Virus record (IMG/VR): IMGVR_UViG_3300025117_000031 | Coordinates: 32,001 to 96,000 of that record | Direction: 5' to 3' (one strand) | From: a virus | DNA length: 64,000 nucleotides | Shown here: one piece after another, positions 1 to 64,000 of the stretch | How the letters are laid out: each line of letters starts with the position of its first letter | Numbering within the stretch: the first letter of the stretch is position 1 | The notes under the pieces: generated by a model | What the model saw: the letters and a program-made list of their open reading frames with translations, nothing else | Databases searched by the model: none | What the model was told of the DNA's origin: nothing | Position numbers and translations under genes: made by a program

Positions 1-24
1 AAAAGAAGATGTCAATCCCCTACT
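1..24 (-). promoter_or_regulatory. sigma70-type promoter, -35 part (TTGACA at 15..10); -10 lies outside the window
   Basis: Same aaaagaagatgtcaatcccctact string as the complete promoter region at ~12339-12362. Confidence 0.65.
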
Positions 25-682
25 TTAGACATACTCGCCATGTTCGAAGGATTTCAATAAAAACCTCTCGGAACACAATAAGATGATTATCAAATTCTTC
101 TTCTTCTTTGGCGATTTCAAATAAAGTCCTTGATGAGAACAAAAGCGACGAAATCATCGAGTTTCTTAGGTTAAATATGTTGTCCAAGTCTAACAACAAA
201 GCCCAAACGATGTTATTAATAACAACTTTAAGTAATTGTTCGCTTTTTGCTGGACTGGAGGGGTATTTTAAAGCAACCGCATCCGCATTAACGTTGAAAT
301 AAAAGTCTTCTATTTTTTGTTTCGAAGCACGACCAGCAAGCCAATCTCTCAATAATTCCGGGGCTTTAGTGTAATCTACATCTTTACTGATGTCTTTTAC
401 GATATTCGTTCCAAATCTATGCGAGACATAAGAAAAAACACTTTCCAGGATTGTTATGCACATTGCAACCTGGAAATCGAATGGAATCAATTTCCCAGCA
501 AAAACAATAGCTTCAAAACTATCTATTTTTTTGTTTTCCAAGATGTCCATAACCGATATCTTCTTATCTAGATAAGAAGAACAAACCTCATCTAGGGTTT
601 CGTTATTAAACAGTTTTTTTAAGTATTCATCATTATTAGCCAGCTTTTTTAAGTATTCAGCAGTGTGTCTTTTCTGACTCAC
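20..682 (-). CDS. hypothetical protein
   Basis: Long ORF (track 20..733); likelier start is GTG at 682 behind GAGAGGGA; short EYLKKL repeat near the N-terminus. Confidence 0.7.
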   Translation of the reverse strand: MSQKRHTAEYLKKLANNDEYLKKLFNNETLDEVCSSYLDKKISVMDILENKKIDSFEAIVFAGKLIPFDFQVAMCITILESVFSYVSHRFGTNIVKDISKDVDYTKAPELLRDWLAGRASKQKIEDFYFNVNADAVALKYPSSPAKSEQLLKVVINNIVWALLLDLDNIFNLRNSMISSLLFSSRTLFEIAKEEEEFDNHLIVFREVFIEILRTWRVCLK

Positions 683-758
683 TTTTCTTTCCCTCTCGGT
701 ACTTTCTCCCAGCAAAAATACCAATAATCCCACATGCGACTACAAGTCCAACACCCAT
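657..758 (-). CDS. putative 33-aa membrane peptide MGVGLVVACGIIGIFAGRKYREGKKSESEKTHC
   Basis: ATG 2 nt after a CTAATTA motif; hydrophobic segment followed by a basic tail; below the ORF-track cutoff. Confidence 0.4.
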   Translation of the reverse strand: MGVGLVVACGIIGIFAGRKYREGKKSESEKTHC

Positions 759-828
759 TATAATTAGGTTTGCTTTACAGAAACGAGAAATCATTGTATT
801 CCCCTAGTTAGTATAGAGCCTATATAAC

Positions 829-1116
829 ATGACTGTAGTCATTTTGCAAGCAATATTTATATTTGTTGGTATTTTCTTTACAGACTTTTTAAACGCATTA
901 TACGTTGCCGCAGTAGCAAAAAACAAAAAGTTCAGTGCAGCAACCTTATCTTTTGTTGTTGTCCTTGTTACTGGCTTGATAGTAATAGAATATACAAAGA
1001 ATCCGTGGTTTATTATACCAGCAGCGATTGGAGCTTTTTTTGGAACTCTTGCTTCGGGATATGTAAGAATCAACAAGCCAAAAGAAAAAGATTCTAAGGA
1101 GTCTGAGAATTCGTAG
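829..1116 (+). CDS. small membrane protein
   Basis: 95 aa with three hydrophobic segments. Confidence 0.65.
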   Translation: MTVVILQAIFIFVGIFFTDFLNALYVAAVAKNKKFSAATLSFVVVLVTGLIVIEYTKNPWFIIPAAIGAFFGTLASGYVRINKPKEKDSKESENS

Positions 1117-1486
1117 GAAACAGCTTATCTAATCTTTTCTGCAGTTCGGACTTCTTTAAAACAAGACCATTCATAAGCCTCGCCTTTGCCTTTCCTTTTC
1201 TTTTTTGGTCCTCTTGCCACTCGTTGATGAAGTTTAATACTCCAACACAGCTCGGACCATCCTCAGTTAATACGAATGGCACAATTTCGCATGACTTATA
1301 AAGTTCCAAGTCTGTAATTGCAAGGTGGCACTTAAGAGAGCCTAGACTTCTCCAGAATTTTCCATTTTCTTCAAATCTAGGGGAGATTCCTCCATTGGAA
1401 TATAAGAGAGTTTTTAGGTCTCTTATCTTCCAAATGGTTTTTTCTTCTGGCTTGTGTTTTACTTTATAGCGGGGAGAGGACTTCAT
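1094..1486 (-). CDS. hypothetical phage protein
   Basis: 130-aa ORF starting right after the vWA gene stop. Confidence 0.65.
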   Translation of the reverse strand: MKSSPRYKVKHKPEEKTIWKIRDLKTLLYSNGGISPRFEENGKFWRSLGSLKCHLAITDLELYKSCEIVPFVLTEDGPSCVGVLNFINEWQEDQKRKGKAKARLMNGLVLKKSELQKRLDKLFPTNSQTP

Positions 1487-1487
1487 C

Positions 1488-2702
1488 TTACTTCTTGTAG
1501 AGGAGGAGGGTGCCCTTCTTCAGCTTGCGATTAGCCGAAGTAGAAAGAATAAACAACTTGTAGTTCTTAAGGTTTCCAGGATGAACTTGAACTCTCTGAT
1601 GTTGCGGAATTCCAGCAAGAGTTCTTGCCTGGTCTCCACCATAAACCGCCCCTGTGGTTGAATCCATGATAAGAAAATCTTTTGTCTCTTGGACGGTTTC
1701 GCTCTTTGTCAGTTGATAGTAGCCTCGTCCCTTCGAGAAGCTGAGTCGGTGGGGAGTAAGCGAGAAGCTTTCTTCAACGAAATCCTTGATTGGCATATCC
1801 TTGTGAACGGCCCAACGATAGAAGTCTCCCGACAGATCGTCCAGTCTTTGGTTAAGAACCTTTGTGTTAACCTTGCTAAGGTCTGCTGAGAAGAAGTTTC
1901 TTACGCTATTGTTTCCCTTGCTGCGAGCCTCATAATAGTTGTCGTAACCTGTGGTGACGGACCTAGAAAGAACTTCCATCCCTCGTTCTGTTTGGTCCCA
2001 CTCTTGAATATTCCCCGGAAGGGCGCCAAACCGTTGAACGTAATGGGAATGACCACGAGGCACAGAAAAAACAAAGGTCCAGCGATCTGTTGCGTGTAGT
2101 TCGCCCATAAGCGAGGAGACTCTAGCAACAGAATATTGAGTTGAAGAGTTTTCTTCCCCGTCTGTAATAGTGATTACAAGAAAGCTATGATTTAGCTTGT
2201 CGGAGTAGAAAGAGTTTTTATATTCCTGGGCAACAAGACCCACCGCATCGCGAAGAGAAGTAGACGAACCGTTGGCGTCATAATCTCTTTGTGTAATGTG
2301 TTGAATCACTGAAGAATCAGAGGGAGGAACAAGAAGGCGAAGAGTCCGGTCAAAAGTATAGACCGACATAATCGTTCGCTGACCTGACTTTTGAGCTGAG
2401 CGCTTGATTGAATCAATTTGCTCATTAATTACTTGAATTGCCTTAAACCTCAAGCCTTGCATGGAACCAGAAGAATCCATCATAAGAGCAATGTGATTGA
2501 CGCATTCGGGCTTTGGAGGAGTTTTCTTCTTTGTGGGCTTGGCAGGCGTCTTTGCTGACGTCGCAAACGAAGCCTTTAGCTCTCGGTCTTTATGAAAACG
2601 CCTTGCGCGAATGCCAGTTGTTGAAATACAGCGATTCCCAGGCTCCGCTCCACAGACAGGACACTTAACGGACATGATTTCAGTTGCAGACAGACGTGAC
2701 AT
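1488..2702 (-). CDS. von Willebrand factor A domain protein with N-terminal zinc finger
   Basis: MIDAS motif DSSGSM, T..DA, ITDGEEN; N-terminal CPVC...C...H; RBS GGAG. Confidence 0.85.
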   Translation of the reverse strand: MSRLSATEIMSVKCPVCGAEPGNRCISTTGIRARRFHKDRELKASFATSAKTPAKPTKKKTPPKPECVNHIALMMDSSGSMQGLRFKAIQVINEQIDSIKRSAQKSGQRTIMSVYTFDRTLRLLVPPSDSSVIQHITQRDYDANGSSTSLRDAVGLVAQEYKNSFYSDKLNHSFLVITITDGEENSSTQYSVARVSSLMGELHATDRWTFVFSVPRGHSHYVQRFGALPGNIQEWDQTERGMEVLSRSVTTGYDNYYEARSKGNNSVRNFFSADLSKVNTKVLNQRLDDLSGDFYRWAVHKDMPIKDFVEESFSLTPHRLSFSKGRGYYQLTKSETVQETKDFLIMDSTTGAVYGGDQARTLAGIPQHQRVQVHPGNLKNYKLFILSTSANRKLKKGTLLLYKK

Positions 2703-2721
2703 TTTTTCTCTCTCCTTGTTG

Positions 2722-4053
2722 TTATAGCAGATCTTCGACGTCTTGATAGTTGTCGTTATCCTTGGCGATTCCTTCGAACAGCTTAAAAAGCCAACCCTTG
2801 TGCTTTAGAATATCTGTTCCACTTTGACTTTCATATCTAACACAAACGCCCTCTCGAATGTGACGAGGATCGAGGGGATCTGGGCCTTGAGTAAGCTTTT
2901 CGCACTTTTCCAAAAGAGCATCGAAATTCCCATCATAGAAAAATGTCTCATAGACGTGTACAGTTTCGAGTCCCATCTTGTTACAGCGCTCGACGACTTG
3001 GCCCCAAGGCAATTCATAAACATCTCCGTCTTCATTTGTCTGCGTAATACGATAAATAAAAAGACGGTTCTGCTTTAGTGGGTCTTCTGCGTTGCAACCA
3101 TAGGTGTAAAGAATTTGTTCCCCATACTTCTTTGCAACAGAAGGCTCCTTGGTTGTAGAATGAGGAGGCATAATGGAGGCGCCGGTATCGGTAAAGCCGA
3201 CGATTTCTCCATAAATTGTTTCTCCCTTGCGAACTCCACAAGAAGAAAGAAGCTTATGATACTTCTCGCGGTAATTACCACCATGGAAAGGGTCCTCGAA
3301 AGTTCGCTCTCCGTGATTTAGAATTGTACGACGAGTCCCCGAAACGTAAGAATATTCCCTCTCTTCAAACTTGGGACCGCCAATCTTTTCGGCAACTCGA
3401 TTCCAAATTAGCTTTGGAAGAGAAAGCTCCTTGCGAGAAAAAGTGTAAGAAAATCGCATACTTGTGCCGTGGCACTTGGAAGAGATATGGATCAACGCTC
3501 CGACTGGAATTTGCCCAGAGCAGAAGCGAATTTGCTTAGTCTCAAAGTGTTCCTTAAACAAGGGATACTTCTTTTCCTTGGCAAGGCGCTTCTTCCAAAG
3601 AGAAGAAATCTTATTCTTATGCTTCTCGCTAGAAAGACTTCGCCGAGAAGCCTTTGGAATATACTTGAAGCAAACAGACTTTCCGTTCAGCTCCGTAAAG
3701 GTGTAGTTCTCGGAAAGAACGTCGGTCTTGATTCCGGTCCATTCAACAAAAGAAAGAGGACACCAAAATCCTTCGGAGATTTCTCCTCGGAACTTTTGAT
3801 CTCGAACTCGGCCATTCTTATCAAAATAACCACCCATCTTTTCACCAGTATCAGGATGGGTTTGATAAAGACGATTAGTAACAAGCATGTCCTTCGACAA
3901 AGCACCGTCGGAAGGAAAGAAGATTCCCATCTGTCCTTCTGAATTATCAAGTCCCACAACAACCTGATTACCAACGACAGTTGCTAGCTGCACCCTATCG
4001 GCATTGGGATGCTTGCGGACATTCTTCAGCGGGGCAATAATTGCTTGATACAT
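2722..4053 (-). CDS. ATP-dependent RNA ligase (DRB0094/Rnl2-like) with N-terminal OB-fold RNA-binding domain
   Basis: N-terminal VRKHPNADRVQL; motif I SKCHGTS, IYGEIVG, REGVCVR, LKHK; RBS GGAG. Confidence 0.85.
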   Translation of the reverse strand: MYQAIIAPLKNVRKHPNADRVQLATVVGNQVVVGLDNSEGQMGIFFPSDGALSKDMLVTNRLYQTHPDTGEKMGGYFDKNGRVRDQKFRGEISEGFWCPLSFVEWTGIKTDVLSENYTFTELNGKSVCFKYIPKASRRSLSSEKHKNKISSLWKKRLAKEKKYPLFKEHFETKQIRFCSGQIPVGALIHISSKCHGTSMRFSYTFSRKELSLPKLIWNRVAEKIGGPKFEEREYSYVSGTRRTILNHGERTFEDPFHGGNYREKYHKLLSSCGVRKGETIYGEIVGFTDTGASIMPPHSTTKEPSVAKKYGEQILYTYGCNAEDPLKQNRLFIYRITQTNEDGDVYELPWGQVVERCNKMGLETVHVYETFFYDGNFDALLEKCEKLTQGPDPLDPRHIREGVCVRYESQSGTDILKHKGWLFKLFEGIAKDNDNYQDVEDLL

Positions 4054-4067
4054 TTTATTCTCCAGTT

Positions 4068-4346
4068 CCCTTTCGAGACTTGAACCGTGAACTCCTTAGT
4101 TAACACAGCCGCTCGATTCCTGCCCAAGAGAAAGTTTCGTTTTGGCCGTAAGGCCAGAACCAGAGCTTTCTTGACAGCAGGCTATCCCCGCCAGGGCGAC
4201 GGTTCTTTTTATCGTCGTAGTATAAAACTTCGACATACTATTAAGATAGCACACGAAGTGGAATGTGTTGACTTTTTTGCAAATTCGTTGTTTCATCTGT
4301 CAGCATTCATGTTAACTAAGGAGTTCGTGGTTTAAGTCTCGAATGG
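4068..4346 (-). mobile_element. miniature non-autonomous derivative (MITE 1) of the tnpB element
   Basis: Internal deletion joins the first tnpB codons to the last ~105 nt of tnpB plus the right end; terminal inverted repeats ttcgagacttgaaccgtgaactccttagttaac / gttaactaaggagttcgtggtttaagtctcgaa. Confidence 0.9.
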
Positions 4347-4364
4347 TATGACAAAATTTACATG

Positions 4365-4393
4365 AGCATAACAGAAGTAAAAGAAGATGTCAA
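4365..4393 (-). promoter_or_regulatory. sigma70-type promoter TTGACA-17-TATGCT with extended -10 TG
   Basis: Minus strand TTGACA TCTTCTTTTACTTCTGT TATGCT; spacer start shared with promoters at 1-15 and 12325-12353. Confidence 0.8.
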
Positions 4394-4405
4394 CAAGAAA
4401 ACAAT

Positions 4406-4681
4406 TTATTCTTCTGCGAGAGTCTTTAAAACCTTCTTCATCTTATTAAAAACTTTCTTATACACTTCTAGTTGTTTCTCTAACTCTTTCTTTTCTCTTG
4501 TCAGCTCGGCAATTAAATCCAAAGCCTCCATTGGAGTTGGGGGATATTGAGAAACCGTAACTTGTGGAGTAAAATCAACTTCCGGATAAAAAGGAGTTGA
4601 TATCGCATATTTAGTAATTGGAGTGTGTGCGGCATATACAGCAGTAAAAAGACCAGTAGAATCAATATAACTTGACGACAT
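4406..4681 (-). CDS. hypothetical protein with C-terminal coiled coil
   Basis: 91 aa, RBS GGAGG. Confidence 0.7.
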   Translation of the reverse strand: MSSSYIDSTGLFTAVYAAHTPITKYAISTPFYPEVDFTPQVTVSQYPPTPMEALDLIAELTREKKELEKQLEVYKKVFNKMKKVLKTLAEE

Positions 4682-4740
4682 TTTTAAACCTCCGAAGCTA
4701 TTATATCAGAACCCGTTGAAAGTGTGAATAGAAAAACCGC

Positions 4741-5031
4741 TTGTCTTCTGTTTTTCCCTGTGGTAAGATTGGGGTTAAGAAACTCTATTTATTAGGGAGG
4801 GTTAATTCGTTGACTTGGTTGTTTTGTTTAATTTTATATCTTATCTTTGTGTATTTATTCAATTTTCTTCGTCTAGTCATAGACTGGAAGACTTGTTTAT
4901 CTTTTTATGACTTCTTGGAATATTCTCAAACTGCTATAAATTGGTGGGGCTTCATTATTTCTCCTTTGCTTTTCCCAGGTTGGGTTATAATTACTATTTT
5001 GGACGGTTTGTTTAACGATGCCGAAAAGTGA
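4741..5031 (+). CDS. small membrane protein (true start probably TTG at 4810)
   Basis: Hydrophobic ORF; GGGAGG upstream of the TTG at 4810. Confidence 0.5.
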   Translation: MSSVFPCGKIGVKKLYLLGRVNSLTWLFCLILYLIFVYLFNFLRLVIDWKTCLSFYDFLEYSQTAINWWGFIISPLLFPGWVIITILDGLFNDAEK

Positions 5032-5096
5032 AAAAGTTGTTGAATTTGCTTCGGAAGTATGATAGAGTCGATTAAACTTTTGAACGGAGAAATAAA

Positions 5097-5288
5097 ATGA
5101 ATGAGAATGAGGTTAAGGAATGGCTGTCGGCTCTTGCGGATGCAACACTTTTCTCGAATTCTGGGATTGACATGGAGCGTCTTGCAACAAATTTTGTTGC
5201 TGGAACTCTGTTTTTCAATCCGACATACGGAGGCAAGAAGTACGATAACGTCTTCGATAAACACTTCTTTGAGGCTCCAGAGGCATGA
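5097..5288 (+). CDS. hypothetical protein
   Basis: 63 aa, RBS GGAG. Confidence 0.65.
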   Translation: MNENEVKEWLSALADATLFSNSGIDMERLATNFVAGTLFFNPTYGGKKYDNVFDKHFFEAPEA

Positions 5289-5703
5289 GCGAAGAACTAG
5301 AAAAGTTAATATCCCCTTCGAGGCTTAAACCATGAACTCATTAGTTAACATGAATGCTCGATTCCTGCCCATGAGAAAGTTTCGTTCTCGCCGCAAGGCC
5401 AGGACCAGAGCTTTCTTGACAGCAGGCTATCCCCGCCAGGGCGACGGTTCTTTTTATCGTCGTAGTATAAAACTTCGACATACTATAAATAGAGCACACG
5501 AAGTGGAATGTGTTGACTTTTTTGCAAATTCGTTGTTTCATCTGTCAGCAGCCGTGTTAACTGATGAGTCTTGGTTAAAATCTCAAATGGTTTGGGATTG
5601 TATTCTTTTCGAAGAAGAAAAGAAGAAATCCGAAGATAAGCGCGAACAACTTCAAGCTCCTTCTCCCGAAATACCCTATTGGCAGGAAAACGAGAATAAA
5701 TAA
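5285..5703 (+). pseudogene. small gene interrupted by MITE 2
   Basis: ATGA overlap with the upstream gene; removing 5313-5590 restores a 46-aa frame MSEELEKLIFWDCILFEEEKKK...ENK*. Confidence 0.6.
5313..5590 (-). mobile_element. miniature non-autonomous derivative (MITE 2) of the tnpB element
   Basis: Near-identical to 4068-4346 with the same deletion junction; imperfect terminal inverted repeats. Confidence 0.9.
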
Positions 5704-5867
5704 TGGAAATTATTGCTCTTTTGTTTCTTTTTATATTAGCTTGCTGTCTTAATTACATTAAAATTAAGGCAGCAGCAATTGTTTTGTTTTGGGTTGTTAC
5801 GATAATTGGAGGAGTTTTTCTTCTTTTAACTCTTACCATGCCAGCAGAAAAAGAGGAAAAGCAGTAG
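5703..5867 (+). CDS. 54-aa membrane protein
   Basis: TAATG overlap with the upstream stop; MEIIALLFLFILACC... two hydrophobic stretches; not in ORF track. Confidence 0.5.
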   Translation: MEIIALLFLFILACCLNYIKIKAAAIVLFWVVTIIGGVFLLLTLTMPAEKEEKQ

Positions 5868-5885
5868 GATTCGCCTATTTAGAGC

Positions 5886-6140
5886 ATGAACTATTCTTTC
5901 CATTGTCGCGATTGCCAACTATATTTTGAAAAAAGAGAATTTCCAGTTTCTTCCTGTCCTGTTTGCAAGGGGACAAACGGAATTCAAAGAAAAATAGATA
6001 AAAGTTTTCATTTTATGTGTCCCATATGTGGACAGTTGTATGAATCTAAAGAAGAACCGTTGTTTTGTACGTTGTGTAGGTCGGAAGTAAAAGAAGTCCT
6101 CATTGTAGCTCAGAGGAGAAAAATAGATGAAAATAACTAA
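5886..6140 (+). CDS. small zinc-ribbon protein
   Basis: Four CxxC pairs (CRDC, CPVC, CPIC, CTLC). Confidence 0.7.
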   Translation: MNYSFHCRDCQLYFEKREFPVSSCPVCKGTNGIQRKIDKSFHFMCPICGQLYESKEEPLFCTLCRSEVKEVLIVAQRRKIDENN

Positions 6141-6702
6141 ATCTAATCTTGAAAGGTTAGTAACAGAATCTGTCGAAAGACAACTAAAAGAAATTAGAGA
6201 ATTTAACAAAGAAATAACTAGTTTCTTATCGGAAAGAGCCCACGTTGGTGGAATGGCCGGTAGGTATTTGTTTTATCTATACAATCTCGACTGCCCGAAG
6301 CGAGGAGCAACGGGGGAACAAGCAAACGACGAAACCAACAAATATATTCCAGGCGGACACGATCTGGTTGGGACGTTGGATAATATTGATGAAGTTACTG
6401 CTTTTATGATGGATTACGCAAAGACAATGCAGAAAAAACACGGTGGCAAAGCAGAACATTATGTATACGATCATTGGTTTGCCATTGATAAAGAGTCGGG
6501 CAAAATATACGGACCCAGAAAGAACACAATAGGTGGAGACGAGAAGGGTGAAATAGGATTAGCTGTACAGTGTAAAAATAAGGGAACGGAAGCTACAGAT
6601 ACACAAAAAGAAAAAACAAACAAAGAAAAAACAAACAAAGAAAAAACAAACAAAGAAAAAACAAACGTAGCCAGACCTGTTCGACCCGTTACCGTAGCAT
6701 AA
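6127..6702 (+). CDS. hypothetical protein, possibly virion-internal
   Basis: N-terminus MKITKSNLERLVTESVERQLKE resembles jumbo-phage head-protein propeptides; RBS GAGGAG. Confidence 0.7.
   Translation: MKITKSNLERLVTESVERQLKEIREFNKEITSFLSERAHVGGMAGRYLFYLYNLDCPKRGATGEQANDETNKYIPGGHDLVGTLDNIDEVTAFMMDYAKTMQKKHGGKAEHYVYDHWFAIDKESGKIYGPRKNTIGGDEKGEIGLAVQCKNKGTEATDTQKEKTNKEKTNKEKTNKEKTNVARPVRPVTVA
6607..6666 (+). repeat. four perfect 15-bp tandem repeats (aaagaaaaaacaaac) encoding KEKTN
   Basis: Read directly from the sequence. Confidence 0.95.
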
Positions 6703-6708
6703 TAAAGC

Positions 6709-6736
6709 TTGACTTTCTTTCTTATTTAAGTATAGT
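6709..6736 (+). promoter_or_regulatory. possible sigma70 promoter TTGACT-16-TATAGT
   Basis: Upstream of the 6761 ATG, which has a GGAGG RBS. Confidence 0.45.
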
Positions 6737-6760
6737 ATAAAAATCATCTCGGAGGACTAA

Positions 6761-7018
6761 ATGTCCAAGACGCTTGAAGAACTGTGCAAAGAGGCCGAGC
6801 AAAAGCAAATGCTTAGCAACAAGCTCCACACAAAGGAAGAGTTCCAATCATATACAGAAGAAAAGACAGCTCTGGTCGAAACGTTTTTTGAGGAAAACGG
6901 CATTGAGGCCAATTACGACCTTCATTTCTCAAATTCTTCCGAAGATGATATCATTATTGATGTCGAGGACTTTGATCTAATTATGGAGCTTGTTAACAAC
7001 CTCAAGAAGCGAGGGTAA
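6761..7018 (+). CDS. hypothetical protein
   Basis: 85 aa, RBS GGAGG; ends like the next ORF (FF.ENG....D......FD.I..LV..LKK). Confidence 0.75.
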   Translation: MSKTLEELCKEAEQKQMLSNKLHTKEEFQSYTEEKTALVETFFEENGIEANYDLHFSNSSEDDIIIDVEDFDLIMELVNNLKKRG

Positions 7019-7019
7019 G

Positions 7020-7274
7020 ATGTTTAATCCATCGAAAATCTTTGAGCGTGTGCAGTCAAGACTAGATAAGTTCCCGACCAGGGAAGCATGGGATAAGTAC
7101 GAGGAAGACAAGCAAAAGGAAATTATCAACTTCTTTGCGAAAAACGGATTTAATTTGGATTTTCCTGAACTCCAAACATGTTTGAATCTGTTTGGTAGAA
7201 ATACAGTTAGGCTTCCACTCCCGGAGTTTGAGAAGCTAATTAATTTGGTTAAGGAACTTAAAAAGAATTCGTAG
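7020..7274 (+). CDS. hypothetical protein, probable paralog of 6761..7018
   Basis: ATG at 7020 after GAGGG; shares the FFxxNG and LVxxLKK patterns with the upstream ORF. Confidence 0.7.
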   Translation: MFNPSKIFERVQSRLDKFPTREAWDKYEEDKQKEIINFFAKNGFNLDFPELQTCLNLFGRNTVRLPLPEFEKLINLVKELKKNS

Positions 7275-7589
7275 CTATTTTTTCTTCGGCTGTGAAGAAG
7301 CTTCCAAGATAGCTTTGATGTCACATATCGAAGTTTCGATGTTGCTTAGTTTAACGTTTATTACCGCATAATTCGTCTCAAGACTGCTTGTTCTTTTTTC
7401 TATATTCTCTATATCTTCAATGTTCTTTGATACGTCTTGGAGAGTTCTTTCTTGAAGGGTTGATGCTTTCGCTTGAAACGCTGGAACCCCAACAATTATT
7501 CCCAAAGCAAGCCCTACGATCGTAAAAATCGCTGGGAATATATAGTGTTTATGCCAACTTGGTAGAGAATCTAAAAATTTCATGAGCAT
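7275..7589 (-). CDS. membrane-anchored coiled-coil protein
   Basis: N-terminal TM helix then heptad repeats; RBS GGGAG. Confidence 0.7.
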   Translation of the reverse strand: MLMKFLDSLPSWHKHYIFPAIFTIVGLALGIIVGVPAFQAKASTLQERTLQDVSKNIEDIENIEKRTSSLETNYAVINVKLSNIETSICDIKAILEASSQPKKK

Positions 7590-7647
7590 TCTCCCTATAA
7601 AGAAAACCCACTCATAATAAATAGTTTATCTTATTTGTTTTTTGAAG

Positions 7648-7995
7648 TTATTCTAAACAGTGATTTTCTATAAGACAACCCAAAACGCACTTTAAGGATG
7701 GATTTTGTTCACACTCGACCCAAAAGCAACGATGTAGGCAAACTATTGCAATATCCGGAAGAGAATTTTCCACAGAAGAAAAGGTATAATCTACGTTGTT
7801 ATAGCTGTAGTAAAATGCTACAGACATTGAAGGTTGTGATTCTTTTTTCTCTTCTTGCACATCTTTTATAAGACAAGCAGCATCGGAATGTCCCGAAGCA
7901 TCTAGAACATCTTCTTTATAGTCTGTAGAACAAGAGGAAAGAAACCAAATTAAACAAAGCAGCAACAATATTGCTGCTAGCAAGAACCTTTGCAT
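7648..7995 (-). CDS. putative exported or lipoprotein
   Basis: Signal-like N-terminus ending LSSC; Cys-rich C-terminus. Confidence 0.55.
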   Translation of the reverse strand: MQRFLLAAILLLLCLIWFLSSCSTDYKEDVLDASGHSDAACLIKDVQEEKKESQPSMSVAFYYSYNNVDYTFSSVENSLPDIAIVCLHRCFWVECEQNPSLKCVLGCLIENHCLE

Positions 7996-8146
7996 TTATA
8001 TTCGTCCTTCGCACAATCGGCTGGAGTTTTTATTTTTGACTCCTTGGAACAGTCGTACCTTGCGCTTTCGCAAGAATCAAAACACTTCCTATCCATGAAG
8101 CATAGGCAAGAAGAGCTAAAAAGAAAGAAGACAACAGCTATTACTT

Positions 8147-8947
8147 TCAAAACTCTACCACCAGATCCCCGGAAAATCCGGTTCTCTCGTCAGGATAGCC
8201 ATAAGGATTACAAACAAATCTTGTGTTAGCTAGTTTAAAATCTCTATAGGTGTGGGTATGACCAAAAACCCACAGTTTAGGCTGATTTCTGAGAACTAAA
8301 TCGTTAAGGGGTCTAGATGTATTGTAGAAGAACAGATTTAAAGGGTGATTTGCATAAAGAGCATGAGAACAATCAGAATTGGGCATGTGATGGGTAACGA
8401 CAACGTCCCCCGGCTGCACAGTAGAGGTTAAAAACTTAACGGCAGTTTGGTTTTCTCTAGTGATCTCATCCAAAGAGTTGCGAATTTGACCAAAATCATT
8501 AAACTGCTGGCAAAGCAGAATGTGCTGCGGAACATCATAAAAGTTAGTCCACAGGGTGGAGCCAACATACCTTTGTCCGTTAATTGTTACAGTTTTATTG
8601 TCCAACAGGAAATATCTGTCCTTTGGGAGGTTGTTAAATACATTTTCAAGCTTCTTTCTTGTCTCTCGAATTGAAAGCTTGCCAGACGAATAATATTCGT
8701 GGTTCCCAGGAACAAAAATCACATACTTAAATACAGTTCCAAACGATTGCAAAGCATAAAGCATTTCCACCTCGCCGTGGACCACTCCATTAAAATTCAT
8801 CAAATCCCCTGAGATAATAACCGTATCAGGGGTAGAGCGAAAGACACCAGAATTAAGAGTGTTTAGAATGCCTTTAATCCTATTTGCCCTTGCTGTCGGG
8901 TTTAGAAACTCAAGATGCAGATCAGAAACAACAGATAAACTTTTCAT
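8147..8947 (-). CDS. calcineurin-like metallophosphoesterase
   Basis: SDLH, GD, PGNHE, THH and GHTH motifs. Confidence 0.92.
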   Translation of the reverse strand: MKSLSVVSDLHLEFLNPTARANRIKGILNTLNSGVFRSTPDTVIISGDLMNFNGVVHGEVEMLYALQSFGTVFKYVIFVPGNHEYYSSGKLSIRETRKKLENVFNNLPKDRYFLLDNKTVTINGQRYVGSTLWTNFYDVPQHILLCQQFNDFGQIRNSLDEITRENQTAVKFLTSTVQPGDVVVTHHMPNSDCSHALYANHPLNLFFYNTSRPLNDLVLRNQPKLWVFGHTHTYRDFKLANTRFVCNPYGYPDERTGFSGDLVVEF

Positions 8948-9333
8948 TTTTTTGCCTTTGTTGGGCACCCAATGTCATTGCTACAAGAACAAGCATACTT
9001 TCTTGAGCCTGTCTCTGTTGAGCCCATTTCTACAGAGACCCAATAGGGTTCTTCTGCTTTTTTATCTTCTTCTTTTGCTAAAGAGAGAAGAGCATATCCC
9101 AAAACATCTTTCCAGGGCGATTCGCCAAAAGCGTCTTTTTTTGTGGCAATACGAAACAATTTATCTATCACCCTTACAACCGTTAGAGCATCGCCATACG
9201 CCTCAACGGGAATTCCAGAGGGATACAAAACCTTAATTATCTCTTTTGCTTTGCCAAAAGAGTCGCCATACGCAAGTTGTTTTTCTTTTACTAAGTTGGC
9301 AATTTCAAGGGCAATCTTTTCGAAATCTTTCAC
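8944..9333 (-). CDS. alpha-helical nucleotide-modification-associated protein (DUF1599/DUF6378-like)
   Basis: K..AYGDSF ... DKLFRI ... ESPWKDVLGYALL pattern. Confidence 0.6.
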   Translation of the reverse strand: MKDFEKIALEIANLVKEKQLAYGDSFGKAKEIIKVLYPSGIPVEAYGDALTVVRVIDKLFRIATKKDAFGESPWKDVLGYALLSLAKEEDKKAEEPYWVSVEMGSTETGSRKYACSCSNDIGCPTKAKK

Positions 9334-9473
9334 TCATCACCTCTTTTTTGTTCTCTTCAGTACAAGCACACGATATTACAACTCCTCGATTTGTGTGCAT
9401 GATTCTTCTCTTTTTGTTACAAACTTTACAATATCCTTTTGTTGAATACGATTGCTGGATAACGACGGTAGCT

Positions 9474-9896
9474 TCACTCATGGATTTTCCTCATTGTGAT
9501 GTTTGTTTTTTTCCAAGCCTCTTGAACTAGTTCATCTTCATACGGTTCTTTGAAGACAATATGTTTAATTCCGGCGTTGGCTAAAAGCTTAAAACACCCG
9601 AAACACGGACTTGCCGTAATATAAATAGTAGAGTTATTTAAAGAAATCCCATTTTTTGCAGCTTGTGCGATAGCGTTTGCTTCAGCGTGTATGGTCCTAA
9701 TGCAATGTCCGTCCCGAAGAATGCACCCGTCTTGTTCACAATGCGGCAGCTTAGAGATAGAACCGTTATAGCCGGTAGTGAGAATTGCGTTGTCTCGAAC
9801 AATAACCGCTCCAACCTTTTTTCTGCAGCAGGTAGAGCGCTCCGCAACCATTTCGGCAAGAGAGATAAAATAATTATCCCAACTCTTTCTTTCCAT
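9474..9896 (-). CDS. dCMP deaminase
   Basis: RSTC, GYNG, HAEANA and PCxxC zinc motifs. Confidence 0.93.
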   Translation of the reverse strand: MERKSWDNYFISLAEMVAERSTCCRKKVGAVIVRDNAILTTGYNGSISKLPHCEQDGCILRDGHCIRTIHAEANAIAQAAKNGISLNNSTIYITASPCFGCFKLLANAGIKHIVFKEPYEDELVQEAWKKTNITMRKIHE

Positions 9897-10984
9897 TAAA
9901 GTCTAACCTGTTTCTTTGACCAGCCGGTTGCCATAATCGAAGCCTTTGCAAAATGCTGTACATAGGCCAAAAGCTCTTCAAAATTAACTTCACTATAAAA
10001 TGGCTTAAATTCCTTAATGGAATCTTTGTCCATGAGGTTTGAAAGAAATCGCGGTTCTCCTTCGACACTTTTGTGAGCAACACAAACTTTAATTGTTTCT
10101 TCTGGCAGCAACACGTCGCATTTGGTGACAAAAAGGTCGGTGCAGCCGTTAACACGAGCCGCATGCGCCAGAAGAGGCAGGTCAAGCCAGCCAACCCGTC
10201 GGGGTCGTCCTGTCGTAGTGCCGTATTCTCCGCCTCTTTCTCTAATACGCTTGGCAGTTGTTTCTTCTTCTCCAACCATCTCTGTTGGAAAGGGTCCATC
10301 TCCAACCTTGGTCATGTACGGCTTTAATACCCCCACAACGCTGGTAACGTGTCCTGGGCCAAAGCCACAGGAGACACAAGCCGCAGCAGCAACATTGCTC
10401 GTTGTAGAAATATAAGGGTAGAACCCGTGGTCGATGTCCAAAAGGGCTCCCTGCGAACCCTCAAACAAAACCTTTTGTCCGTTTTGCAGATGTTGATTAA
10501 TTTCTGCGGAAATGTCACAAATATAGGGCTTTAGGGCAGGAACCGTAATGGCCTTTATCGCGCGTCGAGAATATTTAGCTTCTGCAGCAGGTGACATTCC
10601 TCTCTTGGTCGAACCAACACCGGACCCCGAATTCTCTCTTTGAGCGTCGAGTTCTTTGTGAGAAGCAGTAATAATATTTGCGTCTGCTGAGATTTTTAAC
10701 AGATTTTCTACATCAAACCCCAGTTGTTTATATGCTTTGATTTCTTCTAGAAGAATTTCGGGGTCAATATACATTTGACTGCCCATATAACAAAGCTTTT
10801 CATGTATAATACCAACCGGAAGATGATGAAATTTATATAGTTTGTCTCCAATCCAAACAGAAGCCCCTGTGTTTGGACCTCCAGAATAGCGAACACAGAC
10901 ATCGTGTGTGGTCATTAGCTGAGAAGAGACTTTTCCCTTACCCTCATCTCCGAACTGAAGTCCTACTACAATTGTTGCTGGCAT
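9896..10984 (-). CDS. purA: adenylosuccinate synthetase
   Basis: GLQFGDEGKGK, GSTKRG, EGSQG.LLD.DHG.YPY..T, GTTTGRPRRVGWLD. Confidence 0.93.
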   Translation of the reverse strand: MPATIVVGLQFGDEGKGKVSSQLMTTHDVCVRYSGGPNTGASVWIGDKLYKFHHLPVGIIHEKLCYMGSQMYIDPEILLEEIKAYKQLGFDVENLLKISADANIITASHKELDAQRENSGSGVGSTKRGMSPAAEAKYSRRAIKAITVPALKPYICDISAEINQHLQNGQKVLFEGSQGALLDIDHGFYPYISTTSNVAAAACVSCGFGPGHVTSVVGVLKPYMTKVGDGPFPTEMVGEEETTAKRIRERGGEYGTTTGRPRRVGWLDLPLLAHAARVNGCTDLFVTKCDVLLPEETIKVCVAHKSVEGEPRFLSNLMDKDSIKEFKPFYSEVNFEELLAYVQHFAKASIMATGWSKKQVRL

Positions 10985-11523
10985 TTATTTTCCCTTTGTC
11001 TAACATATTCCGCAAGAAGAATACTTGCGCAGACTGCTGTGTTTAAACAATACGCCGAACCTGGCATTTTAATAAAAACCACATCTGAGTTCACGAGAAT
11101 GTCCACCGGAACGCCAATTGTCTCATGTCCTGTAATTATACAACACCTTTGCTCGTTGTTTGTCGGAAACTTGTAATCCCACAAAGATTGCGAGCCTTCA
11201 CAAAACTCTGCGCTAATTAGCTTGATATTGTTCTGCCGAGAGTAAGAAAGAAATTCATAAGGGTTTGCAAACTGGTTGATCTTTACTAAGTCTTGAGTGG
11301 AACCAGAAGTCGCAACAATTGTTCTATGATCTGGAATTGTTCCAATAATATTTACAACCGGCACTCCAAAGCAGGCAGCACTTCGAATAAGCATTCCAAC
11401 ATTTTCGGAATGTTCAAAATTTAAAGCTGCAAGTTCAATTGGATATTGAGTTGCAATCTTCTTCTTTTGCTCATATCGAGAACGACGGGTTTCAACGCGA
11501 GAAGACAAAAGAGAAGTGTTCAT
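10966..11523 (-). CDS. SpoU/TrmH-family RNA 2'-O-methyltransferase
   Basis: NVGMLIRSAACFG, GHETIGV, IKMPG...CLN SPOUT motifs; likely start MNTSLL. Confidence 0.88.
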   Translation of the reverse strand: MNTSLLSSRVETRRSRYEQKKKIATQYPIELAALNFEHSENVGMLIRSAACFGVPVVNIIGTIPDHRTIVATSGSTQDLVKINQFANPYEFLSYSRQNNIKLISAEFCEGSQSLWDYKFPTNNEQRCCIITGHETIGVPVDILVNSDVVFIKMPGSAYCLNTAVCASILLAEYVRQRENKCQQQL

Positions 11524-11554
11524 GAAATTATGATAACAGATTTTATTCTTTAAG

Positions 11555-12316
11555 TCAAGCGGGAAATTTACATCCGGCATCTTTTAAAAGCTTCACGACC
11601 TCAACATGGCCGTTTCCCGAAGCCCATAGGATGGCACGGTTGTCACCGGCCGTTGGATCAACCCTTTTGTCGGAAAGAAGAATCTTCAAGACCTCAACAT
11701 GGCCTCTTTCCGAAGCCCATCGGATGGCATAGTTGTCACTGGCCGTTGGATCAACCCTTTTGTCGGAAAGAAGAATCTTCACGACCTCAACATGGCCGTT
11801 TCCCGAAGCCCATTGGATGGCACGGTTGTCACCGGCCGTTGGATCAACCCTTTTGTCGGAAAGAAGAATCTTCACGACCTCAACATGGCCGTTTTCCGAA
11901 GCCCATCGGATGGCATAGTTGTTGTTGGCCGTTGGATCAACCCTCTTGTCGGAAAGAAGAATCTTCAAGACCTCAACATGGCCGTTTCCCGAAGCCCATT
12001 GGATGGCAAGATTGTCACCGGCCGAGGGATCAACCCTCTTGTCGGAAAGAAGAATCTTCACGACCTCAACATGGCCGTTTCCCGAAGCCCATTGGATGGC
12101 ACGGTTGTCACCGGCCGTTGGATCAACCCTCTTGTCGGAAAGAAGAATCTTCACGACCTCAACATGGCCGTTTCCCGAAGCCCATTGGATGGCACAGTTG
12201 TCATCGGCCGAGGGATCGAACACATCCATCGACAAAATTAAAGCCGCTTCCTTATCTTTGCCTTTGTTGCAAAGCTCCCAAAAAAGCCGCTCTCCTCTGT
12301 TGTGTTCTCTTTCCAT
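11555..12316 (-). CDS. ankyrin-repeat protein (7 repeats)
   Basis: Repeats of NxAIxWASxNGHVEVVKILLSDKRVDP. Confidence 0.93.
   Translation of the reverse strand: MEREHNRGERLFWELCNKGKDKEAALILSMDVFDPSADDNCAIQWASGNGHVEVVKILLSDKRVDPTAGDNRAIQWASGNGHVEVVKILLSDKRVDPSAGDNLAIQWASGNGHVEVLKILLSDKRVDPTANNNYAIRWASENGHVEVVKILLSDKRVDPTAGDNRAIQWASGNGHVEVVKILLSDKRVDPTASDNYAIRWASERGHVEVLKILLSDKRVDPTAGDNRAILWASGNGHVEVVKLLKDAGCKFPA
11591..12219 (-). repeat. seven near-identical 93-bp tandem repeats encoding 31-aa ankyrin units
   Basis: Unit starts at 11591, 11684, 11777, 11870, 11963, 12056, 12149. Confidence 0.93.
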
Positions 12317-12324
12317 TTCGGCCG

Positions 12325-12353
12325 AGGATAACAAAAATAAAAGAAGATGTCAA
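12325..12353 (-). promoter_or_regulatory. sigma70-type promoter TTGACA-17-TATCCT with extended -10 TG
   Basis: Minus strand TTGACA TCTTCTTTTATTTTTGT TATCCT; ankyrin ATG lies 8 nt after the -10. Confidence 0.8.
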
Positions 12354-12391
12354 TCCCCTACTGTATATTTTGAAAATGTTTCGTTAAGCTG

Positions 12392-12499
12392 TTAAGTTCG
12401 CTCTTTAATCCAGTTTAATTTATCTTTCTTTTGAAGATTTTCTATTTGCCACAAAGGTTGAAGGTTTGTATAATGAAAGCATTTTTTTGAAACTTGTAT
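12392..12499 (-). pseudogene. C-terminal relic of an HNH endonuclease
   Basis: Translates as KKCFHYTNLQPLWQIENLQKKDKL, matching the end of the intact HNH at 28037-28708; no start codon. Confidence 0.8.
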
Positions 12500-12500
12500 T

Positions 12501-13631
12501 TTAGTAGTCATTATCTTCTATTTCATATCCCCTTAAAGAGTCGTTTAGTTGTCTGTTTACTTTAATAAAAGTAGTTCTCCTGGAGGCCTCTTTTATATTT
12601 TCAGAACCGATATAGCTTAGATAGCTTCTTAAACCACCAAAAATATCTTGTAAAGTGTTTTTAAGATCCCCTTTATAGGGGATTAAACTACATTTTCCTT
12701 CTGCTGTTTTATATGAAGCATTTGTGCCAAATTTATTCATGGCAGTTTTAGAAGCCATGCCATAAGTTTTTTTATATTTTTTCCCGTCTTTAATAATAAG
12801 TTCACCGCCAGACTGTTCGTGTGCAGCCAAAAAAGAACCAAGCATAACCATATCTGCTCCTGCTCCAAAAGCCTTACAAATACTTCCTACAGAGTTCGCT
12901 CCTCCATCGCTGCACAAATAAGCCCCGCGTTGTCTAGCCGCGTCTGAAGATTCCAAAACTGCTGTTAACTGCGGATAGCCGACTCCCGTTATAAGTCTTG
13001 TCACACAATTTGATCCGCTGCCAATTCCGCACTTAACAATATCGGCACCGGCTTGTACTAATTGAGTCGTAATTTCTGGAGTTACCACATTGCCTGCCAT
13101 AACTATTGGCGGCAGAAGGTTGTTAAGTTGAAAGAAAGAATTTTCTTTAACACTATTAACAAAATCAATAAAACTTTCTTGATATCCGTTAGCAACATCA
13201 CATATAATTTTTAGTCTTAGATTAAAATTTGTTTCTGCTATTAACCGAAATAAGTTTAATAGTTCGGTTTTTGAACGACCAATAGAAAACCAAATATAGT
13301 TTAACTCTTCTGGCGAAGAGGAACTAATAAAATTAACAAGAGAGTTCCACTCTTCCGAATTTGGGATTAGATAATATTTATGCAAAGCTGTAAAACATTT
13401 GTATTTCCCCATAACTTTCGCAGTCTCAATATTCCCTGTTTGGTCAGAGTTGCTAGAAATAATACCAATCCCGGAAAAAGCAGGCGAACGAACATCAGAT
13501 TTGTTTTTTGTTTTAAACGTCCGGATTAAATCTTCTTCTGTGATTTCCGATCTTGTTTTAAGATGAGAGATTTTTGGCTTGATTAGAACATCACAGAAAT
13601 CTAACTTAACATCCGTTTCTACGTTGCTCAT
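12501..13631 (-). CDS. guaC: GMP reductase
   Basis: KLDFCDVLI.P, ALHKYY, DVANGY, GNVVT, GIGSGSNCVTR..TGVGYPQL, DGG, YGMAS, AEGK. Confidence 0.9.
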   Translation of the reverse strand: MSNVETDVKLDFCDVLIKPKISHLKTRSEITEEDLIRTFKTKNKSDVRSPAFSGIGIISSNSDQTGNIETAKVMGKYKCFTALHKYYLIPNSEEWNSLVNFISSSSPEELNYIWFSIGRSKTELLNLFRLIAETNFNLRLKIICDVANGYQESFIDFVNSVKENSFFQLNNLLPPIVMAGNVVTPEITTQLVQAGADIVKCGIGSGSNCVTRLITGVGYPQLTAVLESSDAARQRGAYLCSDGGANSVGSICKAFGAGADMVMLGSFLAAHEQSGGELIIKDGKKYKKTYGMASKTAMNKFGTNASYKTAEGKCSLIPYKGDLKNTLQDIFGGLRSYLSYIGSENIKEASRRTTFIKVNRQLNDSLRGYEIEDNDY

Positions 13632-13870
13632 TTAATTCCTTTTAAAAGTTTCATGCCTTCTTCCGAGACATAAAAATATTGAGAAGCCGAAATACCTTCA
13701 TTGATTTGTTTGCCTTCGTACATAAGTCCAAATTTACACAAAATGCAACAAGAAAAATAGTCATCCGAATCAATACCCGCACAAAACATATTTCTATAAA
13801 ACTTCGGATAACCTACAGAGTGTTTTAAGATGTGGAGGTGTTCTTCGGGAAGAGACATGCTTTCAGACAC
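13628..13870 (-). CDS. hypothetical protein
   Basis: 80 aa, GAGG RBS, ATGA overlap with guaC. Confidence 0.7.
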   Translation of the reverse strand: MSESMSLPEEHLHILKHSVGYPKFYRNMFCAGIDSDDYFSCCILCKFGLMYEGKQINEGISASQYFYVSEEGMKLLKGIK

Positions 13871-13882
13871 TTAGTACCTCTT

Positions 13883-14995
13883 TTAAATTAACGGAATCGT
13901 TGAGATATCTTCGAGATGAGCAAGAAGAAGATTAATATTTCTTTTTGCATTTTCTTCGTACATTTGTTTGAACCCTGGCAAATAGAAAATATCTTTTGAA
14001 AGTAAAGACTTTAGGAACTGGAGTCTACCAGTAATATATTCCTTGTCGGTCAAGAAAACGTATTCTAATCTAATTTTATTTTCATAATCTAGGATTTCTT
14101 CTGCGGATTTGCCGAATACAGAATAATCTAAATCATGTAAAAGCTTTTTTGGATGTGTATTAATTATTGCTCCCATTTTAGTAGATAAAATAAGCTCCTT
14201 CGTTATTGAAGAATTTACTTCCAAACTACTTTGAAATTCATTATCGTCTTTATGAGGATCATAAATATAATCGTGGTATAAAATTGCTTCAATTAATGCC
14301 TCAGATATAGCATTAAGACTTGCAATATCACAAATATTTTCAATTTCTTCTTTTGTTGGTTGGTAGTTCTGATATTCTACGAGCATATTTGTAATGTGAG
14401 TTAAGTTATGGTATGCTCTTTCTGGTTGAGTATATTCCCAAACGTACTTAGAAACATCTCGGACTTTCTGCAAATATGCTCCACGCGCAAGTTTATTTAG
14501 TTTTTCTAGAGAGTTTTTGTTTTGAAGTAAAATTGCTATGTTCAAAGGAACAAACTTCTTCACCAAGAAATACCAATTTTCATCGGCTTGGTATAAAGAA
14601 CGTACAAGAGAAGAACTTACATTTTCAAGTTCTGCGGGAGAATCAATAAAAATTGTGTTTGCCTTAAGACCCAAAGAGAGATTAATTTTAGCCATTGTGT
14701 GTTCATATTCAAAATCAGAAGAATTTCTGGCACCTCGAATGATAATATCTGCTTTAAAACTATTCGCAAATTGCGTGAGTAGTCCTTCAAAAGACAGAAC
14801 TACAACATTTTTGAATTGGCGACAACAAAACATAACAGATTGCTGCCGTTCCGCTGGGGTTAAAAAATTCTTTTTGTCTGCATTCTGCCCAATCGCCACA
14901 AAAACCTTGTCAAACAACTTGCTGGCCTGCTCAACAATAAACAAATGTCCATTTGTGAATGGGTCAAATGATCCTGGATAAATGGCGGTTGTCAT
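13883..14995 (-). CDS. coaD: phosphopantetheine adenylyltransferase fused to an HD-type phosphohydrolase
   Basis: N-terminal YPGSFDPFTNGH, IIRGAR...DFEYE, VSSSLVR; C-terminal RAYHNLTH, YHDYIYDP, DLD, IRLEY. Confidence 0.85.
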   Translation of the reverse strand: MTTAIYPGSFDPFTNGHLFIVEQASKLFDKVFVAIGQNADKKNFLTPAERQQSVMFCCRQFKNVVVLSFEGLLTQFANSFKADIIIRGARNSSDFEYEHTMAKINLSLGLKANTIFIDSPAELENVSSSLVRSLYQADENWYFLVKKFVPLNIAILLQNKNSLEKLNKLARGAYLQKVRDVSKYVWEYTQPERAYHNLTHITNMLVEYQNYQPTKEEIENICDIASLNAISEALIEAILYHDYIYDPHKDDNEFQSSLEVNSSITKELILSTKMGAIINTHPKKLLHDLDYSVFGKSAEEILDYENKIRLEYVFLTDKEYITGRLQFLKSLLSKDIFYLPGFKQMYEENAKRNINLLLAHLEDISTIPLI

Positions 14996-15807
14996 CCAAT
15001 AGCCTCTTTTAAGTTGCAATACAGTATGTTTGGATCGTTTTCCGACAGGCCAGACATTTGTCCATCATTTAACTCGATTATAATCCATTTGTTTTCCGTT
15101 GTCAATCCCACATCAACAACAAAAAAACAATCTCCGTTGCATTCCGTAATTCTTTTAGCCGCTTCTTCAACTAAAGAAGAAGCTTTTGCCAAGTCAAAAG
15201 AAACTAATTTGTCTTTAACATCGTCATAATAATTTGACCAATAAAATCCACTTGATAAAATCTTTGTTCCATAGACAAAAAATCTATATTCAACAGTAAT
15301 AGGTAAGCCGTGCGTCCCTTCTGCTAGTTGAATCAAAGGAACATATTCTCTTGCATAAATATTTTGTGAAGAGATGAAAGAGTCGTCAAGCAGTTTAGTA
15401 TAGGTTTGTATTGCTTCTTTTTTATTCTTGGCATACATGTGAGTATTCCAAAGAAACTTTTTGGAATTTGTTTCGCCCTTTAAAATCACGGGAATGTCTG
15501 GGATAGCAGAAATGTCAAACCAAGTCTTTGGAGTTAAGTCTTCTAGGGTATAATACCAATTTTGTAAATCTGCGATATATCTGTGTTGTTTGAAAGTATT
15601 TACAAGCCTAGACCTTTGACTCAAAAGATCGTTTTCTAGCTCTTTATAAAAGGGTAAAACAGAATATCTTCCTATAACGAGCTTTTCTCCAACGTAAGTT
15701 CTGCTTTCTGTGACATCAAAATGCTTCTTGCAAACTGCTAGCTCTTCTTCTGTTTCGCGAGAGTTACGAAATAAAACAACTGAGCTTTCAGACATTACAT
15801 TCCTCAC
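14992..15807 (-). CDS. ATP-grasp protein (DUF4343/R2K-like)
   Basis: ILKGETNSKK, AREYV.L, EYRFFV, FFVVDVG, WIIIELNDGQMSG. Confidence 0.8.
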   Translation of the reverse strand: MRNVMSESSVVLFRNSRETEEELAVCKKHFDVTESRTYVGEKLVIGRYSVLPFYKELENDLLSQRSRLVNTFKQHRYIADLQNWYYTLEDLTPKTWFDISAIPDIPVILKGETNSKKFLWNTHMYAKNKKEAIQTYTKLLDDSFISSQNIYAREYVPLIQLAEGTHGLPITVEYRFFVYGTKILSSGFYWSNYYDDVKDKLVSFDLAKASSLVEEAAKRITECNGDCFFVVDVGLTTENKWIIIELNDGQMSGLSENDPNILYCNLKEAIG

Positions 15808-16190
15808 AGAAGTTTTAAATGACCCGTAACTTTGTCTATATCTTCCGATTTATTTGGTCCTATTGCAATACAAGTTGAAGTAGGAACCCCGTGGAATTCT
15901 GTTGCTCCCGAGTCAACAATTAAAGAAACAGTTAAATTTGCTAGTCTTGCGTAATCATATATTTTCATTAGTTCTTCTTCTGAGTCTACAGATACAACAA
16001 TTTTCGTAAAAGAGCCATAAATCCACGCTCTTTCTTCTTCGGTCCATTGAATCCAATGAAGAGACGATTTGGTGTTTTGGATTTTGTCTGTCAAAAACTT
16101 AATAGAAGCGTGAGCGCCTTGCGCAATCATTTTACCGGCGCGCATGTGTAAATCTTTACGCATTACAATAACTTGTTTGATATCAGACAT
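15804..16190 (-). CDS. pth2: peptidyl-tRNA hydrolase, Pth2 type
   Basis: KQVIVMRKDL.M..GK..AQ.AHAS, KIV, D.G.TE, T.IAIGP, IDKVTGHLKLL. Confidence 0.93.
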   Translation of the reverse strand: MSDIKQVIVMRKDLHMRAGKMIAQGAHASIKFLTDKIQNTKSSLHWIQWTEEERAWIYGSFTKIVVSVDSEEELMKIYDYARLANLTVSLIVDSGATEFHGVPTSTCIAIGPNKSEDIDKVTGHLKLL

Positions 16191-17073
16191 TGTATTTCCC
16201 AATTATAGCTTTTATTTCGTCAATTGCCAGTTTCGCCGCATCTTGACGAACAATTGCGTTTTCCATTGTACCATAATGATGTTCGAGACAAGACAGAAGA
16301 AGAGTTTTAATTTTCTCTTCATCCGGCTCATAGGGAAGAGCTGTACTTTCTTCATATAGCTTTCGAAGATGGATTTCTCTATCAGAGAAGTATTTATCAA
16401 AATCTCCGTAATTCCACTCCCCTCTTCGAATAGACTTCAGTATTTCTTTGTCTCTTTGGATGTCCATCGTTCCTGTGGAAAGAAGCTGTTCACTTTCTCC
16501 AAGCAAACGAGTTAAATGATACATGTATTTTGGATCATATCCGTTCTCTTTAACCACAGAAGCCCTTTTTCCAGTCGGAGTTTTTGTTTGCATCTTGTGC
16601 AGTTGAGACTTGGCGTATCCTGTAAACTTATGATAAAGACCTTTGTGAATAAATAATTCTCTATTGTCTCGAATCATATTGCCGACAGAAGAAATATGCC
16701 TTATACAAGAGAGAGGTGTAAAGACCGAATCCAAAATGTTTGGGTTGCATTCGCTAAGCAGTTGAAAATATTTAACAATATTGAAAATAGATAGGTCATA
16801 TTCTTGTTTCTTTGCTTCATCGAAGATATGATATTCCTGGTATTGTTCAAATCTCTGGATTTGTTTCCCAAACCCATGAATTTCCCCAGCAAGATGAGGA
16901 AAAATCATTTCTTTTCTTGGGATACAAACACCATAAATATCCAAGTCCGAAGACTCTCCTGCAACTCCATAAGCAACAGAACCCATTTCGGTTTCATAAA
17001 TAATATTGTTTGGAAGCCAAGAGGGAGGGTTAATTAAGTTTTTGTCTTTTAGGATTTTAACGACGGATGACAT
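16183..17073 (-). CDS. Pol-beta superfamily nucleotidyltransferase (RlaP/YcgL-like)
   Basis: GSVAYG....SDLDIYGV, NPNILD, GYD.K..YH..RL; RBS GGAGGAG. Confidence 0.87.
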   Translation of the reverse strand: MSSVVKILKDKNLINPPSWLPNNIIYETEMGSVAYGVAGESSDLDIYGVCIPRKEMIFPHLAGEIHGFGKQIQRFEQYQEYHIFDEAKKQEYDLSIFNIVKYFQLLSECNPNILDSVFTPLSCIRHISSVGNMIRDNRELFIHKGLYHKFTGYAKSQLHKMQTKTPTGKRASVVKENGYDPKYMYHLTRLLGESEQLLSTGTMDIQRDKEILKSIRRGEWNYGDFDKYFSDREIHLRKLYEESTALPYEPDEEKIKTLLLSCLEHHYGTMENAIVRQDAAKLAIDEIKAIIGKYNV

Positions 17074-17117
17074 TTCTCCTCCAAGAGAAAATATTATTTA
17101 TTTTGTATTGAGAAGTT

Positions 17118-17189
17118 ACCTGCCCGTTGGATTCGAACCAACATCTTCCGCCCTGACTGCGGCTGTCCTACCACTTAGACGACGACAGG
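17118..17189 (-). tRNA. aberrant tRNA or tRNA-like RNA; anticodon loop AGUCAGG (centre UCA)
   Basis: CCTGTCG/GGGCAGG acceptor (G7-G66 mismatch), D arm GTCT-AAGTGGTA-GGAC, CCGC/GCGG anticodon stem, T arm GTTGG-TTCGAAT-CCAAC; no U33, no CCA. Confidence 0.7.
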
Positions 17190-17192
17190 TTT

Positions 17193-17254
17193 TTGAGCAA
17201 GTTAATGTAGATGCGTCTTATATGGTTGGTGAGAACACATCCACTACGGCCCAA
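17193..17254 (-). ncRNA. minimal Y-RNA-like RNA (Y4)
   Basis: TTGGGC/GCTCAA terminal helix, CGTA internal loop, GTGGATGTG/CGCATCTAC helix, then TTCTC; starts 7 nt after the Ro60 stop. Confidence 0.75.
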
Positions 17255-17261
17255 GGTTTTA

Positions 17262-18881
17262 TTACTCTCTTGCAAACCCCGAAATAACAGCCGGGGTATC
17301 AGCATCAAACCCAACGACATCCATCATACCAGAATCGTTGGGATCGGCAATTGTAAACCCAGTTGTAGACATACCGACAACAATTAGCTTTGCAGGAATT
17401 CCGCTCTTTCTACGGTAATCCCTCAGAGCTTGAACGGGTTGAATATTTCCTGCCCAAGTCTCGTTGTCTGTATACACAACAAACGTGTCGATCTCGAGAT
17501 TATTCTTCATCGCATAAATCATCGGCAGAGAACAGTCAGTTCCTCCAAAGTTTTGATTTCTAACTTTCGTGATAGCCGATTCCAAAGTGTCTCGCTTGCG
17601 AATATCGAGATCTTTAAAGCTATTAGCAAAGCCTCGGATAATCGACTCCCCTTCTGTTCTGCGAGTAACCATAGCCATAACGGCTGAAGCTACAGCACAG
17701 GAGACACTTGGAGCACCAGAAATAGGGCTGCTCATGGAGCCAGACACATCAATACCAAGCAAGAACCGTTTGTTTGCAGGCTCAATTGCCGAGAAAGAAA
17801 GATAAAAAGCGTCATCCAAAGAGTCCATGATGTCTTCGACAGTCTTCCAAGTCAAAGAGCCCTTTAGACCATGGCCAGTCTTATAGGTTTCGTGAGCAAT
17901 AAGAATAGCAAGAGGATGTAGCTTTGCCTTTCTAATTGCGTCTTCATTATGAAGAGCCTCAACAACCTTTTTAAGATTGTTCTTGTTCTTAAACAACTCC
18001 AAGCTAGACATCTTGCCAAGATTTCGGACCATAGCATTCAGAGGCATATTCTGTAGAAGTGCTTCCCAAACTGGGATTCTATTCAACATAGAAGTATTAA
18101 TTACTTCTCTTGGCAGAGAGAATTGCTCGATTAGGTCGACGATTTGGTCTTCGTTTGTGCTCGTTGAACACAGCTCTGCTGCAGCCAGACGGGCTAGCTC
18201 ACCATGCTGTTCAAGACGCACTTCGTCGGGCGAGACAATCCACTTGAACAAAGTGGAAATTGTATCCGACGAAGGAAGTGGATGCGACAAGCGGAGCAGA
18301 TCGCGATGCGACCAGCCGTCTCTTTGCTTATACTTCATAACTTGATACATCAGAGAATCAAGGTCTTTCTCCGAATACCACTTTGCAACTGCCTCGCGTA
18401 GCCCTCGACCCCAACCTCGGAAAGCTTCAACAAATTGCGCATAATGGAACAGATGCGTTCCAATACGGCAAACGTCGGGAATAGCCTGTAGAGCGGCCTT
18501 ACGCACAGAATTGTGTTTTGCAGCAGAAGCCATAGCAAGAGCAAAAATAGCAGGATCGTTTTTATGTGCCCTTCCTGCCGCACTGATTTCGACAATCTTC
18601 CGGACAACATTTAGACCATCGACTTCCTTTTTAAGAAGTCTTTCAACGCACTTGGCGTTTTTCTTAGTTAGCTGCTTTTCCGAGGCGTAAAAAGTACCAC
18701 CTTCGGAACCAAGAATAAGAAACCGTTCCAGACGATCCCAATCTGAAAGCTCAAAGCTGTATCCACCCGCAGAGTTCTGCACCATATTCTTACCAGGAAT
18801 AGGCTGCGATTGCGGGGTAACTAGTGTGGCATTCTTCTTTTCAACGGTTCTATTCGTCTTGACGTGAGCTGTGTAATCCAT
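17262..18881 (-). CDS. rsr: Ro60/TROVE ribonucleoprotein (Rsr ortholog)
   Basis: NSAGGY, RFLILGSEGGTFY, WGRGLR, KYKQRDGWSHRDLLRLSHP, RNLGKM; vWA DVSGSM, GGTDCSLPM, TDNETW, GFD; ATG 18881 with GGAGG RBS. Confidence 0.96.
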   Translation of the reverse strand: MDYTAHVKTNRTVEKKNATLVTPQSQPIPGKNMVQNSAGGYSFELSDWDRLERFLILGSEGGTFYASEKQLTKKNAKCVERLLKKEVDGLNVVRKIVEISAAGRAHKNDPAIFALAMASAAKHNSVRKAALQAIPDVCRIGTHLFHYAQFVEAFRGWGRGLREAVAKWYSEKDLDSLMYQVMKYKQRDGWSHRDLLRLSHPLPSSDTISTLFKWIVSPDEVRLEQHGELARLAAAELCSTSTNEDQIVDLIEQFSLPREVINTSMLNRIPVWEALLQNMPLNAMVRNLGKMSSLELFKNKNNLKKVVEALHNEDAIRKAKLHPLAILIAHETYKTGHGLKGSLTWKTVEDIMDSLDDAFYLSFSAIEPANKRFLLGIDVSGSMSSPISGAPSVSCAVASAVMAMVTRRTEGESIIRGFANSFKDLDIRKRDTLESAITKVRNQNFGGTDCSLPMIYAMKNNLEIDTFVVYTDNETWAGNIQPVQALRDYRRKSGIPAKLIVVGMSTTGFTIADPNDSGMMDVVGFDADTPAVISGFARE

Positions 18882-18913
18882 TTGTTCCTCCGGTTCGTTA
18901 TCGAACAAAACAC

Positions 18914-19043
18914 GCTCGTGGATAAAAATCGTCCTGGTTTAAAACCCGCTGCCTTACCACTTGGCCACAACCCGATTTCAGGTTGGCAGGAATCGAACCT
19001 GCGATCGCGGAACCAAGATAAACCAAAACTACGACCCACGAGC
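18914..19043 (-). ncRNA. yrlA: YrlA-type Y RNA with a circularly permuted tRNA domain (Y1)
   Basis: GCTCGTGG/CCACGAGC ends, GGGTCGTAG motif, CCGC/GCGG stem enclosing a T arm (GCAGG TTCGATT CCTGC), closed acceptor hairpin (CAACCTG AAAT CGGGTTG) and D arm (GCC AAGTGGTAA GGC), in T-acceptor-D order. Confidence 0.88.
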
Positions 19044-19052
19044 ACAATTTAA

Positions 19053-19167
19053 TCGGGCAAATTTAGGAGAGGAAGATTGTCCGCCTGGGCCACCGGGACA
19101 CGTCGGAATCGAACCGACTGGGCTTTTTTGCATTAGTAAAAAGATAATCCTCTTCCTTCCGGCCCGA
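19053..19167 (-). ncRNA. Y-RNA-like RNA with a T arm but no clear D arm (Y2)
   Basis: TCGGGC/GCCCGA ends, GGGCCGGAAG motif, GGAAGAGGA/TCCTCTCC helix, TTATC, T arm GTCGG TTCGATT CCGAC, TGTCC/GGACA hairpin. Confidence 0.8.
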
Positions 19168-19179
19168 AAATTAATAGCA

Positions 19180-19241
19180 TTAGGGCAAAAAATGAATTGG
19201 GTGTTTTTTCCAATAAAATAACCCAAGTTCTACGGCCCTAA
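19180..19241 (-). ncRNA. minimal Y-RNA-like RNA (Y3)
   Basis: TTAGGGC/GCCCTAA ends, GGGCCGTAG motif, GAACTTGGG/CCCAATTC helix, TTATT. Confidence 0.75.
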
Positions 19242-19265
19242 GTTCTTCGTTCGTTCTAGAAAAGC

Positions 19266-19295
19266 ATCTTAGCACATTTCCGAAGCCCTTGTCAA
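19266..19295 (-). promoter_or_regulatory. sigma70-type promoter for the Y RNA-Ro60 unit: TTGACA-18-TAAGAT with extended -10 TG
   Basis: Minus-strand TTGACA at 19295-19290 and TGCTAAGAT at 19274-19266, about 25 nt upstream of Y3. Confidence 0.7.
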
Positions 19296-19321
19296 CTTTT
19301 TTTCATCGATCTGTTCTTTTT

Positions 19322-19394
19322 CTCCGGGGGCAGGGGTCGAACCTGCGACCAACGGTTTAACGGACCGCTGCTACCGCCTCTGAGCTACCCCGGA
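19322..19394 (-). tRNA. tRNA-Asn(GTT)
   Basis: TCCGGGG/CCCCGGA acceptor, G discriminator, GCGGT-CCGTTAA-ACCGT anticodon arm (C33), GCAGG-TTCGACC-CCTGC T arm; no CCA. Confidence 0.88.
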
Positions 19395-19807
19395 CCATTT
19401 TCCCCTTCGCACCTACTATGTAGTTCACGATGGCAATTAGAACACAACAAAATGCACTTGTCAAGCTCTTTTAGAATCTTTTCCCAAGAAGCCCCAAGAT
19501 GTTTGGCCCCAAGCTCCATTACTTTTGTTGATTCATCTATATGATGGATGTCTAAAGCGGCTTGGCACTTATCATATCCACAGTTCGTGCACTTTCCGCC
19601 CAGCATCTTTATTATTTTTTTTCTTCTGTTGGCTCTAAAATTAGAATAGATATTAACAAGACACTTTTTACATCTGTATGTTTGCCCATGTCCATTAGAG
19701 CGCAATACAAAAGTTGTCATTCCATGACGCTTACATTCTTTTTCGGATTCTTTTGGAAGTTCTGTTACTTCAGCCACAACACATCCGCGCAAGAACAAAA
19801 AATACAA
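19385..19807 (-). CDS. HNH endonuclease, free-standing homing type
   Basis: GGKCTNCGY..C...LDIHH ... ELDKCILLCSNCHRELH; true start probably a downstream GTG. Confidence 0.88.
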   Translation of the reverse strand: MYFLFLRGCVVAEVTELPKESEKECKRHGMTTFVLRSNGHGQTYRCKKCLVNIYSNFRANRRKKIIKMLGGKCTNCGYDKCQAALDIHHIDESTKVMELGAKHLGASWEKILKELDKCILLCSNCHRELHSRCEGENGPG

Positions 19808-20258
19808 CAGAAATTATAATGGCTGCAAAGTTCATTGCTCTAAACAACCAAGGGTTTATCTTCAAATAAAATACAACTCTTGAAAAATCAGATAAACGAG
19901 AAACTCCAAGAGAATTTACGAACAAGTCTACAAAACCCGCACCCAATAAAATTGAAAAAACAATAAATGGATACCCAGACATAAATCCGGTCAGAGGGAA
20001 GAAAACAATAGCTATACAGTCCATAAAACGAGGAGCCATGGAGATTAAAAACTTTTCTCTCTCTGTCGGTTGCATCTTAAGATCATAAAAAACAGAAGCA
20101 TAACGAAATTGATTCATATATCTGTGTGGGAAAATCTTTAATCTATATCGTTCCACGCCAACAAGAACATGAGCCACCGCGATGTGACTCATCTCATGAA
20201 TATAAATCCACAAGAAATAAGAAAAAATACTACTTAACAATATCACAAAGATTTGCAT
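19770..20258 (-). CDS. membrane-embedded zinc metalloprotease-like protein
   Basis: HEMSH after a TM helix, SMAP, downstream SD motif (M50/DUF3267-like). Confidence 0.6.
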   Translation of the reverse strand: MQIFVILLSSIFSYFLWIYIHEMSHIAVAHVLVGVERYRLKIFPHRYMNQFRYASVFYDLKMQPTEREKFLISMAPRFMDCIAIVFFPLTGFMSGYPFIVFSILLGAGFVDLFVNSLGVSRLSDFSRVVFYLKINPWLFRAMNFAAIIISVVFFVLARMCCG

Positions 20259-21075
20259 TTTCTTTTCTTGGGTTTAAATAAAGCTGTTCTTCTGCTGCTT
20301 TATAACCCATTTGATAAAGAGCAACAACATCATTGATTTCAAGTCCAAAATCAAAAGGTTCATACGGAACGTTAATGTTTACAATAAGATCCGCATATTT
20401 GGGCTCTTCGTAAAGCATGGAAGAAACAGTATTTAAAATGTAGTCAAGACGAGAAGAAACTTTTTTTGGAATGCCTTCTCCAGAAAAGCGAATTCCTATT
20501 ACATCGTCTTCTTCATTAAAAATATCTGTGGCAAGATTTTGAGAAACCCCACCATCATTTAGAAGAAGTTTCTTTCCAGTTGGGTATTTTCCAGTTGGGT
20601 ATAAGGGGACTTCTACGGGAGCGAATAAAAAAGGAACAGCCGAAGACGCTTTAATCGCTGTAGAGATTTTAACTTCTGGAGAAGAGCCTTCAGAGAAGTA
20701 AAAAGGACGCTTTCCTTCTACATCATTTGCTACGATTATTAAGTTTTTCAATGACTTTCTAAACGTTTGAGCTGAAACTTTTGTCTTCTTTTCGATAATA
20801 TCTGCCATTTTATCAAGTGAAAGAAGACCAATACTTCGAGCAGGTTGCCAAAACTTTCTATTAAGAGCTAGAGTGTTCTTAGGAAGAACTTGTGTCGCTA
20901 GGGAAAGACATTCCGGTGTGGTCATCCCAGAAGCAAGGCAAGCTGCTACAATGGAGCCGCCAGACGTCCCAACAAAAGTGTCTGGAATAAACCGAAGTTT
21001 ATTCATGATATACTCCGCCGCCCCCAAATGAGCGGGGAACAACACACCAGAACCAGAAAAAACTAATCGCTTCAT
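20230..21075 (-). CDS. patatin-like phospholipase
   Basis: SGSG, GTSGG nucleophile elbow, ASSAVP, DGG; ATG 21075 with AGGAG RBS. Confidence 0.9.
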   Translation of the reverse strand: MKRLVFSGSGVLFPAHLGAAEYIMNKLRFIPDTFVGTSGGSIVAACLASGMTTPECLSLATQVLPKNTLALNRKFWQPARSIGLLSLDKMADIIEKKTKVSAQTFRKSLKNLIIVANDVEGKRPFYFSEGSSPEVKISTAIKASSAVPFLFAPVEVPLYPTGKYPTGKKLLLNDGGVSQNLATDIFNEEDDVIGIRFSGEGIPKKVSSRLDYILNTVSSMLYEEPKYADLIVNINVPYEPFDFGLEINDVVALYQMGYKAAEEQLYLNPRKENANLCDIVK

Positions 21076-21087
21076 GTTAACTCCTGT

Positions 21088-21171
21088 GGCCAAGAGAGGG
21101 ATTCGAACCCCCGACGAGATTGCTCTTCCTGATTACGATTCAGGTGCCTTCGTCCACTAGGCTATCTTGGC
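21088..21171 (-). tRNA. tRNA-Thr(CGT) with a long variable arm
   Basis: GCCAAGA/TCTTGGC acceptor, CCTGA-ATCGTAA-TCAGG anticodon arm, variable region AA-GAG-CAAT-CTC-GTC, GGGGG-TTCGAAT-CCCTC T arm. Confidence 0.85.
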
Positions 21172-21176
21172 GTACT

Positions 21177-21815
21177 TTAAATCTGTCTTTTCGTAAAATT
21201 ATTTGTACTCTCCGACCACTTCTTATGATGTTCGCTTGTTTCTGCTGTCCATCCATAAAGAAACCCAATTGATAAATTTGACATCTCGTAAAGAAAAGCA
21301 TTTCCTTTTACTTTGTTTCCGTACCAAGTAACGTCACTAGAAAGAAAACTTGTCCTTGTTAGTCCGTTAACATAAAATCTTCCAGTCGAACTATCGTATT
21401 CTCCCCTTGCTTCTTTTTCCAAGAGAATAGCTTTTTGTTCCTCTGGTGTTCTTTTAATCCCATAGACGTCAAGTCTTCTGTAATAATCTGGATCTTCAAT
21501 TGAAGGCCAGCTCTCCTGCTTTGGCCCCATCCTCGGAGTGTACCAGAAAACTCCGACACCTTTGTAATGTTCTTTTAGCTTTTCTTTTTGCAAAGAAGTT
21601 ATTACTTTGTCCAAATAAAGAGAGGCTATCCAGTTGTGTATTAAAGTTTCCCAGAACTCCGGCTTACAATCGTTTTTAATTTCTATCTTGTCGAAAACAA
21701 AAGTTATTCCGTTTTTTAACTGTACTGTTCTTTTAGACTTTAAATATCCTCTTAAGAGCGGAATTCCTAAAGTTAATGCCAAGACAACAAAGAAAAAAAT
21801 GATTGCTGGATGCAC
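21177..21815 (-). CDS. membrane-anchored hypothetical protein
   Basis: N-terminal TM helix; GGAGGG RBS. Confidence 0.7.
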   Translation of the reverse strand: MHPAIIFFFVVLALTLGIPLLRGYLKSKRTVQLKNGITFVFDKIEIKNDCKPEFWETLIHNWIASLYLDKVITSLQKEKLKEHYKGVGVFWYTPRMGPKQESWPSIEDPDYYRRLDVYGIKRTPEEQKAILLEKEARGEYDSSTGRFYVNGLTRTSFLSSDVTWYGNKVKGNAFLYEMSNLSIGFLYGWTAETSEHHKKWSESTNNFTKRQI

Positions 21816-21826
21816 ATAAGTCCCTC

Positions 21827-22672
21827 CTATTCTTTAATCCTTTCTTCTGCCACAAAGGGCAAACTGTCGCATTTAAACCCTGCAGCTCCTTTGTGACCGC
21901 CACCTCCATAAAAAGAAGCGACTTTGCTTACGTCAACATCTTTTTTTGGAGTGTACAAAGAAACATACCATTTGTTGTCCGCAGTATAAACAAAGTTACA
22001 CATTGCATCAAACTTTTCTTCATCCCAAACACTGTCAAAAAGTTGAGAAGTGTCTCGTCTATTACAAGCCACAAGACGAAGATTATTTAACGTTGTTGCA
22101 AAAGCATATTGTTTAATCATATCGAGTCGTTCTAAATCTTTATACGTCTGAATTAATTTACCTGTTTTATGAGCTTCTCTGAAATATTGGTTATCTTTGG
22201 ACGCTCTATATGTAAACAAGGCGTGCCAATCCTTCCTTTCATACTTATCAGCTTTGATAAAGTATTGAAATAATTCTACATCTTCGTGCCAAGAAAGGTC
22301 AAAAACATCGTAACGTCCGAGCAGACTTACACCGTAGGGAGTTTCTTCACCAGGAAAGAAATATTCCCAAGCTAATTCGCAAGCAGCTTTTCCGTTCATG
22401 CGAAGACCAAAGAAAGGACAATTCTTATATTTCTCTATTGCCGAAGAGTGATGGTCTATCCAAATAAAGTTTGTATTCTCTCTCAGCCAAAACATGTCTT
22501 CTTCGGGGAAGGAAAGGTCGACAAGAACAAAAGTTTCATTAGGAGTAACAGTATTTCTGTCGAAAGAATCCCCATAGTTCCAAGGAAATAACTCACAATC
22601 TGGATATCTGTACTTAACGATTTCAGACGAACAAATGCCATCAAAATCTACACCATGATAAAAACACTTCAT
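21827..22672 (-). CDS. DHH/DHHA1 phosphoesterase
   Basis: H..D.DG, VDLS, WIDHH, GGGGHKGAAGF. Confidence 0.92.
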   Translation of the reverse strand: MKCFYHGVDFDGICSSEIVKYRYPDCELFPWNYGDSFDRNTVTPNETFVLVDLSFPEEDMFWLRENTNFIWIDHHSSAIEKYKNCPFFGLRMNGKAACELAWEYFFPGEETPYGVSLLGRYDVFDLSWHEDVELFQYFIKADKYERKDWHALFTYRASKDNQYFREAHKTGKLIQTYKDLERLDMIKQYAFATTLNNLRLVACNRRDTSQLFDSVWDEEKFDAMCNFVYTADNKWYVSLYTPKKDVDVSKVASFYGGGGHKGAAGFKCDSLPFVAEERIKE

Positions 22673-22683
22673 TTTGCTATCCT

Positions 22684-23286
22684 TTACTCAGAAAAATAAA
22701 CGTCAAAGAATGTCTTTGCTTTTTTAGGAATTTCGAAAGAAGAAATAAACTTAGAAGGCATTGCATCAATTAAAGCTTTTGGATAATGTTTTTTAAGCGG
22801 AAACCCTACCTTATGCTCCATCATGTAAGTATAAGATAAAATATAGGCATTTGCTTCTTTTATATACTTCTCTAAATTCATATCTAGATTTCGTTCTATA
22901 AATATGTCTACAGTCATTTTTTCTGCGTCTAATTCAAGTTTTTGTATTAAGCATATGGCCTGTAAAAGTTTTCTTTTTGATAGCTTCTTTTCGTCATACA
23001 ACCACGCATAGAAGTCTATCAGACTTTGGTCTGCTCTTTCTAAAAATTTTGTATATTCTTTATTGGAAAACTCATATTGTAGAAAGTGAGAATATTCGTG
23101 TATAAAGCAAGACCTCCAAGAGAGCTTGGACGTTACAATTACTTTATCTTCTTGACAAAAATAAGCAGAAACTGGGGATTTATCCACGTAAATAAAGGTA
23201 GAATTCTTTTTTACGTGTTGGTAGCCTTTGCTTGCCAATACCTCCAGAGATTCGTTGTAGAAGTCATTAAATTTTCTATAATTCAC
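22684..23286 (-). CDS. putative zincin (HExxH) protein
   Basis: FIHEYSHFLQ with downstream ELDAE. Confidence 0.6.
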   Translation of the reverse strand: MNYRKFNDFYNESLEVLASKGYQHVKKNSTFIYVDKSPVSAYFCQEDKVIVTSKLSWRSCFIHEYSHFLQYEFSNKEYTKFLERADQSLIDFYAWLYDEKKLSKRKLLQAICLIQKLELDAEKMTVDIFIERNLDMNLEKYIKEANAYILSYTYMMEHKVGFPLKKHYPKALIDAMPSKFISSFEIPKKAKTFFDVYFSE

Positions 23287-23382
23287 CCTCGTTTATGTCC
23301 TTAGAACGGCAGGCGTTACGAGATTTCTCCTTTCTTTTATCTTTAAACGATCCCGTTCTACGAAAATGGGCGTCAACAGCAA

Positions 23383-23982
23383 TTAAATTACGAGTTTTTC
23401 TAATCTTTCTCTTTCGCATTGAATTACGTCTACGATCTTTTTTCTTTCGTCCCACCCTAATCTAATTAGACCTTTGGAGGGACTATTGTACGTAGCAGCT
23501 AAAAGAATTCCTATTCCATTAGGATTCTTCGCTTTCCACTTAATAAGATTAGATTCTTTGTCGTCTATTAAAATATGGCAATTTGCATACTCTTTGTTTT
23601 CAGTTGGCAAGTATGCATGTTTAAAGGGAAAATTCTTTTTGAGCCATTCTCGTCTTACTGCTTCCCAATTTTTACAGCTAGTCCACGGAGAAGTAACCCA
23701 AACAATATTAGAGAACCCCTTGATTTCATTTATAAACTTAATAGATTCTGGGATGGCTGGAATGGTCTTCCAAAACTCCGGGGAAGACAAAAGATGAAAA
23801 AACCTCTTTTTTACGGTAGGGAGAAAATACTTCTCCATATGGAAGTCTTTAATATCTTCTCTTTTGGGGAGAACAGAAAACTCTTTGGAGAGTAGGTTTA
23901 AAGTGTGGCCGACAAAATCGCCAACTACCCCATCGACATCAACTCCTACGTCAATCATAAAAACCTCGATTTTTGGCATCAT
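23383..23982 (-). CDS. 5'(3')-deoxyribonucleotidase (HAD, NT5C-like)
   Basis: VDVDGVV.D, TSP, WL, LIDD. Confidence 0.85.
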   Translation of the reverse strand: MMPKIEVFMIDVGVDVDGVVGDFVGHTLNLLSKEFSVLPKREDIKDFHMEKYFLPTVKKRFFHLLSSPEFWKTIPAIPESIKFINEIKGFSNIVWVTSPWTSCKNWEAVRREWLKKNFPFKHAYLPTENKEYANCHILIDDKESNLIKWKAKNPNGIGILLAATYNSPSKGLIRLGWDERKKIVDVIQCERERLEKLVI

Positions 23983-24001
23983 ATCATAGAAAGAGGAAAA
24001 G

Positions 24002-24913
24002 TCAAGAAGAAAGTTGATTTACTACCGGATAGGACATGGCTGTTTTTACAATTCCTTCTTCGAAGGGAGTGAAATCAAAATGTCCCAATAAATCAAGAAG
24101 TCTTTTATTACTTCCATCTTTTCTATATTGGCCATCTAGTTTTCGATTGAAAAAATACTTCTTTTCTCCAATGTGCTTGCCAAGTTGTTTCATAGCTATT
24201 TCGATCATTTCATGAATGTGAAAATTTTCTTTTGGGGCAACAATAATGGGAGAGTTAGAGTTGTGTTTTTCCAAAAGAATGGGGATAATTTTAACTAAGT
24301 CCTCAACATAAAGGAATTGTCTCATTGGTCGACCTGTTCCCCAGAACTCTAAATTCTTTTCCTTTGAAAACAGTTTTGTTATTAATGCAGCAACAAAGTG
24401 TGAATCTTCTTTGTTAAAATGGTCGCCAGGACCATAAAGATTCGAAGGACAAAAGGTAGAATAATTTAAACCATATTGGTTCCTGTAGGCCACACATTGA
24501 ACGTGAAGCAACCTTTTGGAATACCCATAAGAAAAGTTTGTTTCTGCAGGAGGACCAGAGAAAATGTCCTCTTCTTTAAAGGGATATTTCTCTAGAACAT
24601 CAGGAAAGGCACAGGTGGAAAGAGAACACAACATTCTTTTAATTCCATGCGTATGGGCAGAATGCACAAGATTTGTGTTCATTGTTACGTTTTTGTAGAA
24701 ATATTCGGCTTGTTTTTCGGAATTGTCTTTAATTCCGCCCACTTTGGCGGCAAGATGCAAGATCGCGTCTGGCTTCTTTTCTTCTATCATCCTGTCACAT
24801 TCGCTCAAAGAGACAAGATTATACTCGGAGGAGGAAACATAATCCCATTCCGGACGAGAAAGACGAAGGTTTTTGCCAAGAAACCCAGAACCACCTGTTA
24901 CTAAAACTTTCAT
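24002..24913 (-). CDS. fcl: GDP-L-fucose synthase-like epimerase/reductase
   Basis: TGGSGFLG, HLAAKVGGI, STC.FP, YGYSKR, PSNLYGP.D.F, WGTGRPMRQF. Confidence 0.88.
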   Translation of the reverse strand: MKVLVTGGSGFLGKNLRLSRPEWDYVSSSEYNLVSLSECDRMIEEKKPDAILHLAAKVGGIKDNSEKQAEYFYKNVTMNTNLVHSAHTHGIKRMLCSLSTCAFPDVLEKYPFKEEDIFSGPPAETNFSYGYSKRLLHVQCVAYRNQYGLNYSTFCPSNLYGPGDHFNKEDSHFVAALITKLFSKEKNLEFWGTGRPMRQFLYVEDLVKIIPILLEKHNSNSPIIVAPKENFHIHEMIEIAMKQLGKHIGEKKYFFNRKLDGQYRKDGSNKRLLDLLGHFDFTPFEEGIVKTAMSYPVVNQLSS

Positions 24914-24921
24914 TTGAACCT

Positions 24922-25746
24922 CTAATCAATTGTAAATTTCTTCTCGAAAAAATCTCCACAATTACATTTCTCTTTGAAGTATTTTTTTGCATCCTCATTA
25001 AACCAATCAAAAATCCAATTATTAATAAGCTTTTCAAAAGTAGATTTGTCTAATCCGCCAAGACCTTCACAGTAATGCCACACTCTAATTTCCTTATTAT
25101 CAAAAGTAAAAAGTCTGTCATCGGACACAAACATTTTCTTTGTATATTGCCCCCAAGGTTTCTGTCCAGGCGCTGCTACAACGTTACCCTTTGCCCTTGC
25201 GTTATAAACGATTTTAGAGTCTTGATAGGGATGTTCTACAATGTTATATGCAAACCCATATTCTTTTTTCCAAACAACTTCATTTAATGCTCCTTGCTCG
25301 TTATATTCTTTATGCAAAGGTGCTAATTCTATTATTTTTCTTACGGCTTCTGGTGAAGTAAAACAAACGACATCGGCATTTAGGTGAGTTTCTTTGTCAG
25401 GAGAACAAACTCTAGGAGAAACATATTGATAAGGGTAACATAGTGTTGGTAAAATGTCAAAATTATCTTTTTCTAAAAACTCCTCTAATCTGCTGCAAGT
25501 TATTGTATCCGCACCAAGAAGAATAATTTTTTCATACCCCTTTTCAAAAAGTTGCAAAGCAATACTTAGCCTTGAAACATTTGCTCCGCCCGAAACATTC
25601 CAAAGAGACAAATCTGTTACATAAAACAAATCTATATCAGAATGAAAAGCAAGAAAGCTGTTTTTAGCGCATTCACCAAGTTTTTCATAGTTTTTACCGG
25701 AAGCTACAATTAGACAACAAGTCTTCAACACTTTGCTACCCACCAA
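24922..25746 (-). CDS. putative glycosyltransferase-like protein
   Basis: LGADT, NADV and EQGALN resemble GT-A motifs; cluster context. Confidence 0.5.
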   Translation of the reverse strand: MVGSKVLKTCCLIVASGKNYEKLGECAKNSFLAFHSDIDLFYVTDLSLWNVSGGANVSRLSIALQLFEKGYEKIILLGADTITCSRLEEFLEKDNFDILPTLCYPYQYVSPRVCSPDKETHLNADVVCFTSPEAVRKIIELAPLHKEYNEQGALNEVVWKKEYGFAYNIVEHPYQDSKIVYNARAKGNVVAAPGQKPWGQYTKKMFVSDDRLFTFDNKEIRVWHYCEGLGGLDKSTFEKLINNWIFDWFNEDAKKYFKEKCNCGDFFEKKFTID

Positions 25747-26702
25747 TTAAACTTAGATTTATAAAAAGAGACTATATGTTTAATTTCCTTTGAAAACTCT
25801 TTTTTGGGGGTCCACCCCAAAGCCCTAAGTTTTTCATCGTTTAAAGAATATCTCATATCTTGTCCTTGACGCATTAAAGAATCGTCAATATAATCAGAAA
25901 AATTAATTTGTCCTTTCGATAAGTTAAAATAACAAGAAAGTATATTTTCTACTGTTGTTAAGTTGGACAATTCGCAACTTCCGGCGATGTTGTATATTTG
26001 ATTTTTTATGTCTGAGCTAAGAATTGTAAATATTGCGTCAGCAGTATCTTGTACATGAAGCCAGCTTCGTATAGGAGTTCCCTTATTGTGAAGTTTTGTT
26101 TTACGTCCTCTAACTAGGTTATAAACAGTAATCGGAATAAGTTTTTCCGGATATTGATGAGTGCCGTAATTATTTGTCGGACGAACGATTACATAATTTA
26201 GATTATAGGTTCTAGACCAAGCCAGAACAAGCATATCTGCTGCTGCTTTAGCTGCTGAATAAGGATTCGAAGGTTTTAACAAATCCGTCTCTACGTGTTT
26301 ACCTTCGGCTATATCTCCATAAACCTCGTCACTCGAAACGTGACAAAAAAGAGGGACATCTACACAATTCGAGTTTTTATATCTCAGCACTTCAAGTAAG
26401 TTCCTAACTCCTAAAATGTTACTGTTGATGAAATTGTCACTATTTGCTATAGAATTTTCCACATGGCTTTCTGCTGCAAAATTAACAATATAGTCGCAAT
26501 CTGGTATAAACGTAATATCTTTAATGTCTTTTTGCTCAAAGACAAAATTTTGGTAATTTAGAAATTCTTGCAAAACATCTAAATTTGCAGCATAAGTTTT
26601 CTTGTCTATACCATACACAAGCCATCCGAGATTTAGACATTTCCTAGTGAAGTGAGAACCAATAAAACCAAGACATCCAGTTACATATACTATTTTTTTC
26701 AT
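25725..26702 (-). CDS. rfbB: dTDP-glucose 4,6-dehydratase
   Basis: TG.LGFIG, FAAESHV, SSDEVYG, PSNPYSAAKA, NNYG..QYPEKLIP. Confidence 0.9.
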   Translation of the reverse strand: MKKIVYVTGCLGFIGSHFTRKCLNLGWLVYGIDKKTYAANLDVLQEFLNYQNFVFEQKDIKDITFIPDCDYIVNFAAESHVENSIANSDNFINSNILGVRNLLEVLRYKNSNCVDVPLFCHVSSDEVYGDIAEGKHVETDLLKPSNPYSAAKAAADMLVLAWSRTYNLNYVIVRPTNNYGTHQYPEKLIPITVYNLVRGRKTKLHNKGTPIRSWLHVQDTADAIFTILSSDIKNQIYNIAGSCELSNLTTVENILSCYFNLSKGQINFSDYIDDSLMRQGQDMRYSLNDEKLRALGWTPKKEFSKEIKHIVSFYKSKFNWWVAKC

Positions 26703-26715
26703 TTTTTCAAATTTC

Positions 26716-28053
26716 CTATATCGTATACTCTTTTTCAAAGAAGAACTCATTAACACATTTGGAAATATACTTTAGTTTTTCCTCATTAATACCAGCAAAT
26801 GTGCCCAAGAAGAAAGAATCTTTCGTTGCTTTGTAGGCGTTAGGAAATTCACCTTTTAAGTCATTGCCTTCATATAAATGATTGTATCCAGGGTGTGCTA
26901 AGATATTGCCGCTAAAGTAACTTCTTGTTTGAATTTTCTTACTTTCTAGGAATTGGACAAATTCTTCTTTTGTAAAGAGTTTATTGTCTTTAACCGTAAG
27001 CAAAAAGGCGAACCAACAAGGGTCAGAATTTGGTTCTGCAACAGGAAGCATGAAATAATCTTGATATTTTGAAAAAATATTATACAAAGACTTATGGTTG
27101 TCTCTTCTTGCTTGGTCTAAAAGCGGAAGCTTTTTAATTTGTTCTAACAACAAAGCTCCTTGTACTTCTATTGGCTTTAGGTTATAACCTATTTCTTCGA
27201 AAACATATCTGTGGTCATAAGTAAGCTCTGGGAATCCGGGCAACCAGTTTCTATGTCTATTTTTGCAAGCAGCTCCGGAGGTAACGTTCCCAGGGGTTTT
27301 TGTATTGCAAAAACAGCCTCGTCCCCAGTCTCGTAAAGAAGTAACAACTTTTTGTATATTTATATCATCTGTTGCAACAAAGCCACCCTCTCCTCCGGAA
27401 CAGTGGTGCGCTGGAAACAAAGAACACGTCGACATAATCCCAAAACTACCTAAAAGGCGTCCATCATAAGTTCCACCCAAAGCATCGCAGGAATCTTCGA
27501 AGAATAATAAATTATATTTATTTACTAATTCCATTACTCTTTTCATATTTGGTGGATTTCCCAAAACATGAGCAAACATAAAAGCTTTAATAGACGGGTC
27601 TTTCTTTAATAGTTCTTCTGTTTGGTCTAGATTCAAATTTAGACTTGGCAAATCAACATCCACAAAGACGGGGATAAATCCGTTTTGTATAATGGGGTTA
27701 AGAGTTGTTGGGAAACATACAACAGGAGTAAGAATTTTATCTCCTTCTTGTAGAAGATTTAGACTTTTTGACTTTGCTGCCACTAACATCAATAGATTAG
27801 CGGAGCTTCCGCTATTAACAAGTGTACCAAGCCTTTTGCCCAGAAAGGCAGGAAAGATTTTTTCAAACTCTCTTGCTTTGGGTCCGAAAATAAGCCATTC
27901 GTCTAACAGTGTATCAACTGCAGCTACATACTCTTTTTCGTCATATTGAGGGCCAGAATAAGAAATCCAATCCCCTTCTTTCCAAGCTTCGTTTGCGTGC
28001 TTTTCTTTAATATATTTTGCAACTAAATCTAAGATTTCATTTTTTGTTGTCAT
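26716..28053 (-). CDS. rfbH: NDP-4-keto-6-deoxyglucose 3-dehydratase (RfbH/DdhC)
   Basis: NSGSSANLL, HVLGNP, EDSCDALG, SLFPAHH (His in place of the PLP Lys), RDWGRGC.C......C..R, YDH.Y...IGYNLK. Confidence 0.88.
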   Translation of the reverse strand: MTTKNEILDLVAKYIKEKHANEAWKEGDWISYSGPQYDEKEYVAAVDTLLDEWLIFGPKAREFEKIFPAFLGKRLGTLVNSGSSANLLMLVAAKSKSLNLLQEGDKILTPVVCFPTTLNPIIQNGFIPVFVDVDLPSLNLNLDQTEELLKKDPSIKAFMFAHVLGNPPNMKRVMELVNKYNLLFFEDSCDALGGTYDGRLLGSFGIMSTCSLFPAHHCSGGEGGFVATDDINIQKVVTSLRDWGRGCFCNTKTPGNVTSGAACKNRHRNWLPGFPELTYDHRYVFEEIGYNLKPIEVQGALLLEQIKKLPLLDQARRDNHKSLYNIFSKYQDYFMLPVAEPNSDPCWFAFLLTVKDNKLFTKEEFVQFLESKKIQTRSYFSGNILAHPGYNHLYEGNDLKGEFPNAYKATKDSFFLGTFAGINEEKLKYISKCVNEFFFEKEYTI

Positions 28054-28708
28054 TGTTGTTCTCATAATAAGATAATAGCTTATCTTTTTTAAATAAATTT
28101 TCTTTTGCCCACAAAGGTTGTAGGTTAGTAAAGTGAAAACATTCTTTTTGTTGTTCTGGAATAGTTAAATCAAAAGCGGCACACGGTTTAATGTGGTCGA
28201 TGTGCCACCCATATAAACCATGATTATCCCAAGACATTCCTTCTTTAAATTGAGACTCAAGGTGTTGGCGCAAGTATTCTATAGAACAACCCAAAAGTTC
28301 TATGGACTTAAAGGCTTTTTTTGCATATTTATAATAAAGTGCGCTATTAATTCTATTTCGTAAAATTTGTTGGATTTTAAAATTTAAGGAAGATATTCTT
28401 TGTTGTTTTTGGTATTGCTTCTTGTATTCGCGTCTTTCTTCTTTGTGTAGTTCTCTCCATTCTTTTGAAGATGCTAATTCCTTTGCACGATGTTTCCAAT
28501 ATTGTTGTTTTCTGTATTCTCGACTTTTCTCAGGACTTTTCTGTCTTGCTATTTTTCTTGTATTGTTTATGTGTTCACGGTTGTTTCTGGCATATTCTAA
28601 TTGACATGCCTTGCATTTAGATATTCTTCCGCAGGGTCTGTCTTTTCTTTTAGAAAAACTATCAATTGGTTTTGTTTGTTTACATTTAGAACAAATTTTA
28701 TTCATCAT
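28037..28708 (-). CDS. HNH homing endonuclease inserted in the glycan cluster
   Basis: N-terminal CSKC..CKAC, WHIDHIKPC, CFHFTNLQPLW..EN..K; overlaps both neighbours. Confidence 0.88.
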   Translation of the reverse strand: MMNKICSKCKQTKPIDSFSKRKDRPCGRISKCKACQLEYARNNREHINNTRKIARQKSPEKSREYRKQQYWKHRAKELASSKEWRELHKEERREYKKQYQKQQRISSLNFKIQQILRNRINSALYYKYAKKAFKSIELLGCSIEYLRQHLESQFKEGMSWDNHGLYGWHIDHIKPCAAFDLTIPEQQKECFHFTNLQPLWAKENLFKKDKLLSYYENNNDNKK

Positions 28709-29765
28709 TTAAAAATATTTCCTTGTAGGGGACTGGAATTTTCTTATTGTATGTCTTTATAAGAACTTTTTTGATGAATTTTTTGTTAGAAGCACATAAA
28801 CATCCAAATTTTTTTTCATAATTAAACCATTTATTTTTAAGAATACGATTAAGAATAATTTTTAATGATTCTTCTCGCAAGTTTCCAAAAGAAATGTGTA
28901 AATACGGACAACATTGGACATCACCAAATTGTGTCACACTAATTATGCGCTTGCCCGCAATACATCCAACGTCTAGACCATAAGAAGGAGTTAGATGTGT
29001 AAAAACGTCATATTTTTTACCCAATTCCTCTAAATATTTTTCATCATCTTCGTTGATCAATAAATCAAATCTTCCTTCGTATGCCCCCACTGGTTTAGCA
29101 AAAGAAACATATGTTCCAACTTCTTTTTGTTTTGCAAATTCTAGAAAATCAATCAGCTCTTGTGAGTGCACTCTTTCTTTCCACACAACGGTCGAAAGAA
29201 TGACGTGCAAATCAGCTTTTTTACATGCTTCGATGGCATCAACGGCTCGTTGCCAAGAACCCGGTTGTCGACGAAATTCATCATGACTTTTCGAGTCAGC
29301 CCCATCTAAGCTTAATTGTATTTTATCTACACCGATGGACTTTAAGTGTTTAGCCCTTTCGTAATCTAAAAACCATCCGTTTGTATCTGAGACGATAAAA
29401 AATTTATTAGGATCAACAGCTTCCACAATTTGATCAAAATCTTTAAAAGTTAAAGGCTCCCCTCCTGTAATAACAAAATTAGCTAAACCTAGTTCGTGAG
29501 CCTGTTTTGAAAGTTCTTTTATATCTGGAATGGTGAATTTTCTTTTTCCTAAATTATTCTCTTTGTGTTGAAATTTTTCTATACAACAATGTTCACATCT
29601 AAAATTACAAGCGTAATTGTATTGAAATTGAATTATTGCGATACTTTCACCTTTCGCTACCTTTTCTGGGTATTTCATTACCTTTTCATAAACCAAAGGT
29701 TTATGTTCTTTAAGCCAATTTTGTCTTTCTTGCTCGTTGTTTTTTGTTTTACCGAATTGTGTCAT
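28698..29765 (-). CDS. radical SAM/SPASM protein
   Basis: CNFRCEHC, GGEP, TNG; SPASM CIAG...GDVQCCP...GN. Confidence 0.9.
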   Translation of the reverse strand: MTQFGKTKNNEQERQNWLKEHKPLVYEKVMKYPEKVAKGESIAIIQFQYNYACNFRCEHCCIEKFQHKENNLGKRKFTIPDIKELSKQAHELGLANFVITGGEPLTFKDFDQIVEAVDPNKFFIVSDTNGWFLDYERAKHLKSIGVDKIQLSLDGADSKSHDEFRRQPGSWQRAVDAIEACKKADLHVILSTVVWKERVHSQELIDFLEFAKQKEVGTYVSFAKPVGAYEGRFDLLINEDDEKYLEELGKKYDVFTHLTPSYGLDVGCIAGKRIISVTQFGDVQCCPYLHISFGNLREESLKIILNRILKNKWFNYEKKFGCLCASNKKFIKKVLIKTYNKKIPVPYKEIFLNDE

Positions 29766-31416
29766 AAACTTCCCTCAAGGTTGGCATTAAATAACCATAT
29801 GTACTATATAAATGTTGAGACTCGGAGTTGTTGTTTAACAACTCTTGAATCTTTGTTTTTAGTTTTTCTTCTTCTAAGATGTTTCTTTCTTTAATTGCGA
29901 TTTGTCTTAGATTTTCTAAGGCAAAAATCTGCGCAGGATATAGCTCAGATACCCTACTGTAGAGTTTTTTTGCTTTTTCGTTTTCACCGTCAACTATGCA
30001 TTTATTTTTTATAAAGTTACAATATAAGTTGGCATACTCTCTTAGAGCATTAATCTCTTCCGAAGTCGTCCACGGAGTATCAAAATTTCTATGATTGAGC
30101 AAATTTTGACCCCAAAACTCTGGGCTAGATTTAATAAATCCCAAATTAGAAAATTGTTCGTACATATTTGAACCAACTACAGGCAAAGCTATTGCAAACT
30201 GTGTCCAATCGGGTCTTAGAACATTGTTTATTGTTTCGATAGTTTTCTTCATTTCATCTAAAGTTTCATTTGGAAATCCAAAAATTATATTGATTGTAAC
30301 AATTAAGCCCCGATTTTGGGAATAGCGAATTAATTTTTGTGCCTTTTCTAAACTAATTTTCTTTTTTATTGTTTGTTGTGTTTTTCGCTCGGTTGCCTCT
30401 ACTGGGAAAGAGATAACTGCTGGTTTTGTATATTTAATTATATCGTCAATCATTTTTGTTGTAGTTGCATTTATATTTACTGCTTGGGAAAAAGAGGTTC
30501 TAAGTTCTGGGATTTCTAGCTTTGAAATTGCAGATAAAAGTTCTTTTGTCCTTTTTTCTGTCGGCAGCGCCAAATCATCGAAAATACTCAAGTAATTGAT
30601 ATTATATTTTTTGTATAGTTCTAATACTTCTTCTGTTATTTTTTCTGTTTTCCGTAATCTCATTTTTCTACCACTAATGTTATTAGCAGCGCAAAAAATA
30701 CACTGGAAAGGACAGCCACGAGAGGTCAAAATCGTAGCAGCTTTAGTTTTACCCTCTGTTTGATTATTAAATCCGTCCCAAAAAAGTTGGGAACCATCGG
30801 TATCTAAATAAAACTCGGTGTCAATTAAACCCCAATCCGGAAACGGTAAAGAATCTAAATCTTGAATTGGATTAGTACGAGAAAAAGTCTTATCTATTTT
30901 GTCTGAAAAATGGATACCTTTTAAAGTCTCTAAGTATTCTTTTTTATTTAAATTAGTAATTAGGCTGTAAAAAGCTTCCTCACCCTCTCCTGCAATCACA
31001 TAATCAACATGTTTGTTTTTTAAAACCTCTTCTATTGCGTTTGTCGCAGTATGTCCTCCGACAACAACAGTTGTTGTTGGCCAAAGCTTTTTTAAAATCG
31101 GTAGCATTAGATTAAAAAATTCGTAAGAGGTTGTCATTGTTAGCGAAATGGCTAAAACATCTGGTTCTATTCCACAGGCGGTTGATACTGCAACTGAGGA
31201 AATTATTTCCTCTATCGGTTTGCTTTGTTTAAAGTTTGTTGCAAAATAATCTATACAACGTACAACGTTGGCACAGCCTTGCTTTTTTAAAAAAGAAGAA
31301 AGATATAAAATACCAAAGGGGAAAACTTTGATTAAACGATTTCTATCTTTTTGGTCTTGTAGTTTCTGAAGCGGGATACTTGGCAGATTAACAAAGAAAA
31401 CATTTAATTTTTTCAT
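29749..31416 (-). CDS. cobalamin-binding radical SAM protein (class B methyltransferase-like)
   Basis: P.GILYLSS, GG.HAT, GEGE, SRGCPFQCIFC, GFPNET. Confidence 0.9.
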   Translation of the reverse strand: MKKLNVFFVNLPSIPLQKLQDQKDRNRLIKVFPFGILYLSSFLKKQGCANVVRCIDYFATNFKQSKPIEEIISSVAVSTACGIEPDVLAISLTMTTSYEFFNLMLPILKKLWPTTTVVVGGHTATNAIEEVLKNKHVDYVIAGEGEEAFYSLITNLNKKEYLETLKGIHFSDKIDKTFSRTNPIQDLDSLPFPDWGLIDTEFYLDTDGSQLFWDGFNNQTEGKTKAATILTSRGCPFQCIFCAANNISGRKMRLRKTEKITEEVLELYKKYNINYLSIFDDLALPTEKRTKELLSAISKLEIPELRTSFSQAVNINATTTKMIDDIIKYTKPAVISFPVEATERKTQQTIKKKISLEKAQKLIRYSQNRGLIVTINIIFGFPNETLDEMKKTIETINNVLRPDWTQFAIALPVVGSNMYEQFSNLGFIKSSPEFWGQNLLNHRNFDTPWTTSEEINALREYANLYCNFIKNKCIVDGENEKAKKLYSRVSELYPAQIFALENLRQIAIKERNILEEEKLKTKIQELLNNNSESQHLYSTYGYLMPTLREVYDTIR

Positions 31417-32486
31417 TTAATCCTCTTTAGTTCGTTTTTTTCTATTTGTAGCAATACACAACTAAAATCTTTCCAGTGCTTTTGTAATCTATTTACCATT
31501 TCTTGGTTGTAGCTTCCGCCAATAAAAACAAGGTAATCAACTTCGTGTAAAGGTGTTGTTAAAAACTGCTCAAAAGAAACAATAGGAATATTCGTTACTG
31601 GTGTATGATTTCCTTGTTTAGAGGGTGCATCGTCTATGACACAAACGATTTTGTTTTTTTCCTCTTCTGGTAAGAAGGAGAGAAAAGAAAACGATTGATG
31701 TCCCGCACCATAAACTGCCACTTTCGTATTAGTATATTTGGTTTTTTCTTTAAAGGAATCAATGAATTTTTCTTTTTCTTGTTCGAACTCTTCCTGCAAA
31801 GAAACAGTCTTGTTTTTTTTCACAATAAAGGAGAGAACATAGCCATCTTTTATAACACTTTTTTCTAAAACATCCCATCCGTGTAACTTTAGTAAATAAC
31901 TAAACGTTTCTTTGGTAAAATAAAATATATGTTCATTCATAAATTCAGAATACAATTTGTTTTTTAAAATCATGTCAAAATTTGGAACTTCTATAATCCC
32001 AACAGCTTCCTCTGATACAACCTCCGTGATAGAAGATAAAAATTCTCCGGGCTCTGGGACATGTTCCAGATAATTTAAAATAACAAAACAATCATAATTA
32101 TCTTCTAAAGGGTCTTCAAAAAAACCATCAACGTAGTTGTATTTTTTAAACCCAGCAGACTCGCAAACTTCTTTATTTAATCCTCGTCCTATGTCAAAGA
32201 TGGAATCTTTAACTCCATACTTTTCTTTTATTTTCTTCAGTTGCTCAACTCTATATTTTTTGTTTTCTTCTGACAACATCCCAGAAGAAATCGCCTTGTC
32301 CCAATAAGAAACCAATCTATAATGTCTTAGTTGAACGGTTTTGCATTCTTCGCATTGATAAACTTCTAACTCCACCTCACTTCCGGCCGAGCGTTCAGAC
32401 AAATTTTGTACTTGAAGAGGCGAATTTTTAATTGTTAAAATTGGATTAGAAAAATTGTTAGTATAACATATTCCACAAAGCCACAT
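31413..32486 (-). CDS. SAM-dependent sugar C-methyltransferase-like protein
   Basis: N-terminal CxxC...CxxC, LEHVP, IEVPN, EH.YF; C-terminal YGAG. Confidence 0.8.
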   Translation of the reverse strand: MWLCGICYTNNFSNPILTIKNSPLQVQNLSERSAGSEVELEVYQCEECKTVQLRHYRLVSYWDKAISSGMLSEENKKYRVEQLKKIKEKYGVKDSIFDIGRGLNKEVCESAGFKKYNYVDGFFEDPLEDNYDCFVILNYLEHVPEPGEFLSSITEVVSEEAVGIIEVPNFDMILKNKLYSEFMNEHIFYFTKETFSYLLKLHGWDVLEKSVIKDGYVLSFIVKKNKTVSLQEEFEQEKEKFIDSFKEKTKYTNTKVAVYGAGHQSFSFLSFLPEEEKNKIVCVIDDAPSKQGNHTPVTNIPIVSFEQFLTTPLHEVDYLVFIGGSYNQEMVNRLQKHWKDFSCVLLQIEKNELKRIK

Positions 32487-32494
32487 CGTTTTTC

Positions 32495-33325
32495 CTAGTA
32501 TTCAAATAAGCTTAAATCGAGCTTATTATATAGTTTGTAATAATCAATTAGCACCCAAATTCCAAAAGAAAGCGGAGCAAATTTAAACTGACCAAATTCT
32601 TTCGTAAAGAGAGTATTGTCGCCACAATAAGAAGAAGGAACGCAAGCTTTTCGCTCTGTTGGAGAGGCTATTGGAACTCCTGTCATCAGAGATATCTCTT
32701 TGGCGACATCTGCATAATACCACAGCTCTCCAGAACATAAATCATATGTTTTATTTTCTAATTTCGGCAACAACATTAAATCTACCATTTTACACAAATC
32801 ATAGATATGAAGGAAGTCGGATACTCTATTTTCTGGGATTACAAGAGGCTGTCCTAACGCCGCTTTAGCGCACAAATTGTTTACTATTCTATATCTCCAA
32901 TCAGCGCCAGGCCCATAAACACTATATATTCTTAAGTTAAAGATATTGTCGTATTTTTGGTTGATTAAACGATTCATTTCTCTCTTAGATTCTGCATAGT
33001 TATTGGCCACAAAAGTTTCAGCCCCAGACCCAAAATAAAACATTTTAGAAAAAAGATGATTGTTTTCTGCTAAATTATTGAACATCTGCATGTTGTTTAC
33101 ATACACTTTATTCGGATCGTTTTTTGAGAATCTTGGTGCAGCATCATAATTCGCACAGTGTATAACAACATCATAATCGCGATTTTTTAGTAAGTTTGTA
33201 ACTCTGTCTTTATTCAGAAGGTCTAAACTCAAATGATTAAAAGCATCTACTTCGTGTTTGTGTCTTAAATATCCATAAAGGGCGCCTCCAATAAATCCAC
33301 CCCCTCCTGTAATTAATATCTTCAT
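32495..33325 (-). CDS. NAD-dependent epimerase/dehydratase/reductase (SDR)
   Basis: TGGGGFIG, GSGAE, YAESK, VYGP. Confidence 0.85.
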   Translation of the reverse strand: MKILITGGGGFIGGALYGYLRHKHEVDAFNHLSLDLLNKDRVTNLLKNRDYDVVIHCANYDAAPRFSKNDPNKVYVNNMQMFNNLAENNHLFSKMFYFGSGAETFVANNYAESKREMNRLINQKYDNIFNLRIYSVYGPGADWRYRIVNNLCAKAALGQPLVIPENRVSDFLHIYDLCKMVDLMLLPKLENKTYDLCSGELWYYADVAKEISLMTGVPIASPTERKACVPSSYCGDNTLFTKEFGQFKFAPLSFGIWVLIDYYKLYNKLDLSLFEY

Positions 33326-35085
33326 TCCATTACCTTTTTCAGTTCATCTTCTGGAATTGATGGGTACAAATCTTCCATCGGCTTAGAAGCGAAAGAACCG
33401 TCTTCTAGTTGATAGGTCTGAGTTCGATGAATAACTTCTGTCTTCTTGGGAAGAAGAATCTCAATAATTTCTGGTTGTTGTAACTCAAAAATGTCCCTCC
33501 AAGGAATTCCATTTTCGAACAGATCAGAAGAAAAACATCTAGTTTTAATGCCAAAGCTTTGTGCAATTTTTTGTATCGAAGGCAGAGTTAAACCAGAACC
33601 ATAGTCTGACCCGACGTAAGTTCCTTTGAAGAATTTGTCTTGAGTGTTTCGTATAGAGCCATAGCCGTCGTTATTTAAAACAAAGATTTTAATAGGTAAA
33701 TTAAATCTTTTAATTACTTCAAGTTCCTGTACGTTCATTGGGAAACTTCCGTCTCCGTCGATGCAAATAACAGGTTTTTGCTGTCCAGCGAAATAAGCTC
33801 CTATTGCTTGAGGAATAGCAAATCCCATAGAACCAAGACCTGGGCTATTAATGATTCTTTGTTCTTTCTTTACTTTCCAAGTCTGAAGAGTTAATTCTGC
33901 AGCGGCACCGGAAGAACCAGGAACAATAATTGCGTCTTCTGGAGCATTATTCGTTAATCCAATAAGGAAGTCATAAATTGGAATTCCTTTTGACTCTTTT
34001 TCAAGAGAATATTTTTCCTTTATTTCTTTGGTCTTTGTTCTCCACGCAGAATGGTGTCTAGGAGGAAAAGTCTCATCTCCTATTTGGTGAGTAAAACAAA
34101 TATATTCGTTAACAAAATCTTCTGCAGACATATTAATTTTAAATCTTGTGCTATGTTTATTCAGTTCGTTGGGGTCTATATCAACAACAAATTTAACAGC
34201 TTTTGGAGCGAAATTATCTAAATTAAAAGCAGTTTGCCCACAATCTAATCTAGCTCCAATTGACAAAACAAAGTCGGCCTGCTGTTGAATGATGTTTGCT
34301 GCTCTTTGTCCAACCATTCCAGGACGACCAACAAAATAGTAGTTATCTTCATCAATTAAATCTGCTGCTCTCCAAGTTGTTAATACAGGGATTTTAAGGT
34401 TGTTAATGATTTGATATAAAACTTCTCTATTACAATCTTTTGCCCCTGCGCCGAGAAGAAGAATTGGTTTTTTTGATTTTTCAAAAGCATCGGTTATTTC
34501 TGTAAAATCGCACGAAATATAATATTTGTTTGTCTTAACTTCTTTAACCGTATCAACGAATTCAGAAGCCTGAACATCTAAGGGAATTTCAATCCAAACT
34601 GGTCCCTTCCGCCCAGTTGTTGCAATCTCTAATGCTTTATCCATTTCATAAACGATATCGTCTGGATTCATAACGGTAACAGCATATTTAGTTATGCTTT
34701 TAACAATTTCTGGTAGATTTAGTTCTTGAAATCCGCGTTGACGTACACCGGATTCCAACACCATATCTTTTCTTTGTACTTGACCAGAAATAATCATTAA
34801 TGGAACAGAATCTAACCAAGCAGAAGCAACCGCAGTAATTGCATTTGTTCCGCCTGGACCAGTTGTTACAATTGCTGCGCCCAAGTAGTTGTTGTATTGT
34901 GCATATGCTTCGGCCGCGATGGCTGCACCTTGTTCATGTAACATAGAAATATAACCAAGACCAGAATTATTTAAAGAATTCATCAAATGAATGCAGCCGC
35001 CACCTGCTAAAGTGAAAACAGTGCGTACACCATGAAAGTTTAAAAATTCAACAACATAATCAGAGACTTTCATGCATTTCTCCAA
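33322..35085 (-). CDS. thiamine-diphosphate enzyme, acetolactate-synthase-like (YerE-like by context)
   Basis: HEQGA..AAE.Y, TTGPGGTN, GPVW.EIPLD, GSMG, GDGS..MN.QEL...NN.GY. Confidence 0.88.
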   Translation of the reverse strand: MEKCMKVSDYVVEFLNFHGVRTVFTLAGGGCIHLMNSLNNSGLGYISMLHEQGAAIAAEAYAQYNNYLGAAIVTTGPGGTNAITAVASAWLDSVPLMIISGQVQRKDMVLESGVRQRGFQELNLPEIVKSITKYAVTVMNPDDIVYEMDKALEIATTGRKGPVWIEIPLDVQASEFVDTVKEVKTNKYYISCDFTEITDAFEKSKKPILLLGAGAKDCNREVLYQIINNLKIPVLTTWRAADLIDEDNYYFVGRPGMVGQRAANIIQQQADFVLSIGARLDCGQTAFNLDNFAPKAVKFVVDIDPNELNKHSTRFKINMSAEDFVNEYICFTHQIGDETFPPRHHSAWRTKTKEIKEKYSLEKESKGIPIYDFLIGLTNNAPEDAIIVPGSSGAAAELTLQTWKVKKEQRIINSPGLGSMGFAIPQAIGAYFAGQQKPVICIDGDGSFPMNVQELEVIKRFNLPIKIFVLNNDGYGSIRNTQDKFFKGTYVGSDYGSGLTLPSIQKIAQSFGIKTRCFSSDLFENGIPWRDIFELQQPEIIEILLPKKTEVIHRTQTYQLEDGSFASKPMEDLYPSIPEDELKKVME

Positions 35086-36584
35086 TATCCAATATAGGTT
35101 TTTCTATATTTATTGTTTTGAATATTATCTTGAGAATAATAAGAATCCTCTTTGATGTGAGTCGTGGACAATTCTTCTACAACGCAGCCTTTAGGTCCAG
35201 CGACAAACCAGTGCTTAGTATTCGGCTCAATAGTAATCATGTCGCCAACGGATAAACTGTGATTTACATTATCTAGATAAACTCGCAACTCGCCATATAA
35301 AACAAAGAAAGTTTCTTTTTTAACCTTATGAGTATGCTCAGGATGAAGCTGATTTGGTAAGCTTATTAAGTATTTTTTGCAGTATGTATCGTTAATTGCT
35401 GTAAGCATAGACAAACCGTAAGCTTCGAAATTCTCCATTCCGCCATGATGGGAAAGCTCTAGAGCTGCATCTGGAGGAACAACAATATGAGAAGCGAGAA
35501 CCAAATCTCTGATTTTTCTTACGGATGTAAGTATTTGTTCTCTTTCATCTTTATATTCTATATCAGAAAAAAGCAAAGGGGCATTTTTTAAAATAGTTCC
35601 TTTTGTAATTATAGAAGCATACTTTGACATGTCGTTTGCTAAAACTTGGTCTTCCATGTTGGGAAAAGCGTAAAAAACATCATTTCTTGTAATCTTATCC
35701 CCAGCTAAGACATCTCTTTTTAAATAAGCACCCCTCTTAAATGTTCTTAAATCTTTTTGTTCTTTTTCGGAATAAACTCGATTCTTAGAGCCTAAAGAAG
35801 TTTCTGTTTTTGCTGCATTGGTTAACCACCAAGCAATTTGCTGTGGAGTTGAAGAATAAGAATTTGGTAACGATACATATTCTGTTGGCAAAGCAACGTG
35901 TCTCTCGAAGATAGATGCTCCAAGCGCCATAGCAATTGATACAGGAAGAAGATTTTCTGGCTCTTCGTGTGTTGAAAATCCAATTCTTGTAGAATATCTT
36001 TTCTTTAATTCTGAAATTTGATTAAGCTGTAAATCGTTATTAGACGTTGGGTAAGAGCCAACACAATGCATAAGAGACAATTCTTTGCTTCTGTTGGAAA
36101 AGAATGTAAACACCTTATGAATATCTTCGTAGGAAGAGCCAGCCGTTGAAGCAACAATAGGAATGTTTTTTTCTGCTATTGTATTTAACAAAGGCCAATC
36201 TGTCAAAGAACAGCTCGCTATCTTGATATAATCAAACTTCATTTTTTCTATTATATCAACAGAGGCTTCATCAAAGGCGGTACAAATTGTTTTAAACCCG
36301 TGATTTTCTGCTCTTTCTTTCATGTTTCGGAAAGCAGCTTCGGGAAGAAAAGTTTCGTTAAATCTGTTAACATACTTAATATCATTACGGTTTTTATATT
36401 CTGGATGAATAAAAGTCTCAGGGTCTCTCATCTGAAACTTAAAGGCAAAATCAAATTGAGGAAACTGCTTTATGCAAAAAGCGAATGCATCTATTATATC
36501 ATAGCCGTGGCTTACAATGCCCTGATGGTTATTCGCCATTTCAAATATAAACAGTTTTCTTACATCTTCCATTTTGTTCTCCAA
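35070..36584 (-). CDS. NeuB-family PEP-dependent sugar synthase with SAF and C-terminal cupin domains
   Basis: EMANNH.G, KFQ, KIAS, HCVGSYPT, GFSTHE, ERH; cupin HPEHTH..KKETF. Confidence 0.85.
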   Translation of the reverse strand: MENKMEDVRKLFIFEMANNHQGIVSHGYDIIDAFAFCIKQFPQFDFAFKFQMRDPETFIHPEYKNRNDIKYVNRFNETFLPEAAFRNMKERAENHGFKTICTAFDEASVDIIEKMKFDYIKIASCSLTDWPLLNTIAEKNIPIVASTAGSSYEDIHKVFTFFSNRSKELSLMHCVGSYPTSNNDLQLNQISELKKRYSTRIGFSTHEEPENLLPVSIAMALGASIFERHVALPTEYVSLPNSYSSTPQQIAWWLTNAAKTETSLGSKNRVYSEKEQKDLRTFKRGAYLKRDVLAGDKITRNDVFYAFPNMEDQVLANDMSKYASIITKGTILKNAPLLFSDIEYKDEREQILTSVRKIRDLVLASHIVVPPDAALELSHHGGMENFEAYGLSMLTAINDTYCKKYLISLPNQLHPEHTHKVKKETFFVLYGELRVYLDNVNHSLSVGDMITIEPNTKHWFVAGPKGCVVEELSTTHIKEDSYYSQDNIQNNKYRKTYIGYWRNA

Positions 36585-37297
36585 TAGTTTTGGATAATTG
36601 CATCGTAATTAATACCATATTTCCTAATTTTCCATGACGCTTGTTCTGGGTGCCATCTGTAAAAATAACCTAAAAAATCTTGGCAAGGATAAATAAAAAC
36701 ATTGTTATCTGTAAACTTCCCCCACATATCATAATCACCTGCCCCAACATCTTGTAATTTATTAAAATCGTGAGCTTCTCGATTAGTCATTAGCGGCCAA
36801 AGACTTTTGTGATATACAACAGTGGGATTATTCACTGGAGAGCCAATAAGGAATTTTCTTTTAAAGTCTTCTATGTTTTGATAAGAATGTATCATAAAAG
36901 AATGACCGCTACCCTCCACATTAACAGATTGCATTGGGCTTTGCAAACACTTTATAGAGGGGTTTTTATCCAAGAGAAAAGAAATATTTTCTATATATTC
37001 CGAACTAACATAATCATCCGAACTGACAAAAGTAATAAAATCTGTATCAGAATTTTCAAAGGAATAAATAAGGGCTTCCATATATCCGTTGGGGTATATG
37101 TTTGGCAGGCTCACTACTTCCAGCCTGGAGTCCTTTAAGGTTTTTAAATATTCGTAAGTTCCATCTGTACTTTCGTTGTCGGCAGCTAAGATTTTTAAGT
37201 TATCATACTCTTGAGCTAAGATCGACTCAACACATTGTTTTATCCACTTAATAGAGTTAAAACTTGGAATTACGGCTGTTATTGAGTTCATTTCCAA
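36560..37297 (-). CDS. glycosyltransferase family 2
   Basis: VIPSFN, DNESTDGT, SSDD, DYD. Confidence 0.88.
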   Translation of the reverse strand: MEMNSITAVIPSFNSIKWIKQCVESILAQEYDNLKILAADNESTDGTYEYLKTLKDSRLEVVSLPNIYPNGYMEALIYSFENSDTDFITFVSSDDYVSSEYIENISFLLDKNPSIKCLQSPMQSVNVEGSGHSFMIHSYQNIEDFKRKFLIGSPVNNPTVVYHKSLWPLMTNREAHDFNKLQDVGAGDYDMWGKFTDNNVFIYPCQDFLGYFYRWHPEQASWKIRKYGINYDAIIQNYWRTKWKM

Positions 37298-37581
37298 TCC
37301 TTTACGTTAATCGCCTTATCGTCAATAAAAACATCGTAATAGGGTTTATTAAACTTTAGCTTCGTATACTTCACTCCCCAATATTTTAGTTGATTTTTTG
37401 TAACCTCTTGCCAGTTAATTCCCGTTAAAACTCCTCTAGATGTCCAAAAAACAATAGTGTTTCCTTCTTCGTACAGTTTGTTGACTTTTTTTATGTTTGT
37501 CTTTATCGGAGAGCTTTTGCTGTAGTCCCCGTTTTTGGGAGATTTGCATATTGTTTTGTCAATATCTATATAGATTATCAT
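37288..37581 (-). CDS. small HAD-like phosphatase (capsule-biosynthesis type)
   Basis: DIDKTI, WTSRG, KP.YD.FIDDKA. Confidence 0.8.
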   Translation of the reverse strand: MIIYIDIDKTICKSPKNGDYSKSSPIKTNIKKVNKLYEEGNTIVFWTSRGVLTGINWQEVTKNQLKYWGVKYTKLKFNKPYYDVFIDDKAINVKDWK

Positions 37582-38474
37582 AATGATAAAAACTTCTTTA
37601 CACGGCAAGTGTAAGTATGATTTTCTAGAACATTCTTTTTATTTTCTTGTTTGATTTCAAGCAGATTGGAGTCTGACATAAAACAATACTCTCTTGCATA
37701 GTCAATTAGCTGTTCCGTATTCCTAGAGGTTTTCACATCAGGGAAGAGACGTATAAGTTGTTTAATAGAATCACTTATCAATATTCCGTTAGCCCCAAGA
37801 GATTTAAAAGTTCTTTCATTTGTGTCAAATCCTAAAACTCTCTGATAAGCATCATGAACATTCAAAGCTACTTTGGAAGATTGTAATATGTAGTTTTCAT
37901 CATAGTTAGGAATATTTTGACCAATAAAAATACCACATCTAAGACCAGAGCTTTCAAATCTCTGCTTAACCTCTTTTAAAATATGCCTTTTTTCATCAAA
38001 GCCATTATTTGCCCATCCTCCAACAAAACAAACATCTAAATTATATTCTTCAACATCTAAACTTCGATAATTGATGTTATCAAAGGCTAGTGGAACTGTG
38101 TGTAATGGACTTCCCCAATTTCCATGGTAACTAAAATCGTCTCCGAAGCTCCATTTTACTAAATTTGGTAAATCTTTAATTTTATTAATTAAATCGACAG
38201 AGCAGGCAGAAATAAAATTAGGATGTCTTCCCCATGGCATATAAAAAGAAACAGGTTGTACAAAAAGAAAAGTCTTTCTGGAATTTTCTAAAGTACAAAT
38301 TGCAGATTCTTTCACATCTCCGTCTACAGCCATTAGATAATAATCTTTATCTTTTATGTCTTCGAGATTTTTGTATAAGCAAACCTCATAGCCCAAAGAT
38401 TTCCAAGCATTAGCATATCCTTCATAGATCCACAGTCCTGCACCAAGAGTAGGAACTTTAATATACACCTTCAT
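37578..38474 (-). CDS. glycosyltransferase (CgeB/GT1_2-like)
   Basis: FVGG, SKVALN, NERTF, HTY..R. Confidence 0.8.
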   Translation of the reverse strand: MKVYIKVPTLGAGLWIYEGYANAWKSLGYEVCLYKNLEDIKDKDYYLMAVDGDVKESAICTLENSRKTFLFVQPVSFYMPWGRHPNFISACSVDLINKIKDLPNLVKWSFGDDFSYHGNWGSPLHTVPLAFDNINYRSLDVEEYNLDVCFVGGWANNGFDEKRHILKEVKQRFESSGLRCGIFIGQNIPNYDENYILQSSKVALNVHDAYQRVLGFDTNERTFKSLGANGILISDSIKQLIRLFPDVKTSRNTEQLIDYAREYCFMSDSNLLEIKQENKKNVLENHTYTCRVKKFLSL

Positions 38475-39389
38475 TTAAATTCTTTCTATCTGTCTCAAGA
38501 GAGACTTTAATCGAATTGTCGATTCGTGTTCTTTCATAAACCGTTGTTGTCCTGCAGTAGATATTTCTTTTATAAGTGATGGATTTTTCCCAAGAAAACT
38601 GATTTTATCGAATAGTTCTTCTTCCGTCTTAAATGTAAGTATTTCCTTTTCCAAATCATAAAGTTCTTCCAATCCAGGAGTGTATTCTGTTAATAGCAAA
38701 CTGCCAACAGCCGGAACCTCCATCATTCGAAGTTTCATTTGAGTCTTTTTAAGCGGATCGTTTTCGTTTATAGAGAAATTCAATCCACAAGCTGAAGAAG
38801 AATAAAAAAACATCATATCTTCGTAAGTTGTTCCATATATAACATTGAAATTAATTGATTTTTCTTGTAATTTTCTAAAGAAATTATCTCGTTGCTGGTT
38901 GATGTGGCCACAAAACCCTAAGAATCTTTCTTTCTTACATCTAACGCTAAAATCTGAACTTGTGTGCCACAGTCCTAAAAGAATGTTGTCATAGCCTAAA
39001 TCTTTATATTTCTGCACATATGAAGGTTCTGGAGTAGAACAACAAGTAAATTTCCAGCATTGACGAGAAGAAAAAGAATCAAATCTCCAAGTATCGTCAC
39101 AAAACCAATTGAAGGTTTTTATTTTACCTTGTATTGTAATGAACTCAATGGTTTCTAATTGTTCATATGGAGTAACAGAAAGATCTCCAGTAATACAAGA
39201 AAAAATTAAGTCTGGTTTAAATTCATCAACAACCTTTTCTAAGCTTTTCTCTTCTGGGTCAACAGTATCATAAAAATACACTTCGTGACCAAGCTTCAAA
39301 AGAGGGATGTAAGTGCTATAATACCCTGAATCTAATCTAATTAGGTTTCCTCTTCTGAGATATTTATTCGTTGCTAACAATATCTTCAT
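38475..39389 (-). CDS. glycosyltransferase (CgeB/GT1_2-like)
   Basis: WF.DD.WR, F.G, K.R..E.P..G.LLLTE, H....R. Confidence 0.83.
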   Translation of the reverse strand: MKILLATNKYLRRGNLIRLDSGYYSTYIPLLKLGHEVYFYDTVDPEEKSLEKVVDEFKPDLIFSCITGDLSVTPYEQLETIEFITIQGKIKTFNWFCDDTWRFDSFSSRQCWKFTCCSTPEPSYVQKYKDLGYDNILLGLWHTSSDFSVRCKKERFLGFCGHINQQRDNFFRKLQEKSINFNVIYGTTYEDMMFFYSSSACGLNFSINENDPLKKTQMKLRMMEVPAVGSLLLTEYTPGLEELYDLEKEILTFKTEEELFDKISFLGKNPSLIKEISTAGQQRFMKEHESTIRLKSLLRQIERI

Positions 39390-40231
39390 TATAGTTCTTT
39401 CTTAAAAAGAGAAATCGCATATTCTTTTTTGTTCTTCATTTCTTGAATTATTTCTTCTGGTTGTTTTATGTACCAAGGTTCATAAATTGCGCCTATGTTT
39501 TCATTCAAGAAGGGAACAACTCCCAACATCTTCGCTTCAACAACGACTCTAGAAAGAGTTTCTGGAGTTTTAGGCAAAAACATTAAATATTTATTCCAAG
39601 AGATTCTGATAAGTAAGTCAGACCAAGCACAAGGCTTTATAAGAACAATAGGTTCTCCTTTATTCATGCACCTGTCAATTGCCTCGTTAGTGTTTTTGTG
39701 GGCAATAGGAGAAATTAAAATAGATGTCGCCTCTTTCTTTTTATGTATTGGAAACTGTTCGTTTAAACTCTCAATCACTTCGAAAGCGGCATCGTGCCAC
39801 AGATTTCCGCCCAACACAACAAAATTAGACAAATTTAAGTTTTTGTAGATAATGTTTCTTTGAAAAGTCGACTGGCATAGAACAAAAGCGGCGTTCTTAT
39901 AGAATTCTAAATTAATAATATCTTTTGCTGGAACTATGAAATCTTTGTAAAGAGCTGGGTTCCTACTTTGGAGGAACTTGTAATCATGTTCGATAATAAA
40001 GTATTTACAAGGAACATTAATTTTGTCTTCTTCTGTAAGAAGAGCGAAATTGCCAAAAATGATACGGTCATAAGGGGTAAGAGAAGATTTAATTCCCGAA
40101 TAGGAGGAGGATTTTATTTTCTCTACAGAATACCCTGAATTTCTCAGTTCCTCAATTAGAACATCATTCGAGGCTTCTCCGCCACCGGGGTATTCTTCAT
40201 AAAAAATATCTGCTACAAAATATATGTTCAT
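39389..40231 (-). CDS. GT-B glycosyltransferase-like protein
   Basis: GGGE near the N-terminus; PETLSRVVVEAKMLG (E-X7-E). Confidence 0.7.
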   Translation of the reverse strand: MNIYFVADIFYEEYPGGGEASNDVLIEELRNSGYSVEKIKSSSYSGIKSSLTPYDRIIFGNFALLTEEDKINVPCKYFIIEHDYKFLQSRNPALYKDFIVPAKDIINLEFYKNAAFVLCQSTFQRNIIYKNLNLSNFVVLGGNLWHDAAFEVIESLNEQFPIHKKKEATSILISPIAHKNTNEAIDRCMNKGEPIVLIKPCAWSDLLIRISWNKYLMFLPKTPETLSRVVVEAKMLGVVPFLNENIGAIYEPWYIKQPEEIIQEMKNKKEYAISLFKKEL

Positions 40232-42390
40232 TTTTTTAAAGCCTTTTCTACCATTTCACCGACTAATTCTTCAAAAGAAATCTCCGGATACCATCCGAGC
40301 TTATTGTGAGCTTTTGTACTGTTGCCAATTAAAACATGAACTTCTGCAGGACGATAAAACTTTGGGTCAATCCTAATGTGTTCTTCGTAGTTTAATCCAA
40401 CGCAGTTAAAGGCTTCTTTACAAAAATCACGAACAGAATAACAAGTCTCAGAAGAGATAATGTATTCTTCTGGAGTCTCTTGTTGAAGCATCAAATACAT
40501 TGCCCGAATGCAGTCCTTCGCGTGACTCCAATCTCTTTTAGCTTCAAGATTGCCAAGATACAAAAAATCTTGTTCATTGTTAGATATCTTTGCAACTGCT
40601 TGTGCAATTTTCTGAGTAACAAAATAAGGTCCGCGACGTTTCGATTCGTGGTTCATCAATATGCCCGAACAGGCAAACATATTATAAGATTCTCTATAAT
40701 TTATAGTAAGATAGTGACCATAAACTTTAGCTACACCATAGGGAGAGCGGGGATGAAATGGAGAATTTTCGTCATATGGAACACCGCCAGATAATCCTCC
40801 GAGCATTTCGCTGGTTGAATTTCCGCTTATTGCTGTTTTGCCGTTTCTTTCAATTAAGAAGTTATGATTATCTTTTATTTCCAAGCACCACACGTTTCCT
40901 TTATATTCAACCTCAGAGATCATATAAGAGTACAACTTGTTCTTTGGAGAAAAACTAACATTAATGTAAAATGCTTCTTTTGTAGATTTTATTTCCCGTA
41001 CTTTGTCTCCTTCTTTTATATAACTTTTCGTTAATCCAACGTTCTTAATAGAAGGATGATACCCGCATTTTTTTATAAGAAATAAAAGTTGTGAAGCCAA
41101 AATACTTGATACTGTGGTGATAGAAGCCCTTTCCCCAGACTTAGTTTTTCTTTCCGAACCATCTGAGTCTATTACTCCTTGCAATAGGGCTCTTAAATTA
41201 CCGACGGAATAAGAAAAGGCAAAATCTGGTATTTGTTTTTCATAAACATTTTTCCCGCATAAAGAAAATATTTTCGAAAGAGGCAAGCTGGTTAAAGTTA
41301 TTGTCATTTTTTGTTTTGAATATTCTAGCTTGTTCTTATCTAAAATTTTCAATAAAGAACTTCTGGCGGGATCTTTTTCGGGTATCGCAAAAAGAATGGT
41401 ATGAGAAGTTAAATATCTTTCTCCAGTGGTCGGAGGAGTCCCTTCAAAATTAAATTCAGCCGTGTAACGACCTGTTTTTTTATCTCTTCTTTTTTCATTT
41501 TCTTTAAATGGATAACTTCTTAGTTTTTTACCAGAAGCCTTATATCCGTCTCCAATATATAAACCAAGTAAATAAAAAAGGTCTTTTGAAGGCAAAGAAG
41601 TGATCAAATTCTTATGAAAACAATTTGGTACAGAGAGTTCTTGTAATGGTACGAGATCAGATAATTTAATATTTTCCTTTTTATCTTCCAACTGTGGAGT
41701 AATAAAGGGCATGCTTAGATGACTTTTTCTTTCAAAAGAAAAAAGATTCTTTATATTTTCTGCTCTACAACTAACAATGTTATTATTGTCATCTTTAAGG
41801 ATTACTCTGTGGTTTGGTGTAATTAGTTGTGAAATTCTTTTCCCCTCTAAAGAAATCATCTTTCCATCATAGGGAAATTTATATATTTTTAGTATTTGTT
41901 TTTTTTCCATTTGATGAGTTTGTTCATTAAAAGAAAAAACATCGTCTCCAACTTTTAATTCGGTGAACGGCTTTATCCCCGAAGGGGTTACAACGTTGGT
42001 TTTTTCGTCATGACACGCTTGATAGAACTTAGTTTTTTTCTCGTTACCACTTTGTCTGATGGACTCCAAACAATTCAGAACACCAGCCCCTGTGGCACTT
42101 AAGGTATGAAATGGTTCTTTAAAAGATGTTCCAACTTCTGATTGGGCGGCAAGATTATACATCTCATCGGGAGAAATGGACTTAACAAGAGAAATCATTG
42201 AAGATAAATCTGTTACATCCCCCTCAACAATTTCAAAATTCTTTTCCCCAACAAGATGAGACACATTTCCAAGACCATTCGAACTGGTTCTTCTTTTTAA
42301 TCCATAAACTTTATAGTCTTTTTCTAAAAGAAGTTCTGAGAGGTAGGAACCATCTTGTCCTGTTACTCCGGTAATCAAAGCCTTTTTCAT
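40228..42390 (-). CDS. gmd: GDP-mannose 4,6-dehydratase with intein
   Basis: ALITGVTGQDGSYL, NLAAQS.V, FYQA|STSE split by the intein, PRSPYGVAK, NHES..RG..FVT.KI, LGNL.AKRDW. Confidence 0.95.
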   Translation of the reverse strand: MKKALITGVTGQDGSYLSELLLEKDYKVYGLKRRTSSNGLGNVSHLVGEKNFEIVEGDVTDLSSMISLVKSISPDEMYNLAAQSEVGTSFKEPFHTLSATGAGVLNCLESIRQSGNEKKTKFYQACHDEKTNVVTPSGIKPFTELKVGDDVFSFNEQTHQMEKKQILKIYKFPYDGKMISLEGKRISQLITPNHRVILKDDNNNIVSCRAENIKNLFSFERKSHLSMPFITPQLEDKKENIKLSDLVPLQELSVPNCFHKNLITSLPSKDLFYLLGLYIGDGYKASGKKLRSYPFKENEKRRDKKTGRYTAEFNFEGTPPTTGERYLTSHTILFAIPEKDPARSSLLKILDKNKLEYSKQKMTITLTSLPLSKIFSLCGKNVYEKQIPDFAFSYSVGNLRALLQGVIDSDGSERKTKSGERASITTVSSILASQLLFLIKKCGYHPSIKNVGLTKSYIKEGDKVREIKSTKEAFYINVSFSPKNKLYSYMISEVEYKGNVWCLEIKDNHNFLIERNGKTAISGNSTSEMLGGLSGGVPYDENSPFHPRSPYGVAKVYGHYLTINYRESYNMFACSGILMNHESKRRGPYFVTQKIAQAVAKISNNEQDFLYLGNLEAKRDWSHAKDCIRAMYLMLQQETPEEYIISSETCYSVRDFCKEAFNCVGLNYEEHIRIDPKFYRPAEVHVLIGNSTKAHNKLGWYPEISFEELVGEMVEKALKK
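40819..42015 (-). other. 399-aa intein with LAGLIDADG endonuclease, in Gmd
   Basis: Starts CHDEKT, block B ITPNH, LLGLYIGDG and LQGVIDSDG, ends VWCLEI.DNHNF...ISGN before Ser. Confidence 0.92.
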
Positions 42391-42659
42391 TTTGTCTCCA
42401 TATGTTATATATATAACGACTTCAGCTGCTTCTGCCTCAACTTCTATTTAAAAGAGAAAAAATCCTCGACAGAGGTCTCGGCAATGTCTTTTCTTCTAAC
42501 GAAGAAAATATAACATCGACAGAAGTCGTTTTAATTCTATCATATTTTTGATGAAACTTAGACAAGAAAAAGAAAAAAGATATAACATGTTGAAAAGATG
42601 AAGAAAAACAGTAGAAGAAAGAAAGATGTAACATATATATAATATATATTACCAAGAGA

Positions 42660-44043
42660 TTTGGAACTTAAACTGTTAACCTCTCAGTTAAAAGAATTTA
42701 AATCTTCTCTTCTTATTAAGAACAACGAATTTACAAAAAAATCAACACATTCTACTTCGTGTGTTATATTTATAATGTGTCGAAACGTCATTCTACAACT
42801 TCTGAAAAAAGCCTCCCTATAACTATCCTCAGCCAACGTATTCGGCTCGTTCCAAATAACATCCAAACAACCTTTTTCGAACGTTGTGCCGGTGCGTCTC
42901 GTTTTGTCTACAACTGGGGATTGGGCCGTTGGAAAACTCAATACGAAGCTGGGGGGAAGCCCTCTTGGATTAGCCTTAACTCCGAGTTGAATGCCTGCAA
43001 AAACACCGAATTTCCTTGGATGGCAAAATTGCCGTGGGCTGTTGCTGCAACGGCATTGTCCAATCTCGGCAATGCTTTCTCCAACTTCTTTCGTCGTGTT
43101 AAGTCTGGCCAAAAGCCCGGTTATCCCCGTTTCAAGTCGAAGAAGCGGAACAAAGCAGCCTTTGCCATCGAGGGACGAGCCCTTCAGTTTGACGGCAGAA
43201 GAGTCAAACTCCCCAAGCTTGGTTGGGTCCGCACCCGACAAGAGGTAAGATTTCCTGGTAAAATCCTGTCCGCTCACTTCACGAAACATGCCGGTCATTG
43301 GTACGTCTCGATTCAAGTTCAAGTCTCCGACTCCTGGTCCTATCCCCATCGCTGCGAAACCCAAGAAGCGGTTGGAGTGGACCTTGGGCTCCGAGACCTT
43401 GCCGTGCTCTCCACGGGAGAACGGGTCGGGGCTCCACGCATTCTGCGTGCTCATGAAACCCGACTGCGACGACTCAACAAGGAAATGTCTCGTCGCGTCA
43501 TAGGAGGGAAGAATTGGCAGAAGACCAAAATGAAGCTTGGTCGGCTGCATGAACGGATTTCCAACATCCGCAAAGACGTAACGCATAAGCTTACCGCTCG
43601 GCTGGTCCGAGACTTTCGTCGGATTGGAATCGAGGACTTGAACGTCAAGGGGATGATGGCAAATCACCATCTTGCAAAGTCGGTTGCAGATGCTGCCTTG
43701 TCGGAAATCAGGCGTCAGCTCACGTATAAGGCTCCGCTTGCCGGCAGCGAAATCATCGTTGCTGACCGCTGGTTCCCTTCTTCCAAGCTGTGTTCCGACT
43801 GCGGAACAAGACGAGAAGGACCGTTGCCCTTGTCCATCCGAGAATGGGTTTGTGAGGCTTGTGGGGTTGTCCACGACCGAGACATCAACGCAGCCATTAA
43901 TCTTAGAACCGCCGCCCTGGCGGGGATAGCCTGCTGCCAAGAAAGCTCTGGTTCTGGTCTTGCGACCAAAACGAAACTTTCTCTTGGGCAGGAATTGAGC
44001 AACCGTGTTAACTAATGGGTTCATGGTTTAAGTCTCGAAGGGG
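42660..44043 (+). mobile_element. tnpB-only insertion element, full-length copy A
   Basis: GC-richer than the flanks; right end ...gttaactaatgggttcatggtttaagtctcgaagggg shared with three other copies; left end is a degenerate inverted repeat, so the left boundary is approximate. Confidence 0.85.
42777..44015 (+). CDS. tnpB: TnpB RNA-guided endonuclease
   Basis: N-terminal G.SRFVYN.GL, YPRFKSK; RuvC VGVDLG, IEDL, DRDINAAINL; zinc finger CSDC..CEAC; GTG 42777 corresponds to ATG in the MITEs. Confidence 0.95.
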   Translation: MSKRHSTTSEKSLPITILSQRIRLVPNNIQTTFFERCAGASRFVYNWGLGRWKTQYEAGGKPSWISLNSELNACKNTEFPWMAKLPWAVAATALSNLGNAFSNFFRRVKSGQKPGYPRFKSKKRNKAAFAIEGRALQFDGRRVKLPKLGWVRTRQEVRFPGKILSAHFTKHAGHWYVSIQVQVSDSWSYPHRCETQEAVGVDLGLRDLAVLSTGERVGAPRILRAHETRLRRLNKEMSRRVIGGKNWQKTKMKLGRLHERISNIRKDVTHKLTARLVRDFRRIGIEDLNVKGMMANHHLAKSVADAALSEIRRQLTYKAPLAGSEIIVADRWFPSSKLCSDCGTRREGPLPLSIREWVCEACGVVHDRDINAAINLRTAALAGIACCQESSGSGLATKTKLSLGQELSNRVN

Positions 44044-44084
44044 AACTATAACACAAGCCTAATTAGTGTAAGAGGAAAAGATCG

Positions 44085-46463
44085 ATGAATCTTAATGAAA
44101 CAGAAAAGATGTTACAAGAACTTTATTCCTTCTGTAAAAAGGAGTTAGGATTTAAGAGAGGCATCTCAGCTCTTAATTTTATACAGTCTGAGGCTAATGC
44201 TAAGAAATTATTAGGGAAAACAGCTAACTACGATCCGGAGACAGAAGAGATAAATATTTATGTTACCGGAAGACATCACAAGGACATAGCAAGATCATTT
44301 GCACACGAGATATGCCATCATTGGCAAAACGAAGAAAAAAGATTACCCCTCTCAGGACTTAATTCTCAGTCTTATGCTCAAGACGATCCCCAGCTTAGGA
44401 AGGCTGAAGAAGAAGCTTATCTAAGAGGGAACATGCTTTTTAGGGACTGGGAAGACTCTCAGAAGAAAGCTCTTGTAGAAATAATCCTCCGCGAACGAGG
44501 AAGGCTTCAGTTAAATGAGGGAGGTGCGGCTGGCCACATGAACCACCTCTACGACGATCCGCTTCTTACATTTAAGAAAATTAAGGAAATATTAATTGCT
44601 GCCTCTTCGGGAAAAATTGAAGGTACAGAAAAGGTGGATGGGGTTAATCTTTTTGTTTCTTTCGACTTGCAGAAAAATGTTGCGGTTGGGGCTAGAAACA
44701 AAGGGGAGTTGGAAGGTGGAGGTCTAACTGCGGAAGATTTCTTTGAAAAGTTTGCCGAGCACAGCAATCAAAACTTAAAAACCGTAGTTTCTAATGCATT
44801 GAAATCATTCGAAGAACTAGCTATTTCTTTAACCCCTCAAGAAAAGATTCAGTTCTTCGGAGAATACCCAAAGAAATTATTTTACAACTCCGACATCGTT
44901 TCTCCTGAAGCTTCAAATGTTGTTGATTATAATAAGAAATTTATAATTCTTCATCGAAACGGGCATATTGTGTCTGACATTTTGGCAAAAACGGTCTCGG
45001 ATGTGAATTTGGAAAATAATGTCTTGGAGTTGACAAAAAAAGTAGACGAACTTGGGAAGACAAAAATAAAAGATTATGACATGAAGATTTCGGCTTTAAG
45101 AAATCTTAAGGCCCTATCGGACAGAAAACCCCTTGAGATTGCTTTAAAGAGAATTGAAGATATTTTACATGACTCAGGGGCCTCGGAAAGCAGCACTGTA
45201 TCTAATTTCCTTTTTTTGAGGCTGACCCCAGCGGTTGAAGAATATATATCCGATTTATCGCAATCAAAGAAAGAACAAATAATCCGAAGAATTGCGGGAG
45301 AGAAAATTAATCTAAGAGAGCTTAAAAAAGATTTAAATCCTCGTCAATTATCGCAAGCAAACGAACTTCTTTCAAGAGCAAACGATCTTAGAAAAAGAGC
45401 AATTCTTCCGCTGGAAAAAACAATTCATGACTTTTCTGTTGAAATTCTTAAAAGTTTAGATTCTTTGTTTGTTTTGGACGATAAGAAAGAGCTGGCAAGA
45501 ATAAGAGAGAAAGTCTCTCAGGCTATTGAAAAGATTCAGAATTCAGGCAATGTTGAAGCAATCAAGCAACTGCGTAGACAGATGGAAAAATTGGAGTCTC
45601 TTGAGAACATTTCTTCTGCAACCGAGGGCTTTGTCTTCAGTTTTGATGGCAAGACATATAAATTTACTGGGAATTTTGCTCCAGTGAATCAGATTTTAGG
45701 ACTGTTTAAGTATGGTAGGGGTAGTCTTTCCCCAATGGTATTGGAAGAAGTAAAGGGGAAGATAAATTATGTCTTAATCCCTGGTGCATTTAAGCCGCCT
45801 CATCGTGGACATTTGCATATGCTAAAACAATATGCTGAAATCGCGGATAAGGTGGTTGTGTTTATTTCCAATAGGCCCAGGGAGGCTCCGGGCGGTAGAG
45901 CAGTGGGCGCGGATGTAGCGGTCACTCTGTTTAAAAAATATATTCAAGTGTCCGGGCTTGAGCAGAAGGTGGAGATTAAGATTGCAGATGCGGTCAGTCC
46001 GATCGTAAGCATGTTGGAATTTATTTCTTCTTTGCCAAAAAATACAAATGTTGTTCTAGGAACTTCGGGAAAAGGGGAAGATTCGAAAAGATTTGAGAAT
46101 TTTGAAAAATATGCACCAGAAGGTGTTAAGCTGCTTTATGGGAAGGACTGGTCTGTGGACCCCCTTCGAGAGAAAAACATGGCATTTTCTTCCACTTTGA
46201 TGAGAAAGGCAATTGCGAATGGAGATGAAAACTCTTTTGCTTCTTTCTTGCCGGATGAATTAAAAACCGATTCGGAAGAACTTCTTAAAATTGTGGCGGA
46301 TATGACAAAGACCGAGATATTGGAATTTTCTGGAATGGCTATGGGAGCTGTGACGGGGGCTTTATCTGGGTCAAGTGTTGAAAAAGACGAAGAAAACACT
46401 AAAAATATGCTAATTAGAGAGGTAATGGAATACTTTAATTCGAGGATCCTGAATGAAAACTAG
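44085..46463 (+). CDS. multidomain protein: HExxH domain + KxDG ligase-like domain + HxGH cytidylyltransferase-like domain
   Basis: FAHEICHHWQ; EGGAAGHMNHLYD, TEKVDG, EGFVF, YKFTG; PGAFKPPHRGH, SSTLMR. Confidence 0.7.
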   Translation: MNLNETEKMLQELYSFCKKELGFKRGISALNFIQSEANAKKLLGKTANYDPETEEINIYVTGRHHKDIARSFAHEICHHWQNEEKRLPLSGLNSQSYAQDDPQLRKAEEEAYLRGNMLFRDWEDSQKKALVEIILRERGRLQLNEGGAAGHMNHLYDDPLLTFKKIKEILIAASSGKIEGTEKVDGVNLFVSFDLQKNVAVGARNKGELEGGGLTAEDFFEKFAEHSNQNLKTVVSNALKSFEELAISLTPQEKIQFFGEYPKKLFYNSDIVSPEASNVVDYNKKFIILHRNGHIVSDILAKTVSDVNLENNVLELTKKVDELGKTKIKDYDMKISALRNLKALSDRKPLEIALKRIEDILHDSGASESSTVSNFLFLRLTPAVEEYISDLSQSKKEQIIRRIAGEKINLRELKKDLNPRQLSQANELLSRANDLRKRAILPLEKTIHDFSVEILKSLDSLFVLDDKKELARIREKVSQAIEKIQNSGNVEAIKQLRRQMEKLESLENISSATEGFVFSFDGKTYKFTGNFAPVNQILGLFKYGRGSLSPMVLEEVKGKINYVLIPGAFKPPHRGHLHMLKQYAEIADKVVVFISNRPREAPGGRAVGADVAVTLFKKYIQVSGLEQKVEIKIADAVSPIVSMLEFISSLPKNTNVVLGTSGKGEDSKRFENFEKYAPEGVKLLYGKDWSVDPLREKNMAFSSTLMRKAIANGDENSFASFLPDELKTDSEELLKIVADMTKTEILEFSGMAMGAVTGALSGSSVEKDEENTKNMLIREVMEYFNSRILNEN

Positions 46464-47247
46464 AGAAGAATTTATAAAAGAACTTCAAGAAGAAAAACTG
46501 CTTCGGGAGACTGTGGATAAAATCGCTCAAAATAGGATTTTTGAGCAGGTTTCCGAAGAAAAGAAAAAGATTATAGAAAGACATAAAGAAAGAGCACTAC
46601 TAAAAGAGTGCGTCCGGAAGATAATTTCCGAAGCCAAAACACCTCCGCCTGCGCATCAATCAACAGGAATTAATATTCTTTCGGAACTTCTAAGAAAAGT
46701 TCTGCCTATTCTAGAGAGAAACTTCAGAAAACTGACAACAGATCAGTTTCAAAGAAAGTCTTTTCGAGCCCATATTATAAATGGGTGCAAGAAGTCCCTG
46801 GAGAGAGCATATGTGGAATCAGAAGCTCCCGAGTCATCAGAACAGGCTCAGGCAGAGGTAGATAATGCTATGGGAGACGGAGAGGGCATGAAGCAACCTT
46901 CTGCTGAACCCGAGCCTTCGATGCCTTCGGAAAATCCTCTTAATGAGCTTGATATGCCAGGTGACGAACAAAAGTTTATTGATATTCGTCCGAAAGACAA
47001 AAAACCTACGGACAAGAAAACAAACATCAAAGACAAAGAAGATTTTGCCGTTGATGGGGAAGATGAAACAGGAAAGAATTTGGCGTTTGAAGTGTTCCAT
47101 CAAATAGAAAAAACGATTCTTGAGTCGTTTAGACTTTTGTCCAACGATGAAGACAAGAAAATATTTGTTGAATATCTTTTAACAAACTTGAAAATGTATT
47201 TTGATTTGTTTGAGGACAATCTTCAAACAATGCCGAACAGTAAATAA
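46453..47247 (+). CDS. hypothetical protein, possibly virion-internal
   Basis: 264 aa; N-terminal half rich in L/I-x-E motifs. Confidence 0.75.
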   Translation: MKTREEFIKELQEEKLLRETVDKIAQNRIFEQVSEEKKKIIERHKERALLKECVRKIISEAKTPPPAHQSTGINILSELLRKVLPILERNFRKLTTDQFQRKSFRAHIINGCKKSLERAYVESEAPESSEQAQAEVDNAMGDGEGMKQPSAEPEPSMPSENPLNELDMPGDEQKFIDIRPKDKKPTDKKTNIKDKEDFAVDGEDETGKNLAFEVFHQIEKTILESFRLLSNDEDKKIFVEYLLTNLKMYFDLFEDNLQTMPNSK

Positions 47248-47259
47248 GGAGAGTTAATT

Positions 47260-47499
47260 ATGAGTAATCCGAGACGAAGAAGGCAGGCAAGAATTAAAGC
47301 TCGCGAGGCTGCAGCTCCGCCTGTTGTGCTTGTTGAGAAGGAAGTTGCGGTTGTAGAGAAGTTTCTTCCTTCCAAAGTAGAAGACGAAATTATTGTTCCC
47401 AAAGTTGAAAAGCCTGAGCTACCTGTGGAACAAGAAAAGCCTGAAGCAAAGACAGAGAGTGTTCAGACAAAGAGACGCTTTAAGAAAATAGAAAACTAG
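47260..47499 (+). CDS. hypothetical protein
   Basis: RBS AGGAG; basic N-terminus. Confidence 0.7.
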   Translation: MSNPRRRRQARIKAREAAAPPVVLVEKEVAVVEKFLPSKVEDEIIVPKVEKPELPVEQEKPEAKTESVQTKRRFKKIEN

Positions 47500-47507
47500 A
47501 GGCTCTT

Positions 47508-47951
47508 GTGACCAGAGGAAGAAGAACTAGGATCTGGAGATTCGGTAAAAGAATCGAAATTAAAAAGAAGGTAACTTTTCTAGAGAGAGCAAGGCTTAAC
47601 GGAGTTCTTACTAGAGAAAACGAATCTTTTTTGAGAACTACTGCGCTAGAGGATCTTATTTTATTGAAACTAGAAACAGCGGCAGAAATCTCAGATTATA
47701 GGCCTGCTGGCTTTGGTTTTTATAGAATGGTTAGATATGCGATTATAGACGCCTTGTATCGTTATGCTAGAGTTGCGGTTGATACTGCAAAAGAGGCATC
47801 AGATTTATTAGGAGTTAGAAAGAACTCTCTCTTGAGGCTTTTTGAAGCATCGGGAGTAAAAAAGGAAACTATTTCAAAAAATGAAAAATACTTACGTAAT
47901 CGACACCAACGTATTTTTGACGAACACAAACTCTATCGTGACGTATTCTGA
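47508..47951 (+). CDS. hypothetical protein with possible Fis-like HTH
   Basis: AKEASDLLGVRKNSLLRL. Confidence 0.5.
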   Translation: MTRGRRTRIWRFGKRIEIKKKVTFLERARLNGVLTRENESFLRTTALEDLILLKLETAAEISDYRPAGFGFYRMVRYAIIDALYRYARVAVDTAKEASDLLGVRKNSLLRLFEASGVKKETISKNEKYLRNRHQRIFDEHKLYRDVF

Positions 47952-49209
47952 AAAGAATGATGTTGTAATCCCGTTTAAAGTTTTAGAGGAAATAGACAAA
48001 CATAAAAAAAGGTTAGATACTGTTGGTCTTAACGCTAGAAAATTTATTAAAGCAATTGATGAGATTAGAAACAAAGGAAGTCTTGTAACTGGGGTTTCCA
48101 TTGGGGAAAATAAAGGGAAGATATTTGTTAAATTTGCCAATAGAGCCACAGTAATTCCTGGAGCTATAACAGAAGACCCCGACAATCAGATTATTTCCGT
48201 AGCTCTTCAAGAACAGCAGTTTGGTAAGAAAGTTATTTTGGTTACTCGCGACATTAATATGCGGGTAAAATGTGATGCTTTAAACCTAGCGTGCGAAGAC
48301 TATCAGCCGGGTAAAGAGGTATCTAGTCTTTCAGAATTATTTTCTGGGGTTCGAGAGGTTTTGGCTAAGGATTCTTTTATTGATGACTTCTATTGTGATA
48401 AAGCCGTGGTGCTGCCGGCAGAGCTTTCAACGGAGTTGTGTCCTAATACTTTCCTTGTTGTAAAATCAGAAACAGATGAAAAGAAAAGTTTTGTTTGTAG
48501 ATATATGGGGAAAGAAAAAGTTCTTAAAAAGGTCCAAACCAAATGGAAGGGAGATGAATTAAGCGGAATTCGCCCTAAGAACAAAGAACAAATATTTGCT
48601 ACTGATCTTCTTTTGGATCCTTCAGTAGAGCTTGTTTCTATGGTTGGTCAAAGCGGAAGTGGAAAAACTCTTTTAGCTCTCGCTGCTGGGTTAAGGCTTT
48701 TAGAAGAAGAGAAATATAAAAAGCTGATTGTTACTAGACCTGTGGTGCCTATGGGGGGTAAAGAAAAAGACATAGGGTTTTTGCCTGGATTGGCTGAAGA
48801 AAAAATGTCTCCTTGGATGCAACCGATTGTAGATAATTTAAACTTTCTTCTTGGAGATCGAGAAACATTAAATGATTATTTGGAAAAGGGAATAATTGAA
48901 ATTCAAATAATGACATATATCAGAGGTCGTAGCGTCCCTAATAGTTATTGGATTATTGATGAAGCTCAGAATTTAAATTTTCACGAAACAAAAACTCTTC
49001 TTACTAGACCAGGAGACAATACCAAGATTGTTATTACAGGGGACCTTCGGCAAATAGATGACATTCATCTTAATAGTTTGACAAGTGGTTTAACTCATGC
49101 CATAGAAAGATTTAAGTCTTATGATCTTTCAGGGCATGTTACTTTGGTCAAGGGGGAAAGGAGTCGGTTGGCCAGTATAGCCGCTGAAATATTCGAAGAA
49201 GAGAATTAA
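47881..49209 (+). CDS. phoH: PhoH-family ATPase with N-terminal PIN domain
   Basis: YVIDTNV, DN.I, VTRDINMRVK; GQSGSGKT, GFLPG...EKM.PW, RGRS, DEAQN, GD..QID. Confidence 0.93.
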   Translation: MKNTYVIDTNVFLTNTNSIVTYSEKNDVVIPFKVLEEIDKHKKRLDTVGLNARKFIKAIDEIRNKGSLVTGVSIGENKGKIFVKFANRATVIPGAITEDPDNQIISVALQEQQFGKKVILVTRDINMRVKCDALNLACEDYQPGKEVSSLSELFSGVREVLAKDSFIDDFYCDKAVVLPAELSTELCPNTFLVVKSETDEKKSFVCRYMGKEKVLKKVQTKWKGDELSGIRPKNKEQIFATDLLLDPSVELVSMVGQSGSGKTLLALAAGLRLLEEEKYKKLIVTRPVVPMGGKEKDIGFLPGLAEEKMSPWMQPIVDNLNFLLGDRETLNDYLEKGIIEIQIMTYIRGRSVPNSYWIIDEAQNLNFHETKTLLTRPGDNTKIVITGDLRQIDDIHLNSLTSGLTHAIERFKSYDLSGHVTLVKGERSRLASIAAEIFEEEN

Positions 49210-49210
49210 G

Positions 49211-49876
49211 TTGTTTAACTATCACACACAGGTTTCGGCGGAAGACAGAAGAATTTTGTTTCTTGGAGACATTCCGGTACATCTTTTTAACGATGCTGTC
49301 TCGAAGCAAAAAGTCATAGAAGATTTTATTTCCAAAGTTAACAAAAGCATCAAAGGCAAAATTCTTTCTTTTATTCGGAGTATTCGGATAGGGTATTTTG
49401 CTGCCCTTAGAGATAAGGGATTTGACGCTGTATATTACAATGGCGTTGTGTTTATGAATGCTGAGATGAAAGATGGTGAGTCTTTTTATCGCGCTTTTGT
49501 ACACGAGCTTGGACATGCAGTTGAAGAATCCTTTCAAGAAATGGTGTATGAAGATTCTAATTTGATTCACGAGTTCATGGTAAAGAAGGCTAAGCTGCTG
49601 GAAATATTAGAAAATCACTACAACTTGGCCTTTTCAAAGGAAGATTTTTCTCAGATGCACACGACGTCGAGGATGGATGAGGTGTTTGAAGAAATTGGTT
49701 ACTCGAAATTAACTACTTTTTCTGTTGGTATTTTCGTATCTCCCTATGCGGCTTATTCGATACGAGAGTATTTTTCTAGAGGGTTTGAAGACTTTTTTGC
49801 TTCTGATGAAAAAAGAAGTCAACTTCGTGATATTTCTCCTGTATTGTACGAGAAGATAGAATCCTTATTTGTTTAG
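49211..49876 (+). CDS. putative zinc metalloprotein (HExxH)
   Basis: FVHELGHAVE, SPYA..S.REYF. Confidence 0.65.
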   Translation: MFNYHTQVSAEDRRILFLGDIPVHLFNDAVSKQKVIEDFISKVNKSIKGKILSFIRSIRIGYFAALRDKGFDAVYYNGVVFMNAEMKDGESFYRAFVHELGHAVEESFQEMVYEDSNLIHEFMVKKAKLLEILENHYNLAFSKEDFSQMHTTSRMDEVFEEIGYSKLTTFSVGIFVSPYAAYSIREYFSRGFEDFFASDEKRSQLRDISPVLYEKIESLFV

Positions 49877-49884
49877 GAAAAAAC

Positions 49885-50667
49885 TTGACAGAAGTACAAA
49901 AAGAAAAAACTATATCATTTTCTTCATTTTCTCTTTATCATGAATGTCCATACAAATGGAAGCTTTCATATATTGACGGCAAGAAGTTTGCTGGGAACAT
50001 TTTCTCTAGCTTCGGCAAAGCGGTTCACAGCTCTGTCGAGAAAAAGATAAAAGTTAGAGAGTGTGACGAGGTTAAGACCTTTCTTGAGGAATTCAAGAAG
50101 TCTCTGAAAGAACTTCCAAAAGAAGAAAAAAACAAGATTCCCGTTGAGCTGATAAAGGAATTTAGGCTTCAGGGGGAGAAGATTGTACCTTTAGTTTTGG
50201 TAGCTTTGGATAAGAAATATCCTGGATTTGAACTGGTGGACATAGAGAAAGAATTAAAAGAAGAGATAGAACTTGGATTTAAATTTGTTGGGTATGTAGA
50301 TATTATCATAAAATATCAAGATAAATATTATATTCTTGATTTTAAGACTTGCTCTTGGGGTTGGGATGCCGAAAAGAAGACGGATAAAATTGTAACTTAT
50401 CAGTTGGCTTTTTATAAGAATTTCTTTGCAAGACAGAAAAATATTCCTCTTGCAGACATAGAGACGGGATTCGTTCTCCTTAAAAGAATAGCAAAGAAGA
50501 ACGAAGTTGAATTTGTTAGAGTTTCTTGTGGAGAAAAAAAGATCAAAAATGCTACAAAGATGTTATACAATACTTGTTTGAATATCAACTCTTCCAATTT
50601 TCCTAAAAATAGGTCGAGTTGCACGAGATGTCAGTTTCACAATACTGACGACTGTAAAAAGTGGTGA
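49885..50667 (+). CDS. PD-(D/E)XK nuclease (RecB/Cas4-like)
   Basis: CP..WKL.Y, FG..VH, E, GYVD, DFKT, QL..Y; C-terminal C..C.....C. Confidence 0.88.
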   Translation: MTEVQKEKTISFSSFSLYHECPYKWKLSYIDGKKFAGNIFSSFGKAVHSSVEKKIKVRECDEVKTFLEEFKKSLKELPKEEKNKIPVELIKEFRLQGEKIVPLVLVALDKKYPGFELVDIEKELKEEIELGFKFVGYVDIIIKYQDKYYILDFKTCSWGWDAEKKTDKIVTYQLAFYKNFFARQKNIPLADIETGFVLLKRIAKKNEVEFVRVSCGEKKIKNATKMLYNTCLNINSSNFPKNRSSCTRCQFHNTDDCKKW

Positions 50668-53285
50668 AAGGGAATTTAATGGTAAAGAAGAAGATTTTAA
50701 CTATTTCGGATTCTCCTCTTGGGACTTCTGGTGTGGGCATTCAGGCGAAGCTTTTTATTGAGGCGCTTCTTAAAACAGGAAAATACTCTGTTTATAGCTT
50801 TGCTGGAGCAATTGAACACAAACAATATAATCCAATTCGATTTAAAGAGTGGGGTGAGGACTGGACAATTTTCCCGGTGAAGAATTTTGGAACTTCCGAG
50901 ATGATTCGCTCCGCTATTTATACTGAAAAGATTGACATGGTTTGGTTTATGGGGGATCCGAGATTCTTTTATCCGCTGTTTGCGAATGCTTTAGAGATGC
51001 GGTCTCTTGTCCCTATGGTTTTTTATACGATTTGGGACAATTATCCAATTCCGAAATTTAATGTTTATCATTATGGTTCTGTGGACGCGATTGTTTCTCA
51101 GTCTCTTGTGACAAAAGATATTATTGAGCAAGTGGCTCCTGAAAATGTTTTAAAATATCACATTCCACTTACTGTAGATACCAAAGTTTTCAACAAAAGC
51201 CAAGACCCAAATATTTTTGAAATTAAAAAGCAAATGGGGGGTTCTAACAATAGGTTTGTATTCTTTTGGAATAATCGGAATGCGAGGAGAAAGCACCCTG
51301 CGACTTTGATGATGTGGTTTAAGAAGTTTGCTCAGCAAGTAGAAGCAAAGTATGGCAAGGAAAAAGCTCCTATTCTTGTTATGCACACAAATCCCATTGA
51401 TCCGGCAGGGCACGACCTTCATGTTGTTTTTAGAGATTTTGAATTGGATGGGTACGTTAAAATTAGTAATCATGCAGAGCGTCCTCTTACAAGGGAACAA
51501 ATAGCTCTTTTGTACAATGCTGTAGATTGTACAGTAAGTATCTCTGATGCGGAAGGGTTTGGCCTTTGTTTAGGTTCTGATTCTTTGGTTAAGACTGAAA
51601 GTGGGTATTGCGAAATAAAAGACGTTAAAGTTGGCGAGCGGGTGTTTTGCAGAAACGGCGAGACACAGAAGGTAACGAAACTTTTTAATAGGGAAGCTCC
51701 CACTAAAACTTATTTAATAGGTGGCATTGAAACAAGGATTACCGATGAACATCCTGTTTTTTCTCTTAAGAGAAATAGAAGAAGTTTTGATTCAGAAGGA
51801 CTTCACAAAGAGGAACCAAACTGGAATAAAGCAGGGGAGTTAGCAGTGGGTGATTTTATTGCATTTCCGAAGCCAAAGATGCAATATAGTCAAAGGGAAT
51901 ATTTTGATTTATGTGAATATGTTGATAAAGAAAAACTCGAATGGGATGAAGAATTTGTGTGGGAGAAAATGGGATATTCTCCTCACAAAGACGGAGATAG
52001 CTTAGAAGATATTCGAGCGCGGCTTGGATGTTCTAAGCATGAAGCGGAACAGGTTAGAAGGATTATTCTTGGTAATGCTTCTGATAAATATAAAAAGGGT
52101 TCTTTTAAGATAAAAGAACTTTTAGAAAAATACAGAGCGTTGTGCGGCACAACAAACATTGTGGATGGAAGGAAAAAAATAAAAAGATATATTAAAAATA
52201 GTCTTGAGTTGTCAGAGATAATTGGGTGGTATGTAGCTGAAGGAAGCTCTTTGGGTTCTAGAGGGGTGGAGTATTCTTTAAACGTCAAAGAGCTTCCTGT
52301 TGCAAAAAGACTTCAAGAACTTTTTAGAACAGTTTTTGGGGCAGAGGGGGTTGTGAAGTCGAGAGAAGATAAAAATGTTTCTTCTTATATTTGCGCTTCT
52401 GGGATTCTGGCATCTTTTTTTGAAAAAGAATGTGGGAAACACGCTGGGAATAAGTTTCTTAATAAAGACTTTATTTTTAGCACCTCTTCTGCAAGGATTC
52501 TTTTGTACTCTTTATTTTCAGGGGACGGCTCTTTTGGTAAAAATATAATAACGTATTCAACAGTTAGTCGTAAATTAGCTTACGAAACTAGGGATCTTCT
52601 TTTATCTATGAATATTTTTTCGTCTTTAGTGAGGCGTAAAAAGATAAAAACTACGAATGGGGAATATACCTATACTCTTGTAATTTCCGGAAGACAAGAC
52701 TCTAGAATTAGAAGATTTTTTGAGATTGAAAGTTCCATTCCTTCTTTTTCCAGAAAGAGGGGAACTTCGATTATAGAAAAGGAAGATATGTTTTTGGTTC
52801 CTATTCGTTCTGTTAAACAGAACGAAACAGAAAACGTTTATGATATCGAAGTGGAAAAGGAGCACAACTTTATTTCAGGAGGCATATTGGTTCATAATTG
52901 TGTTGGAGAAAGTTTAGCCTCAGCCACTCCTGTTATTGTAACGAAGACGGGGGGGATGCAAGAGCAGGTTACTGATGGGCAAAATGTTTTTGGAGTTTCA
53001 TTAGAACCAAAGAGCAGAGTCTTGGTCGGTTCTTTAGATGTTCCTTACATTTACGAAGATCGTGTTTTGGAAGAAGATTTTATTGATGCTTGTTGGAAGA
53101 TGTATGAAATGCCAAAAGAGGAAAGAGATAAATTGGGTTTTATGGGAAGACAGCACATTGAGTCCAATTATGGGATTGATGTTTTTACTTCCAAATGGCA
53201 AGAAACAGTTGACGATATTGTGCAAAAGTGCGGGTCTTGGGGAGAGAGAAAAAACTTTAAGAGATGGAGTATGGAAAAGCTGTGA
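50661..53285 (+). CDS. GT4-family glycosyltransferase with intein
   Basis: SDSP...SGVG, NRNARRK, EGFGL|CVGE split by the intein, TGGMQEQ. Confidence 0.9.
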   Translation: MVKGNLMVKKKILTISDSPLGTSGVGIQAKLFIEALLKTGKYSVYSFAGAIEHKQYNPIRFKEWGEDWTIFPVKNFGTSEMIRSAIYTEKIDMVWFMGDPRFFYPLFANALEMRSLVPMVFYTIWDNYPIPKFNVYHYGSVDAIVSQSLVTKDIIEQVAPENVLKYHIPLTVDTKVFNKSQDPNIFEIKKQMGGSNNRFVFFWNNRNARRKHPATLMMWFKKFAQQVEAKYGKEKAPILVMHTNPIDPAGHDLHVVFRDFELDGYVKISNHAERPLTREQIALLYNAVDCTVSISDAEGFGLCLGSDSLVKTESGYCEIKDVKVGERVFCRNGETQKVTKLFNREAPTKTYLIGGIETRITDEHPVFSLKRNRRSFDSEGLHKEEPNWNKAGELAVGDFIAFPKPKMQYSQREYFDLCEYVDKEKLEWDEEFVWEKMGYSPHKDGDSLEDIRARLGCSKHEAEQVRRIILGNASDKYKKGSFKIKELLEKYRALCGTTNIVDGRKKIKRYIKNSLELSEIIGWYVAEGSSLGSRGVEYSLNVKELPVAKRLQELFRTVFGAEGVVKSREDKNVSSYICASGILASFFEKECGKHAGNKFLNKDFIFSTSSARILLYSLFSGDGSFGKNIITYSTVSRKLAYETRDLLLSMNIFSSLVRRKKIKTTNGEYTYTLVISGRQDSRIRRFFEIESSIPSFSRKRGTSIIEKEDMFLVPIRSVKQNETENVYDIEVEKEHNFISGGILVHNCVGESLASATPVIVTKTGGMQEQVTDGQNVFGVSLEPKSRVLVGSLDVPYIYEDRVLEEDFIDACWKMYEMPKEERDKLGFMGRQHIESNYGIDVFTSKWQETVDDIVQKCGSWGERKNFKRWSMEKL
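51567..52898 (+). other. 444-aa intein with LAGLIDADG endonuclease, in the GT4
   Basis: Starts CLGSDSLV, block B TDEHP, IGWYVAEGS and LFSGDGS, ends VYDIEV..EHNF.SGGILVHN before Cys. Confidence 0.93.
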
Positions 53286-53473
53286 AAGAGTTTCTTGTTA
53301 TAACGGCTCCTGAAAATTTCCCTTCTGAGAAATTTCAAAAATTGCAAGAAACAGCTAGTGAGATAGAAAAATATCTTGGCTATGAAGTTCTAATATTCCC
53401 ATATGGGTTTGATATACAAAAATTCTCTGTAAGAGGCGAAAGGAAGACGAAAAGAAAATGGCTGACAAGATGA
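53282..53473 (+). CDS. hypothetical protein
   Basis: GTGA overlap with the GT stop codon. Confidence 0.5.
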   Translation: MKEFLVITAPENFPSEKFQKLQETASEIEKYLGYEVLIFPYGFDIQKFSVRGERKTKRKWLTR

Positions 53474-54666
53474 AAGTTCTTTTACACGGACCAGTTTTAA
53501 CCGTTTCTGGGTATGGAGAACATGCGAGAAGTATTTTGAACGCTCTTATGACAAGAGAAGATATTTTTGAAATTTATGTTCATCCAACTCCTTGGGGAGC
53601 TTGTCGGTGGGAGTCTTCTTTTGGTGCAGAAAGAGAGAAGATAGATTCATTTATTGTGAAGACGATTTCTTATGAAATGAAGCGTGTCCAAGAGCATGCG
53701 CCCCCTGAATACGATGTTTCGTTGCAGGTGGTGCTACCAACAGAATGGCAACCTTATGCTAAGGTAAACATTGGGGTTACGTCTGGGATAGAGGCGCAGA
53801 AGGTGGTTCCAGACTGGGACGAGGCGACGAAGAGGGTCGATGCAATAATTGTAGAGTCGCAGCACGCAAAGAATGGCTTTACAACAGATACGCCGTTTCG
53901 TGTAATCTCTTTTCCTGTGGATGTTCCGGAGAAGAAAGAAATTGATTTAGACCTTCAGACTGACTTTAATTTTCTTTTGGTAGCTATGGATGCACCGAGG
54001 AAAAACGTTGGGGATGCAATTGAGGGTTTTTATAAGGAGTTTCACAACGACGCAGACGTTGGGTTAGTATGCAAAATTAGTACACCTACGGAAGGTTCTC
54101 TGGACGTGGAGAGAATTCGTACAAAGATGCTGAATGTAAAGAGGAAATATCCAGAGGCAAAGTGTTCTTTATATTTCCTTCATGGGGATTTGAAGAGAGA
54201 AGAAATGTTTTATTTGTATTCTCATCCCAAGATTAAGGCCATGGTAACGATGACGCACGGAGAGGGATTTGGAATTCCTTTGTTTGATGCGGCCTGTGTT
54301 GGGCTTCCTATCATTGCACCTAACTGGAGTGCTCATACTGAATACCTGAAGATTAAAAAAGACGAGAAGGAAGAACTTAAGTTCTCTAAAATAGATTATT
54401 TTATTGATAAAGTTAAGCCCGAGCATGCTGATAAGTGGTATGACCCGAACATCCAAACGTGGGCATATCCAATTTTAATTTCTTATTGTAAAAAAATGCG
54501 TAGTGTAAAGGATTTTTATGGTAAATTTAAAGATATGGCATCTGAACTTAAAGATTATCTACATGTTGATCGGGCTAAAAATAAGATTAATTCTGAGATC
54601 GTTGAAACGATTCTTCTTACAGTGAAGGGAAAAGAAAATGAAGTTAAGCAAACAAGCGATGTCTAA
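53458..54666 (+). CDS. GT4-family glycosyltransferase
   Basis: GP.LT.SGYGEHAR, RKN, HGEGFGIPLFDAA. Confidence 0.87.
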   Translation: MADKMKVLLHGPVLTVSGYGEHARSILNALMTREDIFEIYVHPTPWGACRWESSFGAEREKIDSFIVKTISYEMKRVQEHAPPEYDVSLQVVLPTEWQPYAKVNIGVTSGIEAQKVVPDWDEATKRVDAIIVESQHAKNGFTTDTPFRVISFPVDVPEKKEIDLDLQTDFNFLLVAMDAPRKNVGDAIEGFYKEFHNDADVGLVCKISTPTEGSLDVERIRTKMLNVKRKYPEAKCSLYFLHGDLKREEMFYLYSHPKIKAMVTMTHGEGFGIPLFDAACVGLPIIAPNWSAHTEYLKIKKDEKEELKFSKIDYFIDKVKPEHADKWYDPNIQTWAYPILISYCKKMRSVKDFYGKFKDMASELKDYLHVDRAKNKINSEIVETILLTVKGKENEVKQTSDV

Positions 54667-54802
54667 GATCCTAGAAGATTTACAAGAGGCTTTTTCGGCA
54701 GAAACCCCGGTGGTGGATAAATGGGGCGAACTTTTGTTTGAGATTTATGAGGGAGAGCTTTTTGTTATTAATCGTGAAAAAGAAGAGAAAAAAGATCAAT
54801 AA
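54638..54802 (+). CDS. 54-aa hypothetical protein MKLSKQAMSKILEDLQ...
   Basis: Fills the gap with a TAATG overlap to the next gene; not in ORF track. Confidence 0.55.
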   Translation: MKLSKQAMSKILEDLQEAFSAETPVVDKWGELLFEIYEGELFVINREKEEKKDQ

Positions 54803-55053
54803 TGCCTGTTTTTGACTTTAAATGTGAATCTTGTTCTTTTGTTGTGGAAAAGATTGTTCCGAGGGAAGAGAAACAAATTGTTTGTGAAAAATGCAATGGC
54901 GTTATGAAAAGACAAGTTGCTTTTTTTCAGATATCGAGCGAGGCAGAAAAAGAACGTCAAGATTTACAACAAAAGTATAAAGAGCACATTAATGATGTCA
55001 GAAAAACGAACGAAAAGCACAAAAGGGAATTGAAAAATGGTCGTACAGGTTGA
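54802..55053 (+). CDS. FmdB-like zinc-ribbon protein
   Basis: MPVFDFKCESC...CEKC. Confidence 0.8.
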   Translation: MPVFDFKCESCSFVVEKIVPREEKQIVCEKCNGVMKRQVAFFQISSEAEKERQDLQQKYKEHINDVRKTNEKHKRELKNGRTG

Positions 55054-55471
55054 TTTTTTTTATGTGTTGCTGGCGCTTGGTGCTGCGGCTGTTATTTGGG
55101 GAGCGGCCTTTGTTTATAGATATTTCGTCCGTTATGCTCAATATCTTATAAACAAAGAGAGATTTATTATAGAAAATTTACAGCTTTTTAGAGCGAATCT
55201 AGAAGAATATCACTACACTTTGGAACGTCTTTTTGAGCAAAATCTGTTTTCTGATAGTCCTGTTGTGGTTAACATTGTGAATCATACAAAATTTATTCTT
55301 AACGATGTGGTAGATTTTACCGACAGTATTAAAGAATATGAAATCGGGGACATAAGAAATCCAATGACAAAAGAAGAGATGAAAGAGTTTTTATCTCGCG
55401 GAGAACAAGAATTTGAACAAGAGGAATCGGAAGGTTCAGAAGACGGAGAATTACTTCACGAAGAGGAATGA
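55037..55471 (+). CDS. membrane-anchored hypothetical protein
   Basis: N-terminal TM helix, acidic tail. Confidence 0.7.
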   Translation: MVVQVDFFYVLLALGAAAVIWGAAFVYRYFVRYAQYLINKERFIIENLQLFRANLEEYHYTLERLFEQNLFSDSPVVVNIVNHTKFILNDVVDFTDSIKEYEIGDIRNPMTKEEMKEFLSRGEQEFEQEESEGSEDGELLHEEE

Positions 55472-56093
55472 AGAAGCTATAGTTGCTTATGTTTTAGAGC
55501 AAGATAGAAGAAAAAAAGAAAAGATTTTTCGTGAGTTAATTTTGCCGGTTTTTCATGAATTGATAGAAAAGATTGTTTTTACATATAGATTTGTAAATCT
55601 TCCCGATATAGATGGTTTAAAATCTGAATGTGAATCCTATCTGGTTACTGTTCTGGAAAAGTATAAGCAAGAGAAAGGGAAAGCTTTCTCTTATTTTACT
55701 GTTGTTTCTAGAAATTGGTTCTACTGTCAGGCCAAAAAACTCTCAACTCCACAAATGGTTTCTTGCGACGATGTTCCAAACGACATTGATGAGACATATA
55801 TCGTTGAGACAGAATACGTTGAAGATAGGCAGAAGAACGAATTCTTTTTAGAGTTATTTTCTAAGATTGACGAATGGGAAAAACACGAAGACTTTACCTC
55901 AGAAACTGATCAAATAGTTATTTCTGCTGTCCGTGATTTGTTTATCAATTCAGAAAAACTCGAGATGTTTTCAAGAAAGGGAATATATCTCTATCTACGT
56001 GAAATTACTGGACTTCCCACAAAAAAGATTGTTTTTGTTTTGAACAAGATGAGAAAGCGTTATTTTCGGTTTAAAAAAGAATGGCAAAGATGA
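55413..56093 (+). CDS. phage sigma factor (gp55-like late sigma)
   Basis: YFT...E.AI..Y, P.F..L.E.I, KAFSYFTVV.RNWF, YLREITGL.TK. Confidence 0.7.
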   Translation: MNKRNRKVQKTENYFTKRNEEAIVAYVLEQDRRKKEKIFRELILPVFHELIEKIVFTYRFVNLPDIDGLKSECESYLVTVLEKYKQEKGKAFSYFTVVSRNWFYCQAKKLSTPQMVSCDDVPNDIDETYIVETEYVEDRQKNEFFLELFSKIDEWEKHEDFTSETDQIVISAVRDLFINSEKLEMFSRKGIYLYLREITGLPTKKIVFVLNKMRKRYFRFKKEWQR

Positions 56094-56137
56094 AAATCTT
56101 AACAATAATCTAATTATAGGGAATACGGGAAGAAAAA

Positions 56138-56455
56138 ATGGTAGACGAAAAAGAAAGAGCTAAAAGAAAAACAAAAAAAGGTCTTCTTTCGTATGTGATT
56201 GATTTTATTGGGGAAGATCGTCAATTTCTTTCAGTAGAAATGACAAATTTAGAAAAAGCCTTAACACAACCTTCGATTAGTATTGGTGACAGAGAGAAAC
56301 TTGGTGATACTTTAGCAAAGCTCCTTTCGGCTTCTTCGAAAAACAACTCTCTCTTGATTGACGCCATCAAAACAATGGGAGAGCTGAAACTAGAAGATGA
56401 TCCAGAGATAAAAAACGAAGATTTGGAAGGGATTTATGAGGAAACAAAGAAATAA
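56138..56455 (+). CDS. hypothetical protein
   Basis: 105 aa after a CTAATTA motif. Confidence 0.7.
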   Translation: MVDEKERAKRKTKKGLLSYVIDFIGEDRQFLSVEMTNLEKALTQPSISIGDREKLGDTLAKLLSASSKNNSLLIDAIKTMGELKLEDDPEIKNEDLEGIYEETKK

Positions 56456-57802
56456 ATGGTTCTTCCTTATGACAGTAAGTTTTTCACACCTGGGGTTTTA
56501 AATCCCATAGCGGACACAAGTTCTCCGACAAATGTTAATAAAACTGGGGATGCTGAAGTAGGGCGCTCCGTAGACGGACTTTCGAAAGCGTATTCAATTT
56601 CTCAACAAAGAGAAACGCTAGTTCCTGGACCTCTTAAGGCTGTTGTGATGAGGGTTGAGGAAAAGACAAATCAAAGTTCTTTTTTCTCCTTTTTGGCCAA
56701 AAGAGACGACAAACAGGTTGGGTTTGTTAGGGCTAGAATTCCAGAAGAACACTTAGCTTTACCTACTCCAACAAACCTTCATAACGGCAATGATATTAGT
56801 ACACCAGAAGCGAGAGCAGACCAAAAAACAATTGATATGTATCCTGCTTTTTATCCAAAAGATGAAATAGCGGCTGGACTTTCACTTTCTGTGGGTGATG
56901 TAATATGGGTTGAATTAGAAAACGGCAACTCAGACTCTAGGAGAGGGGTTTATACCGGCAAGGTTGGTCCTTTAGACTTCAGCGGAGCTTATACTTTTGA
57001 TCAAAAAACTTGTTCAGTTCAAAGCAAGGATCAGTTATTTAAGGAAAATCAAGCTGCTCCGATAGAAAACAACCCAAACATAAAAAAAGAACAACTTGTA
57101 GAGATTTCTTCAGATCCAGTTGCATTTGGAAATCGAGTTGGAGCAAACGGACGTTCTTTGATGATGAGAAAAGATGCAGCCGAAGCTTATGCACAGGTTA
57201 AGCAGGCTGTTAATAGAGTTTTTGGGTATCTTTCCGTTGGCTCTTCTTTACGCAGTCTAAACGACCCTATCGTTAACCAACCAAACGCCTCCAAGGTATC
57301 AATGCATTATCTTGGGTTAGCCATTGATTTGATTAACGCTGGGGTTAAGTCAGATGCAAATCCGGCAACAGACCAATACGTTATTCAATACAGTAATGAA
57401 ACAAAAAACAGATTTACTGTATGGGTAAGAACAAATAGAGAGGGAAGCTCTTTTCCCGCTCAGTCCTCCTGGAGGAAGCTTAAGGTTTTGAAGTGTTCCA
57501 ACTCTTCAAATCCTCCCGAAGAAGTTCAAGTTGAGGGTTATTTTGCCAATTTAACTTCTATTTTCAATCATTTTGGATTTTCAAATATTTCGACTAGGGG
57601 AACAAGTTTCCAAGAAAGAAGTTCTCACATGATGTCTGAGTGGTGGCATTTCGAATATAGACCAGAATACTTTGGTCCATCGACTGTTTATGGAGATGAG
57701 TTGGCTAAAATATACACAACTCCAGAAGATGGAGGAGAAGACTCTGAAGTTTGGAAACGTAGAGATTATATTTGGCAGGGAACTTATTTTTCAAAGGCAT
57801 AA
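56456..57802 (+). CDS. baseplate-hub-like protein with M15 peptidoglycan peptidase domain
   Basis: N-terminal VRARIPE...VGDVIWVE OB-like part; SSLR, SMHYLGLAID, EWWHFEY. Confidence 0.72.
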   Translation: MVLPYDSKFFTPGVLNPIADTSSPTNVNKTGDAEVGRSVDGLSKAYSISQQRETLVPGPLKAVVMRVEEKTNQSSFFSFLAKRDDKQVGFVRARIPEEHLALPTPTNLHNGNDISTPEARADQKTIDMYPAFYPKDEIAAGLSLSVGDVIWVELENGNSDSRRGVYTGKVGPLDFSGAYTFDQKTCSVQSKDQLFKENQAAPIENNPNIKKEQLVEISSDPVAFGNRVGANGRSLMMRKDAAEAYAQVKQAVNRVFGYLSVGSSLRSLNDPIVNQPNASKVSMHYLGLAIDLINAGVKSDANPATDQYVIQYSNETKNRFTVWVRTNREGSSFPAQSSWRKLKVLKCSNSSNPPEEVQVEGYFANLTSIFNHFGFSNISTRGTSFQERSSHMMSEWWHFEYRPEYFGPSTVYGDELAKIYTTPEDGGEDSEVWKRRDYIWQGTYFSKA

Positions 57803-57804
57803 AG

Positions 57805-58734
57805 ATGCTTAAAAAAGCAATAGATTTAGAAAATCTTTCAGAAAAAGACAAGCAATCAAAGCAACAGTCTAGCAAAGAATCGGTTGCTGGATTTAGCGGT
57901 ATTGCTGGGGACGTTTTAAAGGAACCAGTACCGGAATTCAATAAAACGGAATGTGAAAAGATCTTCTTCGGTGAAAACAATACATGGCTTGTTTTTGGAA
58001 GGGATCGCTACTCGGATAAACTTTCGGGCTATGGGGGTAAAGGTTTTACTAGAGCAGGAATGATTGATTTGGTTGTCGGAAGGAACAGCGCAAACCAAAA
58101 ACTATATAAAGACGGCGAGAGGGTTTTTGTAGACCCTAATTTTTCTTTGGACGCCTCTAGAGTTTATCTTTCTCAGCTTGCCGACATAGATGACTATTTT
58201 AATTTAGCTATAACTCCTAGTGGTATTCCTCGTTCTGTTTCGCGTGCAGCAATCGGTATTAAATCTGATGCGGTTAGAATTATAGGAAGAGAAGGAGTAA
58301 AGATTGTAACGGGAGTAGATCAAAACAACTCTCTTGGATCTCCTTTATCACAGGTCAGAGGAGTGGAGTTAATAGCGGGTAACGACACCAGAGACGTTCA
58401 GCCTATGGTTAAGGGGGACAATGCGGTAGAGGCTTTAGAAAAGCTAGCTGGGCACGTTGAGAAACTGGCGGGGATTGTCGATTCTTTTATGACTATTCAA
58501 TCACAATATAATGATGTTGTGTCAAGTCATTTTCACATTTCTCCTTTTTTTGGAATTCCCAACGCTCCGTCTCAGACAGCCATGCAAAAAGGAATACAAA
58601 CTTCTTTAGAATTATTGTCGGAGGTTAAAGTTTCTTTGACAACAATTCGGACAAATCTTGTTAATTATAAGAACAACTATTTACAACCTTTTGGTAAGGG
58701 TTATGTGAATAGCCGCTGGAATAAAACGAATTAG
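57805..58734 (+). CDS. putative baseplate hub/spike (gp5-like) protein
   Basis: FGRDR, IDLVVGR, DASRVYLSQ, KSDAVRIIGREG.KIV, C-terminal HFH; structural context. Confidence 0.55.
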   Translation: MLKKAIDLENLSEKDKQSKQQSSKESVAGFSGIAGDVLKEPVPEFNKTECEKIFFGENNTWLVFGRDRYSDKLSGYGGKGFTRAGMIDLVVGRNSANQKLYKDGERVFVDPNFSLDASRVYLSQLADIDDYFNLAITPSGIPRSVSRAAIGIKSDAVRIIGREGVKIVTGVDQNNSLGSPLSQVRGVELIAGNDTRDVQPMVKGDNAVEALEKLAGHVEKLAGIVDSFMTIQSQYNDVVSSHFHISPFFGIPNAPSQTAMQKGIQTSLELLSEVKVSLTTIRTNLVNYKNNYLQPFGKGYVNSRWNKTN

Positions 58735-58742
58735 GAAAGCAA

Positions 58743-59075
58743 ATGTTAAGTGCATCTTGGGTTTTTAAGAAGAAGAGACTTCCCTACGAAGAGGATGGGT
58801 TTTATTTTATTCTTGTTGAAACAGCGGTTCCCAAAGACAAAAAAGATAAAACTGCTGCTTTACTGAAAGCGGTTGAAGAGGCGGGGAGCCTGACTGGTCA
58901 AACCGGGTTAAGAGTTCTTGATTATTCTTTAGAAACCAAGCCTAAAACGAGTATGTTAGTGGCGGTTGGGAAAGAAATTGAGAAAAAAGAGGAAAAAGCT
59001 GTAGAAATTAAGTCTTCAAAGAGATATTCCCTTGAAAAATTCCTTAAATTTCAAGAAAAAATGAAGGAAAAATAA
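58743..59075 (+). CDS. hypothetical protein
   Basis: 110 aa, AGGA RBS. Confidence 0.65.
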   Translation: MLSASWVFKKKRLPYEEDGFYFILVETAVPKDKKDKTAALLKAVEEAGSLTGQTGLRVLDYSLETKPKTSMLVAVGKEIEKKEEKAVEIKSSKRYSLEKFLKFQEKMKEK

Positions 59076-62000
59076 ATGGTTTCTGTTCCTGGAAGCGAAA
59101 TTCTCTTTGATTTGTTAGATCACGATGAGAAAATTCGTAATTTTTTCTCTGTTTTGGCCAAAACACTTCGAGAAAACGATATTTTTGTTGAAAATTATTC
59201 AGGAACGGACTTAGAATTTCAATTTGACAGTAATAATCATCCTGTTGCGGTTGTTTTTCACTCTTCTGGTGGACAAGTTTCTGTAAAAAAGAATATCGCC
59301 GAGCTTTTGGGTTTTGCAAAACAGGTGGAAGAAGCAGAAAACTTTATAAACCAGAACACCTTACTGGACGTGCCGCTTAAAAAGATGTTTGGGGTAGGAA
59401 TTACTGGTGGTCTGGACTTAGAATCTGCGGTAAATATGCCAAAATTTGGTTGGGGTAAGATGTCTTTAGAAGACATTATGAATAAAACAGAGGGAAAGCC
59501 CGGAGATAACAAAGAAAAAACATACTCTGAAATTTTGGAGGAAAATAAGGTCGTCTACTCTGAAGGATTCAAAAAAAATCTTCAAGAGAGTTTAGAAAAT
59601 TCATCAATAAATGTTGGGGGAATAAATCTTTTAGAGTTTTCTAAGGTAAAAACAGCAAAAGAAGCCTATGGAGTTGTATTTGACAATACCGACGTGGGGA
59701 ATCTTATAAACGAGGCAATTTATTGTTTGAATGGCGTCGCTTTTGAGTTGAGTAGGTTGCAAGTTCCTGTGTTTTTCTTTCCTGATACACTTCCTACGGT
59801 AGATTTGATGGCAAGCTTTAGCCTGTCTCTTGAATCAGCTCTTTTGGAGATGATCCAGTCGGCGATTTTGGGTCTTTTGGAATCAATATTAGAGCTTTTG
59901 TTGAAATATTGTAAAGAATTGCGAGAAGGATTGTCAAACTTTAATAATTTAAACATTGACAATGAAAAATATTTTCAAAGAATATTCGATTTATTAAAAG
60001 ATGAGAATTTTCTCAACTCTCTTGGGTTGACTGGTAATTTAGAAGAGGATTTGAAGAGGTTAGTTAAGTTTATTCTTGATGTTTTGTATGTTTTGACACC
60101 TCAAGAGATTTTAGATCTTTTCTTGGGCCATCCCTCAGAGGGAACGTTGTATGATATTTTAGCAGTTGCCGGAAGTGGAGAGTATGGTTTATCTGAATCT
60201 TTTCTGAGCAGTTCCTTTAGAATGCGCGCCTTGTTCTTTGCGGTTGGCAACGTTGTGGACAAGGAAAGAATTCAAAATCTTGCTAATGCATGCCGCGCTG
60301 TAAAAACATCGACGGGACCGGATGGTGAATCTGTTTGTACACAACAAGAATCTGCTTTACGGGATACGCTAGAAAGAGAAGGAGCAGACTCTGAAGAAAT
60401 TCAAAGACAAATTGCGTCCGAGAGAGACAGAAAGAAAAGATTACTTGAGGAGCTAGCTAGAAAGGCAGACAAGTTAAAAAATCTTAAAATTCCCGAAGCA
60501 TGTTCGCCCTCCAAAAAAGGAAAGCTGCCTAATGGATTTGATCGCATGGCAAAAAGCACAATTGGGGCGGTTTTTGACCCTGTTTACATTGCCTTTGATA
60601 AAGACGTTTCTGATTGGTATAAAGCCTTTGTTAAAGAGAAGACGATAGAAAGAAAAATAACAAGTACACTTAAGCCTGAAGAATTCTTTGGAAACGCCCC
60701 CTTGGGTAGAATAGATGGAAGAATTCAGTATCTTCTTACTCAAGGAGTGAAGCCTTCCGGTGATCAATATACTTTTCATGAAAAGAAGATTTTTATTGCT
60801 CATGAGATAAAAGATGCTTTGGAAAATTTAAGCTCTCGTATAAAAATAGAGCTAAACGTAAACAGGAACGTTTTGATGACGGTTGAAGTTCCCAAAGACG
60901 AAGAATATTCTAAGATGTTTGAGATGTTTTCGTCTCAAAGAACCCCTGGAATTCTTTCTCTGACGGGGCAAAATATTAGTGATGTTACATTGCAGAAACA
61001 GTATGATGGAACTCTCCCGTATAAGCTTAATGTTTTGAAACAAACAACAACAAAGGAAAGAAAGTTTAACCTACGGGATGTTCCACGGGGAACAGAAGAC
61101 AGAAGAAGTCGGGAAGACAACAACGCTCCTTCTCGTGAGGATTTGCTAGAAGAACAATTTGAGACGATAAACAAAGTGGAAAAACAGGAGATTTCTTATG
61201 TTGAAGGACAAATTGCATTGAGAGATTCAACTAGGGAATATTTAAGTTCTTTTGAAAGTGTAATTACCTTTAGCACAAGACCTCAGATCGAAATTTTCAA
61301 GAAGATTCTTGGTTCTTTTAATACATTTAGAACATCGCGTAGCTCGGATGCTTTGATAACAGATTATGTACAGATGTCTAACAAATTTGTTTCTGCTCTT
61401 GCTTCTAGGGTAAGTGACACAGACAAAAACAAGCTGTTTAAAACAATTTCAGTAAGAACATCTGGGGATACTTCTTTAGAGATACCCGTTCTAAAATCAG
61501 TAAAGTTTACATTTCCCCCAGAAGGTTGTTCTGGTGAAAGAAAGCATCTTCTAGATATTGAAGAATTGAAAGCAAAAGCGTTGGAAGATTTTTCCAACAA
61601 TCTGTGTTTAAAAGAGTTTTCTAATTCGTCAGGGCAAGGCAGACCGCAGAATTCTTTAGAAAAGTCCATAAGTGATTCTGTTGTACAGACAACCATAAGA
61701 CTTTATGTTTTAGATTATTATCTTAGGGGATGTTTTGTTTTAAATGAGTTTTCTTTGGATCCTCCCAACGAGATGTTACTGGACTTTTTTGCAGAGAAGA
61801 TAAAAACCGAATTGTTTACATATGGTGAAAAATATGCCAACGATCTGTTGGACAGTGCAAAAGAATTATTTTATAGGAACGGGCTTTCAACAGATTATTC
61901 TGGTGACGCAAAAGAACTTAAGAAGTTAATTGAGCAGCAAGTTGTCTCTCTTTCAAAGATATTAAGAAATGAAGTGTTTGGTAGTAAGAGATCAAAAGAC

Positions 62001-63284
62001 ATCTACGATTTTACTCTACAAGAGTGTATACCAGCAGTAAATGTTTTTTCTTCTTTGGAACAAAGATGGGAAGATGAAAGGACAATAACCGGACAAGTTC
62101 CAATTATTTCTTTAGAAACGGAAGTAGCTACGTCAGAAGACGCTAGAAACAATATCGTTGTATTTAATGGGTTTGTTTTCGAGAAATATATTCGTTTGGC
62201 AAAGAAATCTTTAACCGAGAGAGAAAGAAATAATCTTCCTTCTGGGGAGAATCCATCAAGTCTTCCTGCTGGAATTTTTAGTCCTCAAGAGGTAAGAGGT
62301 TTGTTTAACGGCATTTTACTTTCTAGAAAGATGAAAGATTACTATGAAAAAATCTCTTATGGACTGAGACTTTGCTATGCCGGCGAAGTTTCTGGAGAAG
62401 AGTACCAGAATCTTTATCAAACTGCTGGAATCGTGCAAGAAAAGCTTTTTGGCCTTGGCTCAGGCGAGCCTTCTTTTTTGAATCCTTTGGCAAACACTGA
62501 AATCATTGATGAAGAGCTGTTGAGCATGGATTTTAATGTTGCGAAGACGACTGATTTTGCTTCTAGATACGGGGATAGAACACTAGAATTATATCAGAAA
62601 ATAAAAGAAGTTGGTGAGTGTTCTTCTTTATTTGATTACGTTTTCCCTATGGGACGTTATCTGTCTTTGCTGGCAATTCAAAGCGTTTTCGCATCAGAGA
62701 TAACAAATAATAATGCTGTATCTTATGTGTTTTCAACGACAAAAGACAGACTTAGGTTTTTGTTTGAAACGGTTAATAACGGCGGTATGTTTGCTAATGA
62801 TTCTTATGAAGAAGACCGGGCTTTGAAGGCTTTGGGTGGTAAAGAGGCACTAGGAGAAGTTTTAAGAAAGCCGCTGGAACAGATTAGTGGTGCAGACATA
62901 CAAAAAATGTTTAATTCTAAGGGGTTTGATTATGGAATTGTCTTAAAATTTATGTTGGAAGCTCCTGTACAGATTTTTAGAGGGTTTGTAGAATTTGCAG
63001 ATCCTAACATCAATATAGCCAGCAAGATGGCAATGTTTACAAGAATTTTTGCTGGGCAAGACATTCCAGTATCTGTTTTTTCTTTGATGCTGCAGCCGTC
63101 AACTTTGATGCCGGGAAGTTGGATGGGACCTCCTCTAACTTTTTTGGGGATCGCATATCTTTTGTTAAGTATGGGGTTTTCTATCAACATTCCAGAGTTT
63201 GAAGCTTTGGTGAAGAGAGAATTAGGGAATTCGGCTAATACGGCAAGCGGGGTTGTTGATAATCCGCTCAAGTGCGAGGAATAA
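59076..63284 (+). CDS. large putative virion structural protein
   Basis: 1402-aa ORF between baseplate genes; no motif recognised. Confidence 0.7.
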   Translation: MVSVPGSEILFDLLDHDEKIRNFFSVLAKTLRENDIFVENYSGTDLEFQFDSNNHPVAVVFHSSGGQVSVKKNIAELLGFAKQVEEAENFINQNTLLDVPLKKMFGVGITGGLDLESAVNMPKFGWGKMSLEDIMNKTEGKPGDNKEKTYSEILEENKVVYSEGFKKNLQESLENSSINVGGINLLEFSKVKTAKEAYGVVFDNTDVGNLINEAIYCLNGVAFELSRLQVPVFFFPDTLPTVDLMASFSLSLESALLEMIQSAILGLLESILELLLKYCKELREGLSNFNNLNIDNEKYFQRIFDLLKDENFLNSLGLTGNLEEDLKRLVKFILDVLYVLTPQEILDLFLGHPSEGTLYDILAVAGSGEYGLSESFLSSSFRMRALFFAVGNVVDKERIQNLANACRAVKTSTGPDGESVCTQQESALRDTLEREGADSEEIQRQIASERDRKKRLLEELARKADKLKNLKIPEACSPSKKGKLPNGFDRMAKSTIGAVFDPVYIAFDKDVSDWYKAFVKEKTIERKITSTLKPEEFFGNAPLGRIDGRIQYLLTQGVKPSGDQYTFHEKKIFIAHEIKDALENLSSRIKIELNVNRNVLMTVEVPKDEEYSKMFEMFSSQRTPGILSLTGQNISDVTLQKQYDGTLPYKLNVLKQTTTKERKFNLRDVPRGTEDRRSREDNNAPSREDLLEEQFETINKVEKQEISYVEGQIALRDSTREYLSSFESVITFSTRPQIEIFKKILGSFNTFRTSRSSDALITDYVQMSNKFVSALASRVSDTDKNKLFKTISVRTSGDTSLEIPVLKSVKFTFPPEGCSGERKHLLDIEELKAKALEDFSNNLCLKEFSNSSGQGRPQNSLEKSISDSVVQTTIRLYVLDYYLRGCFVLNEFSLDPPNEMLLDFFAEKIKTELFTYGEKYANDLLDSAKELFYRNGLSTDYSGDAKELKKLIEQQVVSLSKILRNEVFGSKRSKDIYDFTLQECIPAVNVFSSLEQRWEDERTITGQVPIISLETEVATSEDARNNIVVFNGFVFEKYIRLAKKSLTERERNNLPSGENPSSLPAGIFSPQEVRGLFNGILLSRKMKDYYEKISYGLRLCYAGEVSGEEYQNLYQTAGIVQEKLFGLGSGEPSFLNPLANTEIIDEELLSMDFNVAKTTDFASRYGDRTLELYQKIKEVGECSSLFDYVFPMGRYLSLLAIQSVFASEITNNNAVSYVFSTTKDRLRFLFETVNNGGMFANDSYEEDRALKALGGKEALGEVLRKPLEQISGADIQKMFNSKGFDYGIVLKFMLEAPVQIFRGFVEFADPNINIASKMAMFTRIFAGQDIPVSVFSLMLQPSTLMPGSWMGPPLTFLGIAYLLLSMGFSINIPEFEALVKRELGNSANTASGVVDNPLKCEE

Positions 63285-63286
63285 AA

Positions 63287-63661
63287 ATGCCACTTTCGGT
63301 AAGATTACCATTTCGCAGAGATAGGAATTTTGGGTTTGCTATGAATGAAACTCATAGGGAGGTGGTAAAGCAGAACTTTAAGCATCTTTTGTTAACAGCG
63401 CCCGGCGAAAGAGTGATGATACCAGATTTTGGGGTTGGCTTGCGAAATTATTTGTTCGAAAATGCTACTTTGATTAGAGCGGAACTGGCGTCAAGAATTC
63501 AAGAACAAACAAATAAATATATGCCTTTTATTACTCTGCAAGACATTTCGATTAAAGAGAAAAACAATGAAATGACACTTAAAATTACGTATTTTATTGA
63601 GCCGATGGCGATAACAGACAATTTGGAAATTAAGAAAAGAGGAGAGGATATCGTAATTTAA
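63287..63661 (+). CDS. baseplate wedge protein (gp25/GPW-like)
   Basis: QNFKHLLLTAPGERVMIPDFGVGL..YLFE; ATG 63287 after GAGGA. Confidence 0.9.
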   Translation: MPLSVRLPFRRDRNFGFAMNETHREVVKQNFKHLLLTAPGERVMIPDFGVGLRNYLFENATLIRAELASRIQEQTNKYMPFITLQDISIKEKNNEMTLKITYFIEPMAITDNLEIKKRGEDIVI

Positions 63662-63670
63662 TCTAATTAT

Positions 63671-64000
63671 CCCCTTCGAGACTTAAACCATGAACTCCTT
63701 AGTTAGCACAGTTGCTCGATTCCTGCCCATGAGGAAGTTTCGTTCTGGCCGTAAGGCCAGAGCCAGAGCTTTCTTGGCAGCAGGCTATCCCCGCCAGGGC
63801 GGCGGTTCTAAGATTAATGGCTGCGTTGATGTCTCGGTCGTGGACAACCCCACAAGCCTCGCAAACCCATTCTCGGACAGACAAAGGCAACGGTCCTTCT
63901 CGTCTTGTTCCGCAGTCGGAACACAGCTTGGAAGAAGGGAACCAGCGGTCAGCAACGATGATTTCGCTGCCGGCAAGCGGAGCCTTATACGTGAGCTGAC
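63671..64000 (-). mobile_element. tnpB: second tnpB element (copy B): 3' part of tnpB plus right end, truncated by the window
   Basis: Reverse complement nearly identical to ~43714-44043. Confidence 0.92.

What the first reader, a model, noticed from the sequence alone, without database searches (positions are those of the whole stretch)
18914..19043. Circularly permuted tRNA mimic (YrlA-type) just upstream of the Ro60 start
Order on the minus strand is T arm (GCAGG-UUCGAUU-CCUGC), a 7-bp acceptor stem closed by a tetraloop (CAACCUG-AAAU-CGGGUUG), a UG linker, then a D arm with the conserved GG (GCC-AAGUGGUAA-GGC). The anticodon stem (CCGC/GCGG) continues into the Ro-binding helices instead of a loop. 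It therefore keeps the tRNA elbow but has no anticodon and no 3' end to charge. tRNA scanners would miss or mislabel it. Inference: it could recruit elbow-binding enzymes or act as a decoy that anticodon nucleases cannot cut.
Basis: partly seen in the sequence, partly recalled or inferred. Interest (0 to 1): 0.75.

Follow-up and report, generated by a model that had tools for sequence, protein, structure and literature searches.

The report
Phage YrlA-type tRNA-mimic Y RNA
This 130-base stretch just upstream of a phage Ro60 gene is a real small-RNA gene of an already published class (YrlA Y RNAs, tRNA look-alikes written in rotated order), so it is a new, divergent member of a known family, not a new kind of RNA.

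Summary
On the minus strand at 18914-19043, the RNA folds into two stacked terminal helices. These carry a tRNA body in rotated order: anticodon-stem strand, variable loop, T arm, a 7-bp acceptor hairpin closed by AAAU, a UG linker, D arm, then the other anticodon-stem strand.

Evidence:
- ARAGORN finds no tRNA in the native order. It calls the re-permuted sequence a tRNA as confidently as the phage's real tRNAs (0 of 200 shuffles).
- Rfam's YrlA model aligns end to end, but at 30.8 bits against a cut-off of 69.
- A model built only from 18 homologues beside other viral Ro60 genes finds it at 53.5 bits (E 4.5e-12).
- All four helices covary across those loci.

This architecture, including the phrase "circularly permuted tRNA", is already published (Chen 2014; Wang 2018), phages included. 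It is therefore a new member of a known kind.

The most likely function is inferred: it binds the phage Ro60 through its terminal stem and presents a tRNA elbow to a tRNA-binding partner during RNA repair or decay.

A 7-bp acceptor stem is the feature that made M. smegmatis YrlA an RNase P substrate that then received CCA. The scan has also noted YrlA-like phage RNAs on other DNA.

The parts
18914..19043 (-). Whole Y RNA (called Y1 here), YrlA type, about 130 nt
   Evidence: MFE fold z -4.3. Rfam RF02553 aligns full length at 30.8 bits. Leave-one-out model R2 gives 53.5 bits, E 4.5e-12, over 18917-19033.
19034..19043 (-). 5' strand of the terminal 10-bp helix (GCUCGUGGGU); pairs with 18914-18923
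   Evidence: The equivalent outer helix covaries in 19 homologues in a MAFFT/RNAalifold alignment.
19029..19035 (-). GUCGUAG, the Ro60-binding 5'-strand motif. The published consensus is GNCGAAN0-1G; one A is a U here.
   Evidence: Sequence. The same motif sits at the same distance in homologues, as GCCGAAG, GCCGGAG or GUCGGAG. Motif definition from PMC4201824.
19017..19024 (-). GGUUUAUC, equivalent to the family's nearly invariant GGUUAUC block after the second helix
   Evidence: Alignment A5 consensus GGTTATC.
19019..19029 (-). 5' strand of the 11-bp second helix; pairs with 18931-18941
   Evidence: An alternative register, CUUGGUU with AACCAGG, is used in the Rfam alignment.
19007..19011 (-). 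UCCGC, equivalent to tRNA positions 39-43 (3' strand of the anticodon stem)
   Evidence: This helix is 85% paired with 5-6 pair types per position in 22 homologues.
19003..19006 (-). GAUC, a 4-nt variable loop ending in the conserved pyrimidine (C48)
   Evidence: Feature listed as conserved in 10.1101/312249.
18986..19002 (-). T arm GCAGG-UUCGAUU-CCUGC
   Evidence: 100% paired with covariation in homologues.
18968..18985 (-). Closed acceptor hairpin: 7 bp (CAACCUG/CGGGUUG, one U-G pair) and loop AAAU
   Evidence: 97% paired, all 7 pairs covary. Stem length in homologues is mostly 6-8 bp.
18966..18967 (-). UG linker, equivalent to tRNA U8 and N9 (the family consensus is UA)
18951..18965 (-). 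D arm GCC(A)-AGUGGUA-(A)GGC. The loop is identical to the family consensus (A14, G15, G18, G19, A21). The stem differs at pairs 12-23 (C-G in place of U-A) and 13-22 (A.A in place of C-G).
18945..18949 (-). GCGGG, equivalent to tRNA positions 27-31 (5' strand of the anticodon stem)
18914..18941 (-). 3' strands of the two Ro-binding helices, with the U-rich internal-loop strand GAUUUUU between them
17262..18881 (-). Ro60 gene (539 aa), the presumed protein partner. Its start codon lies 33 nt after the 3' end of the RNA.
   Evidence: Pfam TROVE E 3e-44 and vWA_Ro60 E 4e-64. 41-42% identical to annotated Ro-like proteins of actinophages.
19266..19295 (-). Sigma-70-like promoter (TTGACA, 18 nt, TG-TAAGAT), the only strong one upstream; a candidate start of the Y RNA-Ro60 transcript
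   Evidence: Consensus scan only, 10 of 12 matches. Not evidence of function.

Best explanation
This is a gene for a YrlA-class Y RNA of an uncultivated, roughly 154-kb, low-GC phage.

Shown:
- The RNA has the two-module YrlA architecture. A terminal stem formed by its 5' and 3' ends carries the Ro60-binding 5'-strand motif. A tRNA-like module in rotated order retains every nucleotide needed for the D-loop/T-loop elbow.
- It lies 33 nt upstream of a bona fide Ro60 gene, on the same strand.
- It belongs to a covarying family found beside Ro60 in many viral contigs.

Inferred from published work on Rsr-YrlA and Rsr-Yrn1-PNPase:
- It is cut out of the leader of the Ro60 transcript.
- The terminal stem docks on the phage Ro60 ring.
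- The L-shaped module acts as a handle that brings Ro60 together with a tRNA-binding protein of phage or host.
- This would help the phage degrade or repair damaged structured RNAs, probably tRNAs, during infection.

The phage also encodes RlaP, Pth2, an Rnl2-type RNA ligase and a CCA-adding-type enzyme, which fits that theme.

More speculative: because the acceptor stem is exactly 7 bp with U at position -1, host RNase P may nick the AAAU loop, as it does in M. smegmatis YrlA.
For: - Fold and anatomy.
- Permutation test: ARAGORN finds no tRNA in native order. Rejoining at the acceptor loop with a 7-nt loop placed on the anticodon stem gives a tRNA call up to 120% of the threshold. The phage's own tRNA-Asn holds to 115% and tRNA-Thr to 120%. 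Shuffles give 0 of 200.
- Rfam YrlA aligns positions 1-114 of 114 in the same topology, 30.8 bits, E 4.4e-4.
- Model R1, built from the window module alone, hits 44 places in 80 viral Ro60 loci, all on the Ro60 strand.
- 95% of cells pair and 19 of 20 pairs show compensatory change, against about 40% pairing when partners are slid.
- After removing tandem-tRNA false positives, pairing is T 100%, D 100%, acceptor 97%, AC 85%.
- An independent MAFFT plus RNAalifold alignment recovers the T arm, acceptor, D arm and outer helix.
- Leave-one-out model R2 hits the window at 53.5 bits, E 4.5e-12. It hits about 37 of 80 loci, and the loci of the closest Ro60 relatives.
- Ro60 identity.
- Published class definition and biochemistry: PMC4201824; 10.1101/312249.
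- RNA-repair neighbours.
Against: - There is no expression, binding, processing or modification datum for this RNA. The host is unknown.
- It scores below Rfam's curated cut-off (30.8 against 69).
- The Ro-binding motif has U where the published consensus has A.
- The linker is UG, not UA.
- Two of the four D-stem pairs differ from the sequence that Wang et al. regard as conserved and possibly effector-specific.
- RlaP, Pth2 and the ATP-grasp gene are not conserved next to Ro60 in the other 80 viral loci. Only one Pth2 was found. The gene neighbourhood is therefore weak support for any particular effector.
Confidence: 0.88

Rival explanations
1. It acts mainly in cis. It would be a structured leader of the Ro60 mRNA that the Ro60 protein binds to autoregulate its own translation or stability, not a released trans-acting Y RNA.
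For: It ends only 33 nt before the start codon. A small hairpin (18906-18893) abuts the Shine-Dalgarno GGAGG at 18891-18887. The only strong promoter-like site lies upstream of the whole RNA array. No terminator-like site separates the RNA from the gene.
Against: Homologous RNAs lie downstream of Ro60 in many loci, for example L055, L067, L072, L082 and L085. Position in the leader is therefore not conserved. In M. smegmatis, YrlA and YrlB upstream of rsr are processed from one precursor into stable Rsr-bound RNAs.
Confidence: 0.07
2. It is a decoy or sponge. The anticodon-less tRNA body would soak up host tRNA-targeting defence nucleases or other elbow-binding factors, without needing Ro60 for that activity.
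For: It has an intact elbow and no anticodon loop. The phage carries a tRNA-repair tool kit, which suggests its tRNAs are attacked.
Against: Nothing tested here bears on it directly. The family is tightly linked to Ro60 and keeps the Ro-binding stem, which a simple decoy would not need. Most anticodon nucleases recognise the anticodon loop, which is absent (general knowledge).
Confidence: 0.04
3. It is not a Y RNA. It would be the junction of two decayed tandem tRNA genes, or a permuted tRNA gene that matures into a decoding tRNA.
For: Tandem tRNAs do score with the module model; about 10 of the 44 R1 hits are such false positives. tRNA genes lie nearby at 19322-19394 and 21088-21171. The T stem is identical to that of the adjacent tRNA-Asn.
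Against: The two acceptor strands pair with each other, and so do the two anticodon-stem strands. Junctions of unrelated tRNAs do not do this. There is no anticodon loop at all; the stem runs into 21 further base pairs. The flanks carry the Ro-binding motifs shared with homologues. ARAGORN finds no tRNA or tmRNA here.
Confidence: 0.01

Closest known systems
YrlA (Y RNA-like A) of bacteria and mycobacteriophages: Chen et al. 2014, PMC4201824; crystal structure PDB 6cu1 in Wang et al. 2018, 10.1101/312249; Rfam RF02553
   Same: It is encoded beside Ro60 on the same strand. The terminal stem carries the Ro-binding 5'-strand motif. The tRNA-like module has the order T arm, closed acceptor hairpin, linker, D arm, with the anticodon stem fused to the Ro-binding stem. 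The T-loop UUCGA, D-loop GG, A14, the G15-C48 Levitt pair, U8 and the terminal pyrimidine of the variable loop are all kept.
   Different: It scores 30.8 bits against a gathering score of 69. None of 19 homologous viral loci reaches that score either. The motif is GUCGUAG, not GNCGAAG. The linker is UG, not UA. Two D-stem pairs are changed. The source is a low-GC uncultivated phage, not a proteobacterium, actinobacterium or actinophage.
Mycobacterium smegmatis YrlA and YrlB (Chen et al. 2014, section read)
   Same: Both RNAs lie upstream of the Ro60 gene and are made from one precursor. YrlA has a 7-bp acceptor stem. A second Ro-bound RNA keeps only a T arm; here that is the neighbour at 19052-19159.
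Metazoan Y RNAs and nematode sbRNAs (Rfam RF00019, RF01656)
   Same: The Ro-binding stem logic is the same: a G-rich 5' strand, GNCGNAG, then a UUAUC-like block. A minimal Y RNA beside a viral Ro60 in L072 even passes the nematode sbRNA model.
   Different: Those RNAs have no tRNA-like module. The window RNA does not hit either family.
tmRNA and viral 3' tRNA-like structures
   Same: They are L-shaped tRNA mimics with a T arm.
   Different: They have a free CCA end and are aminoacylated. Here Rfam tmRNA scores 12.8 bits against 47, and ARAGORN finds no tmRNA.

Membership tests
YrlA class of Y RNAs (as defined by Chen et al. 2014 and Wang et al. 2018) | Encoded close to a Ro60/Rsr gene | tested here: met
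   The 3' end is at 18914 and the Ro60 start codon at 18881, on the same strand. The Ro60 protein has TROVE and vWA_Ro60 domains.
YrlA class of Y RNAs (as defined by Chen et al. 2014 and Wang et al. 2018) | Long stem formed by the 5' and 3' ends, carrying the conserved 5'-strand motif GNCGAAN0-1G | tested here: met
   The stem has 10-bp and 11-bp helices. The motif is present as GUCGUAG, a 6-of-7 match with A changed to U. The same position varies in homologues, for example GCCGGAG and GCCGAUG.
YrlA class of Y RNAs (as defined by Chen et al. 2014 and Wang et al. 2018) | tRNA-like module in the order variable loop, T arm, closed acceptor stem-loop, dinucleotide linker, D arm, with the anticodon stem continuing into the Ro-binding stem | tested here: met
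   MFE fold. Rfam YrlA alignment has the same topology. The permuted sequence is called a tRNA. Covariation in homologues.
YrlA class of Y RNAs (as defined by Chen et al. 2014 and Wang et al. 2018) | Conserved tertiary-interaction nucleotides: T-loop U54 U55 C56 A58, D-loop G18 G19, Levitt pair, last variable-loop pyrimidine, UA linker | tested here: met
   All are present (list of features), except that the linker is UG, not UA.
YrlA class of Y RNAs (as defined by Chen et al. 2014 and Wang et al. 2018) | Conserved T-stem and D-stem sequences (the proposed effector site) | tested here: inconclusive
   The T stem GCAGG/CCUGC is typical. The D stem is GCCA/AGGC against the family's GCUC/GAGC, so 2 of 4 pairs differ. 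This variant is unique among about 35 homologues, but other variants also occur.
YrlA class of Y RNAs (as defined by Chen et al. 2014 and Wang et al. 2018) | Bound by Ro60; pseudouridine-55 and dihydrouridine made by TruB and DusA | not testable with these tools
   Needs immunoprecipitation and modification mapping.
Rfam RF02553 (the curated YrlA covariance model) | Score at or above the gathering score of 69 bits | tested here: not met
   30.8 bits, E 4.4e-4, full-length alignment. No RF02553 hit at gathering score in 19 homologous viral loci either. I therefore file the RNA under the YrlA class by architecture, and by a leave-one-out model (53.5 bits), not as an Rfam RF02553 hit.
Canonical tRNA | Contiguous cloverleaf with free acceptor ends and a 7-nt anticodon loop | tested here: not met
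   ARAGORN finds none at this place. Rfam tRNA scores 19.6 bits against 29, covering only the 5' half. The anticodon stem leads into 21 more base pairs.
tmRNA, including two-piece permuted forms | tRNA-like domain plus a tag reading frame | tested here: not met
   ARAGORN run with -m finds no tmRNA in the genome. Rfam tmRNA scores 12.8 bits against 47.

The most novel reading that the evidence does not exclude
Host RNase P nicks the AAAU loop of the exactly 7-bp acceptor hairpin, which has U at -1, C1-G72 and A73. The new 3' end is trimmed and given CCA, possibly by the phage's own CCA-adding-type enzyme. Ro60 then carries a two-piece tRNA body with a genuine acceptor end. Such an RNA could be aminoacylated, or could serve as a bait or substrate that recruits the phage's tRNA-repair enzymes (RlaP, Rnl2-type ligase, Pth2) to Ro60.
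Probability: 0.15. Interest if true: 0.55.

Novelty: new member of a known kind. Interest (0 to 1): 0.25.

Why it matters
It adds a clear example of a Ro60-Y RNA particle to an uncultivated low-GC phage. It also shows that Rfam's YrlA model, at its curated cut-off, misses a whole group of viral YrlA RNAs: 0 of 19 loci passed. Genome annotation therefore leaves them blank or calls them tRNAs.

The effector that binds the YrlA elbow is still unknown in any organism. Here Ro60 sits next to RlaP and Pth2, and the phage also encodes an RNA ligase and a CCA-adding-type enzyme elsewhere in its genome. Such phages offer a short candidate list to test. None of this changes the understanding of the class itself.

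Tried and rejected
- A scan of viral contigs with the single Ro60 protein found nothing. An alignment of 26 Ro60 proteins was needed.
- I looked for conserved linkage of Ro60 with RlaP, Pth2, the ATP-grasp protein, the cytidylyltransferase, patatin and SpoU in 80 viral loci by tblastn. Only one Pth2 turned up, so the neighbourhood is not conserved.
- RtcB and T4 Rnl1-type ligase are absent from the phage record. The Rnl1 search rang in no control genome, so that result is uninformative.
- Tandem-tRNA junction was rejected.
- tmRNA was rejected.
- Descent from the neighbouring tRNA-Asn is suggested only weakly. The T stem is identical, and 55 of 74 positions match, 7 of which are the loop I borrowed. 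I draw no conclusion from it.
- The Sim et al. 2020 review (PMC10870794) is not held.

Full report
**What is there**

The window is part of a 153,920-base IMG/VR virus record, about 85% complete, with a GC content near 37%.

An unconstrained fold of 18905-19050 gives the following, in 5' to 3' order:
- a 10-bp terminal helix
- a 4-nt/7-nt internal loop
- an 11-bp helix
- a 7-nt/3-nt internal loop
- a four-way junction

The junction holds a 5-bp stem (UCCGC/GCGGG), the 4-nt loop GAUC, a T arm (GCAGG-UUCGAUU-CCUGC), a 7-bp hairpin closed by AAAU (CAACCUG/CGGGUUG), the linker UG and a D arm (GCC-AAGUGGUAA-GGC). The energy is -54.4 kcal/mol, z = -4.3, and none of 200 dinucleotide shuffles folds as well.

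In tRNA numbering the module keeps U8, A14, G15, G18, G19, A21, C48, U54, U55, C56 and A58. These are the nucleotides that build the tRNA elbow. I counted them directly on the sequence.

**Is it a permuted tRNA?**

ARAGORN finds no tRNA at this place in native order. I rejoined the pieces at the acceptor loop in a script and put a 7-nt loop on the anticodon stem. ARAGORN then calls a 74-nt tRNA with any of four test loops. The call survives up to 120% of the default score threshold. The phage's own tRNA-Asn survives to 115% and tRNA-Thr to 120%. Of 200 shuffled modules treated the same way, none is called.

**Family membership**

Rfam's YrlA model (RF02553) aligns over all 114 of its positions in the same topology. 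The score is 30.8 bits, below the gathering score of 69, with E 4.4e-4 in a 2.6-kb search.

The gene 33 nt downstream encodes a 539-aa protein with TROVE (E 3e-44) and Ro60 vWA (E 4e-64) domains. It is 41-42% identical to annotated Ro-like proteins of Gordonia, Mycobacterium and Streptomyces phages. It is up to 57% identical to metagenomic proteins.

I fetched 80 viral contigs that encode relatives of this Ro60.
- A covariance model made from the window's 67-nt module alone found 44 matches, every one on the Ro60 strand.
- On the resulting alignment, 95% of cells form standard pairs and 19 of 20 pairs show changes on both sides. When the partners are slid, pairing falls to about 40%.
- About ten of the weaker matches are junctions of tandem tRNA genes. 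This is the false-positive type Chen et al. also warn about.
- Without them, 22 distinct rows pair at 100% (T arm), 100% (D arm), 97% (acceptor) and 85% (anticodon stem), with several pair types at nearly every position.

A MAFFT alignment of 19 full-length candidates was not fitted to any model. RNAalifold on it recovers the T arm, acceptor hairpin, D arm and terminal helix, with compensatory changes in 19 of 23 pairs. It also shows shared sequence blocks in the flanks: GGGCCGNAG, then GGUUAUC, and on the 3' side CUUGYCC. The window has GGGUCGUAG, GGUUUAUC and UUAUCC at the corresponding places.

A model built from 18 homologues without the window finds the window RNA at 53.5 bits, E 4.5e-12, full length. 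The same model hits about 37 of the 80 loci, often two or three times in tandem. It also hits loci of the closest Ro60 relatives, fetched separately.

**What is already known**

Chen et al. 2014 (PMC4201824) reported likely Y RNAs near Ro60 in more than 250 bacteria and phages. They found that at least one per species has a tRNA-like domain. They showed that Salmonella YrlA is modified by TruB and DusA. They also showed that M. smegmatis YrlA is cleaved by RNase P and receives CCA.

Wang et al. 2018 (10.1101/312249) solved the structure of the module. [quoted passage not shown] They proposed that an unknown tRNA-binding effector recognises the elbow, in particular the conserved T and D stems.

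The scan's own earlier notes also list YrlA-like phage RNAs on other genomes. I did not use those notes as evidence.

**Where this copy differs**

1. It falls well below Rfam's cut-off. So does its whole viral group: none of 19 loci with strong matches to my model has an RF02553 hit at gathering score.
2. The Ro-binding motif has U in place of the first A (GUCGUAG).
3. The linker is UG, not UA.
4. The D loop is identical to the family consensus, but the D stem is GCCA/AGGC against GCUC/GAGC. Pair 12-23 changed in a compensatory way and 13-22 became A.A. If the effector reads the D stem, as Wang et al. suggest, this copy may have a different or relaxed partner. That is inference.
5. The acceptor stem is exactly 7 bp. 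Homologues range mostly from 6 to 8 bp, and several share the 7-bp plus tetraloop form.

**How it most likely works**

Shown: the architecture, the linkage to Ro60 and the conservation.

Inferred from the Rsr-Yrn1-PNPase and Rsr-YrlA literature:
- The RNA is released from the leader of the Ro60 transcript. The only strong promoter-like site is at 19295-19266, and nothing terminator-like lies between the RNA and the gene.
- Its terminal stem binds the Ro60 ring.
- The L-shaped module tethers Ro60 to a tRNA-binding protein.

The phage carries an RNA-repair tool kit:
- RlaP directly after Ro60, followed by Pth2, an ATP-grasp protein and a cytidylyltransferase-like protein
- a SpoU methylase and a metallophosphoesterase
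- an RNA ligase of family PF09414 at window 2803-3486
- a PF01743 (CCA-adding/poly(A) polymerase family) enzyme outside the window
- no RtcB

RlaP enzymes add one or two nucleotides to damaged RNA 3' ends and help restore repaired tRNAs (preprint 10.64898/2025.12.29.696909). Jumbo-phage genomics places TROVE proteins, RlaP and PTH2 in one repair theme (PMC7824862). These are candidates for the effector and nothing more. They are not linked to Ro60 in the other viral loci.

**The claim "no 3' end to charge"**

[quoted passage not shown] They found the 5' fragment with a CCA tail in vivo. The window RNA has the same stem length, U at the position before the would-be 5' end, and A at the discriminator position. 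Cleavage in the AAAU loop is therefore possible. I rate it at about 15% and give it as the most novel reading not excluded.

**Rivals**

- A purely cis-acting leader is unlikely, because homologues often lie downstream of Ro60.
- A Ro-independent decoy does not explain the conserved Ro-binding stem.
- A tandem-tRNA remnant or a decoding permuted tRNA is excluded by the self-complementary acceptor and anticodon strands and by the missing anticodon loop.

**Verdict**

This is a divergent new member of a published class. Interest is low to moderate.

Noticed in passing
window 19052-19159 (-): The neighbouring RNA just upstream matches the leave-one-out YrlA model at 20.5 bits (E 0.002). It shares the flank blocks GAAGGAAGAGGAUUAUC and UUUGCCC and has a perfect T arm (GUCGG-UUCGAUU-CCGAC). 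The acceptor hairpin and D arm are missing. It parallels M. smegmatis YrlB, a Ro-bound RNA with only a T arm.
   Followed up: partly
L005:2631-2816 (+): This viral YrlA-type RNA has an 85-nt insert in the place of the acceptor loop. The insert itself carries a Ro-binding motif set (GGGCCGAAG, GUUAUC, CUUGCCC), so one Y module appears nested inside another.
   Followed up: no
L072:4766-4838 (+): A short RNA beside a viral Ro60 passes Rfam's nematode stem-bulge RNA family RF01656 (40.2 bits, gathering score 38). Minimal phage Y RNAs therefore resemble eukaryotic Y/sbRNAs closely enough to be called by that model.
   Followed up: no
L062:2817-2893, L051:4852-4924, L070:399-528: tRNA finders mislabel viral YrlA modules. 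ARAGORN calls tRNA-Pro and tRNA-Trp over parts of them. Rfam's tRNA model reports a 130-nt 'tRNA' that spans two adjacent modules.
   Followed up: partly
19 viral loci (L003, L007, L010, L013, L026, L037, L041, L044, L054, L055, L057, L062, L065, L067, L070, L071, L072, L074, L079): None has an RF02553 (YrlA) hit at Rfam's gathering score, although each has a match of 57-97 bits to my viral YrlA model. The curated model has a blind spot for this viral group.
   Followed up: yes
window 17117-17190 (-): The 'tRNA-SeC(tca)' just downstream of Ro60 is a weak tRNA call. ARAGORN loses it at 105% of the default threshold, and Rfam tRNA-Sec scores 17.8 bits against 47.
   Followed up: partly
window 19322-19394 (-) compared with 18945-19011 (-): The adjacent tRNA-Asn(GUU) has the same T stem (GCAGG/CCUGC) as the Y RNA and a similar anticodon-stem strand (GCGGU against GCGGG). 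It is the closest of the four phage tRNAs to the permuted module. This could be common descent or chance.
   Followed up: partly
window 18893-18906 (-): A small hairpin, GUUCG-AUAA-CGAAC, lies between the 3' end of the Y RNA and the Shine-Dalgarno GGAGG (18891-18887) of Ro60. It may be a processing or translational signal.
   Followed up: no
window 2803-3486 (-); genome C1:124324-124695 (+), outside the window: The phage encodes a PF09414 RNA ligase (457-aa frame) and a PF01743 CCA-adding/poly(A) polymerase family enzyme (433-aa frame). No RtcB was found.
   Followed up: partly
window 11555-12334 (-): A 259-aa ankyrin-repeat protein is encoded in the same gene block, which is unusual for a phage.
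   Followed up: no

Follow-up and report, generated by a model that had tools for sequence, protein, structure and literature searches.

A transposase-less tnpB element of phage genomes with long terminal inverted repeats that match its own predicted omega-RNA hairpin

How does an element that encodes only TnpB come to sit at several places in one phage genome, and why should its copies be bounded by inverted repeats of about 48 bp? The locus considered here, copy A, raises both questions, and we regard it as a compact test case for the spread of tnpB-only ("IS1341-like") elements, which encode no transposase. It lies in a window of 64,000 nucleotides, bases 32001-96000 of a linear virus record of 153,920 bp that is 85% complete. 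About 95% of the words sampled from the record recur in sequencing runs of groundwater or soil metagenomes, which come from several studies.

A blastn search of the whole record with copy A as query, much as a preliminary description of the window had proposed for the ends, found four full and four miniature copies (MITEs) (Table 1). The right ends of all copies read ...CTCGAAnGGGA, and similarity among the copies stops after GGGA; the right-end motif occurs five times in the window, with zero occurrences expected (100 shuffles). Copy A had been described as starting at position 42660; we now place its start at 42655 and count the terminal A at 44044 as part of the element. A second viral contig of 55.6 kb (G001) carries a full copy, located at the contig end, and a MITE that lacks the left arm, and shares no synteny with the virus record beyond the repeats and tnpB.

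We infer the boundaries of the copies from sequence comparison, no empty site or excision product having been seen. Among Logan contigs from four groundwater runs, no empty site was found on a 20-kb stretch with four MITEs, the contigs breaking at the repeats. An exact look-up of a flank gene of 792 aa returned 13 contigs, with the insertion present in each one whose sequence was followed across the site. Related viral contigs gave no empty site either, G001 being non-syntenic and a search with flank proteins returning only 27-33% relatives. When MITE 2 is removed at its predicted boundaries, an uninterrupted frame of 45 codons can be read across the joined flanks; no homologue of the 45-aa frame was found.

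Table 1. Positions of the copies in the window and the virus record, and of the features of copy A
Feature	Window	Genome	Strand	Basis
Left-flank motif of copy A, CCA (YCA generally); candidate TAM or target motif	42652..42654		+	flank bases in register with the repeat
Left inverted-repeat arm, copy A, degenerate	42655..42702		+	aligns to reverse complement of right arm
Promoter-like site TCAACA-N17-TATATT, then TATAAT	42742..42776		+	consensus scan, 9/12 with TG; predicted function
tnpB coding sequence, GTG start at 42777, frame open from 42759	42777..44015		+	Pfam; start placed by the ATG at the same position in MITEs
Predicted omega-RNA (right-end RNA) scaffold; includes the final ~36 codons of tnpB	43905..44044		+	segment kept in all MITEs; covariation
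Right inverted-repeat arm, terminal stem-loop of the predicted omega RNA	43997..44044		+	helices 6-8
Predicted guide segment, right flank	44045..44064		+	similarity ends after GGGA; guide role from TnpB/omega-RNA architecture (PMC8612924)
Copy A, full, tnpB-only, 1390 bp	42655-44044	74655-76044	+	blastn
Full copy		782-2172	-	blastn
Second full copy, 1389 bp in genome; 3' part in window	63670..64000, off window end	95670-97058	-	blastn
Full copy		146622-147998	+	blastn
MITE		22572-22854	+	blastn
MITE, left end absent		~25400-25552	+	blastn
MITE 1, 282 bp: left arm, promoter and omega scaffold	4067-4348	36067-36348	-	alignment of arms; common MITE deletion junction
MITE 2, 281 bp	5312-5592	37312-37592	-	alignment of arms

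Inverted ends had been reported for some of these copies, and they proved to be real in all seven copies that have two ends. In each, the left end repeats the final ~48 bases of the element in inverted orientation: local scores for the inverted comparison of left and right ends are 14-33 against shuffle maxima of 11-16, while scores in direct orientation are 7-10, which is chance level. For five copies the left end agrees with the reverse complement of the right end at 40/48 (F4), 37/48 (MITE 1), 34/49 (MITE 2), 32/50 and 31/48 positions, and the left-arm consensus agrees with the reverse complement of the right-end consensus at 41 of 53 aligned positions. The arms of copy A and of the first full copy are more degenerate than those of the other five. 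Copy A has the weakest inverted match of all (it scores 14, its shuffles 12 at most), in line with the earlier remark that its left repeat is degenerate. Could the repeats simply be palindromes present in the target before insertion? They belong to the element, as had been supposed, because seven insertions with different flanks have them in common.

The junctions themselves are also consistent among copies. As first noted for copy A, there is no target duplication; none of 2-8 bp turned up in the seven copies, whichever plausible offset of the boundaries was tried, and no TA flanks them. The left flanks end in YCA, with no GG within. The C (6/7 copies) and the A (7/7) that precede the left end are in register with the repeat (P of ~3e-4 and ~2e-4, respectively, given composition), and the right flank is variable among copies. 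YCA probably belongs to the flank rather than to the element. No dinucleotide is common to both junctions of the phage copies; AW, considered as a shared junction dinucleotide of the serine type, agrees between the two junctions in only 4/7 copies, which is chance level.

What, then, is the sequence that is repeated? An alignment of 23 sequences over the predicted omega-RNA scaffold (10 phage copies, 7 solo relatives, and 6 serine-TnpA-linked relatives) supports a consensus fold with 35 pairs. Compensatory changes occur in 30 of these, and 94.1% of the cells are paired. The covariation score of 0.52 compares with 0.21 after shuffling (0/500 reach 0.52) and 0.09-0.12 when partners are slid; a structure shifted by one column, which served as an unplanned negative control, scored poorly. 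The last three helices (6-8), 87-99% paired and with 12 of 13 pairs compensated, fall on the same bases as the right arm. Because these covarying helices occupy right-arm bases, the right arm is, in the predicted fold, the terminal stem-loop of the omega RNA, and RNA function would explain its conservation. The scaffold ends where similarity among the copies stops, at the element boundary. A search of Rfam at gathering thresholds gave no match to an omega-RNA family and found only two tRNAs.

Given the architecture established for TnpB and its omega RNA (PMC8612924), the bases that follow the scaffold would serve as the guide. The right flank of each copy matches its own locus only, and no guide was found to match another place. 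This is what one would expect if each guide were directed at its own site in the unoccupied state.

The left arm has a separate history of conservation. Mean pairwise identity among the resident copies is 0.655 for the left arm, compared with 0.872 for the right arm, 0.874 for the promoter block (present in all seven copies and kept in MITEs), 0.924 for the 5' part of the scaffold, and ~0.91 for the tnpB body. Left-arm divergence is at least as great as dS, consistent with drift at about the neutral rate. With divergence of this order, the left arm is not under selection in place, which fits either a site that is needed only at the time of movement or a fossil. No significant long terminal inverted repeat (TIR) was found in relatives whose TnpB is 62-76% identical, nor in one at 55% in a first pass; the best inverted matches were within the shuffle range. 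Since relatives at 60-76% identity are without a significant long TIR, the long inverted repeat is an innovation local to the subfamily of this phage.

What the MITEs keep is the last ~140 nt of the full element and ~120 nt of its left end. All of them, the 5'-truncated ones included, share one deletion junction, at which the scaffold follows directly on the promoter block plus ~10 initial codons. Given this common junction, the MITEs form one lineage, which has spread to no fewer than five loci in two phage genomes. Two of them, one in the record and the one on G001, have lost the left arm and are truncated within the promoter spacer, with the -10 region and scaffold kept. Measured against the consensus, the promoter is a weak match, just 9/12 in copy A and under the scan threshold in the MITEs. 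Promoter and scaffold are conserved in the MITEs, which are best read as putative stand-alone omega-RNA genes. Stand-alone omega RNAs that have been mobilised are reported to act in trans (PMC10691335).

The nuclease that such RNAs would use is encoded by copy A as a protein of ~412 aa. It has Pfam matches to OrfB_IS605 (1.4e-28), Cas12f1-like_TNB (1e-20), and HTH_OrfB_IS605 (3.7e-13) and aligns over its full length with ISDra2 TnpB structures (E of 1e-73). D208, E292, and D375, as well as four zinc-finger cysteines, are invariant among 28 relatives. The D-E-D triad of the RuvC domain, described as intact, is so in copy A and in all four full copies; each of the four is open and retains the GVDLG, IEDLN, and HDRD motifs together with two CxxC motifs. 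In pairwise comparisons of the four, dN/dS is 0.11-0.21 at a dS of 0.21-0.37. The tnpB paralogues are old and under purifying selection. Copies as divergent as these may have moved long ago, leaving ends that are now fossils.

We also asked where this TnpB belongs. The preliminary description had taken copy A for a member of a distinct family of TnpB-carrying elements, mobilised in trans. A search of 5.8 billion proteins returned hundreds of relatives at 60-76% identity, and in every context that was fetched for these the gene is a solo tnpB in a phage-like contig, mostly from groundwater, with terminase, ParB, and small genes of no assigned function on the same contigs. Upstream and downstream open reading frames (ORFs) were then typed for 170 more distant loci. 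Here, transposases make up two upstream clusters, identified by Pfam as MerR-HTH plus Resolvase (serine TnpA, as in IS607) and as Y1_Tnp. All of the transposase-linked relatives above 268 bits (41-48% identity) are serine-linked; those linked to Y1 start at 38% identity. In a FastTree phylogeny of 75 TnpBs, the clade of the window (support of 100) is nested in a branch of 42 rows (support of 96) with 14 serine-linked and no Y1-linked rows, and the 27 Y1-linked rows are all in the other branch. The phylogeny, which had been suggested as a check, places copy A in the serine-linked branch. Because the closest of the transposase-linked relatives are serine-linked, the tree nests the clade in their branch, and the scaffold is homologous, we consider the transposase-less element to be of IS607-type ancestry, as far as sequence relationships can tell. 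Mobilisation in trans is upheld for an element that encodes no transposase, and a separate TnpB family is not: the TnpB nests within the IS607-type branch, and the omega scaffold aligns, with strong covariation, with those of serine-linked relatives.

The comparison with IS607 elements such as ISXfa1 and IS1535 is instructive in both directions. TnpB is of the same serine-linked branch, the two scaffolds are homologous in each column, with the terminal stem-loop included, neither element duplicates its target, and the right end is G rich (..GGGGA here and ..ACGG in IS607). The TAM or target of IS607 is GG(G) (PMC10711439, PMC6188088). The serine-linked relatives follow the IS607 rule, with a left flank of ...GGG and a right end of ...ACGG. 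In our element, by contrast, the left flank is YCA, and the rule that pairs a GG end with a GG target failed; there is no tnpA, and the repeat is terminal and ~48 bp long. IS607 elements likewise have an inverted repeat near their ends, but it is short and imperfect (PMC6188088), and its arms lie at unequal distances from them.

Can a transposase be found elsewhere? Upstream of tnpB, copy A extends for no more than ~120 bp, and there is no transposase inside it, as had been observed. Neither Y1_Tnp nor Resolvase had a match anywhere in the 153,920-bp record, though with the record 85% complete, a transposase could lie in the missing part. No cluster of DDE proteins was present among the neighbour ORFs of the 170 related loci, where Y1 and serine transposases formed the only such clusters. 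A parent element with the same ends was sought by a pattern scan of viral contigs; there were 32 matches, about the chance estimate, and none adjoins tnpB or resembles a MITE. If the element moves at all, it must have moved in trans.

We propose, with a probability of roughly 0.6, that copy A, a TnpB/omega-RNA element resident in phage genomes, is of IS607 ancestry and non-autonomous, spreading by homing and with the help of a recombinase supplied in trans. TnpB would be loaded with the omega RNA, the 16-20 nt of the right flank acting as the guide, and would cut the unoccupied allele in co-infecting phage genomes, where YCA would be the TAM and the right-flank sequence would follow it directly. 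The element would then be copied in by recombination, a homing process like that of a free-standing homing endonuclease. One can envision the RNAs of the MITEs using TnpB in trans for the same process at their own sites. Homing by TnpB has been established for other elements (PMC10055086). New sites would be reached through a recombinase from the host or from another element, which would recognise the module common to both ends and join them without target duplication. Such a trans-acting enzyme is, in our view, the simplest reading of how new sites are reached.

There is a likeness to the free-standing homing endonuclease genes of T4-like phages. In both cases, the nuclease gene sits between other genes, at their boundaries, in a phage genome of lytic type and has several paralogues, and the expected spread is by cleavage of the empty allele during co-infection, as known for the phage homing endonucleases (PMC13565253). 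Our element differs from them in that recognition is expected to be RNA guided and in having defined ends and non-coding miniatures.

The explanation that comes next in our estimation, though we consider it unlikely, is that movement does not involve the left arm. One inverted duplication of the right end, at the origin of this subfamily, would have left the arm as a fossil, and the copies would since have spread only by homing or phage recombination plus rare illegitimate events. The arm does evolve about as fast as synonymous sites, the two copies that lack it keep promoter and scaffold, and the 60-76% identical relatives manage without a significant long repeat. It is harder to see, under a fossil, why seven insertions at unrelated loci start at the same base of the arm and after the same flank motif, or how the MITEs, a monophyletic lineage, could have spread with the arm to at least five loci in two phage genomes, which is difficult without an end-specific reaction. 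A DDE enzyme is a less probable candidate again: the repeats would be binding sites of a cut-and-paste transposase acting in trans, as in the IS630-linked TnpB branch and the Fanzor elements. Long, terminal, symmetric ends would suit such an enzyme, and there is precedent for them, since symmetric ends with inverted terminal repeats have been published for DDE (IS630)-linked branches of TnpB as well as for solo TnpBs that share those ends (PMC10691335), and a TIR embedded in the guide-RNA (reRNA) scaffold has been published for Fanzors (PMC10711439). The resemblance to DDE-linked TnpBs and Fanzor1/Fanzor2* includes symmetric ends, a right TIR in the guide-RNA scaffold, and residence in virus genomes (PMC10691335, PMC10711439). 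Against this, the seven copies show neither a duplication of 2-8 bp nor a flanking TA, no DDE gene stands beside the relatives examined and no DDE cluster is found around the 170 loci, and TnpB is of another clade, the serine-linked one; the host here is a bacteriophage, whereas the viruses there are giant or insect viruses.

About as improbable as a DDE enzyme, in our view, is membership of the IS1341/PATE-like part of IS200/IS605, in which a Y1 (HUH) TnpA, supplied in trans, moves single strands, with a hairpin near each end, and inserts them 3' of a short motif. There is similarity to solo TnpBs of the IS1341 type, PATEs, and stand-alone omega RNAs: the element is tnpB-only and of ~1.4 kb, there are several diverged copies per genome, and the miniatures keep the ends and the guide-RNA region and, in this, resemble PATEs (PMC3119063). 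A short motif, YCA, at the left flank only, together with a variable right flank and no duplication, is the insertion signature of IS200/IS605 (PMC4810608, PMC13565253), where the element goes in 3' of a conserved motif of 4-5 nt. One copy, the second full copy (window 63670-, its left end outside the window), folds at its left end into a perfect 15-bp palindrome of -16.6 kcal/mol. Left-end DNA hairpins are weak in the other 6/7 copies, however, on either strand (-1.5 to -5.6 kcal/mol), so that most left ends are without a stable one; the similarity between the ends is inverted rather than direct, unlike that of the same-strand subterminal hairpins of IS200/IS605; Y1-linked TnpBs are distant, at 38% identity or less; and no Y1 gene is in the record. 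Finally, we give very little credence to a scheme in which no dedicated transposase is involved and TnpB or its ribonucleoprotein processes both ends, each being the ~48-bp module of the omega-RNA terminal hairpin, and, with phage recombination, inserts the element after YCA. Were it true, TnpB-only movement would be that of a self-mobilising, RNA-guided nuclease element.

It is worth noting that the clues to the identity of the enzyme conflict with one another. The phylogeny points to a serine recombinase, but the GG rule fails; the pattern of flank motifs points to Y1, but the ends are inverted and the Y1-linked TnpBs distant; the symmetric ends point to DDE, but there is no duplication.

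The individual parts of this element are already known: TnpB, omega RNA, stand-alone omega RNAs, and relatives bounded by TIRs. It is the combination that is new, namely, a phage TnpB of the IS607 lineage, a TIR of ~48 bp made from the element's own RNA hairpin in inverted form, no duplication, a motif other than GG, and selected derivatives that are guide-only. One and the same phage genome contains four tnpB paralogues under selection together with four putative stand-alone guide-RNA genes, seven of these eight with both ends. In this prokaryotic virus, a symmetric element has arisen by duplication of the predicted guide-RNA hairpin of the IS607 lineage, which is the solution also found in the eukaryotic Fanzor transposons. 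With a nuclease of ~412 aa and eight natural guide contexts, the system should be usable for studies of TAM recognition and homing.

Some features of the relatives deserve mention. Repeats resembling target duplications were compared among them by permutation of own against cross pairs, and the result (p = 0.038) is too weak to build on. In one relative, L034, a clear direct repeat of 13 bp is present. In most of the close relatives, tnpB is preceded by a good sigma-70-like promoter and by a small ORF of the ribbon-helix-helix type.

The gene to the left of copy A, a full tnpB-only element, encodes a 720-aa product in which an intein with a LAGLIDADG domain interrupts a GDP-mannose dehydratase/epimerase, as seen from precomputed Pfam hits for the identical protein. 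Within copy A, a 446-aa ORF runs antisense to tnpB, and it is this ORF, rather than tnpB, that is called in public assemblies. It has no Pfam hit. Most probably the antisense ORF is only a by-product of the high G+C content of tnpB, which is 54%, compared to approximately 36% in its surroundings.

Coordinates of features near the elements, in their relatives and elsewhere in the phage
Feature	Position	Strand	Remarks
720-aa gene, left of copy A	window 40228-42390	-	GDP-mannose dehydratase/epimerase + intein
446-aa ORF antisense to tnpB	window 42684-44024	-	
Ribbon-helix-helix ORF, examples	L034:2268-2507; L250:1340-1504; L033:676-837		loci of TnpB relatives; also in others
Promoter-like site	window 4365-4393	-	TTGACA-N17-TATGCT, 10/12 match
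~93-bp tandem-unit arrays	window 11588-12355; genome 1-373, 27781-28284, 31638-32017		
Two tRNA genes	window 19322-19394 and 21088-21171	-	Rfam

Relatives at 62 to 76% TnpB identity carry a ribbon-helix-helix ORF of approximately 55 to 80 aa that overlaps the start of tnpB and is preceded by a promoter, TTGACx-N17-TATxxT, whereas the copies in this phage lack this ORF. At one locus, L034, the element lies between perfect 13-bp direct repeats (L034:2229-2241 and 3725-3737), and among eight relatives the left-proximal sequence was slightly closer to the right flank of its own element than to those of the others (permutation p = 0.038). The repeat may stem from duplication of the target or be what is left of a guide-like sequence.

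The promoter-like site of the phage is found immediately beyond the left end of MITE 1, one of the miniature copies, and is directed into it; MITE 1 thus separates it from the ribosome-binding site belonging to the gene at 2722-4053. When MITE 2, another of the miniature copies, was cut out at its predicted boundaries, an ATG at 5286 came into frame with the sequence following 5592, giving a 45-codon ORF; a search for homologues of this restored peptide found none. With MITE 2 present, a 123-aa ORF (5332-5703) begins within the miniature copy itself.

Just past the window end, at genome 97000-97058, the second full copy has a left end that forms a perfect palindrome with a 15-bp stem, folding as DNA at -16.6 kcal/mol. 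The ATG of a neighbouring 595-aa gene on the opposite strand abuts the element boundary here; judged from its N-terminus alone, the product is baseplate-like.

The tandem arrays share 90 to 96% identity between this phage and G001, a second viral contig with element copies that is otherwise non-syntenic. Long ORFs overlap both strands of these arrays.
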